Source: an uncultured Rivularia sp. (lineage in GTDB: Bacteria; Cyanobacteriota; Cyanobacteriia; Cyanobacteriales; Nostocaceae). Taken from it: a stretch of 64,000 nucleotides of DNA. The notes beneath the pieces are model-generated. The model did not search any database, was not told the origin of the DNA, and was given only the letters and a program-made list of their open reading frames with translations. This document shows positions 1-64,000 of the stretch, in pieces (positions within the stretch are counted from its first letter, which is position 1; every line of letters starts with the position of its first letter). The stretch is taken from positions 3,392,001 to 3,456,000 of the forward strand of contig OY762007.1 in assembly GCA_963665115.1 (NCBI GenBank), written 5' to 3'. The position numbers were made by a program, and so were the translations under genes.

Positions 1-603
1 CTCCATCGGCATAATTTCCCCAGACTGAAGCATATATTCAATCATGGTGTAGTGAACTAAAGCACCCAAAAATACTCTTGTCGTCGCTTCTGGATCGGAA
101 ATTTGTAATTCGGGATGAGAACCCAAATACTCAGTCATGGTTTGAACAACATTTTTATCTATGCTGCGAACCATATGCTGCGCTAACATGGGAAACCTTC
201 CAGATTCAGCAATCATTAAGCGGATTAAATCTAAGAATTCCGGCGCATTGCTAATATTTTCACCAAATTGATTTAATAAATTGTTTGCGAAATATTTTAA
301 AACTTCCGCTGGCTCTCTTTTAAATATTTCCGGGCTTCGTTGACTTAAAGCACCACTATAAGTTGTAATTAACCGCTCAATTAAAGCGATAAATAATTTT
401 TCTTTGTCTTGGAAATAGCTGTAAACAGTGGTTTTTGAAACTCCTGCGGCTGCGGTAACTTTGTCCATCGTGGTTGCAGCGAAGCCATGCGTTAGAAATT
501 CCTGCATTGCACCTTGCAAAATAGCTTCAACTTTTTCTGATGATTGCGAAGCGTCTGTATTCCTGTTATCTACTTTTTTAATGATTTTTTTTCGAGCTTG
601 CAT
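1..603 (-). CDS. TetR/AcrR family transcriptional regulator (3' end runs off the window)
   Basis: Hand translation from ATG at 603: MQARKK...EAILQGAMQEFLTHGFAATTMDKVTAAAGVSKTTVYSYFQDKEKLF, a TetR HTH. Not in the ORF track because it is truncated. Confidence 0.92.
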   Translation of the reverse strand, partial: MQARKKIIKKVDNRNTDASQSSEKVEAILQGAMQEFLTHGFAATTMDKVTAAAGVSKTTVYSYFQDKEKLFIALIERLITTYSGALSQRSPEIFKREPAEVLKYFANNLLNQFGENISNAPEFLDLIRLMIAESGRFPMLAQHMVRSIDKNVVQTMTEYLGSHPELQISDPEATTRVFLGALVHYTMIEYMLQSGEIMPME

Positions 604-849
604 ATTTAAGGTATTGAAAAAGAAAGTCTTGTTTGCAGTTGTCTTCTATTTACTCAGACAATTTCCATGTATTACATATCTATTTTAGCATTTTTCAGCT
701 TTGGCTAGTAAATCAATAATCATAATATGAACCTAAAAATAGATTTATGCAACTTCTAAAAATCTTTCAAGCGTATATATATCAGTCTTAGATAGAACAA
801 GTTTAACTCCTTATTAGCCGAACTTATCCCATATATGAAAATAAACACC

Positions 850-900
850 TTGACAAAGAATACTAAACAGTTTAGTTTATATATAGCTGAACGATTTAGT
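850..900 (+). promoter_or_regulatory. Sigma70-type promoter overlapped by a putative TetR operator
   Basis: TTGACA (850-855), 17 bp, TAGTTT (873-878). Perfect palindrome ACTAAAC-A-GTTTAGT (862-876) and a degenerate copy GCTGAACGATTTAGT (886-900). Divergent from the TetR gene. Confidence 0.7.
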
Positions 901-1127
901 TCATTTTTTTTTAAGGGAAGTTATGCTAAGCAATAAGTTTTTAATATTACCTAAGTCTAGCCTATAAGGGTTATAGCAGTTGACCTTAGCGCCAGGATTG
1001 CGATCGGAATGTTAATATCTCCAGTCTTATCAACCATGTATTACAAAGGGGTATAAACAAGACTGTGAATTAAATAAAACCGTTATTTGAATGATAACTA
1101 GAAAATAAAATGCAAGGAGAAACAACC

Positions 1128-1280
1128 ATGAAAACTGACGTAATCATCATTGGAGCAGGGACAACTAGACTTCCTTATTATCCTAGACTTCCTTATTATC
1201 GAGAAAAACGAGGGTATTACCAATCTGTCAAAGGCTCTGGGCTTTCAGGCTCGGACTTTAGAGATTTACAAGCAAAGTAA
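1128..1280 (+). pseudogene. N-terminal remnant of an FAD-dependent monooxygenase
   Basis: AGGAG RBS, then MKTDVIIIGAG; after a frameshift LDFLIIEKNEGITNLSKALGFQARTLEIY. An 18-bp tandem duplication CTAGACTTCCTTATTATC lies at 1165-1200. The rest of the gene is absent. Confidence 0.75.
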
Positions 1281-1458
1281 AAATGAGGATTTGCTTTATA
1301 GATATATGCAACGCTAATTAATTCAAACGTTTGATGTGATAGCCCCAACACACTTTACAAACTTCTTGCAGAGGTAGAAAAAGAATAAAAGCTTATTTTT
1401 TATTCTCTTTCCTTTTTCAAAAACTGATTATCAATTACCAAATCTAAAGGAGACAAAA

Positions 1459-3081
1459 ATGTCACAATCTGAAGTTACTTTATTCAGCAAACCTAACTGT
1501 AACTATTGCGCTAAAGCCAAAGCCGTTTTTAAACGATTTAATATTAATTTTCAAGAATATGATGTTAAAGCCAATCAACGAAACGCAGACGCATCAGTTT
1601 ATTTAAGTGGTGCAACAACTGTACCGCAGATTTTCATCAGTAATTATCATATCAACGGCGCTGAAGATTTAGAAAAGCTCGAAAAATCGGGAAGACTTGC
1701 AAAACTCCTAGAGACAAATACAGGAGATTTATCCCTCGTTCAACTTTCAGATGCCGAATTACAAGAAGGCGCAAAAGACGTTTCTTTAAGTCAATATATT
1801 CCCCAAAGCGATGGTAGCCGTGATAAAGACGCAGAAATTTTACCAATTCTGCACTTTTACAAAGAATTCTTCGGATTTTGGCCCAACACCTTTGCTTATT
1901 TACATAACTGGATTGAAGCTTACAAACTCTTCGTTTACTGCCAAAACTTCTCCGCAGTTGGATACGCCAAACAAGCACTAGGCATGAAAAATATTAGTGC
2001 AGTTGGTTATTTGACTTCTAATGCACATGGCTGCTCATATTGTCAGGTACACAGTGTAGCGACAATGGGCGAACATTCCCTGGATATGGTAGGAAAATTT
2101 AAGCAAGCCAGTCAGGGAGAAGCATTAGAGAACAATCCATTTAATGATTTTGAAATGGCTTTAGCAAAACTTGCAGGTGATGCAACGTTAAATCAAGTTG
2201 AAGATAGTTTTTTAGAAGATATTCGACATTTAGCGAAAGATACTTCAAGAGAAATAAATGCCGATGCTTCTATCGAAGCGACATTACTTGTTACTGCTTC
2301 CTTCGGCTTTCTCAACGTTTTTAACGATTTGACTGGATTAGAAATAGAAGGAGATTGGGCGCGTCAAGCCAGCGAAAAAGTTGGTATAGAAGGGGGAAGA
2401 CATGGTACGGGAAATTCTAATCCATCTAATTTAGATTACGAAATACCGGAAGGTAATTTATCAATTCAAGATATGCTCGCAAAGTATAATTCAGCAATTG
2501 AGAATCTTGACAGCTATCTAGAGAAAGAATTAGGATTTTTTCCAGCCTGGATTAAGAAGTGGGTGCAGGCATTACAAAAGCACCACGCTTATATTTATGT
2601 CGAGCTAATGAGCGATCGCCATCATAGTTTAATTCCAGCAGAGCTTAAGCATTTGATGGCAAGGGTTTGTGCAATAGCCAAGAATCATGATTATCTGGCA
2701 GCAGCAGAAGGATATTTTGCTTATCACACAGCTACAGATAAAGAGCTTGCAGTTGAAAGGATTCGTCAATGTTATTTAGCTGCAACAAATCGAGGAGATA
2801 CTGACGAATTATTCAGCGAAAAAGAAAAAGCCGCACTTCAATTTGCTTGGGTATCGGCTCAAACTCCACTAACAACACCATATCGATTTGTAGAAGCTGT
2901 AATTAAAGAGTATCAGCCTAAAGAACTTGTTCATTTAATAGTAGTTTGTTCAATTGGATCGATGGTGCAGCGGTTTGTTGCAGCAGCTAAACCAGAAATT
3001 GAGCCGGTTGTGAATCAGTTTTTAGATAAATATTCTTTGGAGACAGATACGTTGATGCTTCGGTATCCTTTGTTTAAATAA
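1459..3081 (+). CDS. Glutaredoxin fused to two AhpD/CMD-like domains
   Basis: N-terminal CNYC and TVPQIF (Grx); HGCSYCQVH AhpD-type motif; second CMD-like repeat (IPAELKHLMARVCA...FSEKEKAALQFA); AAGGAG RBS. Confidence 0.75.
   Translation: MSQSEVTLFSKPNCNYCAKAKAVFKRFNINFQEYDVKANQRNADASVYLSGATTVPQIFISNYHINGAEDLEKLEKSGRLAKLLETNTGDLSLVQLSDAELQEGAKDVSLSQYIPQSDGSRDKDAEILPILHFYKEFFGFWPNTFAYLHNWIEAYKLFVYCQNFSAVGYAKQALGMKNISAVGYLTSNAHGCSYCQVHSVATMGEHSLDMVGKFKQASQGEALENNPFNDFEMALAKLAGDATLNQVEDSFLEDIRHLAKDTSREINADASIEATLLVTASFGFLNVFNDLTGLEIEGDWARQASEKVGIEGGRHGTGNSNPSNLDYEIPEGNLSIQDMLAKYNSAIENLDSYLEKELGFFPAWIKKWVQALQKHHAYIYVELMSDRHHSLIPAELKHLMARVCAIAKNHDYLAAAEGYFAYHTATDKELAVERIRQCYLAATNRGDTDELFSEKEKAALQFAWVSAQTPLTTPYRFVEAVIKEYQPKELVHLIVVCSIGSMVQRFVAAAKPEIEPVVNQFLDKYSLETDTLMLRYPLFK
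2612..2619. repeat. HIP1 octamer GCGATCGC (example; recurs throughout, e.g. 7821)
   Basis: Many exact GCGATCGC copies in an AT-rich background; a cyanobacterial hallmark. Confidence 0.9.
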
Positions 3082-3124
3082 TAGAGCGTTGCTGGCTCAA
3101 AATATCATGTAGTGGTTTTACATT

Positions 3125-3155
3125 GTTTGAGACGTAGCATTGCTACGTCTCTACA
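3125..3155. repeat. REP-like palindrome family GTAGAGACGTAGCA-TGCTACGTCTCTAC (also 8395-8424, 12186-12215, 18933-18959)
   Basis: Four near-identical intergenic palindromes. Confidence 0.85.
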
Positions 3156-3164
3156 TCGGTGTAA

Positions 3165-3533
3165 TTATTCTTCAGAATTGGCTTTTAATATACTTTCTTT
3201 CATTGGCTTATATGGAGTCAAAGTCATCCAAGGCTGAATTTCTAAATTACAAAACCAATCTTTAACAGTTGGAATCCAACCTAAATCATCTTGAATGTGC
3301 TGCTCTGCAATAATACGAACCGGAATCTTTTTATTAGCAGCATTTTCGATGGTGACTCCGAACAGTTTTTCGCACATAAAAATACCTTCTGCATGATGTC
3401 TAAGTGCGCGATGTCGGAAATCTGGTAAAAACGCTTTTGACTCATCAAACCAGTTGTGAATATCAAGATAATCTTCAGGAATGCCACCAAAGCTTTCTGC
3501 TGAGCGAACCGCATGATACCAAGAATGAGTCAT
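3165..3533 (-). CDS. DUF6915-like His-rich protein
   Basis: HAVRSA..FGG.PEDYLDIHNWFDESK...DFRHRALRHHAEGIF...EQHIQDDLGWIPT pattern; family assigned from memory. Confidence 0.7.
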   Translation of the reverse strand: MTHSWYHAVRSAESFGGIPEDYLDIHNWFDESKAFLPDFRHRALRHHAEGIFMCEKLFGVTIENAANKKIPVRIIAEQHIQDDLGWIPTVKDWFCNLEIQPWMTLTPYKPMKESILKANSEE

Positions 3534-3538
3534 AATAA

Positions 3539-4010
3539 TTATCGATCCTGTTCGTCAACTATCTTTCCAGTCACCAAACTTGCTCTGAAAGAACCTTTCA
3601 TCGAGTACTCACCCGTACCGTAACCGCTACCAAGTAAATAAGTCGCTAACGAACGAGCAAATCCATCTAGATAAAATTCGACTCGTACTCGTGGAGATGG
3701 TTTCTGTATAACCGGCATAGTAACGAATTAGATTTTCAGATGTTTTGCTACCAAGTGAACTTTCTGCAAGTAATGATTTGAGTTCTTCAAATTCTACGGT
3801 TCTATCTTCAAGTTTTGCCCCGGTAAGATCGGCAAATCCCTCATCATGCCCACCGTTGTATCGACAATAAACGGTTTTTACGCCAATTTCATGCAATACA
3901 TCGAAGACTTGACGTGAATCGGAATCAAGATTTTCTGGACTAAATTTTAATTCTCCAATAGCTGGTTCGTATTCATACTTCCTTTTACCGGGCAATTTAA
4001 AGTACGGCAT
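3539..4010 (-). pseudogene. DUF6878-like protein with a +1 frameshift near 3700
   Basis: YNGGHDEG motif. Removing one A in GAAACC continues the frame as PSPRVRVEFYLDGFARSLATYLLGSGYGTGEYSMKGSF...DR*, ending 5 bp before the DUF6915-like gene. Confidence 0.55.
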
Positions 4011-4133
4011 ATTAAAGTTCAAATTCTACAAGAACAAAAATACTATATATAAGAATATATTCAAAGTTATTGCTTCGTCAAAGATCAAAAAATTCTGTCT
4101 AAAATTTAAATATGATTCCACTCCCCAAATCCT

Positions 4134-4709
4134 ATGAATATAACTACGGCTAAACGATTTAATATAGATGAATACAACCGTTTAGCAGAACTCGGATTTT
4201 TTCATGAAGATGAACGAGTTGAGCTAATTAGGGGAGAAATCATTCCGATGGCAGCCAAAGGAACGCTTCATTCAACTTTTAGCAGGAGATTGATAAGGCA
4301 ATTATCAAAATTGATTGCTAATCGAGGTACTTTACAAAGCCAAGATCCTATTAGTATAAGTCCAGATAGCGAACCCGAACCCGATGTCACAATTTTGAAA
4401 AACAAAGATGATGATTATCTAAATTCTCATCCCACTCCGCAAGATGTATTGCTTTTAATTGAAGTCGCCGATTCTTCTTTAAAATACGATCGAGAGGTGA
4501 AATTACCGCTTTATGCTGAAGCTGGTATTTCTGATTATTGGATATTTAATTCAATTGAAAACTGCTTAGAAACCTACAGCGAACCTTTTCGAGATTTTCA
4601 AGGTAAATTTGGCTATCGTCGCAAAGTTATTTATCTTCCGAATGAAACAGTTAATCTACCTTGTTTTTCAGAATTAACATTAGATTTATCAAAAGTTTTT
4701 CCTGAATAA
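4134..4709 (+). CDS. Uma2 family endonuclease-fold protein
   Basis: RVELIRGEI, SEPEPD, LLIEVADSSL.YDR..KLPLYAEAGI.DYWI motifs. Confidence 0.93.
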   Translation: MNITTAKRFNIDEYNRLAELGFFHEDERVELIRGEIIPMAAKGTLHSTFSRRLIRQLSKLIANRGTLQSQDPISISPDSEPEPDVTILKNKDDDYLNSHPTPQDVLLLIEVADSSLKYDREVKLPLYAEAGISDYWIFNSIENCLETYSEPFRDFQGKFGYRRKVIYLPNETVNLPCFSELTLDLSKVFPE

Positions 4710-4743
4710 ATTCCTTCCTCCTCGTTTATAAACCCAAACTTTT

Positions 4744-6132
4744 TTATATCAACCCCTCCATAGCCTTTTCCAAATCCTTGGTAAAATCACCAACCGCAAT
4801 TCTCGCAGCTTTACGATTAACTTTGTAATTCTCAAATTTATCAGAGATAGATAGTGGCTCCCCGATAGTAATTTTCGCTTTTTGCTTACCCAATTTCGGA
4901 CGCTTAAATGGATTTCCACCTTTAATTCGAGCTACCACATCCCATAAAATTAAGGTAGTTTCAGCAAATCTTTCTGCTGTAGGTTTTTCCCGAACATATT
5001 TACCCGTCACCGCGACAAAGCTTTCTACCAAACGCATATGCCATATTCGTAAACTAGCTTCTTCGGCAACTCTATCAGCTAAACTTTTTTCGATGGTTGA
5101 TAATGCTTTAATATCTTTAAAATCTTCTCGAAAAATATAGTTCCAACCCGCTTGTTCTACTCGACGACAGCGGTCGTTAAAATTACCTTTTGGCAGTAAA
5201 TCAAAATAATCTTCGGATACTTTTAAGGCACTATCTAATAATGATTTTAAACGTGCGGCTATGGCTTCGTTACCGTCGCTAGTTTCTGTTTCTGCTATGT
5301 TTATTTCTGGTGAATGATGGTAAAAACGTTTATAAAAGTCTTCCATGACAAACAATAAATTTTCTGCCAAACGAATTAATCTCGGATAAAGCGTTTCTTG
5401 CGGCAAAGCTTTATCAAAACCAGTTTCATTTAGAGGTAAACCGCTAGCTTCTTCCAGTTCGCTTAATAATTTTTCTATCGACTCCCAAGGCGGATTTACA
5501 TAACTATATTTAATTCCTACTGGTAAAATAAAAACCTGCTCGCTGCGTCCGGCTTTTTGTAAATCTTCTGCACACCAAAAGCCTAATTGTGCGATTCCCG
5601 GTTCCAAAGGACTAATCATCTCAGAAAGTCCATTTGTTCCTCCTTCAGGTGCGGCACCAATAGGAAAATCTGCTTCTGCAAACAAATTACGAGCCGATCT
5701 TAACCCCGCCCAATCTGCTTTACCCCGCTGTATTGAGGTACCACCCATACGCGATAGAAACCAGCCAATATGGGAACCAGCCCAAAGAGGAATTCCTCTA
5801 TCGTAAATAAAATGGGCGTGAACTGGATAACTTAATTTAATTCCTTCTTGTCGAGCTACTTTCGGTACGATATGAGATAACAAGTAACCTAATGAAAAAG
5901 GATCTTCTACTTGAGGATGGCGGAATGCTATTAAAAAACGAATCTTTTTTTGCTGAAATTTGTCGATCAATTTTACTAAAGTTTTGACGTTTTCTGCTTC
6001 AATTTGACTAAGGATGGTTTGCGAACGTATCCATGCTGGTAATAGTAGCTGAGTAATTCGTAATACAGATGGGTTTAACGCTGGAGGAATAAATTCGAGA
6101 GGTGCCTGTGCTTGATTAGTATTGAGGGACAA
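4744..6132 (-). CDS. Phospholipid/glycerol acyltransferase (PlsC superfamily)
   Basis: FRHPQVED (HxxxxD), SIQRG, APEG and ILPVGI blocks. Confidence 0.85.
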   Translation of the reverse strand: MSLNTNQAQAPLEFIPPALNPSVLRITQLLLPAWIRSQTILSQIEAENVKTLVKLIDKFQQKKIRFLIAFRHPQVEDPFSLGYLLSHIVPKVARQEGIKLSYPVHAHFIYDRGIPLWAGSHIGWFLSRMGGTSIQRGKADWAGLRSARNLFAEADFPIGAAPEGGTNGLSEMISPLEPGIAQLGFWCAEDLQKAGRSEQVFILPVGIKYSYVNPPWESIEKLLSELEEASGLPLNETGFDKALPQETLYPRLIRLAENLLFVMEDFYKRFYHHSPEINIAETETSDGNEAIAARLKSLLDSALKVSEDYFDLLPKGNFNDRCRRVEQAGWNYIFREDFKDIKALSTIEKSLADRVAEEASLRIWHMRLVESFVAVTGKYVREKPTAERFAETTLILWDVVARIKGGNPFKRPKLGKQKAKITIGEPLSISDKFENYKVNRKAARIAVGDFTKDLEKAMEGLI

Positions 6133-6201
6133 AGTTAATTTTCTCCTTAAACAGTGAACAGTTAATTATTTATCCGGTTTGTCTGAGTTTCTCACCACTA
6201 T

Positions 6202-6306
6202 TAAGCTGATGTGCAGCTAAGTTGTATTAAAAAAAAAATTTGGAATTATTATAGTGCGCGCCGAACAGCCCGCTAGTACTATACAAATTAAGTGCGTAAC
6301 AGCTTA
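6202..6306. mobile_element. ~103-bp TA-flanked MITE, copy 1 of 3
   Basis: Imperfect TIRs TAAGCTGATGTGCAGCTAAGTTGTAT / ATACAAATTAAGTGCGTAACAGCTTA. Other copies at 32776 and 56238. Confidence 0.85.
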
Positions 6307-6562
6307 ACAGGTAAGACGGTAATTTAGTTCAAAAAGCAAAAATAGTGATAATTTTAAATTCTTGCTAAATATGGTAATTTTGCCAGTTTAGTAAAAAAAC
6401 AACTATAAACTAAAGCTTTTGTGAGATAGGTTAAGCCCTGCAAATTCTAAAAATTATATGCGAAACCGCGATTAAACTTAGGTTTACAGAAAAGTCACTT
6501 CCTGAGTATATTCGCCCTTGTGCATGAAATAAAAATTATCAAATCCGCAAACAGGAGACGCG

Positions 6563-8365
6563 ATGCGACTGTCAAAAATGTTATTTGTTACGCTTCGAGA
6601 CGATCCAGCAGATGCTGAAATTCCCAGTCATAAATTATTAATTCGCGCTGGTTATATTCGTCGCATCGGTAGCGGTGTATATGCTTATCTTCCTTTGATG
6701 TGGCGGGTTTTGCAAAAGGTTTCTCAGATTGTCCGCGAGGAAATGAACGCGACTGGGGCAATGGAATGTCTTTTACCTCAATTACAGCCTGCGGATTTAT
6801 GGAAGGAATCGGGACGCTGGGATACTTATACTAAGGCTGAAGGTATCATGTTTTCCCTTACCGATCGCCGCGAGCAAAATCTAGCACTCGGTCCCACTCA
6901 CGAGGAAGTAATTACCACAATTGCCCGAGATACAATTCGCTCTTATCGTCAGTTACCGCTGCATCTCTACCAAATTCAAACTAAATTCCGCGATGAAATT
7001 CGTCCCCGCTTCGGTTTAATGCGCGGCAGAGAATTTATTATGAAAGATGGCTATTCTTTCCACACGGATGAAGAAAGCCTGAAAGAAACTTACCAAGATA
7101 TGTACAAAGCCTATAGCAATATGCTGCGGCGTTGCGGGCTGGAATTTCGTCCTGTAGAAGCAGATTCCGGCGCAATTGGTGGTTCTGGTTCGACGGAATT
7201 CATGGTTTTGGCAGAAGCTGGAGAAGATGAAGTTCTCTACACTGATGATGGGAAATACGCTGCAAATGTAGAAAAGGCTGCTTCTTTACCTCCTGATGCA
7301 GAAGCTTCCAATTTTACTAACTACGAAAAAGTAGAAACTCCTGAAACTCAGACAATTGAGAAGCTTTGCAAAACCCTCAAATGTTCTTCTACCCAAGTTG
7401 TCAAAAACGTGCTTTATCAAGCTGTTTACGATAGCGGTACTACTGTATTAGTTTTAGTAAATATTCGCGGCGACCAAGATGTTAATGACGTTAAGTTATA
7501 TAACGAATTAACTAAATTAGCTTCTACTTATAAAGCAAATTCTATTCTTGGTTTGGAAGTACCCAGCCCGGAAGCACAGGAAAAATGGGCGGCTAAATCT
7601 TTACCTTTGGGTTATATCGCGCCCGATCTTGCTGACGACTATATCAAATCTTCCAAAGAAATTCACTCCAAATTTTTACGCTTTGTAGATAAAACCGCAG
7701 TCGATTTAAAGAACTTTGTCACTGGTGCCAACGAGTCTGGTTATCACGTAGTTGGGGCAAACTGGGGAGAACAATTTAAGCTACCAGAATTAGTCGTAGA
7801 TATACGTACCGCAAGAATTGGCGATCGCTCCGTCCACAATCCAGCCCAAACCCTTAATTCTGCTCGCGGTATCGAAGTGGGACACATCTTCCAATTGGGT
7901 AATAAATATTCCCAAGCGATGGGAGCAACTTATACCACCGAGCAAGGTAAAGATAAACCTTTAGAGATGGGTTGTTATGGTGTTGGTGTTTCGCGCATGG
8001 CTCAAGCTGCTGTAGAGCAATCCTACGACAAAGATGGAATTATTTGGCCACTAGCAATTGCTCCTTATCATGCAATTGTGACGATTCCCAATATTAAAGA
8101 TGATCTTCAAGTAGAAGTAGCCGAAAAACTTTACGCCGAATTAAATCAAGCAGGAATTGAAACCCTTCTCGACGATCGAACCGAGCGTGCGGGAGCTAAA
8201 TTTAAAGATGCCGACTTGATCGGTATTCCTTATCGGATTGTCACCGGAAGGGCGATCGCCAACGGCAAAGTCGAAGTTGTGGAGCGAAAAAGTAGCGACT
8301 CTTACGAAATTGCCATTGATGAAGTTGTATCTACTTTAATGCAGAAGATTAATGATGAAATCTGA
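6563..8365 (+). CDS. proS: Proline--tRNA ligase
   Basis: MRLS..., [42 protein letters not shown]-terminal anticodon-binding domain. Confidence 0.99.
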
Positions 8366-8466
8366 ATTTTGAACGGTTCGTTTTTCCGCAACCGTGTAGA
8401 GACGTAAAATTTTACGTCTCTACATTATGAATGCGCCATATTGTTATATTCATCTTTGAACATTAA

Positions 8467-9334
8467 ATGGAATTTATTTCCTTTGTGCTGTCGGGGTTGC
8501 TGGGGTTTATTACCCACGCTGGAGTTGTTTTTGATACTGCTGCTGAAGATGCAATTCGCTCTCAATTGAGTAATGTAGAAAAATTACAGGTACGTGTAGA
8601 TAATCCACCCACTCATCAATTATTACAGGGAAAAATCAAAAAGATTAGAATTGCAGCACGCGGTTTGCACTTAAAACAGTACAACTTCCGGATTAATGCT
8701 TTGAAATTGGAAACTGATGAAATAACTTTATTACCCGGAAGCGTTCAAAAAGGAAAACATAAATAAAAAACCTTTACAAACTGCTATTCGTTTAGTTTTC
8801 ACTCAACCAAACATAAATAAACTATTACAATCGCCTGATATATTAGCTTTATTGTCAAAGCTAAACGTCAGTTCAAAAGATGACCTAAGTATAGATGAGG
8901 ATTCTGTAGATAAATTTGACTTACCCCAATTTAAAATTTTAGATAATAATCGCTCTCAATTTCAAATTGAATTACGTTCGGAAAATGAGCAAAAACCTTT
9001 GTTAATAAAGGTAGAAACCGTTAGGAATATTAACAAAGGCAGACAAATTAACCTAATTGAAACAGTGGTAACTGTAAATGAGGAACAAGTTGCGCCACAA
9101 TTCGTTAAAGGAATTATAAAAAACCTTAATCAAAGACTGGATTTACTTAAATTGGAAGGTGACGGAATTTTAATCCGAATTCTAGAATTGAATATAAAAC
9201 CGTCAGAATTAGAAATTGCGGCTTTTGTGCAAATAAAACCGTCTTCCTTTCTTAGTGAAAAAGCCCCTTTCCCCATCAGAGCGCGTTATCTACCAAGCCC
9301 CTCACACAGTTACAGGTACTATCTCAGCCCATAA
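8467..9334 (+). pseudogene. DUF2993/LmeA-like protein, frameshifted near 8765
   Basis: ORF 8467-8766 (VRVDNPPTHQLLQGKI) continues in another frame as KPLQTAIRLVFTQPNINKLLQSP into ORF 8852-9334. The break is in an A-run. Confidence 0.7.
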
Positions 9335-9347
9335 GCGAAGGTGTCAG

Positions 9348-9974
9348 ATGACAGAACAAAGAAAAAGTAATGGTATATCTTCCGGTGTCGCAGCAGCAGT
9401 TGCAGCAGTAACAGTTGCAGTAGCTGGTGTTGCGGGTTATTTCGCGATGAATCAAAACCCTCCTGACATACAAAATCCAATACCAGGGAATGTTTCACCC
9501 GCACCAAATCCAGGAGAAACACCATCACCAGCAACTAACGATAAAAAAGCTACAGTCTACTGGCTTGAACCGAGCGGTACCAGCTTGAATTTGGTTCCTC
9601 AAGGTATTCAAGTTCAAGCGGATATTAATAAGCCTTCAGAGTTTTTAGAAGCTGCTTTTAACAGCTTATTAGCTGGACCAACAGAAGGAAGCGGTGGTTC
9701 TTCTGCGATACCTAAAGAAACTAAATTACTAGGTATTAAAGCCGAAGGAAATGAAGTAAGAGTTAATTTGTCGGATGATTTTCAGTTTGGAGGTGGTAGC
9801 GCTGGGATGATTGGACGTGTAGGACAAATTGTCTATACAGCTACAGCTTTGAATCCCAATGCTAAAGTTTATCTCGAATTAAACGGCGAACAAGTTGAAG
9901 TTCTTGGTGGTGAAGGCTTAGAGCTAGAGCAGCCGCTAACCCGCGATAATTTCACTAAAAACTTTGAACTTTAA
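9348..9974 (+). CDS. GerMN domain-containing protein
   Basis: N-terminal TM segment; LLAGPT..SAIP..TKLLG...VNLS..F..GGGS...QIVYTAT. Likely start MTEQ at 9348. Confidence 0.9.
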   Translation: MTEQRKSNGISSGVAAAVAAVTVAVAGVAGYFAMNQNPPDIQNPIPGNVSPAPNPGETPSPATNDKKATVYWLEPSGTSLNLVPQGIQVQADINKPSEFLEAAFNSLLAGPTEGSGGSSAIPKETKLLGIKAEGNEVRVNLSDDFQFGGGSAGMIGRVGQIVYTATALNPNAKVYLELNGEQVEVLGGEGLELEQPLTRDNFTKNFEL

Positions 9975-10011
9975 ACGTCGTTGACTTAAGTCTTATTTTT
10001 AAATTTTCCAA

Positions 10012-10042
10012 GCCCCCCTGATAAAAGGGGGGTTATTTATTT
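10012..10042 (+). terminator. Putative intrinsic terminator
   Basis: CCCCCT-GATAAA-AGGGGG hairpin followed by a T-rich tract, after the GerMN gene. Confidence 0.55.
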
Positions 10043-10214
10043 GAAAGAATGGGGATAGGGAATAGGGAATAGGGGATGGGGGATTGGGTAATGGGAACAG
10101 AGGTAGCAGGAACAATAATTAATTACAATCCAAAATCCCGGACAGTTGCTACAACTCTGGGAACCAGAGCAACGCACTGTCCTCAAAATCTAAAATCCAA
10201 AATCCAAAATCGAG

Positions 10215-10562
10215 CTATCTGTCATTTAAAACCCGAAAACTGCGGGCTTGCTGTTCCAACCTAGTCGCGAGACGGTCGCAAACTTGGTTGCACAGTTCAA
10301 AAATCATGTGATCTTCAACTCGGTAGTAGGCACAAGTCCCTTCACTGCGACGACTAAGAATTCCCGCTTGCCACATTACCTTAAGGTGTTTTGATACATT
10401 AGCCTGAGAAGTATGGGTTGCCTCTACCAACTCTTGCACGCATTTTTCTTCTTGTCGAAGCAGATGCAGCAACCGTAGACGCATCGGTTCGCTCAACAGA
10501 CTGAAATATTCAGCTACTTGTTGCACCACTTCTGGATGGGGTACAGGCAACATTTGTTTCAT
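10215..10562 (-). CDS. ArsR/SmtB family transcriptional regulator
   Basis: FSLLSEPMRLRLL..CVQELV...SQANVSKHLKVM. Confidence 0.93.
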   Translation of the reverse strand: MKQMLPVPHPEVVQQVAEYFSLLSEPMRLRLLHLLRQEEKCVQELVEATHTSQANVSKHLKVMWQAGILSRRSEGTCAYYRVEDHMIFELCNQVCDRLATRLEQQARSFRVLNDR

Positions 10563-10630
10563 CAGAATTCACCCGCCACGAATGGAACTAACTTTTTTAA
10601 CAATGACACATTCGTTATATAGATTAATAC

Positions 10631-11146
10631 TTAATCGGGGTTAATTCGCATCAAAGGTTGACCATATTCTACAGAAGCGCCATTTTCAACCAAAATTTCC
10701 ATCACTTGACCCGATAATTCGGCTTCGATTTCGTTCATCAACTTCATGGCTTCAATGATACATACCGTATCGCTTTTACGTATGCGATCGCCTACTTCTA
10801 CAAATGCCGATTCACCTGGTGCGGGGGCACGGTAAAAGGTTCCTACCATTGGCGAAAAAATTTCGATGAATTTCGATTCCTTGCTTGTAGAAGCTGCGTT
10901 ACCTTGCCCTCCACTTCCACTCTCCGAACCACCGCGATTGAGATTTTCTGCCGTTGAAGAAATATCTGGAGACGAAACACCAGTCGCAGATGGTAACGTT
11001 ACCACTTCTGGTGCAGCCTGATGAACAAAGTTAACACCCTTACGTACCGTTAGCTCAAAATTTTCGCTTTTAAGATTTACTTCTGAAATATCTGTTTGTG
11101 CAATAGTCGCCAACAGTTGGCGAATTTCGTTAAAGTCTAATGACAC
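10631..11146 (-). CDS. accB: Acetyl-CoA carboxylase biotin carboxyl carrier protein
   Basis: SPMVGTFY and the EAMKLMNEI biotinylation motif; follows efp as usual in cyanobacteria. Confidence 0.98.
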
Positions 11147-11271
11147 AGTTAAAATGACCTCATGGGATTAGTTTATAGATAATCAATCGATATATTAGAA
11201 TTCCTTAAAACGGTAGGGATAAATATCCCCCCGTAGTAAGATGACAAAAGAGCGTTTTTTCAAGACGAAAT

Positions 11272-11838
11272 TTAACTTCCAGTTTCTCTACCTAGATATT
11301 TATCATCACGGGTATCGATCCGAATACGTTCTCCTTGAGAAATAAACAAAGGAACCATAACACTTGCTCCACTTTCGAGCTTTGCGGGTTTAGTACCACC
11401 TGTAGCAGTGTCACCTTTTACGCCGGGATCGGTTTCTACAACTTCCAATACCACAGCATTTGGCAATTCTACCTCTAGTACTTCTTCGTTCCAACGAATA
11501 ACGTTGACTTCCATACCTTCGTTAAGATACTTAACGCGATCGCCAATTTGTTGGGAACTCAAACGGCTCTCTTCATAGGTTTCCATATCCATAAAGACGA
11601 ACTCATCACCTTCTTTATAGGTATGTTGCATGGTACTTTTTTCCAAAGTAGCTTGAGGAACAGTTTCCCCAGCCCGGAAGGTTTTTTCTACAGTATTACC
11701 ACTCGTCACACTTTTCAGTTTCGTGCGTACAAAAGCAGAACCTTTACCCGGCTTAACGTGAAGGAATTCCACCACTCGCCACACCGTACCATCTAATACA
11801 ATCGAGACACCAGTACGAAAATCGTTACTCGAAATCAT
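11272..11838 (-). CDS. efp: Elongation factor P
   Basis: [35 protein letters not shown]. Confidence 0.99.
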
Positions 11839-11919
11839 GAAATTTTCTATATATGGGAAGACAATCGGCATTTATTGTACCCCCCTATAGCAAAAATAGG
11901 ATAATTCGTAATTAAATAT

Positions 11920-12186
11920 TGGGCATTGGGGGATTGGGGATTGGGGATTGGGTAATGGGTAATGGGTAATGGGTAATGGGGGATTAGAGATTTGGGATTA
12001 GATATAAAAAAAGGGAGCAAGAGGAGTAATGGGTAATGGGGGATTTGGGATGGGGCATTGGGGATTGGCAATGGGTAATGGGAATTGGAGATTTGGGATT
12101 AGATATAAAAAACGGGAGCAAGATGCTCCCACTACAGATAGTTATATAACTCCTAACTCCTAATTCCTAATTCCTAACTCCTAACT
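11920..12186. repeat. STRR heptamer tracts (TGGGGAT, TGGGTAA, CTCCTAA) with an internal ~38-bp direct duplication
   Basis: Tandem 7-mers; GAGATTTGGGATTAGATATAAAAAA.GGGAGCAAGA occurs twice. Similar tracts at 10049-10095, 22350-22397, 30258-30296, 41447-41525, 43112-43143, 45385-45470. Confidence 0.9.
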
Positions 12187-12220
12187 GTACAGACGTAGCA
12201 CTGCTACGTCTCTACACTGC

Positions 12221-12859
12221 TTACTGCTCACCGATCACTGCCAAGGCGATCGCTGGGGGTAAAATTCGATGTTCTTGAATTTGAATTCTGGCGTGGAGTG
12301 TATCTGAGGTATCGTCGGGTAGTACTGGTACTGCTGCTTGCATGAGGATTTTACCGCTGTCCATTTCTAAGGAAACTAAATGTACGGTACAGCCAGTTAT
12401 TTTGACTTTGGCTTCTATTGCTTGTTCTATTGCTCGTACTCCTTTGAAGCTGGGTAATAAGCTGGGATGAATATTAATTATTTTTTGGGGAAATGCATCG
12501 ATCAGTATTTGAGTTACTAAGCGCATCCAGCCAGCCATTATTACCCACTCCACACCATGTTGATGCAGTGTTTGTACAATTTGCTTATCTAATTCTTCTC
12601 GGTGCTTGTAGTCGCGATGATTGATGAGTACGCTTTTGATTTTCCAGTTGTCTGCACGTACTGCGGCATAAGCATCTGGATTGTTGTAAATTAAAACTTG
12701 AATTTGAGCGTTTAATTGTCCGTTTTTAATAGCCTGGGCAACTGCTTCAAAATTACTACCGTTACCAGAAGCCATTATTCCCAATTTTATCGGCTTGCTT
12801 GATGCTTGTGAATTATTGGGGATATCGGGAGATACTAAACTTGGGGAAACGGAAGTCAT
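12221..12859 (-). CDS. purN: Phosphoribosylglycinamide formyltransferase
   Basis: SGNGSNF, AGWMR, INIHPSLLPSFKG, GCTVH...MDSG. Confidence 0.98.
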   Translation of the reverse strand: MTSVSPSLVSPDIPNNSQASSKPIKLGIMASGNGSNFEAVAQAIKNGQLNAQIQVLIYNNPDAYAAVRADNWKIKSVLINHRDYKHREELDKQIVQTLHQHGVEWVIMAGWMRLVTQILIDAFPQKIINIHPSLLPSFKGVRAIEQAIEAKVKITGCTVHLVSLEMDSGKILMQAAVPVLPDDTSDTLHARIQIQEHRILPPAIALAVIGEQ

Positions 12860-12989
12860 ATCGATATATAAATTGGTAGCAGAACAAATATTATCGCTTT
12901 TTCGGTGTTGCTACCAAAAGTATAAAAGTCGATTGAATGTCAAAGGTCAAAAATATAATTTTTTAGTAATCAATTAAATTTGTATTCTT

Positions 12990-13057
12990 GTAGGGTGTGT
13001 TACGGCAAAAAATAATTTTCTTGAAATACGACTATTATCATAATGCCGTAACGCACC
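12990..13057. repeat. GTAG-type inverted repeat family GTAGGGTGyGTTA...TAACGCACC (also 21450-21516, 44245-44277)
   Basis: Three intergenic copies with conserved inverted ends and variable middles. Confidence 0.7.
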
Positions 13058-13080
13058 ATTATCTTAAATAATTTATTCAT

Positions 13081-13599
13081 CTATCTTGAAGCTTGAAAAC
13101 CAGATGGACATTTAATATCTTCCGATTTCGTTGCATTTTCAGGTAATTTCGGGATTTGAGGAAGTTTAGATAAAGGTAAAGACTTAATGCTTTGACACAT
13201 TTTCATAATAATATCCTTATCGTCTACTTTTATAACGTAAACCAATCCAATATAACTTTTAAGTCCTTTACGTCTAGCTGTACTTATATTCATTACTCTT
13301 TGAAGATTTGATTTGGAGACGAATTCAATAAAATAATTGTTTGTTTTATGAAAGTACTTATCGGTTTCTGGTTGAAAGCCAAAAAGCTCTTGTATTTCGT
13401 TAAGTGTAGCCAATCGATTATTTTCTTTAAAGAAAGCTTCTTGAGCGCGATTCATAGAAACAGCAAAAGTTTTACCTACATTTAACGCCAATTTTCCATC
13501 TCTTTGTAGAAAATTAGGTAGAAAAAATATGATTAAAACTAATAAGAATATAGGAGTTATTATATAAATATTTTTATTATGTTTCCAATTCATTTTCAT
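13081..13599 (-). CDS. Type IV pilin-like G/H family protein
   Basis: N-terminal TM; SMNRAQEAFFKENNR; LKSYIG; C-terminal Cys pair ending CPSG. Confidence 0.8.
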   Translation of the reverse strand: MKMNWKHNKNIYIITPIFLLVLIIFFLPNFLQRDGKLALNVGKTFAVSMNRAQEAFFKENNRLATLNEIQELFGFQPETDKYFHKTNNYFIEFVSKSNLQRVMNISTARRKGLKSYIGLVYVIKVDDKDIIMKMCQSIKSLPLSKLPQIPKLPENATKSEDIKCPSGFQASR

Positions 13600-13790
13600 T
13601 TTATTAATCGTAACTTACTATCTCTAGATTGTCACTATCTATACAATAGCTCTGAATATAGTTATCCGTAGGAGCGGTATTTGAAAATTGTTAGTGAGGT
13701 AATCAAAATGTTCAGGTTAAGATTGAAAATATTTTGTTGTTGCTAATTTTAAACGCAAAGGTACGCTGAGAGGAATATTGAAATTAAGTT

Positions 13791-14303
13791 TTAAATAATT
13801 GTTATTAAATAGCGAATTTCGCGGAGTTCAAAGTTTTGTCGGATATCAATTTTTGTTGCTCCATCTGGTTGAAGCCCCATTTTTTGATAGAAGCTACAAG
13901 CTGGTTGATTGGTGTCAAGAACCCACAATGTAACTTGGGTGAATTCTTGATTTTTCATATTTTCTAAAATAAATTCAAAAAGTTCTGTCCCCAAGCCTTT
14001 TCTCCTATCTTGGGGATTAAGATATATAGATGTTATTTCCCCGGTTACGGTAGAATCCTTATCTTCGTCGCGGGTGTTTCCGAAATTAGCAAAACCTACA
14101 ACCGTACCGTTAATTTCTTTTACTATAGTATGAGTTTTGGAATCAATTAAAATATTTCGCCAAGCTTGTTCGCGTTTTGCAATTGATAAGTTATCTAAGT
14201 AGCTTTGAGGAATTAAACCTTTATAAGCTACTTGCCAAGAGTTAACATGAATTGTGGCAATATCTTTGATATCTTCAAGAGTTGCGGTTCTAATAGTCAT
14301 CAA
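13791..14303 (-). CDS. GNAT family N-acetyltransferase
   Basis: IYLNPQDRRKGLGTEL motif A; LWVLDTNQPACSFYQKMG. Confidence 0.92.
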   Translation of the reverse strand: MMTIRTATLEDIKDIATIHVNSWQVAYKGLIPQSYLDNLSIAKREQAWRNILIDSKTHTIVKEINGTVVGFANFGNTRDEDKDSTVTGEITSIYLNPQDRRKGLGTELFEFILENMKNQEFTQVTLWVLDTNQPACSFYQKMGLQPDGATKIDIRQNFELREIRYLITII

Positions 14304-14353
14304 TAGAAGATAGTTTTAGTACCCAGATAAAAAAAGCTGGGTTTACTGTTTAA

Positions 14354-14548
14354 TCAAACATCAACATTTATCTGTTCTATCTGTCTAGCAGCTTTCTCCC
14401 AAAGTTTTGCTGAAGCTTCATCTTGCCAATGAGTCCTCAGATTTTCTGCTTTTTTATGACATATTCGCTCTAGCAATTCTAAAATTGTGGGTAATGTCAA
14501 TTTATCAACTAACCCTTCCACAATTTCCATATATTCTTTGTGTATCAT
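14354..14548 (-). CDS. Small hypothetical protein (64 aa)
   Basis: AAGGAG RBS, helical composition, downstream hairpin 14322-14343. Confidence 0.75.
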   Translation of the reverse strand: MIHKEYMEIVEGLVDKLTLPTILELLERICHKKAENLRTHWQDEASAKLWEKAARQIEQINVDV

Positions 14549-14830
14549 AATTAGCTCCTTAATGTCCGCTAATATCTTATGAAAAAACCATGCAAAATTA
14601 TTTTAACTTCGCAAATATTGTATTAAGTTTTATTACTCGTTTTGCTCGATATTTTATCAGTTTCTACACGTAGTTTAACATCTAATATAATATTTAATTT
14701 TTATGATTTATATAAATAAACAAAAAGTGTTTAAAGCTGGTTATGGAGCGAAACTTGATATAAACACATCAATATATCAAATAGTAAACTAACGGATATT
14801 GTTATTCGCAACTAAACCCGTCAGTTTGTT

Positions 14831-14946
14831 TATAGCGTTTCTCAATCTGGTGAAGTACAGCTTTCTTTATCTCCCCTCTCCTTAATAAGGAGAGGGGTTG
14901 GGGGTGAGGTTTTAAGATGTACCTCGATAGACCGGGAAGCGCTATA
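14831..14946. mobile_element. MITE carrying an internal CCCCTCTCC palindromic repeat
   Basis: TIRs TATAGCGTTTCTCAATCTGGTGAAGTACA / TGTACCTCGATAGACCGGGAAGCGCTATA; inner CCCCTCTCCTTAATAAGGAGAGGGG. Confidence 0.75.
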
Positions 14947-14990
14947 TTAGTACTCCTTTTATTATTTAGAGTTGAATTTATAGATTAGAA

Positions 14991-15455
14991 TTACAGCTTG
15001 GCTTGGGCAAGTTTAAATAAATCCTCATTTCCATAAGACCACAAAACTCTAAATTTCCAGTGTTTAATTTTCCATTGAGATTCGCTACGCATCAGTTGAA
15101 CTGTATAGTAACCGCCCATTTCAAATACAGAATCGCCTCGATCGTTTGGTAGAAAATGCATGGCTCGTACATGAGCTTGACAAGTTGCCAAATCGCCTTC
15201 TACTTTTACTTGATGGTTGGTAATCTGGTGTTGAGTCGCTTGAAATCCCGACAAATCGTGACGAGCGGTGTTGGCAATTTCTTCGGGTGACAATTGCCCG
15301 GATTTGACTCCAATTGAAGAATAGTCGAATTCGGTGGGATTATGAAACAGGCTTTGCAACTTCTCCCAATCTCGCAAATCAATCGCTAATCCGAATGCGC
15401 TTACAAGTTCGATAATACTTAAGGTATCTGTCAATAATCTAATTTGTTCGTTCAT
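14991..15455 (-). CDS. SnoaL-like/NTF2 family protein
   Basis: AIDLRDW, TQHQITNHQV.VEGD.A, GGYY...WKI. Start overlaps the OYE stop. Confidence 0.88.
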   Translation of the reverse strand: MNEQIRLLTDTLSIIELVSAFGLAIDLRDWEKLQSLFHNPTEFDYSSIGVKSGQLSPEEIANTARHDLSGFQATQHQITNHQVKVEGDLATCQAHVRAMHFLPNDRGDSVFEMGGYYTVQLMRSESQWKIKHWKFRVLWSYGNEDLFKLAQAKL

Positions 15456-16549
15456 TAGGATTCCCCAACTGATTCGCGGTTAAGAAATGGATAATCTGTG
15501 TAGCCACGCTCATCACCATCGTAAAATGTTGAACCATCCGGCTCATTCAAGGTTGCATTTAAAGCAAAACGTTTAGGTAAATCGGGATTGGCTATAAATA
15601 GTCTGCCAAAAGATATCAAATCCGCCATACCACTTTTCAAAATTTCATTGGCTTTCTCGCGGTTATAATCTCCATTTACCATCAGCACACCTTTAAAAAT
15701 AGAGCGGAAAAACGCTGCATCTAATCCAGTGTCAGTACCCCATTGATTGGGTTCCATTAGATGAAAATAAGCAAGGTCGAATGTATTCAAGGCATCGACG
15801 ACATACTTAAATGTTGTAGTGCGGTCTGAGTCCTCCATGCTGTAATTTGTACCGCTGGGTGAAAGTCTTACTCCTACTCGGTTTTTACCCCATACGGCTG
15901 TCACGGATTCTATAACTTCAAGCAGGAATCGAGCGCGATTTTCTACTGAACCACCATAATTATCGGTACGTTTATTAGAGCCATCTTGTAAAAATTCATC
16001 GATTAAATAGCCGTTTGCTCCGTGAATTTCCACACCATCAAACCCTGCCGTCAAAGCATTTTCTGCTCCTTGACGAAACTGCTCTACTATCCCCGTAATT
16101 TCTGCTGTTTCGAGCGCTCTGGGTGCAACCATTGACGGACGACCATCGGGTGTGTATGCGTGTCCTTCTGCTGCGATCGCACTCGGAGCAACTGGAAGTG
16201 CTTGGTTTTCCTGAAGTGCGGGATGAGAAGTACGTCCTGCGTGCCATAGCTGAAGAAAAATTTTCCCCCCTACTGCATGAACTACATTTGTGATTTTTTG
16301 CCACCCGGCGATTTGTTCGGGGGAATGAATTCCCGGACTGCGAGCGTATCCGCGAGCTTGCGGCGATATTTGAGTTGCTTCTGTGATGATTAGTCCGGCG
16401 GAAGCTCTTTGGGTGTAATAAGTTGCATTCATCTGAGTGGGAGCATTCCCGACTCCTGCCCGCATCCGGGTTAGAGGTGCCATAATTATTCGATTCGGTA
16501 AAGTGAGAGAACCGATTTGAATGGCCGTGAATATATCTGTATTTGTCAT
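15455..16549 (-). CDS. Alkene reductase (old yellow enzyme, NemA-like)
   Basis: MAPLTRMRA, QLWHAGR, EIHGANGYL, FIANPDLP. Confidence 0.96.
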   Translation of the reverse strand: MTNTDIFTAIQIGSLTLPNRIIMAPLTRMRAGVGNAPTQMNATYYTQRASAGLIITEATQISPQARGYARSPGIHSPEQIAGWQKITNVVHAVGGKIFLQLWHAGRTSHPALQENQALPVAPSAIAAEGHAYTPDGRPSMVAPRALETAEITGIVEQFRQGAENALTAGFDGVEIHGANGYLIDEFLQDGSNKRTDNYGGSVENRARFLLEVIESVTAVWGKNRVGVRLSPSGTNYSMEDSDRTTTFKYVVDALNTFDLAYFHLMEPNQWGTDTGLDAAFFRSIFKGVLMVNGDYNREKANEILKSGMADLISFGRLFIANPDLPKRFALNATLNEPDGSTFYDGDERGYTDYPFLNRESVGES

Positions 16550-16616
16550 GTCTGGAATAATTGCGATACATAAAAGTTTCCTGTTTTCTGTTCCCTATTT
16601 CCCGTTCCCTTATTAT

Positions 16617-17390
16617 TCACAGCATTTGGCTGCCTCCATTCACCATTAAGTAAGTGCCAGTAATAAATCGCGCTGGCTCGGATGCCAATAGCAGAACACC
16701 ACCTGCAATGTCTTCAGGCTGGGCATTTCGCCGTAGGGGTGTTTGCTCTGCAATGCTATCTTTCCATTCCTGCGGTTGATCCGATAGGGCATCTGTAAGA
16801 GTAACACCAGGAGCAACAGCATTAACGCGAATTCCTTGGGGACCTAATTCTGTGGCAAGACTTTTTACAAAACCGTCAATTCCCGATTTTGCGGTTGTGT
16901 GAGCAGAAAAACCTGAATCTGCATGACGGGAGGTGATTGAACTAATAGCAATGATGCAACCGCTTTTATTTTCCACCATTGAAGGCACAACTGCTTTGCA
17001 GGGATAAAACGCTGACTTTAATTCTGCTGTTAACTTTGCTTCAAACTCTTCCCAAGATTGTTCCATCAACGGAGCAATTTTAAACGAAGCATTTGCATTC
17101 AAAACCAAGGTATCAACATCACCAAACGCTTCTTTAACTTGTTTAACCATCGATTCAACTTGCGTTTTATCTCGTACATCGGCTTGTACGGCAATTGCCT
17201 TACCACCACCAGACACAATATCGTCTACAACTTCTTGAGCAGCATCTTTACTGCTGTGATAGTTAATACCTACTGCTGCACCATGTTCAGCAAAAAGTTT
17301 CGCAATAGCAGCTCCAATACCTCGACTTGAACCAGTGACGATCGCCACTCGGTTTTGCAGCAGTTTTGCAGTTTGTGTAGTGCTTGTCAT
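16617..17390 (-). CDS. SDR oxidoreductase (HxxxK in place of YxxxK)
   Basis: TGSSRGIG; SAHTTAKSG; VNAVAPG. Confidence 0.93.
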   Translation of the reverse strand: MTSTTQTAKLLQNRVAIVTGSSRGIGAAIAKLFAEHGAAVGINYHSSKDAAQEVVDDIVSGGGKAIAVQADVRDKTQVESMVKQVKEAFGDVDTLVLNANASFKIAPLMEQSWEEFEAKLTAELKSAFYPCKAVVPSMVENKSGCIIAISSITSRHADSGFSAHTTAKSGIDGFVKSLATELGPQGIRVNAVAPGVTLTDALSDQPQEWKDSIAEQTPLRRNAQPEDIAGGVLLLASEPARFITGTYLMVNGGSQML

Positions 17391-17419
17391 TTCTGTTTCC
17401 TACTAAATAGTTGTGATAT

Positions 17420-17716
17420 TTATGCAATGGTTCGGTAAAATCGCACGTCGGGGGGAGTTTCGATTAAACTTTCCATTTTTGCTTCAGCAGTTTTGGTATG
17501 AGATGCACTGCTGTGATTGTCGAGAGCGGTTTGTGATTCCCATTCTTCAACCAGCACAAACTCGGCTGAATCGCTATGATTTTGCAGCAATTCGTAATGA
17601 AGGCAGCCAGATTCTTGATGAGTTGGTTTGACTATACCGCTCAAAACTGACTTAACTTCGTTTTCTTTTCCGGCTTTTGCAATGATTCGCGCTACAACTC
17701 GAATTGGTTCTTTCAC
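17420..17716 (-). CDS. ABM-family putative quinol monooxygenase
   Basis: ESGCLHYEL...FVLVEEWES..ALDNH; AGGAG RBS with GTG start. Confidence 0.9.
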   Translation of the reverse strand: MKEPIRVVARIIAKAGKENEVKSVLSGIVKPTHQESGCLHYELLQNHSDSAEFVLVEEWESQTALDNHSSASHTKTAEAKMESLIETPPDVRFYRTIA

Positions 17717-17818
17717 GTCTTACTCCTATCTTGCTCTAACATTGTCTATCTCTCTTCCTTCCTCTACGGTTTTTTTCCTCAGTATCTGTCGTAAGGAAAT
17801 ATTACTTAGATTATTGAA

Positions 17819-18727
17819 TTACTTATTCGCTGCTTTCCAAGCTGCATAATAAGTTTCAATTTCATCGATAACCCCAATGTGACGCGGAACCCATCCCAGA
17901 AGACGACGCGCTTTTTGTGAGGTAATAAACTCATTTTGGTCAAACCATACGCTAGTTACATCATCTTCTTGAGGTTCGGCAAACTCAATTTCACCGCTGT
18001 AACCAGTCGCTTTGAGACAAGCTTGCATAATTTCAAGACATTTGGGACGCTGTTCGTCAGCAATACAAAACACTTCACCGTCGATCGCCTTACTACTTTC
18101 AACTACCCGCACGTAAGCTTCTGCTAAATCACGAACGTGTACCCAACTCCATCCCTTCTCTTTGTCACCACGGTAAATAGCTTTTTGTTGCTCTCCCATT
18201 TGAAACCACATCCCGGTAACGCTGGATTTTCCATCTAATCCGTACATAAAACCGGGACGCAATACGACTTTTTGACAGTTGGGAATCGACATTGCAAACA
18301 GCTTTTTCTCCATTTCCATGCGAAAAGCAAGCTTATGTTCGGGATTTGCAGGTGTGGTTTCATCCATAACACGCTCCGGACGTTTGCCGTAAATTGAGCA
18401 GCCTGTTGTATATACAAAGCAGCGATTTCGATTTGAAGATTCTGCAACCTGACGTAGCGTATCAAACAATGCTAAATCGGTACCTTGTGGATTTTCAAAA
18501 TCCATCATGGCGTGAACCACTGCATCACCATCTTCGATAAACCGACGATAAGTATCAGGTTTGCTGACATCACCAATCGCCAACTCTACTTCATGTTTTT
18601 GCAATTCACGAGCGCGGGGTTTACTGTCGTCTCGCGTTAATCCGTATACATGATGTCCCGCTTCACGAAGTGCAATGGCTGCGTAAAATCCGGCGTATCC
18701 AGTTGCACCTGTTACAAGTACTTTCAT
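17819..18727 (-). CDS. NAD-dependent epimerase/dehydratase family protein
   Basis: VLVTGATGYAG, LRPGFMYG, WVHVRDLAEAY. Confidence 0.92.
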   Translation of the reverse strand: MKVLVTGATGYAGFYAAIALREAGHHVYGLTRDDSKPRARELQKHEVELAIGDVSKPDTYRRFIEDGDAVVHAMMDFENPQGTDLALFDTLRQVAESSNRNRCFVYTTGCSIYGKRPERVMDETTPANPEHKLAFRMEMEKKLFAMSIPNCQKVVLRPGFMYGLDGKSSVTGMWFQMGEQQKAIYRGDKEKGWSWVHVRDLAEAYVRVVESSKAIDGEVFCIADEQRPKCLEIMQACLKATGYSGEIEFAEPQEDDVTSVWFDQNEFITSQKARRLLGWVPRHIGVIDEIETYYAAWKAANK

Positions 18728-18801
18728 TAATTTATTTTTTAGACTAGTAAGGCTAAATTGATGATAATTAGCGTAACGGTATTGCTCACAGCCCTCAATA
18801 A

Positions 18802-18831
18802 CAAATCTTGCTGATTGTTTTCAAATCTTGC
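18802..18831 (-). promoter_or_regulatory. Putative AraC-type tandem binding site
   Basis: Direct repeat CAAATCTTGC x2 with 20-bp spacing, between the AraC gene and the downstream operon. Confidence 0.55.
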
Positions 18832-18986
18832 GATTAAGGTGAAATCTCTCACTTTAGATAGACTTAGCGATCGACTGCATTAGTTTTGGATGGTTCATTT
18901 CTGCGTTTACCGTAGGTGCGGCTCAATGTCGGGAGACGTAGCACTGCTACGTCTCTACAATCCTGCGGAACTAATGCAATTGACGA

Positions 18987-19883
18987 CTAAAGTTTTTGTC
19001 TGTATTTCGATGGAGTGATGCCGGTGTGCTTGCGAAAAAAGTTGGTAAACTGTGCCGGGGTTGAGTATCCCAATTGATAACTAATTTCTACGATTGATAA
19101 TTGCGGTATCTTTAGTAATTGTTTCGCTAATTCAATGCGTTTTTTGATTACATACTGCCAAGGTGTTAATCCGGTACTCTCTTTGAATACGCGGCAAAAG
19201 TGATACTGGCTCATAGCAATTGTTGCTGCAATTTCTTCTAGAGACAACTTTTCGTTTAAATGAGCGTGAATATAATCTTTTGCTTGTTTTATTTTTGCGT
19301 CTTCGGGTGGAATATTATTATCTTGAAGCGGGTATTTTTTATTAGTGTAAAACTGCATTAAATGGGCAACGAGAGCAATACCTAATGATTGTGCATAAAA
19401 ACGATTACCTGCCGAATCAGTTTGTAAAGCAGTTTTAAGGGACAATCCAATTTGGTGAATTAGTGGATCGGGTTGAGCAAAATGTGGTAACAGTTCGATG
19501 TTATTGGAATCAATAGATTCGGGAATAGTTCTTGCTAGGAAAGATGGTTCAAGGCTAATCATAATTAACCCTTGCTCACCTTTTGAATGAATCCAATGTC
19601 GGGTATAGGCAGGTACAACACAAACATCACCAGCGTGAATTTGTTCTTGTTGAAAACGATTTGCTAATTTGCGTTCAGCTTCAACAACTCCCTTAGTTTG
19701 AATTGCGATAACGTGCTGCGTGGGATAATGCTCTGGAGTTTCATGGGATGGAGAATCGTGATATTCGAGGTACATTCCATCCCAACCAGCTTGATGAGAA
19801 GACAGTCGGTTTGAATTGGAAATTACTTGCGAGGTTGCTGCTTCCTGACTAAAGTTGACTGCAATTAATTTGTCTGATGCCAT
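18987..19883 (-). CDS. AraC family transcriptional regulator
   Basis: C-terminal double HTH: LSLEEIA...MSQYHFCRVFK...GYSTPAQFTNFFRKHTGITPSKYR. Confidence 0.96.
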   Translation of the reverse strand: MASDKLIAVNFSQEAATSQVISNSNRLSSHQAGWDGMYLEYHDSPSHETPEHYPTQHVIAIQTKGVVEAERKLANRFQQEQIHAGDVCVVPAYTRHWIHSKGEQGLIMISLEPSFLARTIPESIDSNNIELLPHFAQPDPLIHQIGLSLKTALQTDSAGNRFYAQSLGIALVAHLMQFYTNKKYPLQDNNIPPEDAKIKQAKDYIHAHLNEKLSLEEIAATIAMSQYHFCRVFKESTGLTPWQYVIKKRIELAKQLLKIPQLSIVEISYQLGYSTPAQFTNFFRKHTGITPSKYRQKL

Positions 19884-19885
19884 GA

Positions 19886-20473
19886 TTAATTCAAAAACTC
19901 AATCCCATTTTTCTTCGCAGCCGAGACAATTTTATTAATGTCCAATTCGCTAGTCTTATAAGTAATTTCTGATTCGTCTTTTAAGCGAATACCTACTGCC
20001 GATAACATCTTGGGTAAAGCATCACTTCGACTTACTACTAAAACTTTTCCTTCTCCCATGCCAATATGTTTAAAGCCAAAAGGAACACCCGAAGGAATGG
20101 AAACAATCTCACCTTGGGTTACTTGGGTATTTTGCTCTGGCTCGGAGAAAGCAAACTCAAAGTCTCCTTTAATAATGTATATTTCTTCTGGAGCCTGAAG
20201 AACGTGTTTTCTTAATAGCAACCCTCCATATTCAGGTGGCTGAGTTATTTCAGTTCTAGAGATAACTTGAGAAATATTGCTATTAAAAGGTTTATAGGTA
20301 TTAAAAGTTTTATAGGTAAATATTTCTCTTCCTACTGCTACAGTTTTACTATAGTTGGGATGAAAAACTGATATGTTTTGAGAGGTTAAGGCAGCGGCAT
20401 CTAAAGTCGGATAAATTGTGGCTGTTAAAGACACAAATAAAACGAAGAAAATAGAAATTATTGTTTTCATCAT
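19886..20473 (-). CDS. Cupin domain protein with signal peptide
   Basis: HVLQAPEEIYIIKG...GEIVSIPSGVPFGF cupin motifs; hydrophobic N-terminus. Confidence 0.75.
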   Translation of the reverse strand: MMKTIISIFFVLFVSLTATIYPTLDAAALTSQNISVFHPNYSKTVAVGREIFTYKTFNTYKPFNSNISQVISRTEITQPPEYGGLLLRKHVLQAPEEIYIIKGDFEFAFSEPEQNTQVTQGEIVSIPSGVPFGFKHIGMGEGKVLVVSRSDALPKMLSAVGIRLKDESEITYKTSELDINKIVSAAKKNGIEFLN

Positions 20474-20542
20474 AATTTTTGGCTGTTAGATTAGTTAATA
20501 CAGTGCGAGTCTTTTTTAATATCCTAATAAACGAACGATTGT

Positions 20543-21283
20543 TTATGCCAAACCACCATTAGCGCGAATATTTTGTCCTGTAATCCAGCGTGCATTATCG
20601 CTAGCTAAAAAAGCCACAACATCGGCGATATCTTCCGTTTCTCCAATTCTTCCCAACGCTGCCATATCACCAAATTTCTTGATTTGTTCTTCAGTTTTAC
20701 CTTCGCGAAACAAAGGAGTATCTGTAGGTCCCGGAGAGACAACGTTAACTGTTATACCGCGACTTCCCACTTCTTTCGCCAACACTCGCGTAACTTGTTC
20801 TACCGCTCCCTTGGTGGCAACATATGCGCTGTAAGTCGGCAGCATCATAGCCGTGGTAGTACTAGAAATATTAATTATTCGTCCCCCTTGATTCATCCGT
20901 TTAACCGCTTGCTGACAGGCAAAATAAGTACCTTTAATATTGACAGCAACAATTTTATCAAAGTCTGCTTCTGTTATTTCTACTAAGGGTTTGTTAATAA
21001 TAATTCCGGCACAATTAACTAAAATATCGACTTGTCCCAACTTATCAACAGTTTGCTCAAATAAACTTTCTATTTCAGCAACTTTACCCACATCAGCCTG
21101 TAGAGAAATTGCCTTCCCTCCCTGCTGTTTGATTTCTGCAACTGTTTCGTTGGCTTTGTCTGCACTATGGGAATAATTGATAACTACAGTTGCACCATCT
21201 TTAGCTAGTTTTGTGGCGATCGCCTTACCGATACCGCGAGATGAGCCTGTGATAATTGCAACTTTGTTGTTTAAGTTTGTCAT
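20543..21283 (-). CDS. SDR oxidoreductase
   Basis: TGSSRGIG, NCAG, YVATK. Likely start MTNLNNK. Confidence 0.95.
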   Translation of the reverse strand: MTNLNNKVAIITGSSRGIGKAIATKLAKDGATVVINYSHSADKANETVAEIKQQGGKAISLQADVGKVAEIESLFEQTVDKLGQVDILVNCAGIIINKPLVEITEADFDKIVAVNIKGTYFACQQAVKRMNQGGRIINISSTTTAMMLPTYSAYVATKGAVEQVTRVLAKEVGSRGITVNVVSPGPTDTPLFREGKTEEQIKKFGDMAALGRIGETEDIADVVAFLASDNARWITGQNIRANGGLA

Positions 21284-21534
21284 TCTTCTTTTTTTGGAAT
21301 CAGAATTTGGGATATTGTTAAATCGAAGGAAGAGGGAAGAGGGAAGAAATTGTAATAGGGAATTCAATCCATATTTAGAGGTTAAAAATTTAGGTTGGTA
21401 CGTTAATCAAATATTACATTAAAGTAATTTGTTTGAGAATTAGATTCGATGGTGCGTTAGAGCATTACCAAAGGTATTTATGAAATCGAAATTTTTTGCG
21501 CTCTAACACACCCTATAAGGGAAATTATCAAGAA

Positions 21535-22245
21535 TTAAATCAGGAATTGACCACCGTTAACTTCGATTACGGTTCCGGTAATAAAGGAATTAGTCATCAA
21601 AAATACGGCAGCTTTACCGATATCTTCGGCTTGTCCAATTCTTCTAGCTGGAACTTCTGCTGCTTGTTGACGAAATTTTTCTCGTTCTTCTTCGGATAAA
21701 AAATCCCACATTTCGGTATCAATTGCACCAGGAATAATTGTGTTTACCCTGATTGGTGCTAGCTCTACTGCAAGTGCTTTAGCTAAACCTTCTGTTGCTG
21801 CTTGACTAGCCGTTACCATACTAGAACCTATTTCTGGTCTTCTACTTAATCCACCAGAAAGAAAGGTGATTGAGCCTTGCGATATTTTGGCAGCAGCATA
21901 ATAAGCACAAGTATAGGAACCCCAAAACTTACCATCCATGTATTTTCGAGCGTCATTGATAGATTGCTTGAGAAATTCACCTCTCGAACCCGGTGCAGCA
22001 GTAACGAATAGATGGTTTAGCTGTCCGACTTGCTCGAATAGTTGCTGTATGGATTGTTCGTTTAAGATATCGACTTGAATACCTTTTATTCCATCAATCT
22101 TAGATATAGCAGCGTCCATCTTTTCTTGCGAGTGGCTGGCAATAATTACCGATGCTCCCGCTTTGGCTGCAACTTGTGCTGCACCTAAGCCCATACCGCT
22201 GCTACCACCGACGATAACTACTGTTTGTCCTTCAAGTTCGCTCAT
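21535..22245 (-). CDS. Atypical SDR oxidoreductase
   Basis: GGSSGMG, ELAPIRVNTIIPG; no YxxxK (VTASQ). Confidence 0.9.
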   Translation of the reverse strand: MSELEGQTVVIVGGSSGMGLGAAQVAAKAGASVIIASHSQEKMDAAISKIDGIKGIQVDILNEQSIQQLFEQVGQLNHLFVTAAPGSRGEFLKQSINDARKYMDGKFWGSYTCAYYAAAKISQGSITFLSGGLSRRPEIGSSMVTASQAATEGLAKALAVELAPIRVNTIIPGAIDTEMWDFLSEEEREKFRQQAAEVPARRIGQAEDIGKAAVFLMTNSFITGTVIEVNGGQFLI

Positions 22246-22397
22246 TTTATTCAATTTTGGACTTACACAACATTAACGATAAAATTAGAATTCCAGACGT
22301 TTATAATCTCGCAATCCTACTTAAGCTCGTCCCAAAATATTCTCCTTTTTTACCTTTAACCTTTGACCTTTAACCTCTAACCTTTAACCTTTGACTT

Positions 22398-23135
22398 TTA
22401 AATATCGTATCCACCACCGACATGAAAAGTTTGTCCGGTCATCCAACGCGCATCTTTGCTGGCAACAAATGATACAACATCGGCGATGTCTTCCGGTTGT
22501 CCGATACGGTTAAAGGGAGATTGTGCGGCAGCAGCTTGGGTATCGTCACCGGAGCTTGCATACATTTCGGTTTCTGTGGGGCCAGGGGAAACTGTATTCA
22601 CGGTAATATTGCGATCGCCTAATTCCATCGCTAAAACTTTACTCATTGATTCGATAGCAGCTTTACTAGAAATGTATATACCGAAACCGGGTTGGGGACG
22701 AGGTACTAAACAGCTAGAAATATTAATGATACGTCCATTGTCGTTAAGTCTTTTTGCTGCTTCTTTCATGCAGAAAAAAGAACCTTTAGTATTGAGTCCG
22801 AAAGTTTTATCAAAATTAGTTTCGTCCATTTCCGCTATTTTACCGACATCTCCGGTACCAGCACAGTTAACAACAATATCTGGTTTACCAAACTGTTGCT
22901 CGGTAGATTCAAACAGTTTTACAACAGATTTGTAATTGCTTATATCTGCTTGAACGCTAATAGCTTCACCGTTTTTATCTTTGATTTGACCGACTACTTG
23001 ATTAGCTTTATCTTTACTACCACCGTAGTGGACGACAAGCTTTGCTCCATCTGCTGCTAAACGTATACAGATAGCGGAACCGATACCGCCAGAACCACCA
23101 GTTACAATTGCGATTTTTCCGTTTAGATTTGTCAT
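22398..23135 (-). CDS. SDR oxidoreductase
   Basis: TGGSGGIG, NCAG, YISSK. Confidence 0.95.
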   Translation of the reverse strand: MTNLNGKIAIVTGGSGGIGSAICIRLAADGAKLVVHYGGSKDKANQVVGQIKDKNGEAISVQADISNYKSVVKLFESTEQQFGKPDIVVNCAGTGDVGKIAEMDETNFDKTFGLNTKGSFFCMKEAAKRLNDNGRIINISSCLVPRPQPGFGIYISSKAAIESMSKVLAMELGDRNITVNTVSPGPTETEMYASSGDDTQAAAAQSPFNRIGQPEDIADVVSFVASKDARWMTGQTFHVGGGYDI

Positions 23136-23181
23136 GATTATGATTGAATTTAATTATAAGAAAGAAAATATTTTGACCGAT

Positions 23182-23811
23182 TTATTTAATCTCGCTCAAT
23201 AATTTTTCAGCTTCACTAATTTTGAGATTTTTGTTGTAAAGAGGAGCATTGGGTTCAAAAACAGTACTTTCGCTCAGATTCCCTATATCTTGAGGAGCAA
23301 ATCCAATTTCTTCAATTAGTTTTTTCAAAGTTTCTTTTGCTGAATCATCATCTCCAGCAATTTGAACCGCAATACGGTTTTCTCCCGATTGAAATGCTTG
23401 TTCTTCTAAAACTTTAAAGTAAATAGAATTGAAAGCTTTAACAGTTTTTGCTTTGGGAAACAAACTAGCAATATAACCTGTTGCAGTTTGTGATTCGTCA
23501 TCGATAACTTTTTGGGCTATATCTCCATCTCTTTGGGGATAAGGATTACCTGCATCGATAAGAATTTTATTATCCAAACCGCCAATTTGCTGCGCTACAT
23601 CGGGTACTTTTCCATAAGGAATTGCTAAGAGAATTACCTCACCAAAAGCAGCAGTTTCTGCTGTTGTGCCAACTTTTGCTCCTACTTGATCGGCCATCTG
23701 TTTGAGTTCTTCGGGATGTCGGGAACTAAACATTACTTCATGTCCAACTTTTGCCCAATGTTGTCCTAAAGTTCCGCCAATATTTCCAGAACCGATAATG
23801 CCGATTTTCAT
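23182..23811 (-). CDS. NADPH-dependent F420 reductase-like oxidoreductase
   Basis: MKIGIIGSGNIGG, IDAGNP, VKAFNSI, AGDD. Confidence 0.9.
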   Translation of the reverse strand: MKIGIIGSGNIGGTLGQHWAKVGHEVMFSSRHPEELKQMADQVGAKVGTTAETAAFGEVILLAIPYGKVPDVAQQIGGLDNKILIDAGNPYPQRDGDIAQKVIDDESQTATGYIASLFPKAKTVKAFNSIYFKVLEEQAFQSGENRIAVQIAGDDDSAKETLKKLIEEIGFAPQDIGNLSESTVFEPNAPLYNKNLKISEAEKLLSEIK

Positions 23812-23839
23812 GATTTTTATTGTTTTAATTTTATAGTTA

Positions 23840-24487
23840 TTACCCTTGATTCAGAAGACTGCAAATAGTATCAACATCAGTCATCACAGCATCAGCAGTA
23901 AATTTAATACTTTCCAAAGAACGCTTTCCGGCTTCATCATTTCCCGCTCCACAAGCATCCGTAACGATAACGGGAATGTAACCTCGATCCGCCCCATGAC
24001 GAATCGTTGGCTCGATACCAATTTCCGTAGCTATACCCATAACCGCAAAGGAATTAATACCGCAATCTTTTAAAGCAATATCTAAAAAAGTGCCCTCGAA
24101 AGCAGACATGGTAATCTTATCGAAAATAACTTCTGAGGGAAGAGGAGATAGTTCAGGTATCAGTTGAAAACGTTCGGAATCTCGTAAAAACCAAGGATTA
24201 ACTTTTTCAACTTTATCGGTTCCCTGCCAAGTCATTGCTTGACGCAGTTGAAAAACTCCCGCAACTTCTTTTGGTAACGACAAATGACGGCAGAAAAATA
24301 CTCGAAACCCTCCTTTACGTGCTGCTTCAAGGACTTTAAGAATATTATTTGTAATTAGTTCAGTTTTTTCTTTTGGTAGTTGGTTCATAATGCCAACCTG
24401 CATATCGTAAATTAAAAGCGCCATCTTTTCAGGATGACAAATTTCGGATAAATTTTGAGGTATTTCTAAACCAAAAGCACGTTCCAT
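23840..24487 (-). CDS. Isochorismatase-family protein lacking the catalytic Cys (YecD-like)
   Basis: LLIYDMQ, FDKITMSAF, GIATEIGIEPT, VTDAC. Confidence 0.88.
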   Translation of the reverse strand: MERAFGLEIPQNLSEICHPEKMALLIYDMQVGIMNQLPKEKTELITNNILKVLEAARKGGFRVFFCRHLSLPKEVAGVFQLRQAMTWQGTDKVEKVNPWFLRDSERFQLIPELSPLPSEVIFDKITMSAFEGTFLDIALKDCGINSFAVMGIATEIGIEPTIRHGADRGYIPVIVTDACGAGNDEAGKRSLESIKFTADAVMTDVDTICSLLNQG

Positions 24488-24538
24488 TTTATTACCCCGA
24501 TAATTTATAGTTGTACTAACGACGCACAATTTGCAAAT

Positions 24539-25306
24539 TTATTGTTCGCTATAATTCCACAACAATCCACCATCAACGTAGAAAGTTGAACCAGTAATGT
24601 ATTTAGCTTCATCGGAAGCCAGGAATGCAACTATTCCCGAAACGTCTTCCGGTTCCCCCAAACGTCCCAAAGGAATATTTTGAGTAACTTTTTTTAGCTG
24701 TTCGGGATTGTCAAGTAAACCTTGGTTGATAGGGGTTTTAATTGCTCCCGGTGCAACGTTATTAATTGTAATTCCTAAAGGTCCCAACTCTACCGCTAAA
24801 TTCCGCATAATCATTTTGACACCACCTTTACTCGCGCAATAGGAAGTAAAGTGAGGAAAAGGCAGTTCTTCATGGACGGAACTAATGTTAACAATTCTGC
24901 CTTTATTATCAGTTTCGCGAAAATGTTTAACTACTGCTTGAGTTGTAAAAAATACAGCTTTGAGATTAACATCTAATACCAAATCGTAATCATCTTCAGT
25001 GATATCCCAAAAATCGGCACGTTTTTCTAAACCTGCATTATTAACTAAAATATCAACCTTACCAAAATGACTAATGCTTTCTTGAACTAAGTTATTAATC
25101 TCCTCAACTTTACTTAAATCGGCTTTGACAATGTAACCTTCGCCACCAGCTTTTTCAACTTTTTCTTTAGTTTCTTTTGCTTCGTCGGGATGAGAACGGT
25201 AATTAACGACCACTTTCGCGCCTTCTTGCGCCAAACGTTCGCAAATCGCTTCACCGATTCCACCGCTACCACCAGTAACTATTGCAACTTTTCCTTCTAA
25301 TTTCAT
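24539..25306 (-). CDS. Glucose 1-dehydrogenase-like SDR
   Basis: NNAG, ISSVHE, YCASKGG, PGAIKTPIN. Confidence 0.92.
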   Translation of the reverse strand: MKLEGKVAIVTGGSGGIGEAICERLAQEGAKVVVNYRSHPDEAKETKEKVEKAGGEGYIVKADLSKVEEINNLVQESISHFGKVDILVNNAGLEKRADFWDITEDDYDLVLDVNLKAVFFTTQAVVKHFRETDNKGRIVNISSVHEELPFPHFTSYCASKGGVKMIMRNLAVELGPLGITINNVAPGAIKTPINQGLLDNPEQLKKVTQNIPLGRLGEPEDVSGIVAFLASDEAKYITGSTFYVDGGLLWNYSEQ

Positions 25307-25417
25307 AGTTTTAGACCTTATGGTAAATCAAGATGAAAGCAACAAAATTAGATTTAACCCAAAATCATCTGTTTGTCTTTCACATTCTTGCTCAAATTCG
25401 TCAATTATTGCTTTTTT

Positions 25418-25476
25418 AGGTTCGTAATAAGGACTTCAGTCCTTAATAGAAGAGTTGAAACTCTTACTACGAACCC
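25418..25476. repeat. Double-hairpin repeat family GGTTCGTAG...CTACGAACC (also 26236-26290, 28052-28106, 50257-50313, 55832-55891)
   Basis: Five intergenic copies with GTAG/CTAC ends enclosing two short hairpins (e.g. AGGACTTCAGTCCT, AGGGCTTTAGCCCT). Confidence 0.8.
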
Positions 25477-25521
25477 TTTTAAATTTAAGTTGGTAATAAC
25501 AATCTAAAATCCAAAATTGGA

Positions 25522-26181
25522 TCACCAAGGCAATATTTCGCCGTTAGAATGCCAAAATGTTCCGGTATTATCCATATTCAATTCATCAATTCGAGCTAAT
25601 AATCCTTTCACCGACTCCTCGGTGGTAATTCCAGAAAAGCCAGTCATGCGGGTTTTTACTAATCCTGGATGCAGAATTGCTACGGGAATATTTTTTGATT
25701 TCAAGTCTTCGGATAATGATTTACCAGCCATTGATAAAGCAACTTTCGACATCCGATAACCGTAGGAGCCACCGGAAGTGTTGTCATCAATCGAACCCAT
25801 ACGGCTGGTCATTAAGATAATTTTAGAACCCGATTTTAAGTTATTTAATAAAGCCTGAGTTAATCTTAATGGCCCAACTGCATTAACTTCAAACTGCTTG
25901 CGGATACTGTCAAAATCTAAATTATCTAAGCTAACTCGCTCGACAATCCCGGCGTTATTAATTAAAACATCGAGGGTTTTGCCGTCAAGTTTTTTAACTA
26001 ATTGAGCTACAGAAGTATCAGAAGTAATATCAACATCTGTTTCAACTTGTACGTCTAAATCTTTTAATTCATCTGATAGCGATCGACATACAGCAATCAC
26101 ATTATCACCTCTTTCTTTAAGTTGGCGACAATATTCTAAGCCGATACCTCGATTTGCACCCGTTACTAAATAAGTTGTCAT
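25522..26181 (-). CDS. SDR oxidoreductase (C-factor/CsgA-like)
   Basis: TGANRGIG, SRMGSI.DN, YRMSK, HPGLVKTRM. Confidence 0.93.
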   Translation of the reverse strand: MTTYLVTGANRGIGLEYCRQLKERGDNVIAVCRSLSDELKDLDVQVETDVDITSDTSVAQLVKKLDGKTLDVLINNAGIVERVSLDNLDFDSIRKQFEVNAVGPLRLTQALLNNLKSGSKIILMTSRMGSIDDNTSGGSYGYRMSKVALSMAGKSLSEDLKSKNIPVAILHPGLVKTRMTGFSGITTEESVKGLLARIDELNMDNTGTFWHSNGEILPW

Positions 26182-26340
26182 ATTTTTTGAAGTTCACTTA
26201 CAGTTATTTTAGATCGCAATTATTCGTTTTCTTCGGTTCGTAGTTGCGCTTCAGCGCTTCCTATAAGATGCGCTAAAGCACAACTACAAACAAATATCTT
26301 TTTAAACAAGAACAGGAAGAAAGTAATTTCAGTTATTAAT

Positions 26341-27991
26341 TCACTCCTTCAGCACTTTATGCACAAACTTAACCGCCATCGAACCTTCACCAACAGCAGA
26401 AGCAACCCGTTTGATTGACTCACAACGAACATCTCCAGCAGCAAATATTCCTTCACAACTGGTTTCTAAGAAAAACGGCTGACGCTCTCCCGCCCATGAT
26501 GGAGAATCTTTTACTTCTAATCCCGTTTTGATAAATCCTTTTTCATCAGTTTCGATTTCTTTTGGCAGCCAATTTGTATGAGGTTTGGCACCAATAAAAA
26601 CGAAAATAGAACAAGCATCTATTTGCTGTTTATCCTGAGTTTTATTGTTGGTAATTTCAACCTTACTCAACATTCCATCGCCTTTTGCACCCGTTATTTC
26701 GGTATTAGTTAAAACTTCTACATTTTTTATTTGCTCTACTCTTTGCAATAGATATTGAGACATTTTTTGAGCTAAATCGTCACCGCGTATTAATATCAAG
26801 ACTTTATCAGCAAATTGAGATAAAAATACTGCCGCTTGACCCGCTGAATTACCGCCACCAACGATAATTACTGTAGAGTCTTGGCACATTTGCGCTTCTA
26901 CTTTGGTAGCGCTGTAGTAAACCCCGGTGCCTTCATAATTTTCGATTCCGTCAACGGGAAGCCTGCGATAGGAAACCCCGGTTGCGATTAACACCGATTG
27001 TGTATTTACTTGCTCTCCATCATCAAGTTTAAGAATATAATGTTCGTCTTTTTTTTCTAAGCTGACGATTTCAGAAGGAACTGAAAATTGACTGCCAAAT
27101 TTTTGCGCTTGAATTTGCGCCCGACAAGCTAATTCGTTTCCTGATAAACCCGTAGGAAATCCGGTATAATTTTCAATTTTGGAACTGCAACCGGCTTGTC
27201 CTCCCAAACCTTCTTTTTCTAATATTATCGTGTCCAGTCCTTCTGAGGAGCCGTAAACTGCTGCGGCTAAACCCGCAGGTCCCGCACCAATGACTGCTAA
27301 ATCGTATACTTTGTTTTCAATCGGTTTTTTCATGCCGAGACATTCAGCCATTTTCCGATTGGAAGGATTTTTGGTTATCCATTCACCACCATAGACTACC
27401 ACTGGGGTTTCTTCGTGTCCGACATCGAACTGCTGAAGAATTTGCGAAACTTCCTCTTGTTGTTCTAGATCGATCCACTCAAACTCGACATGATTTTTGC
27501 TGAGAAAATCGCGAATGCGGAAAGTATCGCTACAGCTAGCTGGCCCCAACAACGCGCAATCCTATGTAATCTGAGTCTTTGAGGGCTTGAGCGCGAGCAA
27601 TAAAAGTTTGCAAAATTAAATCGCTTAAACCGGATTTCTCGTTTAAAATTCTTCTTAATTTATCCGGTGGAATTGCATAAACTTCACAATCATTTTTAGC
27701 AACTACGTTGCCAGTTGCGGGACTACCTTTGAGGTTCGCCAAATCGCCAACAAATTCTCTAGCTCCTAAAGTAACTAAAGTTCTATTTTCGCCACTGGAA
27801 CTGTCGATAACCTCAACTTCTCCCGATTTTACGATATAAAAATCGAATTCCTTTTCCCCTGCTTTAACTAAAGTTTCTCCATCTTTAAAGCTTTGGCGAT
27901 CGCCGAATTCTGCCAACTCTGAGATTTTATCTTCACTGAGTTTGGGGAAAGCTTTTTTATTCTCATTTCTATCAATTAATTCTCCAACCAT
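26341..27991 (-). pseudogene. cNMP-binding domain fused to a thioredoxin reductase-like protein, +1 frameshift near 27545
   Basis: ORF 27536-27991 is a cNMP-binding domain. Removing one G from GGGG joins GLRVVG to PASCSDTFR and the TrxB-like part (GAGPAGL, GGGNSAG, FAAGDVR). Confidence 0.85.
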
Positions 27992-28120
27992 GTCTAATAC
28001 TTCCTTTAAACGAATAAATATTACTAATACTTAATTGCATTAATTTTCTCAGGTTCGTAGTAAGGGCTTTAGCCCTAAATCCGAGGGCTAAAGCCCTTAC
28101 TATGAAGCCTATGAAAGAAA

Positions 28121-28756
28121 CTAATTGCTTGTCACAGAATCAACAAGCTCGTAAAGATGATGTTCGTTTTCTGCAATTCCTTCCCAGTAAGGAGATTCGC
28201 TACCGAATCCTGGCTGCTTCTTCAAATTTTCAATCGCTTCTTGATTGCTCCACTGTCCGTAATTAATCACGCGAGTCCCATCGAGACTGCGATGAAAATT
28301 AGCGGATACCAATCCCGGTAATTTCATTGCTTTACCAACATTCTCTTTCGCTAACTCCATCATTCGAGGTTGATTTTCGGGCTGCATTCTGAATTCAGCA
28401 AAATGGTAAATATATTTTTTATCTATTTCTGGTATACCTTCTTTCGATTCAGAAATAACTATTTCATAAACATGAATATCTGGTGGATTAAATTGTCTTA
28501 TTTTGACTGCCTTTTCTTGTACTTCGGCATTCTTGATAAAATTTTCAAAGTCTTTCGCGGTTTTCCACTGAGCGTAATTAGCAACTTTCAAACCATCTAA
28601 GCTTTTGTGAATATTGGCAGAAACAAAACCGGGCTGTTGTTTTACCGTATCGCCAAATTCAGCAATGTTATCTATTAATTCTTGCTGCTTTTCTGCTTCA
28701 ACATTAAAAATTATGATTACGGTCGCGATTTCATTTTTTGTAGCGATGGTAGGCAT
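28121..28756 (-). CDS. Tandem ABM-domain monooxygenase
   Basis: Two repeats of PG.VSAN.H.SLDG..V.NY.QW. Confidence 0.9.
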   Translation of the reverse strand: MPTIATKNEIATVIIIFNVEAEKQQELIDNIAEFGDTVKQQPGFVSANIHKSLDGLKVANYAQWKTAKDFENFIKNAEVQEKAVKIRQFNPPDIHVYEIVISESKEGIPEIDKKYIYHFAEFRMQPENQPRMMELAKENVGKAMKLPGLVSANFHRSLDGTRVINYGQWSNQEAIENLKKQPGFGSESPYWEGIAENEHHLYELVDSVTSN

Positions 28757-28858
28757 TGATATCTCCCGTTAGTTTATATCCTTCTTACCTATTTATTGAA
28801 ATTACGATAAAAAAGTGCATAAGTAAAATTGTTTTTATTAATGTACTCTGACTGAATA

Positions 28859-28880
28859 TGAACTGTATCGATACAGTTCA
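28859..28880. promoter_or_regulatory. Perfect 22-bp palindrome, probable repressor operator
   Basis: TGAACTGTATCGATACAGTTCA, 103 bp upstream of the first gene of the oxidoreductase cluster. Confidence 0.65.
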
Positions 28881-29179
28881 ATTAGAAAATGATGCCAATT
28901 TAATTAAGCTTAATTCTTACTATTGCTACTATAAATTAGATTACAAGTTTTAATCAACTTGAAAAATCATACTTTAGAAATAATTTTTTATATCAAACGA
29001 ACGAAGACTTTTTGTAAAAAAATAACTGAACAGTATATTTATTCTTTGATTGCTTAAAAGTAAAGTTTAGTATCAAAATTAACTTCATAGCAGTCAAAAG
29101 TATTAATTTAGAAATATCTTCTTTAAGTTAACAGCTTTTTAAATCAACTATCGATAATTTGAAATAGGTCAGCAATATC

Positions 29180-29497
29180 ATGTCACGTCTTCTGCAAATA
29201 GTTCAAAATACCTTTGTTCGCGTTATCGCTTTCTTCTCTGTAATATTTGGCTCCGTTTCTGGCTTTTTCGGAAAAATCTTTGGTGGTTTCGGTAAAAGTT
29301 TAGGATTTTCTGATTCTAATTCGGGATACTTCGTAGAATCCGACCAAAAACAAGCTACAGAGAAACCAGTAGAAAAAGCTAAAATACCCGTAGCAGCGGT
29401 AAAAACCCCCGAGCCTACTGTTAGCAGTAACCGCCGTCGTCCAAAAAAATCTAGTATGGACGATTTTATGAAAATGGCTAAAGAAATAAAAAAATAG
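29180..29497 (+). CDS. Hypothetical protein with amphipathic N-terminus
   Basis: Open 105-aa frame; hairpin at 29573-29600 downstream. Confidence 0.75.
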   Translation: MSRLLQIVQNTFVRVIAFFSVIFGSVSGFFGKIFGGFGKSLGFSDSNSGYFVESDQKQATEKPVEKAKIPVAAVKTPEPTVSSNRRRPKKSSMDDFMKMAKEIKK

Positions 29498-29632
29498 CCG
29501 TTAATTATCAACTGTCTGTGGAAAGGGAATAGGGAATAAGGAACAGAGAAAAGACGAATAAATAAACTTTATAACCCGGTTTTTCGATCGAATCGGGTTT
29601 CTTGATTTTGGCGTAATATAATTTGTCACAAA

Positions 29633-30241
29633 ATGTTAGAGAATGCAAAATTGGAAAAAGCAATTGAACAAGCAGCGGATTTTTTACAAAGCAAAATCAA
29701 AAAACCACCTGAATCAGAGGCTGTGGTTGAAGCTTTAATCGCAGCAGAAAAAGCGGCTAAACAAAATAAAGTAAACTATAGTTATTTGCAGTTAATCGGT
29801 GATTGGCGACTGGGGTTCATTACTGGAACTAAAAAAACTCGCAAGCGTGCGGGAGTGGTTTTAGGAGCAGGAAGATTTTTATCAAAGCTGGTAAAAATTC
29901 AACTTGCTTACAGTAAATCGGAATCGCAAGACAGGGGAAACGTTGAAAATTCCGTACAATTCGGTTTATTAAAGATAGTTTTAACTGGGCCAGTCAAATT
30001 TTGGAATAGTAAAAACATCCTCGCATTTGATTTTACCAAAATGCGGTTATCTTTATCGGGATTAAAATTATATCAAGGTTACATTCGCGGTGGAAAAGAT
30101 AGAGAAGAAAGTTTTTACCAGCAGACTTTGAAACAGCAAGCATTTTTTACCTACTTTTTAATAGAAGATAACTACATTGCAGCAAGAGGTAAAGGTGGTG
30201 GATTGGCTTTGTGGGTAAAAGAATTAGGATCTAGGAGTTAG
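29633..30241 (+). CDS. Hypothetical protein, possibly PAP/fibrillin-like
   Basis: L.G.WRL.F and AARGKGGGLALW patterns. Confidence 0.7.
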   Translation: MLENAKLEKAIEQAADFLQSKIKKPPESEAVVEALIAAEKAAKQNKVNYSYLQLIGDWRLGFITGTKKTRKRAGVVLGAGRFLSKLVKIQLAYSKSESQDRGNVENSVQFGLLKIVLTGPVKFWNSKNILAFDFTKMRLSLSGLKLYQGYIRGGKDREESFYQQTLKQQAFFTYFLIEDNYIAARGKGGGLALWVKELGSRS

Positions 30242-30301
30242 AAGTTAAGAATTATTTCTACCCCCTCTACCCCCTCTACCCCCTCTACCCCCTCTCCATC
30301 T

Positions 30302-31128
30302 TCACTTCTTCGTCATTGCCCAAACACCGCACCAATCTTCGGGAATTCCATTACACTGCAATTCTTCAACCCTTTCTAAATATAGTGCTGCGGCTTTATC
30401 TTCAGGATTCACAACCAACACTTTTTCAAAATATTCCTTGGCTTTAAGGCAATCACGAATTACGAATTACGAATTACGAATTACGAATTATATTCACTAC
30501 AGCGATAACTTTCTAATCCGTTTTCAAAGTCTGCTAGAGTTTGTAACTTTAAATCGCGAATTTCTGGCAATTCCCCATCTAATATTTCATAAATGGCGAT
30601 CGCCTCGCTTCTTCCTTTAACTACAACTCGATCTAAAAAGCGCATTTTACTAGCTTCGGAGTACCACTTTTTGCTTCTTCGGCATTGCTATCATAAAATA
30701 AAAACTGACCTCCGGTAAAATTCTTAGTTATCGCAATTTTATTAAGTGGCTCCGCACCAACATATCCACCTTTTTTATTACCAAAATAAATTGCGTTGAC
30801 ATCAAATACTTGTTTCTGTTGCCAAAATTGCTGCGCCAGCGCATCTTGGCTATTTAAATTCATTAAACCAATCTGATGAGATAGAAGATTATTTTGATTA
30901 ATTGAATGCGGTTTCACTTCGTAACTGATAAACAACGTCACCTACTGCTTCACGGTAATTCTTAAATGAAAGATACTGAACTATTCCTACTGTTCCCATG
31001 ATTTGCAATACAAATGGAACAACTAATACGGTACGCAAGGGAATTCGTTTTCCGACTGTAGCTAATTTTTGAAAAAATCCTTTTTTATCCTTACCTGTTG
31101 CTCGATCGCCCAATTTCTCTGCAACCAT
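30302..31128 (-). pseudogene. Internally deleted sensor adenylate/guanylate cyclase
   Basis: N-terminus IPLRTVLVVPFVLQI (TM sensor) is joined near 30645 to a cyclase C-terminal tail MRFLDRVVVKGRSEAIAIYE...VNPEDKAAALYLER...GVWAMTKK*. Contains frameshifts and a repeat insertion. Confidence 0.8.
30451..30491. repeat. Heptamer tract (ACGAATT)n inside the cyclase pseudogene
   Basis: Five tandem units interrupting the reading frame. Confidence 0.85.
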
Positions 31129-31556
31129 AAGTTACTCTCCTGTTTCTACAGTCTGCTTGACTTATTTTTTTTACAATTTACGTTCCGGCTTTCTGCGATG
31201 ACCCTTTACTTGCTGTATATTTTACAGCCTATTTTTATTTATAAGTATTTTTTCTGAATAATTTCAATTAGACCAATATCTTTTATCTAAAATCATTTTT
31301 AACTGTTTATCGGAACTCCCATTAAAAATATTGTTCCAAAAATTTTATTTTTATTAAGGGAGTAGGCAACAGGCAACAGCGATCGAGAGATAGGGAGAAA
31401 TTTATTCAATTAACAATTAACAACGAACAAAAAACTCATCTAACACAAATCTTAACAAAACAATAAGTATTTTTAGTGGGGACAATATCCGCGAAATTAC
31501 TTTATTATATTATTCTAAAAGTCTTTCAAAAGGTTAGTTTAGTAAATAATAATACT

Positions 31557-32562
31557 ATGAGTAATAGTCAAGATAGCAAAAGTTCAAAAAATCGACAGAT
31601 TGAAAGTTCGCAGCTAATACCAATAAACTTTGAACAAGCTGTTCCGATGATTAAAGAATTTGCTTTTGCAGAGGTTGAAAAAGAAGCAAACAAAAAGCAA
31701 CTATACTTTCATAATTATGCTCATGCAGAAGCTGTTCGACGCAGAGCAGAAATTATATTTCATGCTATTGAACCTTTTTGGGATGACATTTGTCAGGAAA
31801 CCTGCTTTATTGGACAGCAAACGGGCTAAATATTTAATTGATATTTGTGCTGCAAGTCACGATATGGTTCAAGATTTTTTACCTTTAAAATCACCTCAAA
31901 CTGCTAGACAGCGAGAAAGTGGAGTCAGCGAAAATGCGACAATTGATAAGTTAATTGATTTTATAAAAGAGTTAAATAAAAAATATAAGACTCAAAACCC
32001 CGAATTTCCTGCTTTATTTACCGAAGCAGATTTGCAAATAATTCGTAAATCAATTTCGGCTACAATTTGTCTTCTTGACACTAATGATAATTCAATTTAT
32101 CAACCAGATTTATACAACTCAGAACAAAAAATAACCTTACCAGCACGTATAATTGCACTAGCAGATATTGGTGGATTGGGGATAGATGGAATTCCAGCTT
32201 ATTTTCAAGAAGGTAGTTTGATATTGTTGGAAGAAAATCTTGACATTGTACCTTTGGTTGAAGAATTTGTTGCTGATAAAGAAAATAAGAGTAATAACAA
32301 AGAAGTATATGAAAACCTTAGACAGCGACTTTTAAAAAGGGCTAAATTTCAGATCAGCTTTGCCAAAGGGCGCTATGCCAGGTTAAATAAAGAACTTGAA
32401 GGTTTGCCTATAGAAGTGGTTTCAGCATTAAAACAAAAAGTCTTTAAATACCTCAACGAGGAAACAATTCAAGAAATAGAAGCTTTAACACCAATCGCTG
32501 CTAGTACAAGTCTGGAAAAATTGATTGAGTTTTTTGAGCTATACAAGTATATTCATAACTAG
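31557..32562 (+). pseudogene. HD-domain protein, +1 frameshift near 31798
   Basis: YFHNYAH, ASHDMVQ and ALADIG motifs are split across two ORFs; removing one A in GGAAACC joins them. Confidence 0.7.
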
Positions 32563-32595
32563 CGTTCATTGGTCAAATATATTACCAGTTTGTAT

Positions 32596-32942
32596 ATGAA
32601 ATGGCTTCAGCAACTCGGACAAAATATTCTGGGATTTTTCCAGACTTTATATGAAACAAAACTTTTTGAGTTGGATGATGGTGAACCTTTTACTTTAGGT
32701 TTATTCATCCAACTAATTTTTTATAGAAACGAGTCGAGGCTCGATTCAAGATTGATAGAGGTATAAAAGAAGCGATAAGCTGATGTGCAGCTAAATTGTA
32801 TAAAACAAAATTTGGTAATTATTGTAGTGCGGGCATCTTGCCCGCTAGTACTATACAAATTAAGTGCGTAACAACTTATCCTCAGTAATTGCTTACTTAA
32901 TTGCTGGAATTGGATTTGTAATTGTTCTTATAAGTGCTGGAA
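32596..32942 (+). pseudogene. Truncated MscS-family channel N-terminus interrupted by a MITE
   Basis: MKWLQQ...FTLGLFIQLIF, then RLKIDRGIKEA[MITE]ISSVIAYLIAGIGFVIVL; the rest is missing. Confidence 0.6.
32776..32878. mobile_element. TA-flanked MITE, copy 2 of 3
   Basis: Same TIRs as 6202. Removing the element and one TA restores GCG ATA TCC (A-I-S). Confidence 0.9.
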
Positions 32943-33149
32943 TTTTTAATTTTTTGTCCTATCTAGCCCAACCTGCGATTTTTATTAAAATGTAATATCC
33001 CTTACAAATAGCACCACAAAAACAAAAAAATATTCTAAATTGTATTCCAGTATCATTTTGAGCTAGTTTTTTTTTGCTATAAATATATTCAATAACAAAT
33101 AGTCATACATTGATTAGACTTATTTCCTGTCAATTCATTGACTTCTCCT

Positions 33150-33599
33150 TAACTTATTATCTCGATTGTGTCTGCTGGATTCCCAAGCCCCGCGCAAGAT
33201 TATTTAGATGGCAAACTTGATTTAAACACCTATTTGATCGAGCATCCAGCAGCATTTTTTTTATAAGGATGAGCAGAGATGCTATGGTTAATGCTGGTAT
33301 TTTTGATCGTGATTTATTAATTGTCGATCGCAGTATTGAACCTGAGAATAATTCTATTATTATCGCCGTATTGAGTATAGAGTTAAGGGTTGACTCCAGT
33401 TAGTGAAAAACAATTGTCTTTGTTTTAAAAAAGCGAATCAGATAAAACGCTCCCAATAACTGATGCAATTAAGAATAAAGACGGGCGCGAAACCATACAG
33501 TTTGCATCATCGGAAATACGTAAAAGATGGCAAATGAAAACCGATTATAAATCGCCGAAATATACTATTAATTAGGATGAATTACCTAAAGTAGGATAA
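33150..33599 (+). pseudogene. Collapsed umuD-umuC remnant
   Basis: VSAGFPSPAQDYLDGKLDLNTYLIEHPAA...AGIFDRDLLIVDRS (UmuD), then DAIKNKDGRETIQFAS...WQMKTDYKSPKYTIN*DELPKV (UmuC tail, DUF4113-like). Stops and frameshifts; most of umuC is deleted. Confidence 0.85.
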
Positions 33600-33755
33600 T
33601 TTTATTTTGGATTTAAGTCTATTATTGCAATATCGATATCGTAATACTTAGGGAGCAAGATACTCCCACTGCTTGTGATATTAAACAAATGTTAATTAGT
33701 ATTAGAAAAAACAACAATTCTGGTATAATTTTTCAAAATTTACATACACAGAAAA

Positions 33756-34523
33756 ATGCCACTAACTAAACGATGTTTGGCTGAGTTTATAGGTACTTTT
33801 TGGCTGGTATTCGGTGGATGCGGTAGTGCAGTTTTAGCTGCTGGATTCATCGCTGACGCTGCAAAAATTGGTGAAGCAGTTGCATTCCCACTCGGAATTG
33901 GATTGGTAGGGGTTTCATTGGCATTTGGTTTAACAGTAATGACAATGGCTTACGCTATTGGACATATCTCAGGATGTCATTTGAATCCAGCTGTATCTAT
34001 CGGTTTAGCAGTCGCAAAACGTTTTCCTTCAAAAGAATTGCCCATGTATATTGGCGCTCAAGTATTTGGTGCAGTAGCCGGTGCTGGAGTGTTAGTATTA
34101 ATAGCTACGGGTAATCCTGAATTTAATTTAGTTACTAGCGGTTTTGCAGCTAATGGTTTTGGCGAACATTCTCCAGGAAAATATACCTTATTATCTTGTT
34201 TTGTTGCTGAATTCGTTTGTACCTTCATGTTTTTGATGATTATTTTAGGTGCAACAGACAATCGCGCTCCAGCAGCTTTAGCACCAATGGCAATTGGTTT
34301 GGGGTTAACCTTAATTCACTTGATCAGCATTCCCGTTACTAATACATCTGTTAATCCCGCTCGCAGTTTAGCACCAGCTTTGTTCGTCGGTGATTGGGCT
34401 ATTGCTCAACTGTGGTTATTCTGGGTTGCGCCAATTTTAGGAGCAGTCGCGGCTGGATTTGTTTACTCAAATGTTTTTGATGTTCCGAAAGTTGAAATAG
34501 AGAGAGATTTCTCTGAAATTTGA
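33756..34523 (+). CDS. aqpZ: Aquaporin Z
   Basis: [35 protein letters not shown]. Confidence 0.97.
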
Positions 34524-34803
34524 GATTAATTATTGAAGTTTGATAATAAGTGTTCTTGAGTATTTCGGCTAGAGAATCAGTTTTTTTAATTACAATTTTT
34601 TTGTCGTGCGTTTGCGTAGCGTGTCCGTTAGTACAAGCATCTTGCGTGCTATTTTAATTTAATTACCTATTTAATTACCTATTTCATAACCGCAGAGAGC
34701 GCCGAGAGCGCGGAGGTAAGAAAGCTATAGAGAGATACAAATAAATAACACAGTACCAAAACTAACCGTTAGTATAAATAAAATCCTTTATATATCCCCT
34801 TTC

Positions 34804-37800
34804 ATGAAAATGCTTGATACTCTTATTGGTGCGATCGCCGACTTTGCCAAAGATGAATTAAAGCGCAATGAAAGGGTTATTAAACTACTCAAACAATTTA
34901 ATCTAGATCCAGATCATCCTCCGGCGGAGTTTTCTGGTGTTTATAATTATGCTTTGGTTGAGTATGGGGTGGGGAAATCACTGGCAATTTTACAATTTTT
35001 TCGAGAAGACGAAATCCAAAAGGCGTTTCGTAAGGCTTATGATGCTGATAATCCGAATATTGTTATAGAAGAAGTTGAAAAAATTCTCCAACCCGATGAA
35101 TGGAATATTTTAGAAGAAGGAATTCGGGAAGAACAAATTGATGTATTGCACGAATTAGCGGAATTTAGCGCCGTTTTTCTCAAAGTTGTAGAATTAAGCC
35201 GTACTCCTGCTGAAGTTCAGAGAGACAGAAATATTGCGAGTTTGCAACAGGAATTGTCAACAATTAAGCAGCACTTGCATCAACTAGGAACCCTCAAAGA
35301 AATTAGCACCGAATTAGCAAAATTAACTAAACGACATTTGGAGAAACCTCACCCCGCCTTCGGCACCCCTCTCCTTACTAAGGAGAGGGGAAGGGGTGAG
35401 GTTAAACAACCAAAATGCAAAGCCGAAAATCTAGCCACACAGTTACAAGGTTGGTTTAAAACCCTCGGTTATCAATTTGAAAAATATCGAGTTTGGAAAG
35501 CAGATTATTTTGAATTAATTATCAAAATCCAAGGTAGAAGACGCTTCGATCGGATTTTGGTAAGGGGAATTGATGGAGAAGCAGAAATTAGCGATTTGAT
35601 AGCTTTGCGTCAATCTGCGACATCTCAAAAAACCGATGAAGGCTGGTTAATAGCTGCACGTCGGGTTTCTCGTGCTGCAAGGGATGAGGTAAATAAAGAT
35701 GAAAATGAAAATTTATTTTGCTATACCCTTGACGAACTTATTGATGAAACTGCCGATTTTACTAACTATATCAACTGGTTAGAAGCCGAGGTAAAACAAC
35801 GTAAAATCGATGAAATGTACGTTCCCTTAGCTTGTACCAAAGAAGAATTTGACCCCATCACGAAACATAAAATGGGGATTAGTCGCTACGACGAACAAGA
35901 TGGATGGATAGATGGTTACGTCGATACGTGGATAGATGACCCTGCAAAGGAGCATCTTTCTATATTAGGGGAATTTGGTACGGGAAAAACATGGTTTGCT
36001 TTGAATTATGCTTGGAATGCACTTTTGAAGTATAAGGAAGCTAAACGAAAAGGTTTAACACGTCCACGTTTACCGTTGGTTATCTTGTTGCGAGATTACG
36101 CCAAAGCTTTGGATGTGGAAAACGTCATGGCTGGTTTTTTCTATTCCCAACACGAAATCAGCTTAAATAGTTCCGTCTTTGAACAACTCAACCGCATGGG
36201 GAAACTGTTATTAATCTTTGACGGTTTTGATGAGATGGCAGCCAAAGTTGATAAACAACAGATGGTAAACAACTTTTGGGAATTAGCCAAAGTAGTAGTT
36301 CCCGGAGCAAAAGTTATACTTACCTGTCGTACCGAACATTTTCCCGAAGCCAAGCAGGGACGCAGTTTATTAAACGCAGAGTTACGTGCATCAGTTGCTA
36401 ATTTAACCGCCGAATCTCCGCAATTTGAAGTATTGGAATTAGAGAAATTCAGCGACGCACAAATAAGACAGGTATTTTCTCATGTTGCCAATAGCGACAC
36501 CGTAGACAAGATAATGCACAATCCCCAACTTCTAGATTTAGCACGTCGTCCGGTGATGAGCGACTTAATTTTAGAAGCATTACCAGATATCGAAGCTGGG
36601 AAACCAGTGGATATGTCGCGGGTTTACTTGTATGCAGTGCGACGAAAAATGGAAAGGGATATCAAATCGGAAAGAACATTTACATCTTTGGCAGATAAAA
36701 TGTATTTCCTGTGTGAAATCGCTTGGGAAATGCTTTCAAATGACCAAATGAGTTTGAATTATCGGTTGTTTCCCGATAGGATTCGGCGGTTATTTGGTTC
36801 GGCAGTTGAGGAACAAAAAGATTTAGATCATTGGCATTATGACATGATGGGGCAAACCATGTTGGTGCGGAATGCCGACGGTGATTACACTCCAGCCCAT
36901 CGTTCGTTGTTAGAGTTTTTTGTAGCTTATAAGTTTGCTGGGGAGTTGGGGGTTTTGGCTGATGATTTTGTGGAAGTTGTCAGAAACAGAGTTGGTGAGA
37001 AGGAAAATACTATAGCATTAGAGTTTTCTTGGGGAGAGTATTTTCAAAGTTATAGAGCTGCTGCTCTAGATTATCGATTAAAAAACCGCAGAGACGCAGA
37101 GGAAGGAAGTATAGAGGAGTTAAAGTGTTTTAAATGTGAATCTTTGGAGAAATCAAGAGAGACAGTTGGGAAAGCACCTTTGACGAAAGCGGTTTTAGAT
37201 TTATTGGTGGGGATGGTTGATGAGGGAAGTGTTGGGGAGAAGTTGTTAGAAGTTATTGAAGAGACGAAGGGGAAGAGGGAAGCTGAGGTTGGTTATGTTG
37301 GGGGGAATGCTGCGACTTTGTTGGTGAAGGTGGATAAAACGGGTTTGGAAGAAAAGGATTTATCTGGTGCGGTGGTTAAAGGTGGGGATTTTGCAGATGC
37401 TAGTCTACGTTGTGTTAATTTTAGCCAGACAAAATTAATTGATTCTACTTTTATCAAACCTTTCAGCTTAGTTTTATCTCTAGTATTTAGCCCAGATGAT
37501 AAATTATTGGTGACTGGTGGTGCTGATGGAGAAATTCGTTTTTGGGAAGTAGATTCAGGTAAACAGATTTCTAGTTTTAGAGCGCATAATAGTTGGATTA
37601 GTTGGATTGCTTTTAGTCCTAATGGAAAAATAATTGCTAGTAGTAGCCGTTCCAATGTTATCAAACTATGGAATTTTAACACTGGAGAACGCTTAAGTAC
37701 TTTAAGAGGACATACTGACAAAGCACGGCAAATATCTTTTAATCACAATGGTACTATTCTTGCCAGTAGTAGCGATGACCAAACAATAAAACTTTGGGAT

Positions 37801-39324
37801 GTTATTACAGGGAAATCTATAAATACTTTGGAAGGACATACTAGTCCAATATGGAGAGTCAAAATTGCTCCTGACGATAAAATTTTAGTCAGCGGTAGTT
37901 CCGATTCTTCCTTAAAAATCTGGGATATTTCCACCGGAACTTGTCTAAAAACCTTAGAGGAGCATAAGGATAGTATTCTTTCCATTGCATTTAGCCATCA
38001 CAGCAAAAGCTTTGCAAGTGGAAGTAAAGATAAAACAATAAAACTCTGGAATCCAAATACAGGTAAATGTATCAAAAATTTAATCAGTCATACAGACACA
38101 ATACGTTCTTTAGCTTTTAGTCAAGATGATAAAACTATTTTTAGTGGCAGTACTGACAATACTATTAAAATTTGGTCTGTTGATGATGGGGAATGTTTAC
38201 AAACAATAAAAGGGCATAATTCCAGAGTTAGAAAAATTGCTCTCAATTCTCGGGATACAGTAATTGCTAGTTGCAGCGATGACCAAACAATCAAACTTTG
38301 GGATACCAATACTGGAGAATGCTTAAAAACTTTACAGGGATGCAGCCATTGGGTAGTATCTGTAACGGTTAGTCCCGATGGTAAAACTATTATCAGTGGT
38401 AATAATAATCAAACAATAAAATATTGGGATATCAATACCGGATATTGCTTCAAAACTTTAAAAGGACATGATAGATGGGTTACTGAAGTAACTATGAGTC
38501 CTAACGGTAAAATGGTAGCTAGTAGTAGTGGCGATCGCACTATAAAAATTTGGGATTTTCATACCGGAAATCATCTGAAAACTTTAGAGGGACATCATAG
38601 TCCAGTATCAGATGTAGTTTTTAGTCCTGATGGTTTAACTCTTGCTAGTACCAGTCACGATAAAACTGTCAAATTATGGGAACTTAAAACGGGGAAGTGT
38701 TTGCAAACTTTTCAAGTACACACTTATTGGGTAAACTCAGTTGTATTTAGTTCTGAAAACAGAATTATAGTTAGTGGAAGTAGCGACTGGACTATAAAAT
38801 TCTGGGATATCAATTCTGGAAAATGCATCAGGACTTTAACAGAACATAATGCTGCCATATTCTCATTAGTGATGTCTCCCGACGGAATAACCCTAGCAAG
38901 TGGTAGTCAAGACGGAACAATCAAATTATGGAATATTCATACTGGTCAATGTTTAAAAACTTTGCAGGTAAAAGATACTCATTGTGGAATAAAATCAGTC
39001 AAATTTAGTCACGACGGTTCCTTAATTGCAGCTGGAAATCTCGAACAAAAAATCAAAATATGGGATTTTCACACAGGTGAATGCATCAAAACTTTAAAAG
39101 GTCATACAAATAGAGTTGTATCAGTTGCTTTTACCCCAGATGATAAATTATTAGTTAGTGGTAGCTACGACGAAACCATAAAAATCTGGAACATCGAAAC
39201 GGGTGAATGCATAAAAACCCTTAGCAACAAACCCTACGCAAACATGAACATCACCAACGCTACAGGATTAACCCCAGAACAAAAATCCTCACTCAAAGCA
39301 TTAGGAGCGGTAGAAGAATTATAA
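34804..39324 (+). CDS. NACHT NTPase with N-terminal REase-like domain, pentapeptide stretch and 14 WD40 repeats
   Basis: Walker A GEFGTGKT, Walker B LLIFDGFDE, ILTCR; 14 countable GH...WD-type repeats. Confidence 0.92.
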   Translation: MKMLDTLIGAIADFAKDELKRNERVIKLLKQFNLDPDHPPAEFSGVYNYALVEYGVGKSLAILQFFREDEIQKAFRKAYDADNPNIVIEEVEKILQPDEWNILEEGIREEQIDVLHELAEFSAVFLKVVELSRTPAEVQRDRNIASLQQELSTIKQHLHQLGTLKEISTELAKLTKRHLEKPHPAFGTPLLTKERGRGEVKQPKCKAENLATQLQGWFKTLGYQFEKYRVWKADYFELIIKIQGRRRFDRILVRGIDGEAEISDLIALRQSATSQKTDEGWLIAARRVSRAARDEVNKDENENLFCYTLDELIDETADFTNYINWLEAEVKQRKIDEMYVPLACTKEEFDPITKHKMGISRYDEQDGWIDGYVDTWIDDPAKEHLSILGEFGTGKTWFALNYAWNALLKYKEAKRKGLTRPRLPLVILLRDYAKALDVENVMAGFFYSQHEISLNSSVFEQLNRMGKLLLIFDGFDEMAAKVDKQQMVNNFWELAKVVVPGAKVILTCRTEHFPEAKQGRSLLNAELRASVANLTAESPQFEVLELEKFSDAQIRQVFSHVANSDTVDKIMHNPQLLDLARRPVMSDLILEALPDIEAGKPVDMSRVYLYAVRRKMERDIKSERTFTSLADKMYFLCEIAWEMLSNDQMSLNYRLFPDRIRRLFGSAVEEQKDLDHWHYDMMGQTMLVRNADGDYTPAHRSLLEFFVAYKFAGELGVLADDFVEVVRNRVGEKENTIALEFSWGEYFQSYRAAALDYRLKNRRDAEEGSIEELKCFKCESLEKSRETVGKAPLTKAVLDLLVGMVDEGSVGEKLLEVIEETKGKREAEVGYVGGNAATLLVKVDKTGLEEKDLSGAVVKGGDFADASLRCVNFSQTKLIDSTFIKPFSLVLSLVFSPDDKLLVTGGADGEIRFWEVDSGKQISSFRAHNSWISWIAFSPNGKIIASSSRSNVIKLWNFNTGERLSTLRGHTDKARQISFNHNGTILASSSDDQTIKLWDVITGKSINTLEGHTSPIWRVKIAPDDKILVSGSSDSSLKIWDISTGTCLKTLEEHKDSILSIAFSHHSKSFASGSKDKTIKLWNPNTGKCIKNLISHTDTIRSLAFSQDDKTIFSGSTDNTIKIWSVDDGECLQTIKGHNSRVRKIALNSRDTVIASCSDDQTIKLWDTNTGECLKTLQGCSHWVVSVTVSPDGKTIISGNNNQTIKYWDINTGYCFKTLKGHDRWVTEVTMSPNGKMVASSSGDRTIKIWDFHTGNHLKTLEGHHSPVSDVVFSPDGLTLASTSHDKTVKLWELKTGKCLQTFQVHTYWVNSVVFSSENRIIVSGSSDWTIKFWDINSGKCIRTLTEHNAAIFSLVMSPDGITLASGSQDGTIKLWNIHTGQCLKTLQVKDTHCGIKSVKFSHDGSLIAAGNLEQKIKIWDFHTGECIKTLKGHTNRVVSVAFTPDDKLLVSGSYDETIKIWNIETGECIKTLSNKPYANMNITNATGLTPEQKSSLKALGAVEEL

Positions 39325-39384
39325 GTGAGGAGTTAGGAGTTATGAGTTAAAAACCTTTGACCTTTGACCTTTAACCTTATTATC

Positions 39385-39618
39385 ATGAACAACTTAAACA
39401 TAAATGAACCAATTAATACCCAATTAGTAGAATCTTTAATACAACTTATTCACTCACTTTCTCCAGCAGAACAAGCTTTACTACAAACAAAATTACTTAG
39501 CGATATTCCGTATCCTTCAAATAATGAACTCACACATCTTATCGAAAGTGGTGGTGCATTAGATTTTCTTAACGATGAACCAGATATCTACACAAATGCA
39601 GATGGAGAAGCAGTTTAA
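39385..39618 (+). CDS. Putative antitoxin
   Basis: Small protein with acidic C-terminus (LDFLNDEPDIY); stop overlaps the toxin start (TAATG). Confidence 0.65.
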   Translation: MNNLNINEPINTQLVESLIQLIHSLSPAEQALLQTKLLSDIPYPSNNELTHLIESGGALDFLNDEPDIYTNADGEAV

Positions 39619-39965
39619 TGACTTTAAGCAAAGGTGATATTGTTCTGGTTCAATTTCCATTTACTGATTTGAGTCAAACTAAATTACGTCCTGCTTTAAT
39701 TTTATACTCCAACTCTGCAACTAATGATATTACTCTATGCTTTATTTCATCTCAAAATGTTAATCATTTGACTTCAGAAGAGTTTGCAATTAAAGATTCA
39801 GATGCAGAATTTTCTGATACTAGTTTACGAGTTTCATCAAAAGTTAGAGTAACTCGAATCGCAACTCTGAATAAATCATTAATTGTTAGACGTTTAGGAA
39901 AATTAGGAACTCAGTATATAGAAATGTTGAATACAATTCTGAAACAAGTTTTTCAATTGCCTTGA
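39618..39965 (+). CDS. PemK/MazF family toxin
   Basis: GDIVLVQFPFTDLSQTKLRPALI signature. Confidence 0.9.
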   Translation: MTLSKGDIVLVQFPFTDLSQTKLRPALILYSNSATNDITLCFISSQNVNHLTSEEFAIKDSDAEFSDTSLRVSSKVRVTRIATLNKSLIVRRLGKLGTQYIEMLNTILKQVFQLP

Positions 39966-40008
39966 AGCCAAATCGTTTAAAATGAAATTATCTCAACTAT
40001 TTGATATC

Positions 40009-40497
40009 TTAATAAGTTAATAGCCCACGCAGGTTGGCTTTGTTTCTGTAGCCCCACACATAAGAGTCTGAGGGCGATTGCTTCTCCACTTCCAACCCCT
40101 CATCCCTCCAACCAGACATATCACCTTCCAAGTGTAAAACTTCCGTAAAACCAGCTTTTTTCAAACTCTCTTCAGCAATATTTGCTCTTACTCCTCGTTC
40201 GCAATAAACAATTATTTTATCCTTTTTACCCAAATTACGAACTTCATCAATCCGGAATGGTAATTCTCGATATTCTATATTAATTGCTCCTGGAATATGA
40301 CCTTGTAAATATTCCTCAGAAGTACGCACATCTAAAATTACAGGTGCTTTCTCTGCTTGAATCAGTTCAATTAATTCGGTTGAACTAATTTGCGTATTTG
40401 CAGCAATTGTACTTTGACAAGCAGTAATATTTATACAAATAATAAGTACTATAAACAACAATACAAAACGTTTATAAATAGTTTGTAATAATTTCAT
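40009..40497 (-). CDS. Rhodanese-domain protein, probable lipoprotein
   Basis: ITAC lipobox-like motif; ILDVRT..EY..GHIPGA; VYCERGVRA; LEGDMSGW. Confidence 0.9.
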   Translation of the reverse strand: MKLLQTIYKRFVLLFIVLIICINITACQSTIAANTQISSTELIELIQAEKAPVILDVRTSEEYLQGHIPGAINIEYRELPFRIDEVRNLGKKDKIIVYCERGVRANIAEESLKKAGFTEVLHLEGDMSGWRDEGLEVEKQSPSDSYVWGYRNKANLRGLLTY

Positions 40498-40656
40498 TAT
40501 CAATTACCTAAAAAAATGAACCAAGCAAGAAAACTGTTTTAAACAAACATAGTTTTAATTACTGTGTTGTTGATAACTTCGCTTATCTGATGTTAAGTGC
40601 TATTGTTTTCAAAATTAATTTTAACTGCTAATTAGCATTGGGATATATATATAATT

Positions 40657-41340
40657 ATGTTATTTCGTCAACTTATTGACTCCGAATCAAGTACCTATAC
40701 TTATTTAATCGGCGATCGCCATACTAAACAAGCAGTAATTGTAGACTCGGTGTTAGAACAATTTGAACGAGATACAAATTTATTAAACGAATTTGGATTA
40801 AATCTACGTTATTGTTTGGATACTCACATTCATGCCGACCACATTACCGCTACGGGAAAACTCCGTCAAGCTACAGGTTGTCTGAGCATTTTACCGAAAA
40901 ATTCTAAGGTGAAATGCGCTGATAGTTTTATACAGCACGGACAAGTATTACAAATTGGTGCAGTCACCATTGAAGCAATTTCAACTCCCGGACATACTAA
41001 CAGCCATATGGCTTATCTGATCAACAATACTCACTTATTAACTGGGGACGCTTTATTTATTCGCGGTTGCGGAAGAACCGATTTTCAAGACGGGGATGCA
41101 GGAACTTTATACGACTGCATTACCAAAAGATTGTTTACCCTACCTGACGAAACCTTAGTTTATCCCGCTCACGATTACAAAGGATGCACTGTTTCCACAA
41201 TTGCGGAAGAAAAACAGTTTAATCCCCGATTCGCAGGAAAAACCCGCGATGATTTTATTAAATTCATGGAAAATCTCAATCTTCCCTTTCCCCAAAAAAT
41301 GAAACAAGTAGTACCAGCAAATCGGAATTGCGGAATGTAA
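40657..41340 (+). CDS. MBL-fold persulfide dioxygenase (ETHE1-like)
   Basis: MLFRQL, STYTYL, THIHADHIT, TPGHT, GCGRTDFQ, YPAHDY. Confidence 0.93.
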   Translation: MLFRQLIDSESSTYTYLIGDRHTKQAVIVDSVLEQFERDTNLLNEFGLNLRYCLDTHIHADHITATGKLRQATGCLSILPKNSKVKCADSFIQHGQVLQIGAVTIEAISTPGHTNSHMAYLINNTHLLTGDALFIRGCGRTDFQDGDAGTLYDCITKRLFTLPDETLVYPAHDYKGCTVSTIAEEKQFNPRFAGKTRDDFIKFMENLNLPFPQKMKQVVPANRNCGM

Positions 41341-41654
41341 TTACAGTGAACAGTTATCAGTTAGCACTTAAGGGACTTCCAAATAAAAAAATATTTAATT
41401 TAGTAGTGCGTTAGATAAATTAAATTATTTTTTAAAATTCTTAATTCCCCCTCTCCTCCTCTTCCCCCTCTCCCCCTCTTCCCCCTCTCCCCCTCTCTCC
41501 TTGTCTCCCCCTCTCCCCCATCCCCCGACACATTGTCATACATTAAGAAATATAAAAATACTGTCACGCTTACGGGGATTTACTGCTTACCTAGTGGGTG
41601 GCAAAGCTGACACGTCAAAAGTGAAAGCAGGCAAGAAGGGCTATTTTTATATTT

Positions 41655-43097
41655 ATGGAAATTTTATCTAATACACTAGCGCTGTCGCGAATGCAGTTTG
41701 CGTTGACGGCGATTTTTCATATGTTATGGCCTGTTTTAACTACGGGCTTGGGAATTTACTTAGTTGTTGTGGAAGGTTTGTGGTTAAAGACACGCAATAA
41801 AGATTACTATTTTCACGCTCGTTTTTGGTCGAAGCTTTACGTTCTCAATTTTGGGATTGGTGTAGCTAGCGGAATTCCGATGGAGTTTCAGTTTGGCACT
41901 AATTGGGGGCCGCTTTCGGAAGCTATTGGTAATTTTTTTGGCAGCGTTATCGGTTTTGAAGCTTCGTGGGCTTTTATGTTGGAAGCCGCTTTTTTAGGAA
42001 TTATGGTGTTTGGTTGGGAACGAGTTAACCCAAAAATTCACTATATGGCGACGATTTTGGTTGCTTTCGGCGCTAATCTTTCAACTTTGTTCATTCTGTC
42101 GGCAAATTCTTGGTTGCAAACTCCCGCTGGTGGAAGTTTTATTAATGGTGAGTTTGTAGTTAGCGATTATTTCAAAGCTGTATTTAATCCTTTTATGGCT
42201 GTGAGTGTTTCTCATATGTTCCTTGGGACTTTAGAAACTTCGCTGTTTGTAATTGGTGGAATCAGTGCTTGGTATATTTTCAACAAGCGGAATCCAGCCT
42301 TCTTTTCAATTGCCTTGAAGATTGCGATCGCGGTTGCAATTATTGTCGCACCTCTACAAATTTGGGTGGGGCATTTAAGCGGCGAGCAGGTTTATCATTA
42401 TCAACCTTCTAAGTTAGCGGCGATGGAAGCGCAATGGGAAACCACACCAGCGGGGGAAAGCGCTGATTGGAGTTTGTTAGCAATACCCGATGAAAAAGCG
42501 GAAAAAAATAGTTGGGAAATTACCGTTCCTAATGCTTTAGGATTTATCTTGGAATTCAAGCAGAAACTTTCGGAACCCGTGCAGGGTTTGAAGACATGGA
42601 AGCCGGAAGATAGACCGCACATGGTAGGGTTAATTTACTATGCTTTCCGTACCATGATTGGGATTGGTTTCTTCTTTGCGGGATTGATGTCATTAAGTGT
42701 AATTCAGTGGTTGCGCGGAAAGCTATCGGCAGAAAATATAACTGGGCAAAGTTGGTTGATGGTTGGTTGGATTTTCGCCGCACCGTTGGGTTATATCGCG
42801 GTAGAATCTGGATGGATAGTACGTTGCGTCGGCAGACAACCTTGGACTGTATACAACGAAATTCGTACAGTTGATGCAGTCTCAAATATTCCACCTGGAA
42901 ACGTTCTCACAACTCTTTTGTGCTTCGCAACCGTTTACAGCGTTTTATTTATAGCTGCCTTATATTTCGGTAGTCGCATCATCCGTAGAGGTCCCAACTT
43001 TAATTTACCAGTACCGGGAGTAGAAGAAAAACCCGCAGTGGGAACCACACCAGCGCAATTTATCCCCGACGAGCGCCCTGCGGAAGCACAGCAGTGA
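41655..43097 (+). CDS. cydA: Cytochrome bd quinol oxidase subunit I
   Basis: RMQFALTAIFH, EFQFGTNW, QPSKLAAME, GRQPW. Confidence 0.98.
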   Translation: MEILSNTLALSRMQFALTAIFHMLWPVLTTGLGIYLVVVEGLWLKTRNKDYYFHARFWSKLYVLNFGIGVASGIPMEFQFGTNWGPLSEAIGNFFGSVIGFEASWAFMLEAAFLGIMVFGWERVNPKIHYMATILVAFGANLSTLFILSANSWLQTPAGGSFINGEFVVSDYFKAVFNPFMAVSVSHMFLGTLETSLFVIGGISAWYIFNKRNPAFFSIALKIAIAVAIIVAPLQIWVGHLSGEQVYHYQPSKLAAMEAQWETTPAGESADWSLLAIPDEKAEKNSWEITVPNALGFILEFKQKLSEPVQGLKTWKPEDRPHMVGLIYYAFRTMIGIGFFFAGLMSLSVIQWLRGKLSAENITGQSWLMVGWIFAAPLGYIAVESGWIVRCVGRQPWTVYNEIRTVDAVSNIPPGNVLTTLLCFATVYSVLFIAALYFGSRIIRRGPNFNLPVPGVEEKPAVGTTPAQFIPDERPAEAQQ

Positions 43098-43217
43098 GCA
43101 GTGAAAAGTTATGAGTAGTGAGTAGTGAGTAGTGAGTAGTGAGTTAAAGACATTTGATTTTCTCCTTGTCTCCCTATCTCCTTGTCTCCCCATTTTCCCC
43201 CTCTCCCCTTAATTATC

Positions 43218-44228
43218 ATGGAAACTTTAGATTATCTCCTACCGCAGATATGGTTTGGCATATTAGCATTATTTCTGTTTCTTTATGTAATGCTTGACGG
43301 CTTTGATTTGGGAGTTGGTATTTTATCGCTGACTTCTTCAACAGAGGAGCGTCGCGGTATTTTAATGACTAGCTTAAGTAATATTTGGGATGCGAATGAA
43401 ACCTGGCTGGTTTTGATGTCAGGTAGTTTATTTGGTGCGTTCCCCTTAGCTTACGCCACAATTCTTAGCGCTCTTTATATCCCAATTTTCATTATGATTT
43501 TTGGGTTTATCTTTCGCGCTGTAGCTTTTGAATTCCGCGAAGAAGCAAGACGCAAATTCTTTTGGAATCTCTGTTTTGCAACGGGAAGTTTTATGGCAGC
43601 ATTAGGGCAAGGGTTTGCTTTAGGAGCAGTACTTTCAGGAATCAAAGTTGATGACAAAGGACATTTTATTGGTACGACTTGGGACTGGTTAAATGTCCCA
43701 TCGGTATTAGTAGCTTTAACTTTAATTCAAGGTTACGTCTTAATTGGTTCTACTTACTTAGTTTGGAAAACCGAAGGAGAATTGCAAGAAACTCACCGTA
43801 AAACAGCTAAAATAGCCGCTTTGACAACCTTAATTGGAGCAATTTTAATTACAGGTGTTACCCCTTTTATTTACGAAACTGCTCGACTTCGTTTACTTTC
43901 CAAACCCTTAGTTTATATTTTTGCCTTAATACCTTTAATAGGAATTTTCCTCATTTGGCAATTAATCAGAAGCTTGAATCAAAAAGCGGATAGAATGCCT
44001 TTTATTATCACAATACTGCTTTTTCTACTTACATTTATAGGACTAGCTTTAATCGTCTTCCCTTACATTATCCCTAGTAAGATTACCATTTATCAAGCCG
44101 CCGCCGATCCGAGTTCACTAGTAATTATGATTATATTTATCGGTGCTTTAATCCCCGTTATGTTGTTCTACAATCTTTATTCATATGTAGTTTTCCGGGG
44201 TAAAGTTACCGGGGGATATCATGGATAA
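43218..44228 (+). CDS. cydB: Cytochrome bd quinol oxidase subunit II
   Basis: LDGFDLGVG, WDANETWLV, RAVAFEFR. Confidence 0.97.
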   Translation: METLDYLLPQIWFGILALFLFLYVMLDGFDLGVGILSLTSSTEERRGILMTSLSNIWDANETWLVLMSGSLFGAFPLAYATILSALYIPIFIMIFGFIFRAVAFEFREEARRKFFWNLCFATGSFMAALGQGFALGAVLSGIKVDDKGHFIGTTWDWLNVPSVLVALTLIQGYVLIGSTYLVWKTEGELQETHRKTAKIAALTTLIGAILITGVTPFIYETARLRLLSKPLVYIFALIPLIGIFLIWQLIRSLNQKADRMPFIITILLFLLTFIGLALIVFPYIIPSKITIYQAAADPSSLVIMIIFIGALIPVMLFYNLYSYVVFRGKVTGGYHG

Positions 44229-44282
44229 TTTCAACTTTTTATTGTAGGGTATGTTTTCGCGACAGCGCAACGCACCATTAAA

Positions 44283-44306
44283 GTAGTGCGAGCATCTTGC
44301 TCGCTA
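44283..44306. repeat. REP-like GTAGTGsGAGCATCTTGCTCsC family (also 12113-12135, 33651-33670, 44571-44594 and inside the TA-MITEs)
   Basis: Repeated GTAG-headed palindrome with compensatory arm changes (GCGAGC/GCTCGC, GGGAGC/GCTCCC, GCGGGC/GCCCGC). Confidence 0.8.
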
Positions 44307-44334
44307 ATAATATAAATAATATAAATTTCCTTTC

Positions 44335-44483
44335 TAAGTAGGTAGGCTAGAATAAACAAAACTATGTAACAGAATGTAAAACTCTTGAAGTGCTTGTGAT
44401 GATCCACACCTTCGGTGAATGCTTCGTTTCACTCCGTTCCACTCGCAATGACATAGTTATAAATTTTCCCACCCACCTACTTA
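44335..44483. mobile_element. TA-flanked MITE (second family)
   Basis: TIRs TAAGTAGGTAGG...AACTATGT / ACATAGTT...CCCACCTACTTA. Confidence 0.7.
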
Positions 44484-44609
44484 ACTCCCAACTTTTATAA
44501 AGGAGAGGGGGAAGAGGGTGAAGAGGGGGAGATAAGGGGACAAGGAGAAAAATTTATAAATAAATAATTTGTAGTGGGAGCATCTTGCTCCCTAATTGTT
44601 TCCAATCAT

Positions 44610-44725
44610 CAATGCCCAATGCCCCATCCCCAATGCCCAATGCCCCATCCCCAATGCCCAATGCCCAATGCCCAATGCCCAATGCCCCATCCCCAATGCC
44701 CAATGCCCAATGCCCTATGCCCCAT
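44610..44725. repeat. STRR tract (CCCAATG/CCCCATC)n
   Basis: Tandem heptamers downstream of hisG. Confidence 0.9.
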
Positions 44726-44727
44726 CG

Positions 44728-45384
44728 TCAACCCCTAACCCCTAACTGCTCACTCTTAACTTGCCGCAACTTCCCAATCCAATCACTAATCCCATCCTTA
44801 TTGAGACGATAAGCTAAAGGATGAGCAATTAACATTGCGGTACTTTCATATAAAGTGGCAATTTCAACCAAACCATTTTCTTTTAAAGTTTTCCCTGTGG
44901 AAACTATATCAACAATCGCTTCCGACATTCCAGTGATTGGCCCCAACTCTACAGAACCAGATAGCGGTATGATTTCTACAGGAAAATCTAAACTTTGAAA
45001 ATAATCGCGAGCGCAATTTACGTATTTAGATGCAACTCTGCAATCAGCTGGTAAATCTAAAGGTGATTTATAGGCGCTCGAAGCTTTCACGGCTACAGAC
45101 ATCCGACAATAACCAAACCCTAAATCAACTAAGCGGGCAATTTGCGGCTTTTTCTCTTGCAGCACATCTTCACCAACAATACCCAACTGAGCCTGCCCGT
45201 ATTCCACATAAACGGGTACATCCTGCGCTCTTACCTTTAGCCCCCTAGCTTTTCCGCTAGCATCCAATATTTGCAACTGACGATTTTCTTCTGCTAAAAA
45301 AGCACTAAAATCCAAACCTACAGATTTTAGTAAGCGGATACTCTCTTTTAAAAGTCCACCTTTTGGTAGTGCAACGGTTAGCAT
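44728..45384 (-). CDS. hisG: ATP phosphoribosyltransferase (short form)
   Basis: [29 protein letters not shown]...[16 protein letters not shown]. Confidence 0.98.
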
Positions 45385-45732
45385 GATTTTGGATTTTAGA
45401 TTTTAGATTTTGGATTGGAAAGTTAAGAGTGAGGAGTTAAGAGTGAGGAGTTAAGAGTTAGGAATTAAAATCTCTCCTTTTCGCCTTTTCTCCCCCTCTC
45501 CCCATCTCTATTTAACCTACCATTTATTTAGTATCAGATATATTTATTAATCCAAAATTTGTCTTGGAAAGTTTTGGGAAGAGAAGTTGCGTGCGGAGGT
45601 TCCCGCAGTACGAGCAAACTAAGCCGCACCTTACGGTGGGGAAGAAAATCTACACCGCAAACTTTCCGCAAAACAAACGTATCCGTTGTTAAAAACGTCT
45701 GTTGTTAAAATCCAAAATCCAAAATCAGAAAG

Positions 45733-46422
45733 ATGCGAATATTGATAGTTGACGACGAAACCGAACTCACCAACCCTTTGACTCGCTTATTAACTCGCGA
45801 AGGTTACAGCGTTGATGCAGCTTTTGATGGTACAACTGGCAGCGAACTTGTTAAAAAAGGTAATTACGATTTATTTATTTTAGACTGGATGCTTCCGGGA
45901 AAAACTGGTTTAGAAATTTGTCAGCAATTACGACAGCAAGGCATTACAACTCCTGTATTATTTCTAACTGCAAAAGATACTCTAGATGACCGAGTACAAG
46001 GTTTAGATGCAGGTGCTGATGATTACTTAGTAAAGCCTTTTGAATTGCGGGAATTACTAGCAAGAGTTAGGGCTTTATTGCGGCGTGCTGGTGTGGAAGA
46101 ATATGCCCATACAAATAAAAGAACTGTTGTAGAAGATTTAGAATTAGATTCTCAAAATCAAATCGCTTATCGTCAAGGAAGAATAATTGAATTATCAGAA
46201 AAAGAAAGCCAGTTGTTGAAATATCTAATGGAAAATCCTGGTACACTTCTAACTCATAAACAAATCATGGAAAATTTATGGGAAGAAGACGAACAACCCA
46301 GCAGTAATGTTATTGCTGCGCTAGTTCGTCTTCTAAGAAGAAAGATTGAAATGAAGGATGAAACGCAATTAATTCACAGCGTTTATGGAAAAGGTTATCG
46401 GTTTGGAGTTGGTGAAATGTGA
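45733..46422 (+). CDS. OmpR-family response regulator (RppA/NrsR-like), no adjacent kinase
   Basis: MRILIVDDE, ILDWMLPG, GADDYLVKPF, HSVYGKGYRF. Confidence 0.93.
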   Translation: MRILIVDDETELTNPLTRLLTREGYSVDAAFDGTTGSELVKKGNYDLFILDWMLPGKTGLEICQQLRQQGITTPVLFLTAKDTLDDRVQGLDAGADDYLVKPFELRELLARVRALLRRAGVEEYAHTNKRTVVEDLELDSQNQIAYRQGRIIELSEKESQLLKYLMENPGTLLTHKQIMENLWEEDEQPSSNVIAALVRLLRRKIEMKDETQLIHSVYGKGYRFGVGEM

Positions 46423-46425
46423 TTT

Positions 46426-47949
46426 TTAATTAACTTTCACAACCTCTTTAATAGAATCATTTTCTACAGATAAAGAATTATTCCCGCGTAACTGCTGCCG
46501 AATTTTTTGATAAGCAGATGGTTTTATTCTTTCCATCATTCCTTGGAGTGGTTTTGCACCTTCCCCAAAAATATTGAAACCCATATCTTCAATCAAATCT
46601 TCCAAATAATGAAAGCTAAAACGATTTACACAAGTACCGGGAGCAATCGCCGGTGCTAAAGTAGCTTTATCCCAACTCAAATGTTCTTCTATTTCGGCGT
46701 GCATTTGGGATGATGTAGGTAAATCTAAATTTCCTTTCGCATATTCTGCTAACCACCAAGCTCCAACTTCAGATGTAAGCTGACAAAAGAAACTAGAGCT
46801 ATATCCAACAAAACCCATATTTGGAACACCAGGATTAATTAAATTACGGTAAAGATGAAAACAGCCTTGCTCATCTTTAACTAAACGACGATATTTCTCT
46901 GATAAAAAAGGTATCTCTTGACGAAATCCGGTACCAAAAACTACTACATTAGCCTGCAATTTCTCTCCTGAATCAAGCTCTATACCATCAGAAACATATC
47001 TAGCAATACTCGCTTGTTTCGCTTTAATTTTCCCAGATTTTACCGATTCATAAAAATTATCTACGGCTAGATTTACATTACAACTAAGATTTACATTCAT
47101 TAAATCTGTAGGTAACATTTTGCAAGCATCAAGATTAAACTGCTTGCGTAAAATTAATTCATTTAGCCGCCAAAAACCCCATACCAAAGGTTTACCTACA
47201 GTATGAAGTATTTTCTCAACTCCTTTCCGTTTACGATAAGGCAGCCAAAGTTCTGAAAAACGTGTCATCAAAATATCTTCAAAATGGATTTTATTAAAGA
47301 AAAATTTGGGAATCTTCCAGAAAGCACGACGGAATAATAAAGTTGAATCTTTAGCGTTGTTTGCAGCAAATGTCGCAATGTCGCAAGCTGATTTACCAAA
47401 ACCCACAACTACTACTTGCTTATCTTTAATTAAAGCAGCATCATTACATTCACTTGAATGCAGCACTTTCCCTCCTGCTGCAATAAACTCTTCCTTACCA
47501 GGAAATGCGGGAATTTTCGGATTATAAAGTAAGCCGTTGCAAACTAAAACAAAATCAAATTCATGCTTTTCTTGTTTGCCGTCTTTTTTAAGACTAACTA
47601 CCCAAACTGCTTTTTCCCCTGTCTTCCTGGAAATATCGGTAACTTCTGTTTGAAAACTAATTCTTTCGCTAACTCCAAAATTATCTGCATAAGACTGCAA
47701 ATATCTGCGTACTTGCTCGCCGTTTGGCCATTCTGGATAATCTTCCGGCATTGGGTAATCAGTAAAGCAGTATGTATGGCGGCTATTTTGAGTTTTCACA
47801 TCTGGATAAGCTCTCGACTTTTCCCACACACCACCAAGGCTCGGTTTTTTCTCAAATACCGTAACCTCGAAACCATCTTCTAAGAAAGTCTTAGCCGCGA
47901 CTAAACCGCTGATACCAGCCCCAATTACGCAAACTTTTTTTATATTCAT
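46426..47949 (-). CDS. Flavin-containing monooxygenase
   Basis: GAGISG, F..GKVLHSSE, GFGKSACD, GTGF. Confidence 0.92.
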   Translation of the reverse strand: MNIKKVCVIGAGISGLVAAKTFLEDGFEVTVFEKKPSLGGVWEKSRAYPDVKTQNSRHTYCFTDYPMPEDYPEWPNGEQVRRYLQSYADNFGVSERISFQTEVTDISRKTGEKAVWVVSLKKDGKQEKHEFDFVLVCNGLLYNPKIPAFPGKEEFIAAGGKVLHSSECNDAALIKDKQVVVVGFGKSACDIATFAANNAKDSTLLFRRAFWKIPKFFFNKIHFEDILMTRFSELWLPYRKRKGVEKILHTVGKPLVWGFWRLNELILRKQFNLDACKMLPTDLMNVNLSCNVNLAVDNFYESVKSGKIKAKQASIARYVSDGIELDSGEKLQANVVVFGTGFRQEIPFLSEKYRRLVKDEQGCFHLYRNLINPGVPNMGFVGYSSSFFCQLTSEVGAWWLAEYAKGNLDLPTSSQMHAEIEEHLSWDKATLAPAIAPGTCVNRFSFHYLEDLIEDMGFNIFGEGAKPLQGMMERIKPSAYQKIRQQLRGNNSLSVENDSIKEVVKVN

Positions 47950-48188
47950 ATTTTTGATCTACGCAAAATTAGTATCTGTCTCACAAAAGTGAACTATGCG
48001 ACAGAGATAGTATTTTTACGTATATTACACTATACTTCATTATCCCTTGATATTTATCTAAGTGTATTTAATGAAGTTTTAGTGAACTATTTTTTGTTGA
48101 TTGTGTTTGGAGATAAGGCGATCGCACTTCTTGAAATAGCATTCAAAGCTGCTAGCAAGACACACAGAGACACGATAACCTTGCGTTT

Positions 48189-49205
48189 CTACAAAACCCG
48201 ATTAATCTCCTTCTGCATTTCTTCTCTCAACTGTTGGGCTTTTTGATAAAATTCTCTGCGATTATTACAATCATCAACCTCAACCAAAGGCTGAATAAAA
48301 TAATTTAATTTACTTCTCCCAGCCCAAACTCCCATACTGGGAAAAAGAGCAAACCAAGGAATTAATGGTGAAGCTGGTAAAAAAGGTAAACCAAATAATC
48401 TTTGCAGCCAGCTAATGTTTAAAGTATAAGGATGCAGCTTTTCGCTACCAATACAAATAACGGGTAAAATCGGAACTTGATATTTTTGACTTAACTGCAC
48501 AAAACTAATATCAAATTTTTGTAGCTGATAGCGTTTAAACCAACCTTTTCCAGGTCCCCTTAAACCTTCGGGAGCATATAATAAAGTCTTTTTTTGTTTA
48601 ACTGCGGTTTCAAAATCATCAGACTTTGCTTTGACACCACCTAAAACTTGCGACCATCCCGATGGTAGCCACCAATTTATCCAAGGATGTTCAAATAAGT
48701 CAACTCCAGCTAAAGGATATACTACCCATTCTTGCTGTTTGCTCAGTAAATATCCCAAAGTCAAAATGTCCCAAGGAAAACTCATTCCCGCATGATTCAT
48801 CGCTACAATCATTTGTCCATGCTGCGGCAAGTTTTCGATTTGTATCAAGGTACCACGATAATAATATTCAATAATTGGCTGTAAAATTTCTTCCCGAAAA
48901 GCAATTTGATAATTCGGATTAAATTCAGTTACTTGCTCGCGTGGAAAACGACAACCTAAGCGTAACCAACGAATTAACAACGCTAAATAAAATCCCAAGG
49001 GAATTAAGAATAAAATATATTCCAACCAGTTCCAACCATCTGGATCGTTATGATAATGTTGCCAGTGACGGTTAAATAAAATTAGCCAACCCGGAGGATA
49101 CCACAGGCAAAACCAATCAAACCAGCCAAACTTAAATCCCTCAACTAATTTTTCTTCGAGTTTAGAGTTTAAAAGGTTTTGTGAATGTTGCTGAATCACA
49201 GGCAA
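48189..49205 (-). CDS. Acyltransferase (PlsC/DGAT2-like)
   Basis: NHAGMSFPWD, YAPEG, ILPV. Confidence 0.85.
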   Translation of the reverse strand: MPVIQQHSQNLLNSKLEEKLVEGFKFGWFDWFCLWYPPGWLILFNRHWQHYHNDPDGWNWLEYILFLIPLGFYLALLIRWLRLGCRFPREQVTEFNPNYQIAFREEILQPIIEYYYRGTLIQIENLPQHGQMIVAMNHAGMSFPWDILTLGYLLSKQQEWVVYPLAGVDLFEHPWINWWLPSGWSQVLGGVKAKSDDFETAVKQKKTLLYAPEGLRGPGKGWFKRYQLQKFDISFVQLSQKYQVPILPVICIGSEKLHPYTLNISWLQRLFGLPFLPASPLIPWFALFPSMGVWAGRSKLNYFIQPLVEVDDCNNRREFYQKAQQLREEMQKEINRVL

Positions 49206-49355
49206 TGGTATATTTCTACAACTGGATTAATAAAATCCTAGCTGAATTGTATGGTAATTAACATCATGCTGCGGAGGTAAAATACGCGAATTCATACCAG
49301 AATTCCGCAACGTTCAATTTTTGGTAGATTAAAGGTGTAGAATTCTGTCTCAATT

Positions 49356-50246
49356 ATGTCGGATAAGCCTTTAGTTGTGACCGAAGAAGATGAAATAAAC
49401 CAACTTTTTCCGCGTGAGCCAATTCTCACGAGTCAAAATTCTGGGTGGGATGATATATTCTTCACGTATATGTGTCAGCCTGCATACGAAACCCCCGAAG
49501 TTTGTACTCCCCTCGCACACAGCATTACTATTTTTACTCATGGCAACTACGTTATTCACGCAGATAGATCGTTAGATGGGCATTTTCATCGCGACTCAGT
49601 AGTTGGTGGAGACATGGTAATTGCTCCTGTAAATATCGGTCAAAAAGTTGCTTGGGATAAAGAAGGAGATTTTATTGTCTTAGGTATTGAAACGAAAACT
49701 TTTGCCCGTGCTATTGACGAATCGAGACAATCAGAGCAAGTTCAATTAATACCACATTTCTCTACACCAGATCCGTTAGTTTTACAAATTGGACTTGCAA
49801 TCAAAAATGCTTTACAAAATAATCCATCGGGAAGCCGTTTGTATGCCGAGACAATGGTAAATGCTTTAAGCGTACATTTATTACAATATTATTCGGCGCG
49901 AAAACCGAAAATCAAAGAGTATACAAATGGTTTATCAAAACGTCAGTTAAATCGAGTTATTGAATATATCAGAAATAATTTAGATCGAGATTTAGGTTTA
50001 AATGAATTGGCAAATTTATTACATATGAGTTCGCATTATTTCTGTCATTTGTTTAAGCAGTCAATGAAAATGCCACCCCATCAATATGTAATTCAAACTC
50101 GCGTCAATCGTGCCAAGGAATTATTACTTACAAGAAAGTATAGTATTGCTCAAGTTGCTTTTATGGTTGGTTTTTCCAATCAAAGCCATTTAAATCGGCA
50201 TTTTAAAAAATTAATTGGTGTAACTCCGGGGAAAATCGGTAAATAA
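49356..50246 (+). CDS. AraC family transcriptional regulator
   Basis: C-terminal double HTH (GFSNQSHLNRHFKKLIGVTP). Confidence 0.96.
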   Translation: MSDKPLVVTEEDEINQLFPREPILTSQNSGWDDIFFTYMCQPAYETPEVCTPLAHSITIFTHGNYVIHADRSLDGHFHRDSVVGGDMVIAPVNIGQKVAWDKEGDFIVLGIETKTFARAIDESRQSEQVQLIPHFSTPDPLVLQIGLAIKNALQNNPSGSRLYAETMVNALSVHLLQYYSARKPKIKEYTNGLSKRQLNRVIEYIRNNLDRDLGLNELANLLHMSSHYFCHLFKQSMKMPPHQYVIQTRVNRAKELLLTRKYSIAQVAFMVGFSNQSHLNRHFKKLIGVTPGKIGK

Positions 50247-50351
50247 TAAATAAAAGGTTTGTAGTAAGGACTTCAGTCCTTTAATTAAGAGCTAAAGCCA
50301 CTTACCACTAACCTTTGATTAGTATTTGATTAGTATTAGTTGACATATTAT

Positions 50352-50460
50352 CTGGCGATTAAAAATCGCTACTACACAAACGAAGTCCACCTCCGTGGAC
50401 TTTATAAAACAACCCGCGCAGGCGGGTTTTGCCTGTGTAGCCGCGATTTTTAATCGCCAG
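50352..50460. mobile_element. Miniature inverted-repeat element
   Basis: TIRs CTGGCGATTAAAAATCGC / GCGATTTTTAATCGCCAG with inner hairpins. A partial relative lies at 40023-40060. Confidence 0.75.
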
Positions 50461-50599
50461 GTGAGAATCAAATTTAACTTTTAGCATCAATGTATAATCT
50501 ACCTATTTTCTCACATCCAAATTAGGATTGCTAAATAAATTGGTAGTAACGCCGTCTTCGCCTCTGAATTCCGAAATATGATGCGAAGACGACGCTACT

Positions 50600-50657
50600 A
50601 AGAACCTATGAAAAATACCCCAAAAACCTACAAAAAATCGGACGAATCTACAAGACA
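50600..50657 (+). promoter_or_regulatory. Three phased direct repeats upstream of ndhH (AraC-type site candidate)
   Basis: AACCTAT (50603), AACCTAC (50625), AATCTAC (50645); spacing 22 and 20 bp. Confidence 0.5.
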
Positions 50658-50719
50658 AAGAGAAGGGCGATCGCCATATTAGGAAGTAAAAGCAATTAAA
50701 TGTTAGATGGTATTTCCTA

Positions 50720-51904
50720 ATGAGCAGAATCGAAACCAAAACCGAACCGATGACGATTAATTTCGGTCCCCAACATCCTTCGATGCATGGATGTTTCCGA
50801 ATTATTGTCACTCTCGATGGCGAAGACGTGATTGATTGCGAACCCGTTTTAGGATATCTGCACCGGGGAATGGAAAAAATCGCCGAAAATCGCACCAATA
50901 TCATGTACGTTCCTTACGTCAGCCGTTGGGATTACTACGGTGGAATGTTTAATGAAGCAGTTACGGTTAATGCTGTGGAGAAATTAGCTGACGTGCAGAT
51001 TCCTAAAAGAGCCAGCTATATCCGAGTCATAATGCTGGAATTAGCGCGAATAGTCAATCATTTACTGTGGTTGGGACCTTATATCATGGATATGGGCGCA
51101 CAAACTCCGTTTTTCTACACGCTTCGAGATAGAGAATTGATTCTTGATTTATTTGAAGCTGCTACGGGATACCGGATGGTGAACAACAACTATTTTCGTA
51201 TTGGTGGTGTTGCTGTCGATTTACCTTATGGTTGGGTAATTAAGTGTAAGGAATTTTGCGATTATTTCTTACCAAAGATAGATGAATACGAAAGACTAAT
51301 TACTAACAATCCGATCTTTCGCCGTAGAGTCGAAGGAATAGGAGTTCTCAGTCGCGAAGAAGCAATTAATTGGGGTATTTCTGGCCCGATGTTGCGGGCT
51401 TCTGGAGTAAAGTGGGATTTACGTAAGGTTGATCGTTACGAATGCTATGACGATTTTGACTGGGAAATAAAGTGGGATAAAAGTGGCGATTGTTTGGCTC
51501 GTTATGTGGTTAGAGTTGGAGAAATGCGCGAGTCTGTAAGTATTATTAAACAAGCCATTGCAGGTTTACCCGGTGGTGCTTACGAAAACTTGGAAGCCAA
51601 ACGCATGGCAGAAGGTAAAAAGTCAGAATGGAACGATTTTGATTACCAATATATTGCTAAAAAAGTTGCACCTACATTCAAGATTCCCAAAGGCGAACAT
51701 TACGTCAGAGTCGAATCTGGTAGAGGAGAATTAGGAATTTATTTAGTTGGTGACGACAATATGTTTCCTTGGCGTTGGAAAATTCGTCCCGCAGATTTCA
51801 ATAATTTACAAGTTTTACCAGAATTAATTAAAGGTGTAAAAGTCGCGGATATTTTCGTAATTTTGGGAAGTATTGATGTGGTGATGGGTTCTGTAGATCG
51901 GTGA
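50720..51904 (+). CDS. ndhH: NAD(P)H-quinone oxidoreductase subunit H, divergent
   Basis: [26 protein letters not shown]-terminal [12 protein letters not shown]; 394 aa. Confidence 0.95.
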
Positions 51905-52211
51905 TTGGGGATTGGGAATGGGGCATTGGGCATTGAATAACTGTTCACTGCTCACTGATTATTGCTTCTATATCGAAAGGATTATAAGGTCGAATTGCTT
52001 TCATCGTAGTTTAGGCTTGGGTTTGTAGGATTGTAGATAACTGCGATACCTTCGGTGAGCTTCGCTTAACGCCATTATCTCAAAATCTTTTCACTACTAA
52101 TAGGAATAATTGTACTACTTGAGCAGTTCTACCCAAAGTATTACCGACAACCTAACCTCAGAGCGACAAATATTAGAATTATTCTTGATATTGTTATAAA
52201 TGTAAGGAACA

Positions 52212-52422
52212 GAGCAACGCACTGGATGGGGGTTATGCCGCAGTGACCCATTATCGAATACCGAAGAAGAACGATTTGTCAGGTATTCGGACGGTGTGAA
52301 TAATTTAATAACCTTGGACGTTATAGAGTTTTTATCGTTTCCTCTGTTTCGTCGCCATCGAGGGGAGGCGCAACCCTCCGTCAGAGCGGTCTTAGATGGC
52401 GAACGTCCAACATGGTTTGCTC
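52212..52422 (+). ncRNA. Structured RNA candidate, copy 1 (211 nt)
   Basis: Closing stem GAGCAA/TTGCTC, seven internal helices and two loop-loop complementarities; 188 of 195 core nt identical to copy 2. Confidence 0.7.
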
Positions 52423-52510
52423 GTATTTCCAAATGCAATTATATCATTTGATCGACTTGCAACTCTTAATTGAGTTATGCTCCGGATTTAGATAATCCGA
52501 GGTTGGTTAA

Positions 52511-52721
52511 GGGCAACGCACTGGATGGGGGTTATGCCGCAGTGACCCATTATCAAATACCGTAGAAGAACGATTTGTCAGGTATTCGGACAGTGTAAAT
52601 AATTTAATTACCTTGGACGTTATGGAGTTTTTATCGTTTCCTCTGTTTCGTTGCCATCGAGGGGAGGCGCAACCCTCCGTCAGAGCGGTCTTAGATGGCG
52701 AACGTCCGATATAGGTTGCTC
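52511..52721 (+). ncRNA. Structured RNA candidate, copy 2 (211 nt)
   Basis: Closing stem GGGCAAC/GTTGCTC. Five substitutions relative to copy 1 interconvert Watson-Crick and G-U pairs on the + strand. Confidence 0.7.
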
Positions 52722-52761
52722 AAAAATTCACATAAATAATTACCACTTTTGCTGTTAACGT

Positions 52762-52801
52762 GCTTTGGATGATTTTATTATCCAAGGCGATTTTATTTTT
52801 T
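52762..52801 (+). terminator. Intrinsic terminator after the tandem RNA
   Basis: GCTTTGGATGA/TTATCCAAGGC 11-bp stem (G-U pairs valid on +), then GATTTTATTTTTT. Confidence 0.65.
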
Positions 52802-52804
52802 ATA

Positions 52805-52990
52805 GGGAGTTGGGAGTTGGGAGTAGGGAGTAGGAAGTAGGGAGTTGGAAGTTGGGAGTAGGGAGTAGGGAGTTGGAAGTAGGGAGTAAGAAGTAGGAAG
52901 TTGGAAGTAGGGAGTAGGGAGTAGGAAGTAGGAAGTTGGGAGTTGGAAGTTGGGAGTTGGAAGTTGGGAGTTGGAAGTTGGGAGTTGGGA
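52805..52990. repeat. STRR tract (GGRAGTW)n
   Basis: About 26 tandem heptamers. Confidence 0.92.
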
Positions 52991-53038
52991 ATAAAGAAGT
53001 ATTGTATTATAGATGTAATACGTATATTTTTATAATAA

Positions 53039-53654
53039 ATGCAGCGACAAATCTTAGCAGCTTACGACAGCGAAGGCATTTTTGTGTATCAAGCTTTTAA
53101 GCCTTGTATAGCCGAAGAAGCCTTACTTAAAGGAACTTTTCGTAAAGGTTTCAATTTGGAAAGAATGACATGGATAAAACCTTCATTTGGCTGGATGCTT
53201 TATCGTTCTGGTTATGCTACAAAACACAGACAAGAATCTATTTTGAAAATCAAGCTTACTCATGAAGGGTTTCAGCAAATTCTTAAACAAGCAATACCAA
53301 CATCATTTGATCGAGATATTTTTGAATCGGAAAGAGAATGGAAAAGAAGTTTGGATAATTCCGAGGTTCGCTATCAATGGGACCCCCGACAGAGATTTAT
53401 CGTTACGACGTTTAGAGCATCGTGCTTTGCAATTGGGTATTCGCGGTAGTGTGGTGCATAATTACGTAAATACCTGGATTTTAGAAATAGAAGAAGTAAC
53501 CGAATTAGCTCACCATATTCGAGATGCAGTAAATAATAAATTACAGAAAATACCAGATGTTCCGCAAGAAAAAGTTTATCAGGTAAATTCGGAGATTTGC
53601 CAAACTTTGGGAATAACTAATATTATTTCTGTTGACTCCCTTCCCGCTCTATAA
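53039..53654 (+). pseudogene. DUF4291-like protein, +1 frameshift near 53385
   Basis: IFVYQAF, RMTWIKPSFGWMLYRSGYATK, VRYQWDP. Removing one C from CCCCC gives WDPDRDL...RALQLGIRG. Confidence 0.85.
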
Positions 53655-54050
53655 TTGCGTATCTCTCTTTTATTCTTCTGCGGTTTTTCTAATAGGTAAT
53701 TTTCTATAGGGAAGAAAGTAATTAGATTAACTGGATTAATTATATATACAGAAGAATTCAACATTTATCGAAATATAGCTAGCAATAATACGAGTGTTCT
53801 TTAAACAATTTTGATGAAAAAGTTTATTTGAATGCGGATGAATACTGAGGTAAAAAATTTAACTAAGCTTGTGGCAAATATTCTATTTATTTTAAACAGT
53901 CTTTTTATTCCTTTCAATGAAGAAAAATCTAGTTGTTAAAGCTTATACGAAGTATCAAATTATTCCTTGCACCAATAAAAAAGATGGATTATCACTGAGT
54001 GGTTGAGAAATATTTTATACGTATTTCGTTTAAAAGAAGGAAATAGTTAG

Positions 54051-54630
54051 ATGAAAATATTGAATAAGTTAGCGATATTTACTGCTAGTGTTGCAGTAAG
54101 TATTAGCATGGTGCAAACAGAAGCAAAAGCCGCAAGCTTTAACCGAATTATCAATTTGGATGCGAAACAAGATACTACTAGTAATCCAATATCATTGGAT
54201 TTATCGGCAGGGGTTTATTCTGTTGATTACATCGGGATGAACGATGGTGGTATTTATGATGCTTGGAATGCTTGGGGAGACGGCGTTACTGAATTCTGTA
54301 ATCGGAATGGAGAAGGCTGTATAAAAGGGTGGATTAATAGCTATCGGATCTCTTTCGATGGTTTCACAAATATGTTTTCTGGCTCTAGTGTTTATGCAAC
54401 TGCTTCACAAGCAATGCAAAATGCTGTTGATACTTCTTTCACCCTTGCATCAGACACGAAAGTTAACTTTTTCATCGGGGGACAGCTATTACAAAGATAA
54501 TGTCGGGGGTGTATCTCTGAAACTATCCTCATCCTCGCAATCAATCCCCGAGCCTACTACTTACTTAGGTTTATTGGCTGTAGGTGGTATTGGAATATCT
54601 ACCCTCAAGCGTAAGAAGCAACCGATTTAA
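54051..54630 (+). pseudogene. PEP-CTERM sorting domain protein, +1 frameshift near 54479
   Basis: Signal peptide; removing one G from GGGGG gives FIGDSYYKDNVGG...IPEPTTYLGLLAVG..LKRKK. Paralog of 55255. Confidence 0.85.
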
Positions 54631-55254
54631 TCTTTTCAAGATTTAACAGTTTATTTATAAATATCGCTGGTGCATCTACCATTTTTTATTCCTGCTGGTG
54701 CGGCAAGGTTATTTAAAGAAAAAACCTTACTAGACGCGGAGAGCGCAGAGGATAGAAGGGGAAGAGGGGCGAGTCGTTATTAAATTACGATTTTTAACGC
54801 GCTCTTTCCTAAAAGGGGGTAAAAGCAGTTTTTAATGGTGTTTTTACTGAATTAGATTTACTTTATTTCTGATGTCGATCGTAAATTAGAATATCTACAA
54901 AAATATTTCTCCGAAAATACTAATAATATTTCAACTTTTTAATCCTAATTTCACAAACAATCAGTACAAATACTAAAGAAAATCATTTAGCCTTTTATTA
55001 AATCCTCACAATAATTAAAAATATTGGAAATAGAGTTATCTTATTTCGGAATTCGCATTTTTAAATTTGTATTCTATTAACTTATACCATCTAGATATTG
55101 ATATTTTTTGCCTTGATTTAGCTTGATATATTCCAATAATGGTGAACTTTCAGCAAAAAGAAAATAAACTATTGCACCTTGATAAAAAATGAATTATCAC
55201 TGATATAGAGAGGAAAAAAACTACTCTAAATATAATAGAAAAGGGAATAAAAAA

Positions 55255-55809
55255 ATGAAATTAGTTAATAAATTGGCAATGGTTGCTGCTGGTATCGCTG
55301 TTAGTTTTGGTGTTTTCCAAACAGAAGCAAAAGCCGCTACTTTTAATCAGATTGTTGATATAGATTCCACACAGAATTCTGCTAGCAATCCAATTTCCTT
55401 GATGTTATCAGCGGGAACCTATTCAGTTGACTACATTGGACAGAATGATGGTGGAGCTTATGATGGTTGGAATGCTTGGGGTGGAAGGGTTGATAGTAGA
55501 GTGGGTTGGATGAATAGATATGTTGTATCTTCCACAGATTTTAGCCAAGAATATACATCAGGAAGTCGCTACGGTACTGCTTTAACAGCGTTGCAAAATG
55601 CTTTAGATAGCACTTTCACGCTTACATCTGACACTTTAGTTAACTTCTCAGTTAGAGACAGTAACTATGCAGACAATGTTGGAGGTGTATCTTTAAGAGT
55701 AGCTTCAGTAGCTTCGCAAGCAGTTCCCGAACCCGCTTCGATGTTAGGTTTATTAGCTGTAGGTAGTATTGGTGTTTCCAGTCTAAAGCGTAAGAAAAAA
55801 GCAGTTTAA
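55255..55809 (+). CDS. PEP-CTERM sorting domain protein
   Basis: Signal peptide (AKA|A); VPEPASMLGLLAVG, TM segment, KRKKK. Confidence 0.92.
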   Translation: MKLVNKLAMVAAGIAVSFGVFQTEAKAATFNQIVDIDSTQNSASNPISLMLSAGTYSVDYIGQNDGGAYDGWNAWGGRVDSRVGWMNRYVVSSTDFSQEYTSGSRYGTALTALQNALDSTFTLTSDTLVNFSVRDSNYADNVGGVSLRVASVASQAVPEPASMLGLLAVGSIGVSSLKRKKKAV

Positions 55810-55922
55810 ATCATTAATTTAACAAGCTAACAGGGTTCGTAGTCGGCGCTAAAGCGCTCGAATTTAGGACTAAAGTCCTGACTACGAACCCTTCAAATCT
55901 ACAACTATTTAATCAAAACCTC

Positions 55923-56237
55923 TTATAAATTCTTTAAAGTAATTGCAGTTCCAACATTACTTTCTACTGCATGACAAATTTGTTTTTTACATATCCATAT
56001 TAGTACAGCTAATACTATTAAAGAAACTCCTACCAATCCGTAAGTTGCTGTCATCCCAAAGTTTTGTTTAACTGGTTGAGAAAGGATTGGAGGAAGAAAC
56101 TGACCTAAAAACATAAATGTGGTTAAACCTCCCAAAGTCATTCCTGGTAAAGCGTCCGGAACTTCATTTGCAGTCCAAACGTTTAAGTTGGGTGTCATTA
56201 AACCTAACCCAATTCCTGTTGGAATCAGCACCAATAG
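55923..56237 (-). pseudogene. C-terminal fragment of an MFS transporter
   Basis: GIGLGLMTPNLN...GGLTTFMFLGQF: only the last three TM helices. Starts exactly at the MITE boundary. Confidence 0.75.
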
Positions 56238-56333
56238 TAAGCTGATGTGCAGCTAAGTTGCATTTAAAAAAAATTTGAATTATTGTAGTGCGGGCATCTT
56301 GCCCGCTAATACTATACAAATTAAGTGCGTAAC
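56238..56333. mobile_element. TA-flanked MITE, copy 3 of 3 (right TIR clipped)
   Basis: Same sequence as 6202 and 32776, but ends GCGTAAC|GTTTT instead of GCGTAACAGCTTA. Confidence 0.85.
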
Positions 56334-56347
56334 GTTTTAATAAAAAA

Positions 56348-57437
56348 TTAACTGGTAACTTCTTCTAAGAAAGGATAATCCGTATATCCCTGCTCGCTGC
56401 TACCGTAAAACGTTTTTGGATCGGGTTCATTCAACGGTGCGTTTAGCTTGAAGCGCTCTGGTAAATCTGGGTTTGCTATAAACAACCTTCCGAAGGAAAC
56501 AAGATCGGCATTACCATTATTTAGAGCAGCATTTGCTGTTTCCTGGGTATAGTTTCCATTGGTAATTAGCGTTCCTTGGTAGATAGGGCGAAACAAAGGA
56601 GTTACGGGATTAAGTACATCTCGATTCTTTAAATCAATTTCATTTGGTTCCATTAGATGCACGTAAGCTAAACCCTTTGAATTAAGTGCTTCAAGGACGT
56701 AACTAAAAGTCGCTTTGGGATTCGAGTCAAACATACCATAAAAGGTATTACTCGGTGAAAGCTTAATCCCAACTTGCTCTGCACCCCAAACGCTGCAAAC
56801 CGCTTCTACAACTTCTAGTAGAAATCGAGCGCGATTTTCAATTGAGCCACCATACTCGTCACTTCTTTGATTTGAACCGTCTTGCAAAAATTGGTCAATT
56901 AGATAGCCAAATGCACCATGCAGTTCAACACCATCGAATCCAGCCGCTTTAGCATTTTCAGCACCAGAGCGAAACTGCTCTATGATTTCAGCAATTTCTT
57001 GTTTTTCTAAAGCTCGGGGTGTTTCTATTACTACTTTACCTGCCGGAGTGTGAAGTTCACCTTTTGGCGCGATCGCACTAGGCGCAATAGGCTGCTTTCC
57101 ATCCAACAAAGATGAGTGTGAAATCCTGCCACAGTGCCACAATTGAAGAAAAACTTTTCCCCCTACATTATGAACTGCATCTGTTACTTGCTGCCATCCT
57201 TTAATTTGTTCTTGAGAGTAAATACCTGGACAGTTCATGTATCCGTTACTCATAGGAGAAACCATCGTGCATTCGGTAACGATTAAACCGGAGGATGCTC
57301 GTTGAACATAATAGGTTGCCATCAAGGATTGAGGAATGCTGTCAATTGCTCGTAATCGAGTCATGGGTGCCATCACCATTCGATTGGGAAGGTTTAAGGA
57401 AACCCATCTCAATAGGTGAGAAAAGATTGATGTTCAT
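56348..57437 (-). CDS. Alkene reductase (OYE) paralog; +1 frameshift near 57401 after the true start
   Basis: MNINLFSPIEMG from ATG 57437 joins SLNLPNRMVMAPMTR if one T is removed; ELHGAFGYL, FIANPDLP. Confidence 0.9.
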
Positions 57438-57569
57438 AAATAGATTCTTTTTGATTCGTCGCTAACAGCATTAATAATTAAAGACTTTTTTCGAGTCACG
57501 GCTTTCCTTAATTAAACAAATTCTCCGCCAAATTATATTACCAATTCCCAATGCCCAATGCCCAATCCC

Positions 57570-60500
57570 CTAAAATCTCGCTTCATACTGTACTCGAAAT
57601 TCACCCGCTTCGTAATCGTAAACAAATCTTGCTGAAGAGTTTTCGTTAATATCTTTCAAACCCGTTACCGAAGGAAATACCTGCAATCTAGTTAACCCAA
57701 TTGATTTACCCAAAGAATTTACAGGTTTTTGAGCTTGATATAAAAATTCTTGAGTAAGTTCGGTTTCTAAAGGTGCAACTAAATAGTCCAATACTAAAGA
57801 TTCAAGCAATTCCGTTTCGTTTCCACTGGTAAGTTGCTGTTCGAGTTTTTGTAGCGCTGCAAAAGTACGGTTTCCTAGCAACGATAAAATTTCGCTGTTG
57901 CTACGAGTAGGGGTACTTGTTAATGCTACTGCGGGGTTGTCGAGTAAGTCTTTGGTTTGTATACTTACTTTACTATTTACGTTGATGCAGTTAGCAACAG
58001 TTCTTAATTTGTTCGCTGAATCAGTAGTTGGAGTTCCTAATTGGGACAATCGGACGTTTCTTTGATATGTTATGCAAGCATCCCCATCAGATGCATCTCT
58101 ACCTAAAGAAGCAAGTAATTCGTTTGCTTCACCTTCAACTAAAATTCTCACATCAATTTGTTCGGGGTTTACTGCTGCAACGATATCATCTCGTATTTCG
58201 TTATCATTTGCTTGCAAACGGTCAAAATTTGGTGCATCAACTACTGTAGTTTGTAACTCTACATCAAGCTGGGGATTTAGTAAACTGCGACTTGGTAAAA
58301 ACGTCACTACTTGTTTGCGATCGCGCGTAATGAAAAATGAGTTTTCGAGTAGAAATAAGCTTCCTCGTTTGAGTTCAATTTCTCCATTTCCGCGTAGATT
58401 ATTCAAACCACCGTTAACTGTAATATCTCCCGCCATGCGGAAGTTAACTCGCGGTAGACTTCGGCTAAATTTAAATCCTCTACCTAAAGTTACTTTGAAG
58501 TTGTTAAATGTGGGGTTTATGGGTGAATTATTTGGCTGTTGGGGTTGGTTTAATTGTTTAGATTGAGTTGCAACTTCTTGAGTTGATGCATTTTTTACTC
58601 TTGCTTCTAATTCTTCCTTCTTTTCTTCTTCCTCGCGTTTGGGAATCTCAACTTTTCCCCTTTGTAAAAGAATATCTCCACTAATTACAGGATTTAATAC
58701 AGTGCGGGAAACTGCGATATTAGAAGCGATTTGTCCGTTGTATAATCCTTTTAATTTTATTTTTTTAGGTTCTATTTCTTCAAAAATAATATCTTCCGAA
58801 TCTTCATTTCTAGAACCTAAAATAACTCTTAAAGGTTTATTTCCGTTGGGTTGAAATATAGGTAAATTGCCAGCAATTTTAAACGGAGCTTCAGCTAAAG
58901 TACCAGATATTCCTTCTACTTGAATAGTTTCTTGCTGTAAATTAGCATTACCGACAGCAGTTAATTTAATTTTGCTTTCTAACTGCTTGGTTTTAATTGT
59001 GGCATTTTGAATATTAATTGCAGTTGTAGCTACTAATTCATTCAAGGCTCCTCGAATTGTAGGAGCGTTGGGATCTAATTCACCGTTAATCGCGATCGCA
59101 ACTTCTCCATTTCCTTCAATCCATTGCAGTTGATTTTGCGTGAAAGCATCTAAAAGCTGAAAAGCTTCGTTATCAATTTTCGCTTGTACTGCTACAGTAT
59201 TAGTTCTATTTGGCTGGAGGGGATAAGCCACCGTTGCGTCAACTTTGACAACGGAATTAGGAGTTGTAACGAGTTTGCCAACAGAATCAACATAGTTGAA
59301 ATTTCCAGCTAATTCTCCCAAAGGTTTTTGATTGATGGTACCGTTTACCAAAGAAAATGCACCTTGAGGAATATCTGGTTTGAATCCGCTTCCACCGAGA
59401 TTTGCTTGTAAATTGAAGGCACCACCGATATCAACTGGTAAATCAACAAACCTTTCTGCTAATTTAACAGGAATATTTGCAACTTTTACCGTTCCTAAAG
59501 ATTTGAATCCATCTAATTCTAAAGTTCCATCAACAGCAATTTCCCCACCTTCGACATTAACTTTTGCTGGATCTAATTGAATTATGCCGTTGTTATAATT
59601 TCCACTAGCAACAACTTTACTAATATCTATAGCTTGATTTTCTTTGACAACTACACCTAGATTCCGATTATACGTTACATATTCTTCTTGAGGTCGCCAT
59701 TCCCATTTTTCACCTAATAGCTGAAAATTAACTTGGGGATTTGTAAGTTTTCCAGCAACGACAACTTCTGCATCGTATTCCCCTTTAATATCGAATTGTA
59801 TGTTAGTATTATCTTCTTGTTGTAAAGCAGCTTGCTGTTGAATTTTATTAATAACTTCTGCAAATAAGCGTAATTGCGCGAGGATGGGAGCTTCTGGTTT
59901 TCCTACGGGTTGAGTTGGTACGTCAGCAACACTGCCGTATTCTGGATTTAATATGCTGCTAACTCCACCCTGCAAATCTTCTAAATTAAATACGTTTACA
60001 GCAGCGAAAATATCTTGTACTCTGCCATCATTCGCTACTAATTTACCGTTGATATCTTGAGATTTTAAATTATAATTACCTTGCAAAGCATATTCAGTTT
60101 TACCGATTTGCAAAGTTGCAGCATCTATACGAGCAATTTCTCCATCATAAGAGAAATCAGCAGCAAATTCTTTGGCTTTGACAGCACCGATGGCTGGATT
60201 TTCTACGTTAATATTTCCAGCAGTTGCTAAGTTGAAAAGATTTACATCCAGATTTCCGGTTGCTTTACCATCTACGGTAGTACCAATAGTTTCTTCGACA
60301 ACGGGTACCAGATTTAATAAGGATAAAGAAGCGTTTTTCAAATCAATATCTAAAACATCACCTTGTCTTCTACCACTAAGAAGAATCGGATTTTGAGTAT
60401 TTACTCCTTGTCTTAGATCGAAAAAGCTGGGAAGATAAGGAGATAAGCAATCTTGTCTGGTACAAGGTTGTAAACTTGCGGCGATTCGATCTGTTTTACC

Positions 60501-63500
60501 CTGCAAATCTATTTCGATGCTGTTTCCTAAGTTTACGTCAACGGGACCTTGTAATAAAGGTTGAAAAGCAATTTTATCTAAAGCAAGATTTCTTAATGCT
60601 AAATTTCCTGCTAATCTAACGTTACCGGGAGCAAAAGGTGCTGAAATCAAGTTTCTGCCGATAAGTCTACCGGAAAAATCGGCTCTACCTTTAATTTTTG
60701 GGATGCCTTCTTCATCTAACTCTCGCGCTATAGATTTTAAAGGAATTTTAGATAAATTGGAATTTGCTTCAACGTTTAAATCTGTAGCAACATTCCAAGA
60801 GGATATACCATCGTCACCAGGTACAACAACAATTTGTCCTTTCGCGTTTAATTCTTGTTGCAGGGTGGTAACATAAGCTTGGTTAGCTTGAATTAAAATC
60901 GGATTTCCTTCTAAGGCAGGTTTAACTTCTCCGCTTAAGTTTAATTTAGCCGATAGTTGGGAAAGTTCGGGACAGCTAATATCGAAACTGCGACACAATA
61001 AAGGAGTGTTGACGTTATTTGCATTGATATTGCTCGCGATTCTACCATTATTTAAGTTGGCGATCGCTCTTACACTACCTTTGGCAACTGCAAGATTTGC
61101 ATTAACATCGGCATTGAGATTATCAAAGTTATTTGCTAAAAGACGATCTATCTTACCAGTGACATTTACTCTACTATTATTTACCGTCACGGGTAAAGGT
61201 GAATCAGGTAGAAGTTGATTTAACGAAATTCGATTTGCATTTACAACAGCTTGTAAATTATTCGTTGCTAAATTACCGTTGGCATTGAAATTAATATCCC
61301 CTCTACTGCCAGGTACAATTAATCTTCCATTAGCAGTAGCTTGGAAACTATTTAATTTATTTAGTTTTTCGATAGATTCAAATTCCAATAGCTGATTTAC
61401 TCTACCGGAAACGTTAACTCTGGTATTCGCTACCGTAACGGGTATTGGTAATTCCGGTAAAAACGGATTTGCGGCAATACTATTAGCGTTGACATTTGCT
61501 TGTAATATACCTCGATTCAAATTGCCGTCAACTAAAACCCTACCGTTATTAACAGCTAAATTTAAATTAGCGTTACCGTTTACCCTAGATAAGTCAAAAT
61601 TATTGATAATATCTAAATTCCCAGCTAATCTGACATTACCGCGTCGTAAGGTAACTGGCTGATTTAATTTATTTAACCGAAATTGCTTTTTCTGCTCTGC
61701 CGATAATAAACTAGTGACGGGAAAAGAATTTGCATTTGCAACTAAATTCCAATTCTTCGTAGCAAAATTCCCATTACCATTAAAATTAACCCTTCCCCTT
61801 CCCTTAACTTCCGGTAAAATCAAATTTCCGTTAACAGAAGCTCGGAAACTATTTAAACTATCAATTGATTGATAATTAATTAAATCATTCAATCTACCCG
61901 AAACATTAGCTGTGGTATTCGCAACCGTCACAACCAAAGGTAATTCCGGCACAATTTTATTTAAACCAATTCCCCTAACATTGGCATTCGCCGTCAAAAT
62001 ACCTCGATTTAAATTACCGTTGACGGCAACATTCCCCTGATTAACATTTAAATTGACATCCGCATTACCGCGAATACTTCCAGGATTGAAATTATTTAAA
62101 CTTCCCGCCAAATTTATATCAGCACGTCGTAAAAATATTCTACTTTGCTTAATCCTTTCCCCAACATTTTCAACTTTCGCTAAAAACGGATTTAAAGTCA
62201 AAGTATTCGCATTAACAGCAGCATTCCAATTATTCGTAGCTAAATTGGCTCTACCATCAATATTTACCCTACCTTCAGCAGTTTGTATCGTATTATTTGA
62301 AGTAACTCGATTACCAGCTAACCTAACATTACCACCACCAGAAACCCTGCCAACAATATTAGCTTCAGCTTGCGGTAACTTCCAAGATAAAACACCGTTC
62401 GGATTTGCTAACGTTCCTTCAACTTCACCTTCTGCCAATAATCTTCCAAATCTTACCATATCATCGGTAACGCCATAGGGAGCTACAACTGCTCCCGGAT
62501 TGGCAACTATTGCATCAAAAACTAAAGCTACTTTCGATTTACTAAAATCCTTAACTTCCGGTAAAGACTTCGGGAAAGAAACCTTACCCTTAGCGAGAAT
62601 ATCGCCACCAGTTGCAGGAGTAGCGCGAAATTCTTGTAAGAAAACTTGTTTAAAATTGCCCCCGAAAACAGCATTTACTTTACTGAATGCCGTCTTATCA
62701 ACAACTATCCCTCTGTTACTAAAAACATTCCCCAGTAAAATTGGATTTTCCGCATCTCCCTTAAGTAATAACTGAGCCTGTAAATTACCATCTATATTTA
62801 CCGGAGATTTTAAAGAAGTTGTTTTCAGCAGACTTCCAATACCGAAAGAATTCGTATTAACCTTTAAATCAAAACCTTCATCTAAATCAGCAACCCCAGA
62901 AACATCAGCAATCAAATTACCATAACTAGCTTTGGTTTCCCCAAAACTTACCTTTTGCCCATCAAAATTTAAATTAGCAGTAGCATTGACGGGAACTTTC
63001 AATTGTGGAGATTTTACCTGTAATTTCTGTAAATTACCAGTACCCTTAACTTGAGTTTCAGCGAATTTCGATAAACCCGGTAAATCAATTTCCAAATCGG
63101 CATTTAACAAACCGCTAGGAATAGTTACCGGAAGATTATCTTTGACATAATTACTCAAATCCGGTAAGGAAAGATTATCAATCCTGGCATTAATCTTGCT
63201 TTTATAATCAGTTAGCTGAGTAACGCCATCAATATCAACCTTCCCCTTAACAACTGGCGCATTAATACCATATTGCAACTGCCAAGACTTATTTTGACTG
63301 TAATTTAGATAGCCGTTAATATCCTCAACAGCAAAAGGATCTTTCAAAGCTTGGGGAAGCACAGCAACCTTTGCTCTGCGTAAATTTATTTTCGCATCAA
63401 TATCAAACGGAAGCTCCCCTTCATCGCTCGTATCTAAATTAAGCCTTACCCATTCCCCTTGCTTATCTTCTTCTACATAAACATCCGGCTCAATCAAATT

Positions 63501-63872
63501 TATGCTTAAAGGAAGCGTTTGAGTAAACAGCAGCGGAATTGGATTAAACCCGATAACTACAGCTTTAGCTTTAACATAATTTGGGTCATTTTCTGTCGCT
63601 GGAATTGAAGAGTCTTCCAATCTTACACCAGTTAACGACCAACTTTTTACCGAACCAACCTTTACAGGGCGATTAATAAACTCAGTTAATTGCTCATCCA
63701 ATAAACCCGGTAACTTGCGACGAATAAAATAGTCTAAGCCAAAAAAACCAGCAACACCCAAACCTAGAAGAGAAACACCGGCAATTTTGATGGCATTACG
63801 CAGCCAAACACGTTTTCGCGGTTGACTTGGTGGATTTGGGGTTGAATCTTGTGGGGTATTTGGCGGTGTCAT
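57570..63872 (-). CDS. Translocation/assembly module TamB-like protein (2100 aa)
   Basis: N-terminal TM, long Gly/Asn-rich beta-strand repeats, DUF490-like C-terminus (LTSTPTRSNSEILSLLG; ends YEARF). Confidence 0.88.
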   Translation of the reverse strand: MTPPNTPQDSTPNPPSQPRKRVWLRNAIKIAGVSLLGLGVAGFFGLDYFIRRKLPGLLDEQLTEFINRPVKVGSVKSWSLTGVRLEDSSIPATENDPNYVKAKAVVIGFNPIPLLFTQTLPLSINLIEPDVYVEEDKQGEWVRLNLDTSDEGELPFDIDAKINLRRAKVAVLPQALKDPFAVEDINGYLNYSQNKSWQLQYGINAPVVKGKVDIDGVTQLTDYKSKINARIDNLSLPDLSNYVKDNLPVTIPSGLLNADLEIDLPGLSKFAETQVKGTGNLQKLQVKSPQLKVPVNATANLNFDGQKVSFGETKASYGNLIADVSGVADLDEGFDLKVNTNSFGIGSLLKTTSLKSPVNIDGNLQAQLLLKGDAENPILLGNVFSNRGIVVDKTAFSKVNAVFGGNFKQVFLQEFRATPATGGDILAKGKVSFPKSLPEVKDFSKSKVALVFDAIVANPGAVVAPYGVTDDMVRFGRLLAEGEVEGTLANPNGVLSWKLPQAEANIVGRVSGGGNVRLAGNRVTSNNTIQTAEGRVNIDGRANLATNNWNAAVNANTLTLNPFLAKVENVGERIKQSRIFLRRADINLAGSLNNFNPGSIRGNADVNLNVNQGNVAVNGNLNRGILTANANVRGIGLNKIVPELPLVVTVANTTANVSGRLNDLINYQSIDSLNSFRASVNGNLILPEVKGRGRVNFNGNGNFATKNWNLVANANSFPVTSLLSAEQKKQFRLNKLNQPVTLRRGNVRLAGNLDIINNFDLSRVNGNANLNLAVNNGRVLVDGNLNRGILQANVNANSIAANPFLPELPIPVTVANTRVNVSGRVNQLLEFESIEKLNKLNSFQATANGRLIVPGSRGDINFNANGNLATNNLQAVVNANRISLNQLLPDSPLPVTVNNSRVNVTGKIDRLLANNFDNLNADVNANLAVAKGSVRAIANLNNGRIASNINANNVNTPLLCRSFDISCPELSQLSAKLNLSGEVKPALEGNPILIQANQAYVTTLQQELNAKGQIVVVPGDDGISSWNVATDLNVEANSNLSKIPLKSIARELDEEGIPKIKGRADFSGRLIGRNLISAPFAPGNVRLAGNLALRNLALDKIAFQPLLQGPVDVNLGNSIEIDLQGKTDRIAASLQPCTRQDCLSPYLPSFFDLRQGVNTQNPILLSGRRQGDVLDIDLKNASLSLLNLVPVVEETIGTTVDGKATGNLDVNLFNLATAGNINVENPAIGAVKAKEFAADFSYDGEIARIDAATLQIGKTEYALQGNYNLKSQDINGKLVANDGRVQDIFAAVNVFNLEDLQGGVSSILNPEYGSVADVPTQPVGKPEAPILAQLRLFAEVINKIQQQAALQQEDNTNIQFDIKGEYDAEVVVAGKLTNPQVNFQLLGEKWEWRPQEEYVTYNRNLGVVVKENQAIDISKVVASGNYNNGIIQLDPAKVNVEGGEIAVDGTLELDGFKSLGTVKVANIPVKLAERFVDLPVDIGGAFNLQANLGGSGFKPDIPQGAFSLVNGTINQKPLGELAGNFNYVDSVGKLVTTPNSVVKVDATVAYPLQPNRTNTVAVQAKIDNEAFQLLDAFTQNQLQWIEGNGEVAIAINGELDPNAPTIRGALNELVATTAINIQNATIKTKQLESKIKLTAVGNANLQQETIQVEGISGTLAEAPFKIAGNLPIFQPNGNKPLRVILGSRNEDSEDIIFEEIEPKKIKLKGLYNGQIASNIAVSRTVLNPVISGDILLQRGKVEIPKREEEEKKEELEARVKNASTQEVATQSKQLNQPQQPNNSPINPTFNNFKVTLGRGFKFSRSLPRVNFRMAGDITVNGGLNNLRGNGEIELKRGSLFLLENSFFITRDRKQVVTFLPSRSLLNPQLDVELQTTVVDAPNFDRLQANDNEIRDDIVAAVNPEQIDVRILVEGEANELLASLGRDASDGDACITYQRNVRLSQLGTPTTDSANKLRTVANCINVNSKVSIQTKDLLDNPAVALTSTPTRSNSEILSLLGNRTFAALQKLEQQLTSGNETELLESLVLDYLVAPLETELTQEFLYQAQKPVNSLGKSIGLTRLQVFPSVTGLKDINENSSARFVYDYEAGEFRVQYEARF

Positions 63873-64000
63873 AAATGATTTAATCTAGGTAGAGTACGAT
63901 ATGATTCGACCTATATCTCTACCTTTGATAGATAAAGATATTGTGGGTATTATGATACGCCTTTGAAAAGTTTATACAAGGTAAATTGTTTACTTATTTT

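What the first reader, a model, noticed from the sequence alone, without database searches (positions are those of the whole stretch)
52219..52401. Glycine-riboswitch-like core with altered pocket residues inside the tandem RNA
Seen: domain 1 reads P1-GGAUG-P2...ACC GAAGAAG AACGA UUUG UCA GGU...GGAC-P1. Established: glycine aptamers read P1-GGAGA-P2-ACC GAAG(G/A)AG...CU(C/U) UCA GGU...GGAC-P1 and usually occur as pairs. Domain 2 has a weaker echo (AUC GAGG GG...UC UUA GAU). Differences: GGAUG for GGAGA, UUUGUCAGG for CUYUCAGG, GUAG for GAAG in copy 2, and no glycine-metabolism gene downstream. Inference: a variant-ligand relative or a convergent reuse of this fold, giving four aptamer-like domains in series.
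Basis: inference. Interest (0 to 1): 0.7.

Follow-up and report, generated by a model that had tools for sequence, protein, structure and literature searches.

The report
Interlocked CyVA-1 RNA, not glycine riboswitch
The flagged stretch is half of a doubled copy of the catalogued but unexplained CyVA-1 RNA, whose two halves are predicted to lock together by crossed loop pairings; its likeness to a glycine sensor is limited to one short motif, and it likely acts as a free scaffold RNA rather than a switch.

Summary
In 74 homologues only the GAAG/UCAG bulge recurs: GGAGA 0 of 74, the pyrimidine strand that caps the glycine pocket 0 of 74, contact U 51 of 74. Downstream genes lie 41 same-strand and 37 opposite, so it is not a riboswitch. 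The ~190-nt unit is two three-way junctions joined by two crossed loop-loop helices with covariation support. It is tandemly duplicated here and in 7 genus relatives. This scan reported that architecture, and a neighbouring membrane-protein gene, before on other DNA. Added here: a one-domain CyVA-1 class in metagenomes whose own two loops are complementary (37 of 37) at the same spacing. That suggests a natural RNA homodimer that was fused into the cyanobacterial form, an analogy of architecture with glycine aptamers, not membership. Function untested; best guess is a trans-acting protein-binding scaffold.

The parts
52192..52200 (+). Extended -10-like element (TG-n-TATAAA), likely promoter of the RNA
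   Evidence: Read from the sequence; not called by the consensus scan. TATAAAT or TTTAAAT is kept at this place in 9 genus loci; -10-like hexamers peak 21-30 nt upstream of domain 1 across 72 homologues (36 against 3-21 in other bins).
52212..52218 (+). 5' strand of a closing helix around unit 1 (pairs with 52415-52422; copy 2: 52511-52517 with 52715-52721)
   Evidence: Fold; kept in the genus; not family-wide (mean duplex -3.3 against -3.2 kcal/mol for mismatched partners).
52219..52297 (+). Unit 1, domain 1: CyVA-1 three-way junction (P1, P2, P3)
   Evidence: RF02965 75.7 bits, cut-off 41.4; helices covary.
52263..52282 (+). Loop of P3 in domain 1: GAAG (52263-52266) and UCAG (52279-52282), the glycine-like bulge, flanking the kissing strand 52269-52275
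   Evidence: Column counts in 74 homologues; GAAG 47, UCAG 33, both 23 of 74.
52237..52241 (+). Kissing helix K1, domain-1 strand (pairs with 52386-52390 in domain 2)
   Evidence: 52239-52388 covaries beyond all 60 tree-based null alignments; helix 93.9% paired.
52334..52340 (+). Kissing helix K2, domain-2 strand (pairs with 52269-52275 in domain 1), preceded by a nearly invariant G-U-tract 52328-52333
   Evidence: Terminal pair E 0.025; helix 97.7% paired; tract columns.
52315..52409 (+). Unit 1, domain 2: diverged CyVA-1 domain with an added hairpin (52364-52379)
   Evidence: RF02965 32.1 bits, E 5.8e-5; follows 83 of 85 distinct domain-1 copies at 3-74 nt.
52423..52509 (+). Spacer between the two units; no terminator called
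   Evidence: similar spacer in genus tandems.
52518..52596 (+). Unit 2, domain 1 (GUAG in place of GAAG)
   Evidence: RF02965 70.1 bits; differences listed.
52614..52708 (+). Unit 2, domain 2
   Evidence: RF02965 26.4 bits, E 0.0026; own profile 73 bits.
52761..52799 (+). Intrinsic-terminator-like hairpin and U-tract, likely the 3' end; no overlap with the RNA domains
   Evidence: kept after the last unit in the ndhH-linked genus loci, also where there is one unit (L300).
50720..51904 (+). Context: NDH-1 49-kDa subunit gene (ndhH by inference), upstream
   Evidence: PF00346.
53039..53654 (+). Context: DUF4291 gene in two overlapping frames (frameshifted), behind the terminator and a heptamer repeat array

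Best explanation
The stretch is the first of two tandem copies of a CyVA-1 RNA unit of about 190 bases, made of two related three-way-junction domains that are predicted to lock together by two crossed loop-loop helices, and it likely acts in trans as a compact two-fold scaffold or decoy for a protein rather than as a riboswitch. Shown: family identity, the second domain, covariation of both crossed helices, random downstream orientation, failure of the glycine features. Inferred: own promoter and terminator give one transcript of both units; the U-tracts lie along the kissing helices as base triples; the one-domain CyVA-1 RNAs pair their loops between two molecules (a homodimer), and the cyanobacterial unit is that dimer fused and diverged. 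Guessed: the bound partner is a protein, the first candidate being the unnamed membrane protein encoded beside about a third of the homologues.
For: Rfam identity. Domain 2 follows 83 of 85 distinct domain-1 copies, and 120 of 123 matches of a pattern that used domain 1 only (the two sets overlap). In an all-against-all covariation scan of 72 sequences with a tree-based null, 28 of the top 29 pairs lie in the proposed helices, four of them between domains (E 0.008, 0.025, 0.23, 0.81). K1 is 93.9% and K2 97.7% paired; slid controls of the whole structure fall to 39-46%. Five of five Watson-Crick pairs: crossed 36 and 57 of 74, within one domain 1 and 2 of 74. One-domain class: 54 metagenome loci, 37 after collapsing at 90%, loops self-complementary in 37 of 37 (33 strictly Watson-Crick; shuffled mean 11.8, maximum 20), no second domain in the flanks of 47; 15 of 15 tested pass the Rfam cut-off; loop spacing 26-29 nt against 27-29 nt in tandem domain 1. 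Trans action: downstream gene 41 same-strand, 37 opposite, 5 none, mixed families. Expression hints: RNA-library contigs of 189 and 172 nt that cover just the unit, and contigs at depth 488 and 817 over the tandem against 51 for one ndhH contig (contigs show neither strand nor level); CyVA-1 detected at low abundance in halite cyanobacteria (10.1101/761684, one passage). Partner hint: 28 of 78 upstream genes are one unnamed ~232-aa membrane family; in 151 genomes 45 have both, 17 RNA only, 18 protein only, 71 neither (kin are not independent).
Against: No experiment shows the fold, a dimer or a partner. In this genome the two loops of domain 2 could also pair with each other through G-U pairs (-5.8 against -6.4 kcal/mol for K2), and with G-U allowed 23 and 27 of 74 homologues could self-pair. 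One-domain RNAs could close the kiss within one molecule; sequence cannot tell. Against the membrane partner: here its gene lies about 190 kb away, in the ancestral-looking block with pncB-nadD-nrtR, and lacks the C-terminal helix; 17 of 62 RNA-bearing genomes lack it; the Acidobacteriota genome with a tandem lacks it (a MAG of unknown completeness); no hit in the 400-nt flanks of 54 one-domain loci. The RNA is patchy (62 of 151 in the order, 17 of 26 genus relatives) and the published detection was of low abundance, which fits a scaffold poorly.
Confidence: 0.6

Rival explanations
1. Glycine riboswitch, or a variant-ligand member of that class, controlling the downstream gene through the 52761 terminator.
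For: C-GAAG and UCAG-G flank P3 as in glycine aptamers; weak Rfam glycine score of 15.5 bits; tandem three-way junctions; variants that reject glycine exist (PMC9481103, one passage).
Against: GGAGA 0 of 74, YYYUCAG 0 of 74 (C-U-Y-U-C-A-G-G in 8 of 8 real aptamers), cap pair possible in 5 of 74, contact U in 51 of 74 with G in 15; U-to-G is a published binding-site knock-out (PMC7161355); the position varies within the genus. No RF00504 hit in 151 cyanobacterial genomes. Downstream orientation is random and genes unrelated. The terminator starts 52 nt after the last domain and does not overlap it.
Confidence: 0.04
2. A trans-acting RNA with two composite small-molecule or metal pockets: the GAAG/UCAG bulge is capped by the partner domain's strand instead of its own, so it binds a ligand without an expression platform.
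For: The purine strand that pairs in cis in glycine aptamers is nearly invariant here (A-G-G-A-G-A columns 64-73 of 74) and pairs with the partner's pyrimidine strand; the U-tracts are nearly invariant; pseudoknots with triples form pockets in several riboswitches (recalled).
Against: The would-be contact U varies (51 of 74); the glycine-type model scores at background; no metabolic gene is consistently linked. NAD-salvage pncB is downstream in 9 of 59 homologue genes scanned, at 117-1006 nt.
Confidence: 0.1
3. A self-assembling RNA: the complementary loops pair between molecules or between the tandem units to build rings or chains, as prohead RNA and manA do.
Against: Linkers as short as 3 nt favour closure within a unit; in tandem locus L051 the two units carry different K1 sequences, each matching its own partner.
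Confidence: 0.15
4. A 3'-end stability or processing element of the upstream transcript, not a gene of its own.
For: Upstream gene is on the same strand in 64 of 81 units; triple-helix-like U-tracts.
Against: 28 of the 78 upstream genes are one syntenic family; 17 units have a divergent upstream gene; a -10-like peak precedes the RNA; RNA contigs are confined to the unit (weak).
Confidence: 0.11

Closest known systems
CyVA-1 RNA motif (Rfam RF02965; Weinberg et al. 2017, PMC5737381: one main-text passage seen, supplement unreadable)
   Same: Domain 1 of both units passes the cut-off (75.7 and 70.1 bits); intergenic; Rfam type sRNA gene.
   Different: The Rfam model has 77 positions and no loop-loop pairs. 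Here the unit is ~190 nt with a second domain and two crossed kissing helices, and the family splits into one-domain self-complementary and two-domain cross-complementary forms.
Tandem glycine riboswitch (Rfam RF00504; PMC4201829, PMC7161355, PMC13648278: passages read)
   Same: Tandem three-way junctions forming a pseudo-symmetric dimer; a GAAG/UCAG bulge in P3; the single aptamer's crystal homodimer mimics the tandem interface.
   Different: There the domains meet by A-minor and Hoogsteen contacts, here by Watson-Crick kissing helices. There P3 is short and capped in cis by GAG/CUC, here it has 9 covarying pairs and G opposite G at the cap. No GGAGA junction, no expression platform, no regulated gene class.
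phi29 prohead RNA (PMC7357161, passages read)
   Same: Three-way-junction RNA whose two loops are complementary and pair with another protomer.
   Different: pRNA uses 4-bp kisses and builds a motor ring with proteins; here the kisses are 5-7 bp with U-tracts, in a chromosomal RNA, and in cyanobacteria the two protomers are covalently joined. No sequence kinship was tested.
manA (RF01745) and EGFOA (RF02955) self-assembling RNAs (10.64898/2026.07.01.735769: abstract, Introduction and Results read)
   Same: Orphan motifs under 200 nt that oligomerise by kissing loops or strand exchange.
   Different: Neither family matched here; CyVA-1 is not among the three RNAs that the Results describe.

Membership tests
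CyVA-1 (RF02965) | Covariance-model score over the gathering cut-off (41.4 bits) | tested here: met
   75.7 and 70.1 bits for domain 1; domain 2 scores 32.1 and 26.4, under the cut-off.
CyVA-1 (RF02965) | Three-way junction with covarying P1-P3 | tested here: met
CyVA-1 (RF02965) | Intergenic, not tied to a downstream gene (Rfam type sRNA gene) | tested here: met
   41 same, 37 opposite, 5 none.
Glycine riboswitch (RF00504) | Score over the cut-off (32 bits) | tested here: not met
   15.5 bits in a shifted register; real aptamers 47-61 bits; own model: no hit at E<=10.
Glycine riboswitch (RF00504) | GGAGA junction after P1 | tested here: not met
   0 of 74.
Glycine riboswitch (RF00504) | GAAG / UCAG bulge in P3 | tested here: inconclusive
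   Present in copy 1, GUAG in copy 2; both halves together in 23 of 74 homologues.
Glycine riboswitch (RF00504) | Conserved glycine-contacting U (taken to be the U of UCAGG, inferred from the passages and the alignments) | tested here: not met
   U 51, G 15, C 5, A 3 of 74; U in both window copies.
Glycine riboswitch (RF00504) | P3a pair that closes the pocket in cis (GAG with CUC/CUU) | tested here: not met
   Pair possible in 5 of 74; YYYUCAG 0 of 74; the purines pair with domain 2 instead.
Glycine riboswitch (RF00504) | Upstream of a regulated gene, with an expression platform | tested here: not met
Glycine riboswitch (RF00504) | Binds glycine | not testable with these tools
   Needs probing or dialysis.
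Glycine-riboswitch variants with altered ligand (Weinberg 2017 PNAS) | Glycine architecture kept, changes confined to the binding core | tested here: not met
   The architecture itself differs (long P3, crossed kisses). The paper was not held; only the summary in PMC9481103 was seen.
pRNA-like or manA-like self-assembling RNA | Complementary loops on one protomer | tested here: met
   One-domain class 37 of 37; crossed in the tandem.
pRNA-like or manA-like self-assembling RNA | Oligomers in solution | not testable with these tools
   Needs native gels, SEC-MALS or cryo-EM.

The most novel reading that the evidence does not exclude
Probability: 0.08. Interest if true: 0.85.

Novelty: new variant of a known kind. 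Interest (0 to 1): 0.42.

Why it matters
It corrects a tempting label (not a glycine-type riboswitch) and shows that the Rfam model covers half of the cyanobacterial molecule and lacks its main tertiary contacts. The one-domain versus two-domain contrast makes a general idea testable: that tandem RNA domains arise by fusing a symmetric homodimer, as proposed for glycine riboswitches. Here the interface is plain base pairing, so compensatory mutants and mixing experiments are simple. An 80-nt natural dimer with interchangeable kissing codes would also suit cryo-EM and RNA design. The function stays open, and the two-domain architecture was already noted by this scan, which limits the score.

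Tried and rejected
Glycine model: no hit in the whole window at the cut-off, in 1151 nt at E<=10, in the genome at E<=10 (150 of 322 candidates scored), or in 151 phylum genomes. Own model R1 (8 aptamers, rough alignment, P3 pairs only; a held-out aptamer scored 38.5 bits): of 46 domain-1-type sites searched (2 window, 30 tandem loci, 14 one-domain loci) one was touched, at 6.8 bits, E 8.7. A family-wide closing helix: rejected. NtcA-type site upstream: weak excess only (9 against 4.1 expected, 72 regions; motif recalled). Riboswitch for pncB: rejected on distance and frequency. Assembly artefact for the tandem: rejected, 7 of 17 other RNA-bearing genus genomes have it. Two-domain patterns in viral contigs: 0 matches; blastn of phages gave only 24-28 nt chance hits; a glycine pattern in viral contigs gave 0. 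Of 11 viral matches to the loop motif 3 looked structured; of 8, 4 did. Membrane protein: no Pfam or NCBIfam family, Atlas clusters all hypothetical and cyanobacterial, 109 representatives, confident helical model (pLDDT 88.8), no Foldseek match at E<=0.001, best Z 12.6 and 11.8 to a designed barrel and TMEM45A, within the range common for helical bundles. Neighbours of one-domain RNAs: 95 frames scanned, mixed families, none recurring in more than 2 loci. Literature: 'CyVA-1' gave 3 papers, 2 listed; 'RF02965' gave 0; 'cyva' anywhere gave 353, the 20 listed unrelated. The supplement of PMC5737381, which describes the motif, could not be read and may already mention pseudoknots or paired occurrence.

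Full report
Observation. They lie in a 212-nt direct repeat (52211-52422 and 52510-52721, 94% identical) between an NDH-1 49-kDa subunit gene and a terminator-like hairpin at 52761-52789. A frameshifted DUF4291 gene follows after a heptamer array. The genome holds no other copy.

Is it glycine-like? Slightly. Scanned alone, 52228-52304 gives 15.5 bits with RF00504 (cut-off 32; E about 0.5 over all 4227 families). The alignment takes its P1 from the loop of the real P2, leaves glycine P2 unpaired and skips the distal stem, so the score comes from the 3' motifs. Real aptamers score 47-61 bits and pair GAG in cis with CUC directly above the bulge; C-U-Y-U-C-A-G-G is present in 8 of 8 that I aligned. 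Passages of PMC7161355 name a conserved U as the glycine contact, U-to-G as a knock-out, and the base before it as part of the pair that closes the pocket; I infer that this is the U of UCAGG. In 74 CyVA-1 units (74 of 83 aligned; 8 near-duplicates and one with a long insertion left out) GAAG occurs in 47, UCAG in 33, both in 23; the contact position is U in 51 and G in 15; the cap pair is possible in 5; YYYUCAG and GGAGA occur in none; GGAC in 19, its first two bases being part of a covarying helix. The UU that makes the window look most like a glycine aptamer sits at an insertion; U is at its first column in 2 of 74, and the stretch varies within the genus. A model from the 8 aptamers found a held-out aptamer at 38.5 bits but none of the window's domains at E<=10, while 14 unrelated places scored 6.6-9.7; it is a small, rough model. 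No glycine riboswitch was found in 151 cyanobacterial genomes searched.

What it is. CyVA-1 occurs in 18 of 151 genomes sampled from the phylum, 62 of 151 from the order and 18 of 27 in the genus. Domain 2 follows 83 of 85 distinct domain-1 copies at 3-74 nt; the two exceptions are degenerate and no domain 2 stood alone. An all-against-all G-test with average-product correction on 72 non-redundant units (mean identity 59%), against 60 tree-based null alignments, put 28 of its top 29 pairs in the proposed helices. Four join the domains: 52239-52388 (E 0.008) and 52241-52386 (0.23) in K1, the loop of P2 in domain 1 with the 3' loop strand of domain 2; and the terminal pair at 52334 (0.025) and 52271-52338 (0.81) in K2, the P3 loop of domain 1 with the P2 loop of domain 2. 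K1 is 93.9% and K2 97.7% paired. Crossed pairing is fully Watson-Crick over five pairs in 36 and 57 of 74 units, within-domain pairing in 1 and 2; with G-U allowed the figures are 61 and 66 against 23 and 27. In this genome the within-domain alternative for domain 2 is close in energy to K2 (-5.8 against -6.4 kcal/mol), so the case rests on the family, not on this copy. The four-domain array is a genus-level tandem duplication: 7 of 17 other carriers have it, and L300 has one unit at the same ndhH site with the same terminator.

One-domain relatives. A pattern with the domain-2-type P2 loop followed by the domain-1-type P3 loop gave 54 metagenome loci. The pattern let both strands vary freely, yet 37 of 37 non-redundant ones are self-complementary, 33 strictly Watson-Crick, against 11.8 (maximum 20) in 10,000 shuffles; none of 47 has a second domain in its flanks (40 with at least 200 nt on both sides). 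All 15 tested pass the Rfam cut-off. The spacing between the two strands is 26-29 nt, as in tandem domain 1 (27-29 nt), whose own loops do not match each other. A few viral contigs carry the module too, two with the hairpins in reverse order and some among tRNA genes. The simplest reading is inference: the one-domain RNA pairs its loops with a second molecule, and duplication fused that dimer and let each kiss drift on its own. Closure within one molecule followed by swapping is not excluded. This is where the glycine analogy holds: a single glycine aptamer crystallises as a homodimer that mimics the tandem interface (passages of PMC4201829 and PMC7357161), though through A-minor contacts rather than base pairs.

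Cis or trans. The next gene downstream is on the same strand in 41 units, opposite in 37, absent in 5, and of mixed families; pncB is the commonest at 9 of 59 scanned. The terminator here does not overlap the domains. A -10-like hexamer peaks 21-30 nt upstream across homologues. RNA-library contigs of 189 and 172 nt cover just the unit in two studies, and a third study has deep contigs across the spacer of the tandem; contigs cannot give ends, strand or level. One paper reports CyVA-1 at low abundance in halite cyanobacteria. All this favours a stand-alone RNA; a 3'-end element of the upstream transcript remains a rival, since the upstream gene is co-oriented in 64 of 81.

Partner. 28 of 78 upstream genes encode one unnamed ~232-aa membrane protein, predicted as a helical bundle with a small N-terminal sheet and a C-terminal helix, with no recognisable family or fold. 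In 151 genomes 45 have both, 17 the RNA only, 18 the protein only; 42 of 43 intact full-length forms are in RNA carriers, but the profile was built from RNA-adjacent proteins and kin are not independent. In this genome the gene is about 190 kb away, upstream of pncB-nadD-nrtR, and lacks the C-terminal helix, so shared ancestry of position explains much of the link. I put a physical partnership at about 0.25.

Mechanism. Most likely a separately transcribed, compact, pseudo-two-fold RNA that presents two equivalent surfaces to a protein, as scaffold or decoy (0.6 for the whole statement; about 0.9 for the fold, 0.8 for trans action, 0.4 for the role). That the U-tracts form triples along the kissing helices, and that the GAAG/UCAG bulge is a packing module of the UAA/GAN kind, are recalled analogies, not tested. 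Rivals are listed with odds.

Novelty. The family is catalogued. In the searchable literature I found no description of the second domain or the kisses, but the supplement of PMC5737381 was unreadable. This scan has reported the two-domain form and the membrane gene before (21 notes hold the word, 8 shown); those are repeats, not independent support. I found no note with the homodimer-fusion or glycine comparison, having seen only part of them. Papers seen: PMC5737381, PMC4201829, PMC7161355, PMC13648278, PMC9481103, PMC7357161 and 10.1101/761684 as passages; 10.64898/2026.07.01.735769 abstract, Introduction and Results. Verdict: new variant of a known kind; interest 0.42.

Noticed in passing
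window 53039-53654: DUF4291 gene split over two overlapping frames (frameshift), directly behind the RNA's terminator and a heptamer array.
   Followed up: partly
window 52803-52991 and 51905-51935: Long purine-rich heptamer tandem array after the terminator and a short one after ndhH; of the short tandem repeat kind common in filamentous cyanobacteria (recalled).
   Followed up: no
L090:2537-6623 (G000:C1 3252536-3256622): The membrane-protein gene still heads a pncB-nadD-nrtR NAD-salvage block here, while the RNA, which lies between them in other genomes, has moved behind ndhH.
   Followed up: partly
upstream 40-75 nt of domain 1 in L001, L012, L029, L034, L047, L059, L064, L070: A recurring DNA motif of the form TTC..CC.TAG..CGAYA in front of the -10 element (gapped words enriched); possible operator, not identified.
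   Followed up: partly
L239 and L240 (viral contigs): One-domain CyVA-1-like RNA embedded between tRNA genes (three tRNA hits in L239); L243, L253 and L265 also sit beside tRNA genes.
   Followed up: partly
L222 and L231 (viral contigs): The two kissing hairpins in reverse order (purine loop first, U-tract loop second), complementary to each other.
   Followed up: partly
L305 second unit and L020: Insertions of about 30 nt in the P3 stem of domain 1 with the loop motifs intact, showing that P3 tolerates inserts.
   Followed up: no
L013-L019 and L034, L038: NADAR genes lie convergent on the RNA in one genus, and an RtcB-like gene follows it in two loci; an RNA-repair or ADP-ribose link was not pursued.
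   Followed up: no
window 54051-54630: A PEP-CTERM-type gene that appears split over two frames, next to an intact paralogue at 55255-55809.
   Followed up: no
L095 (Acidobacteriota MAG): A full two-domain unit with both crossed kisses outside cyanobacteria, without the membrane gene in that assembly.
   Followed up: partly
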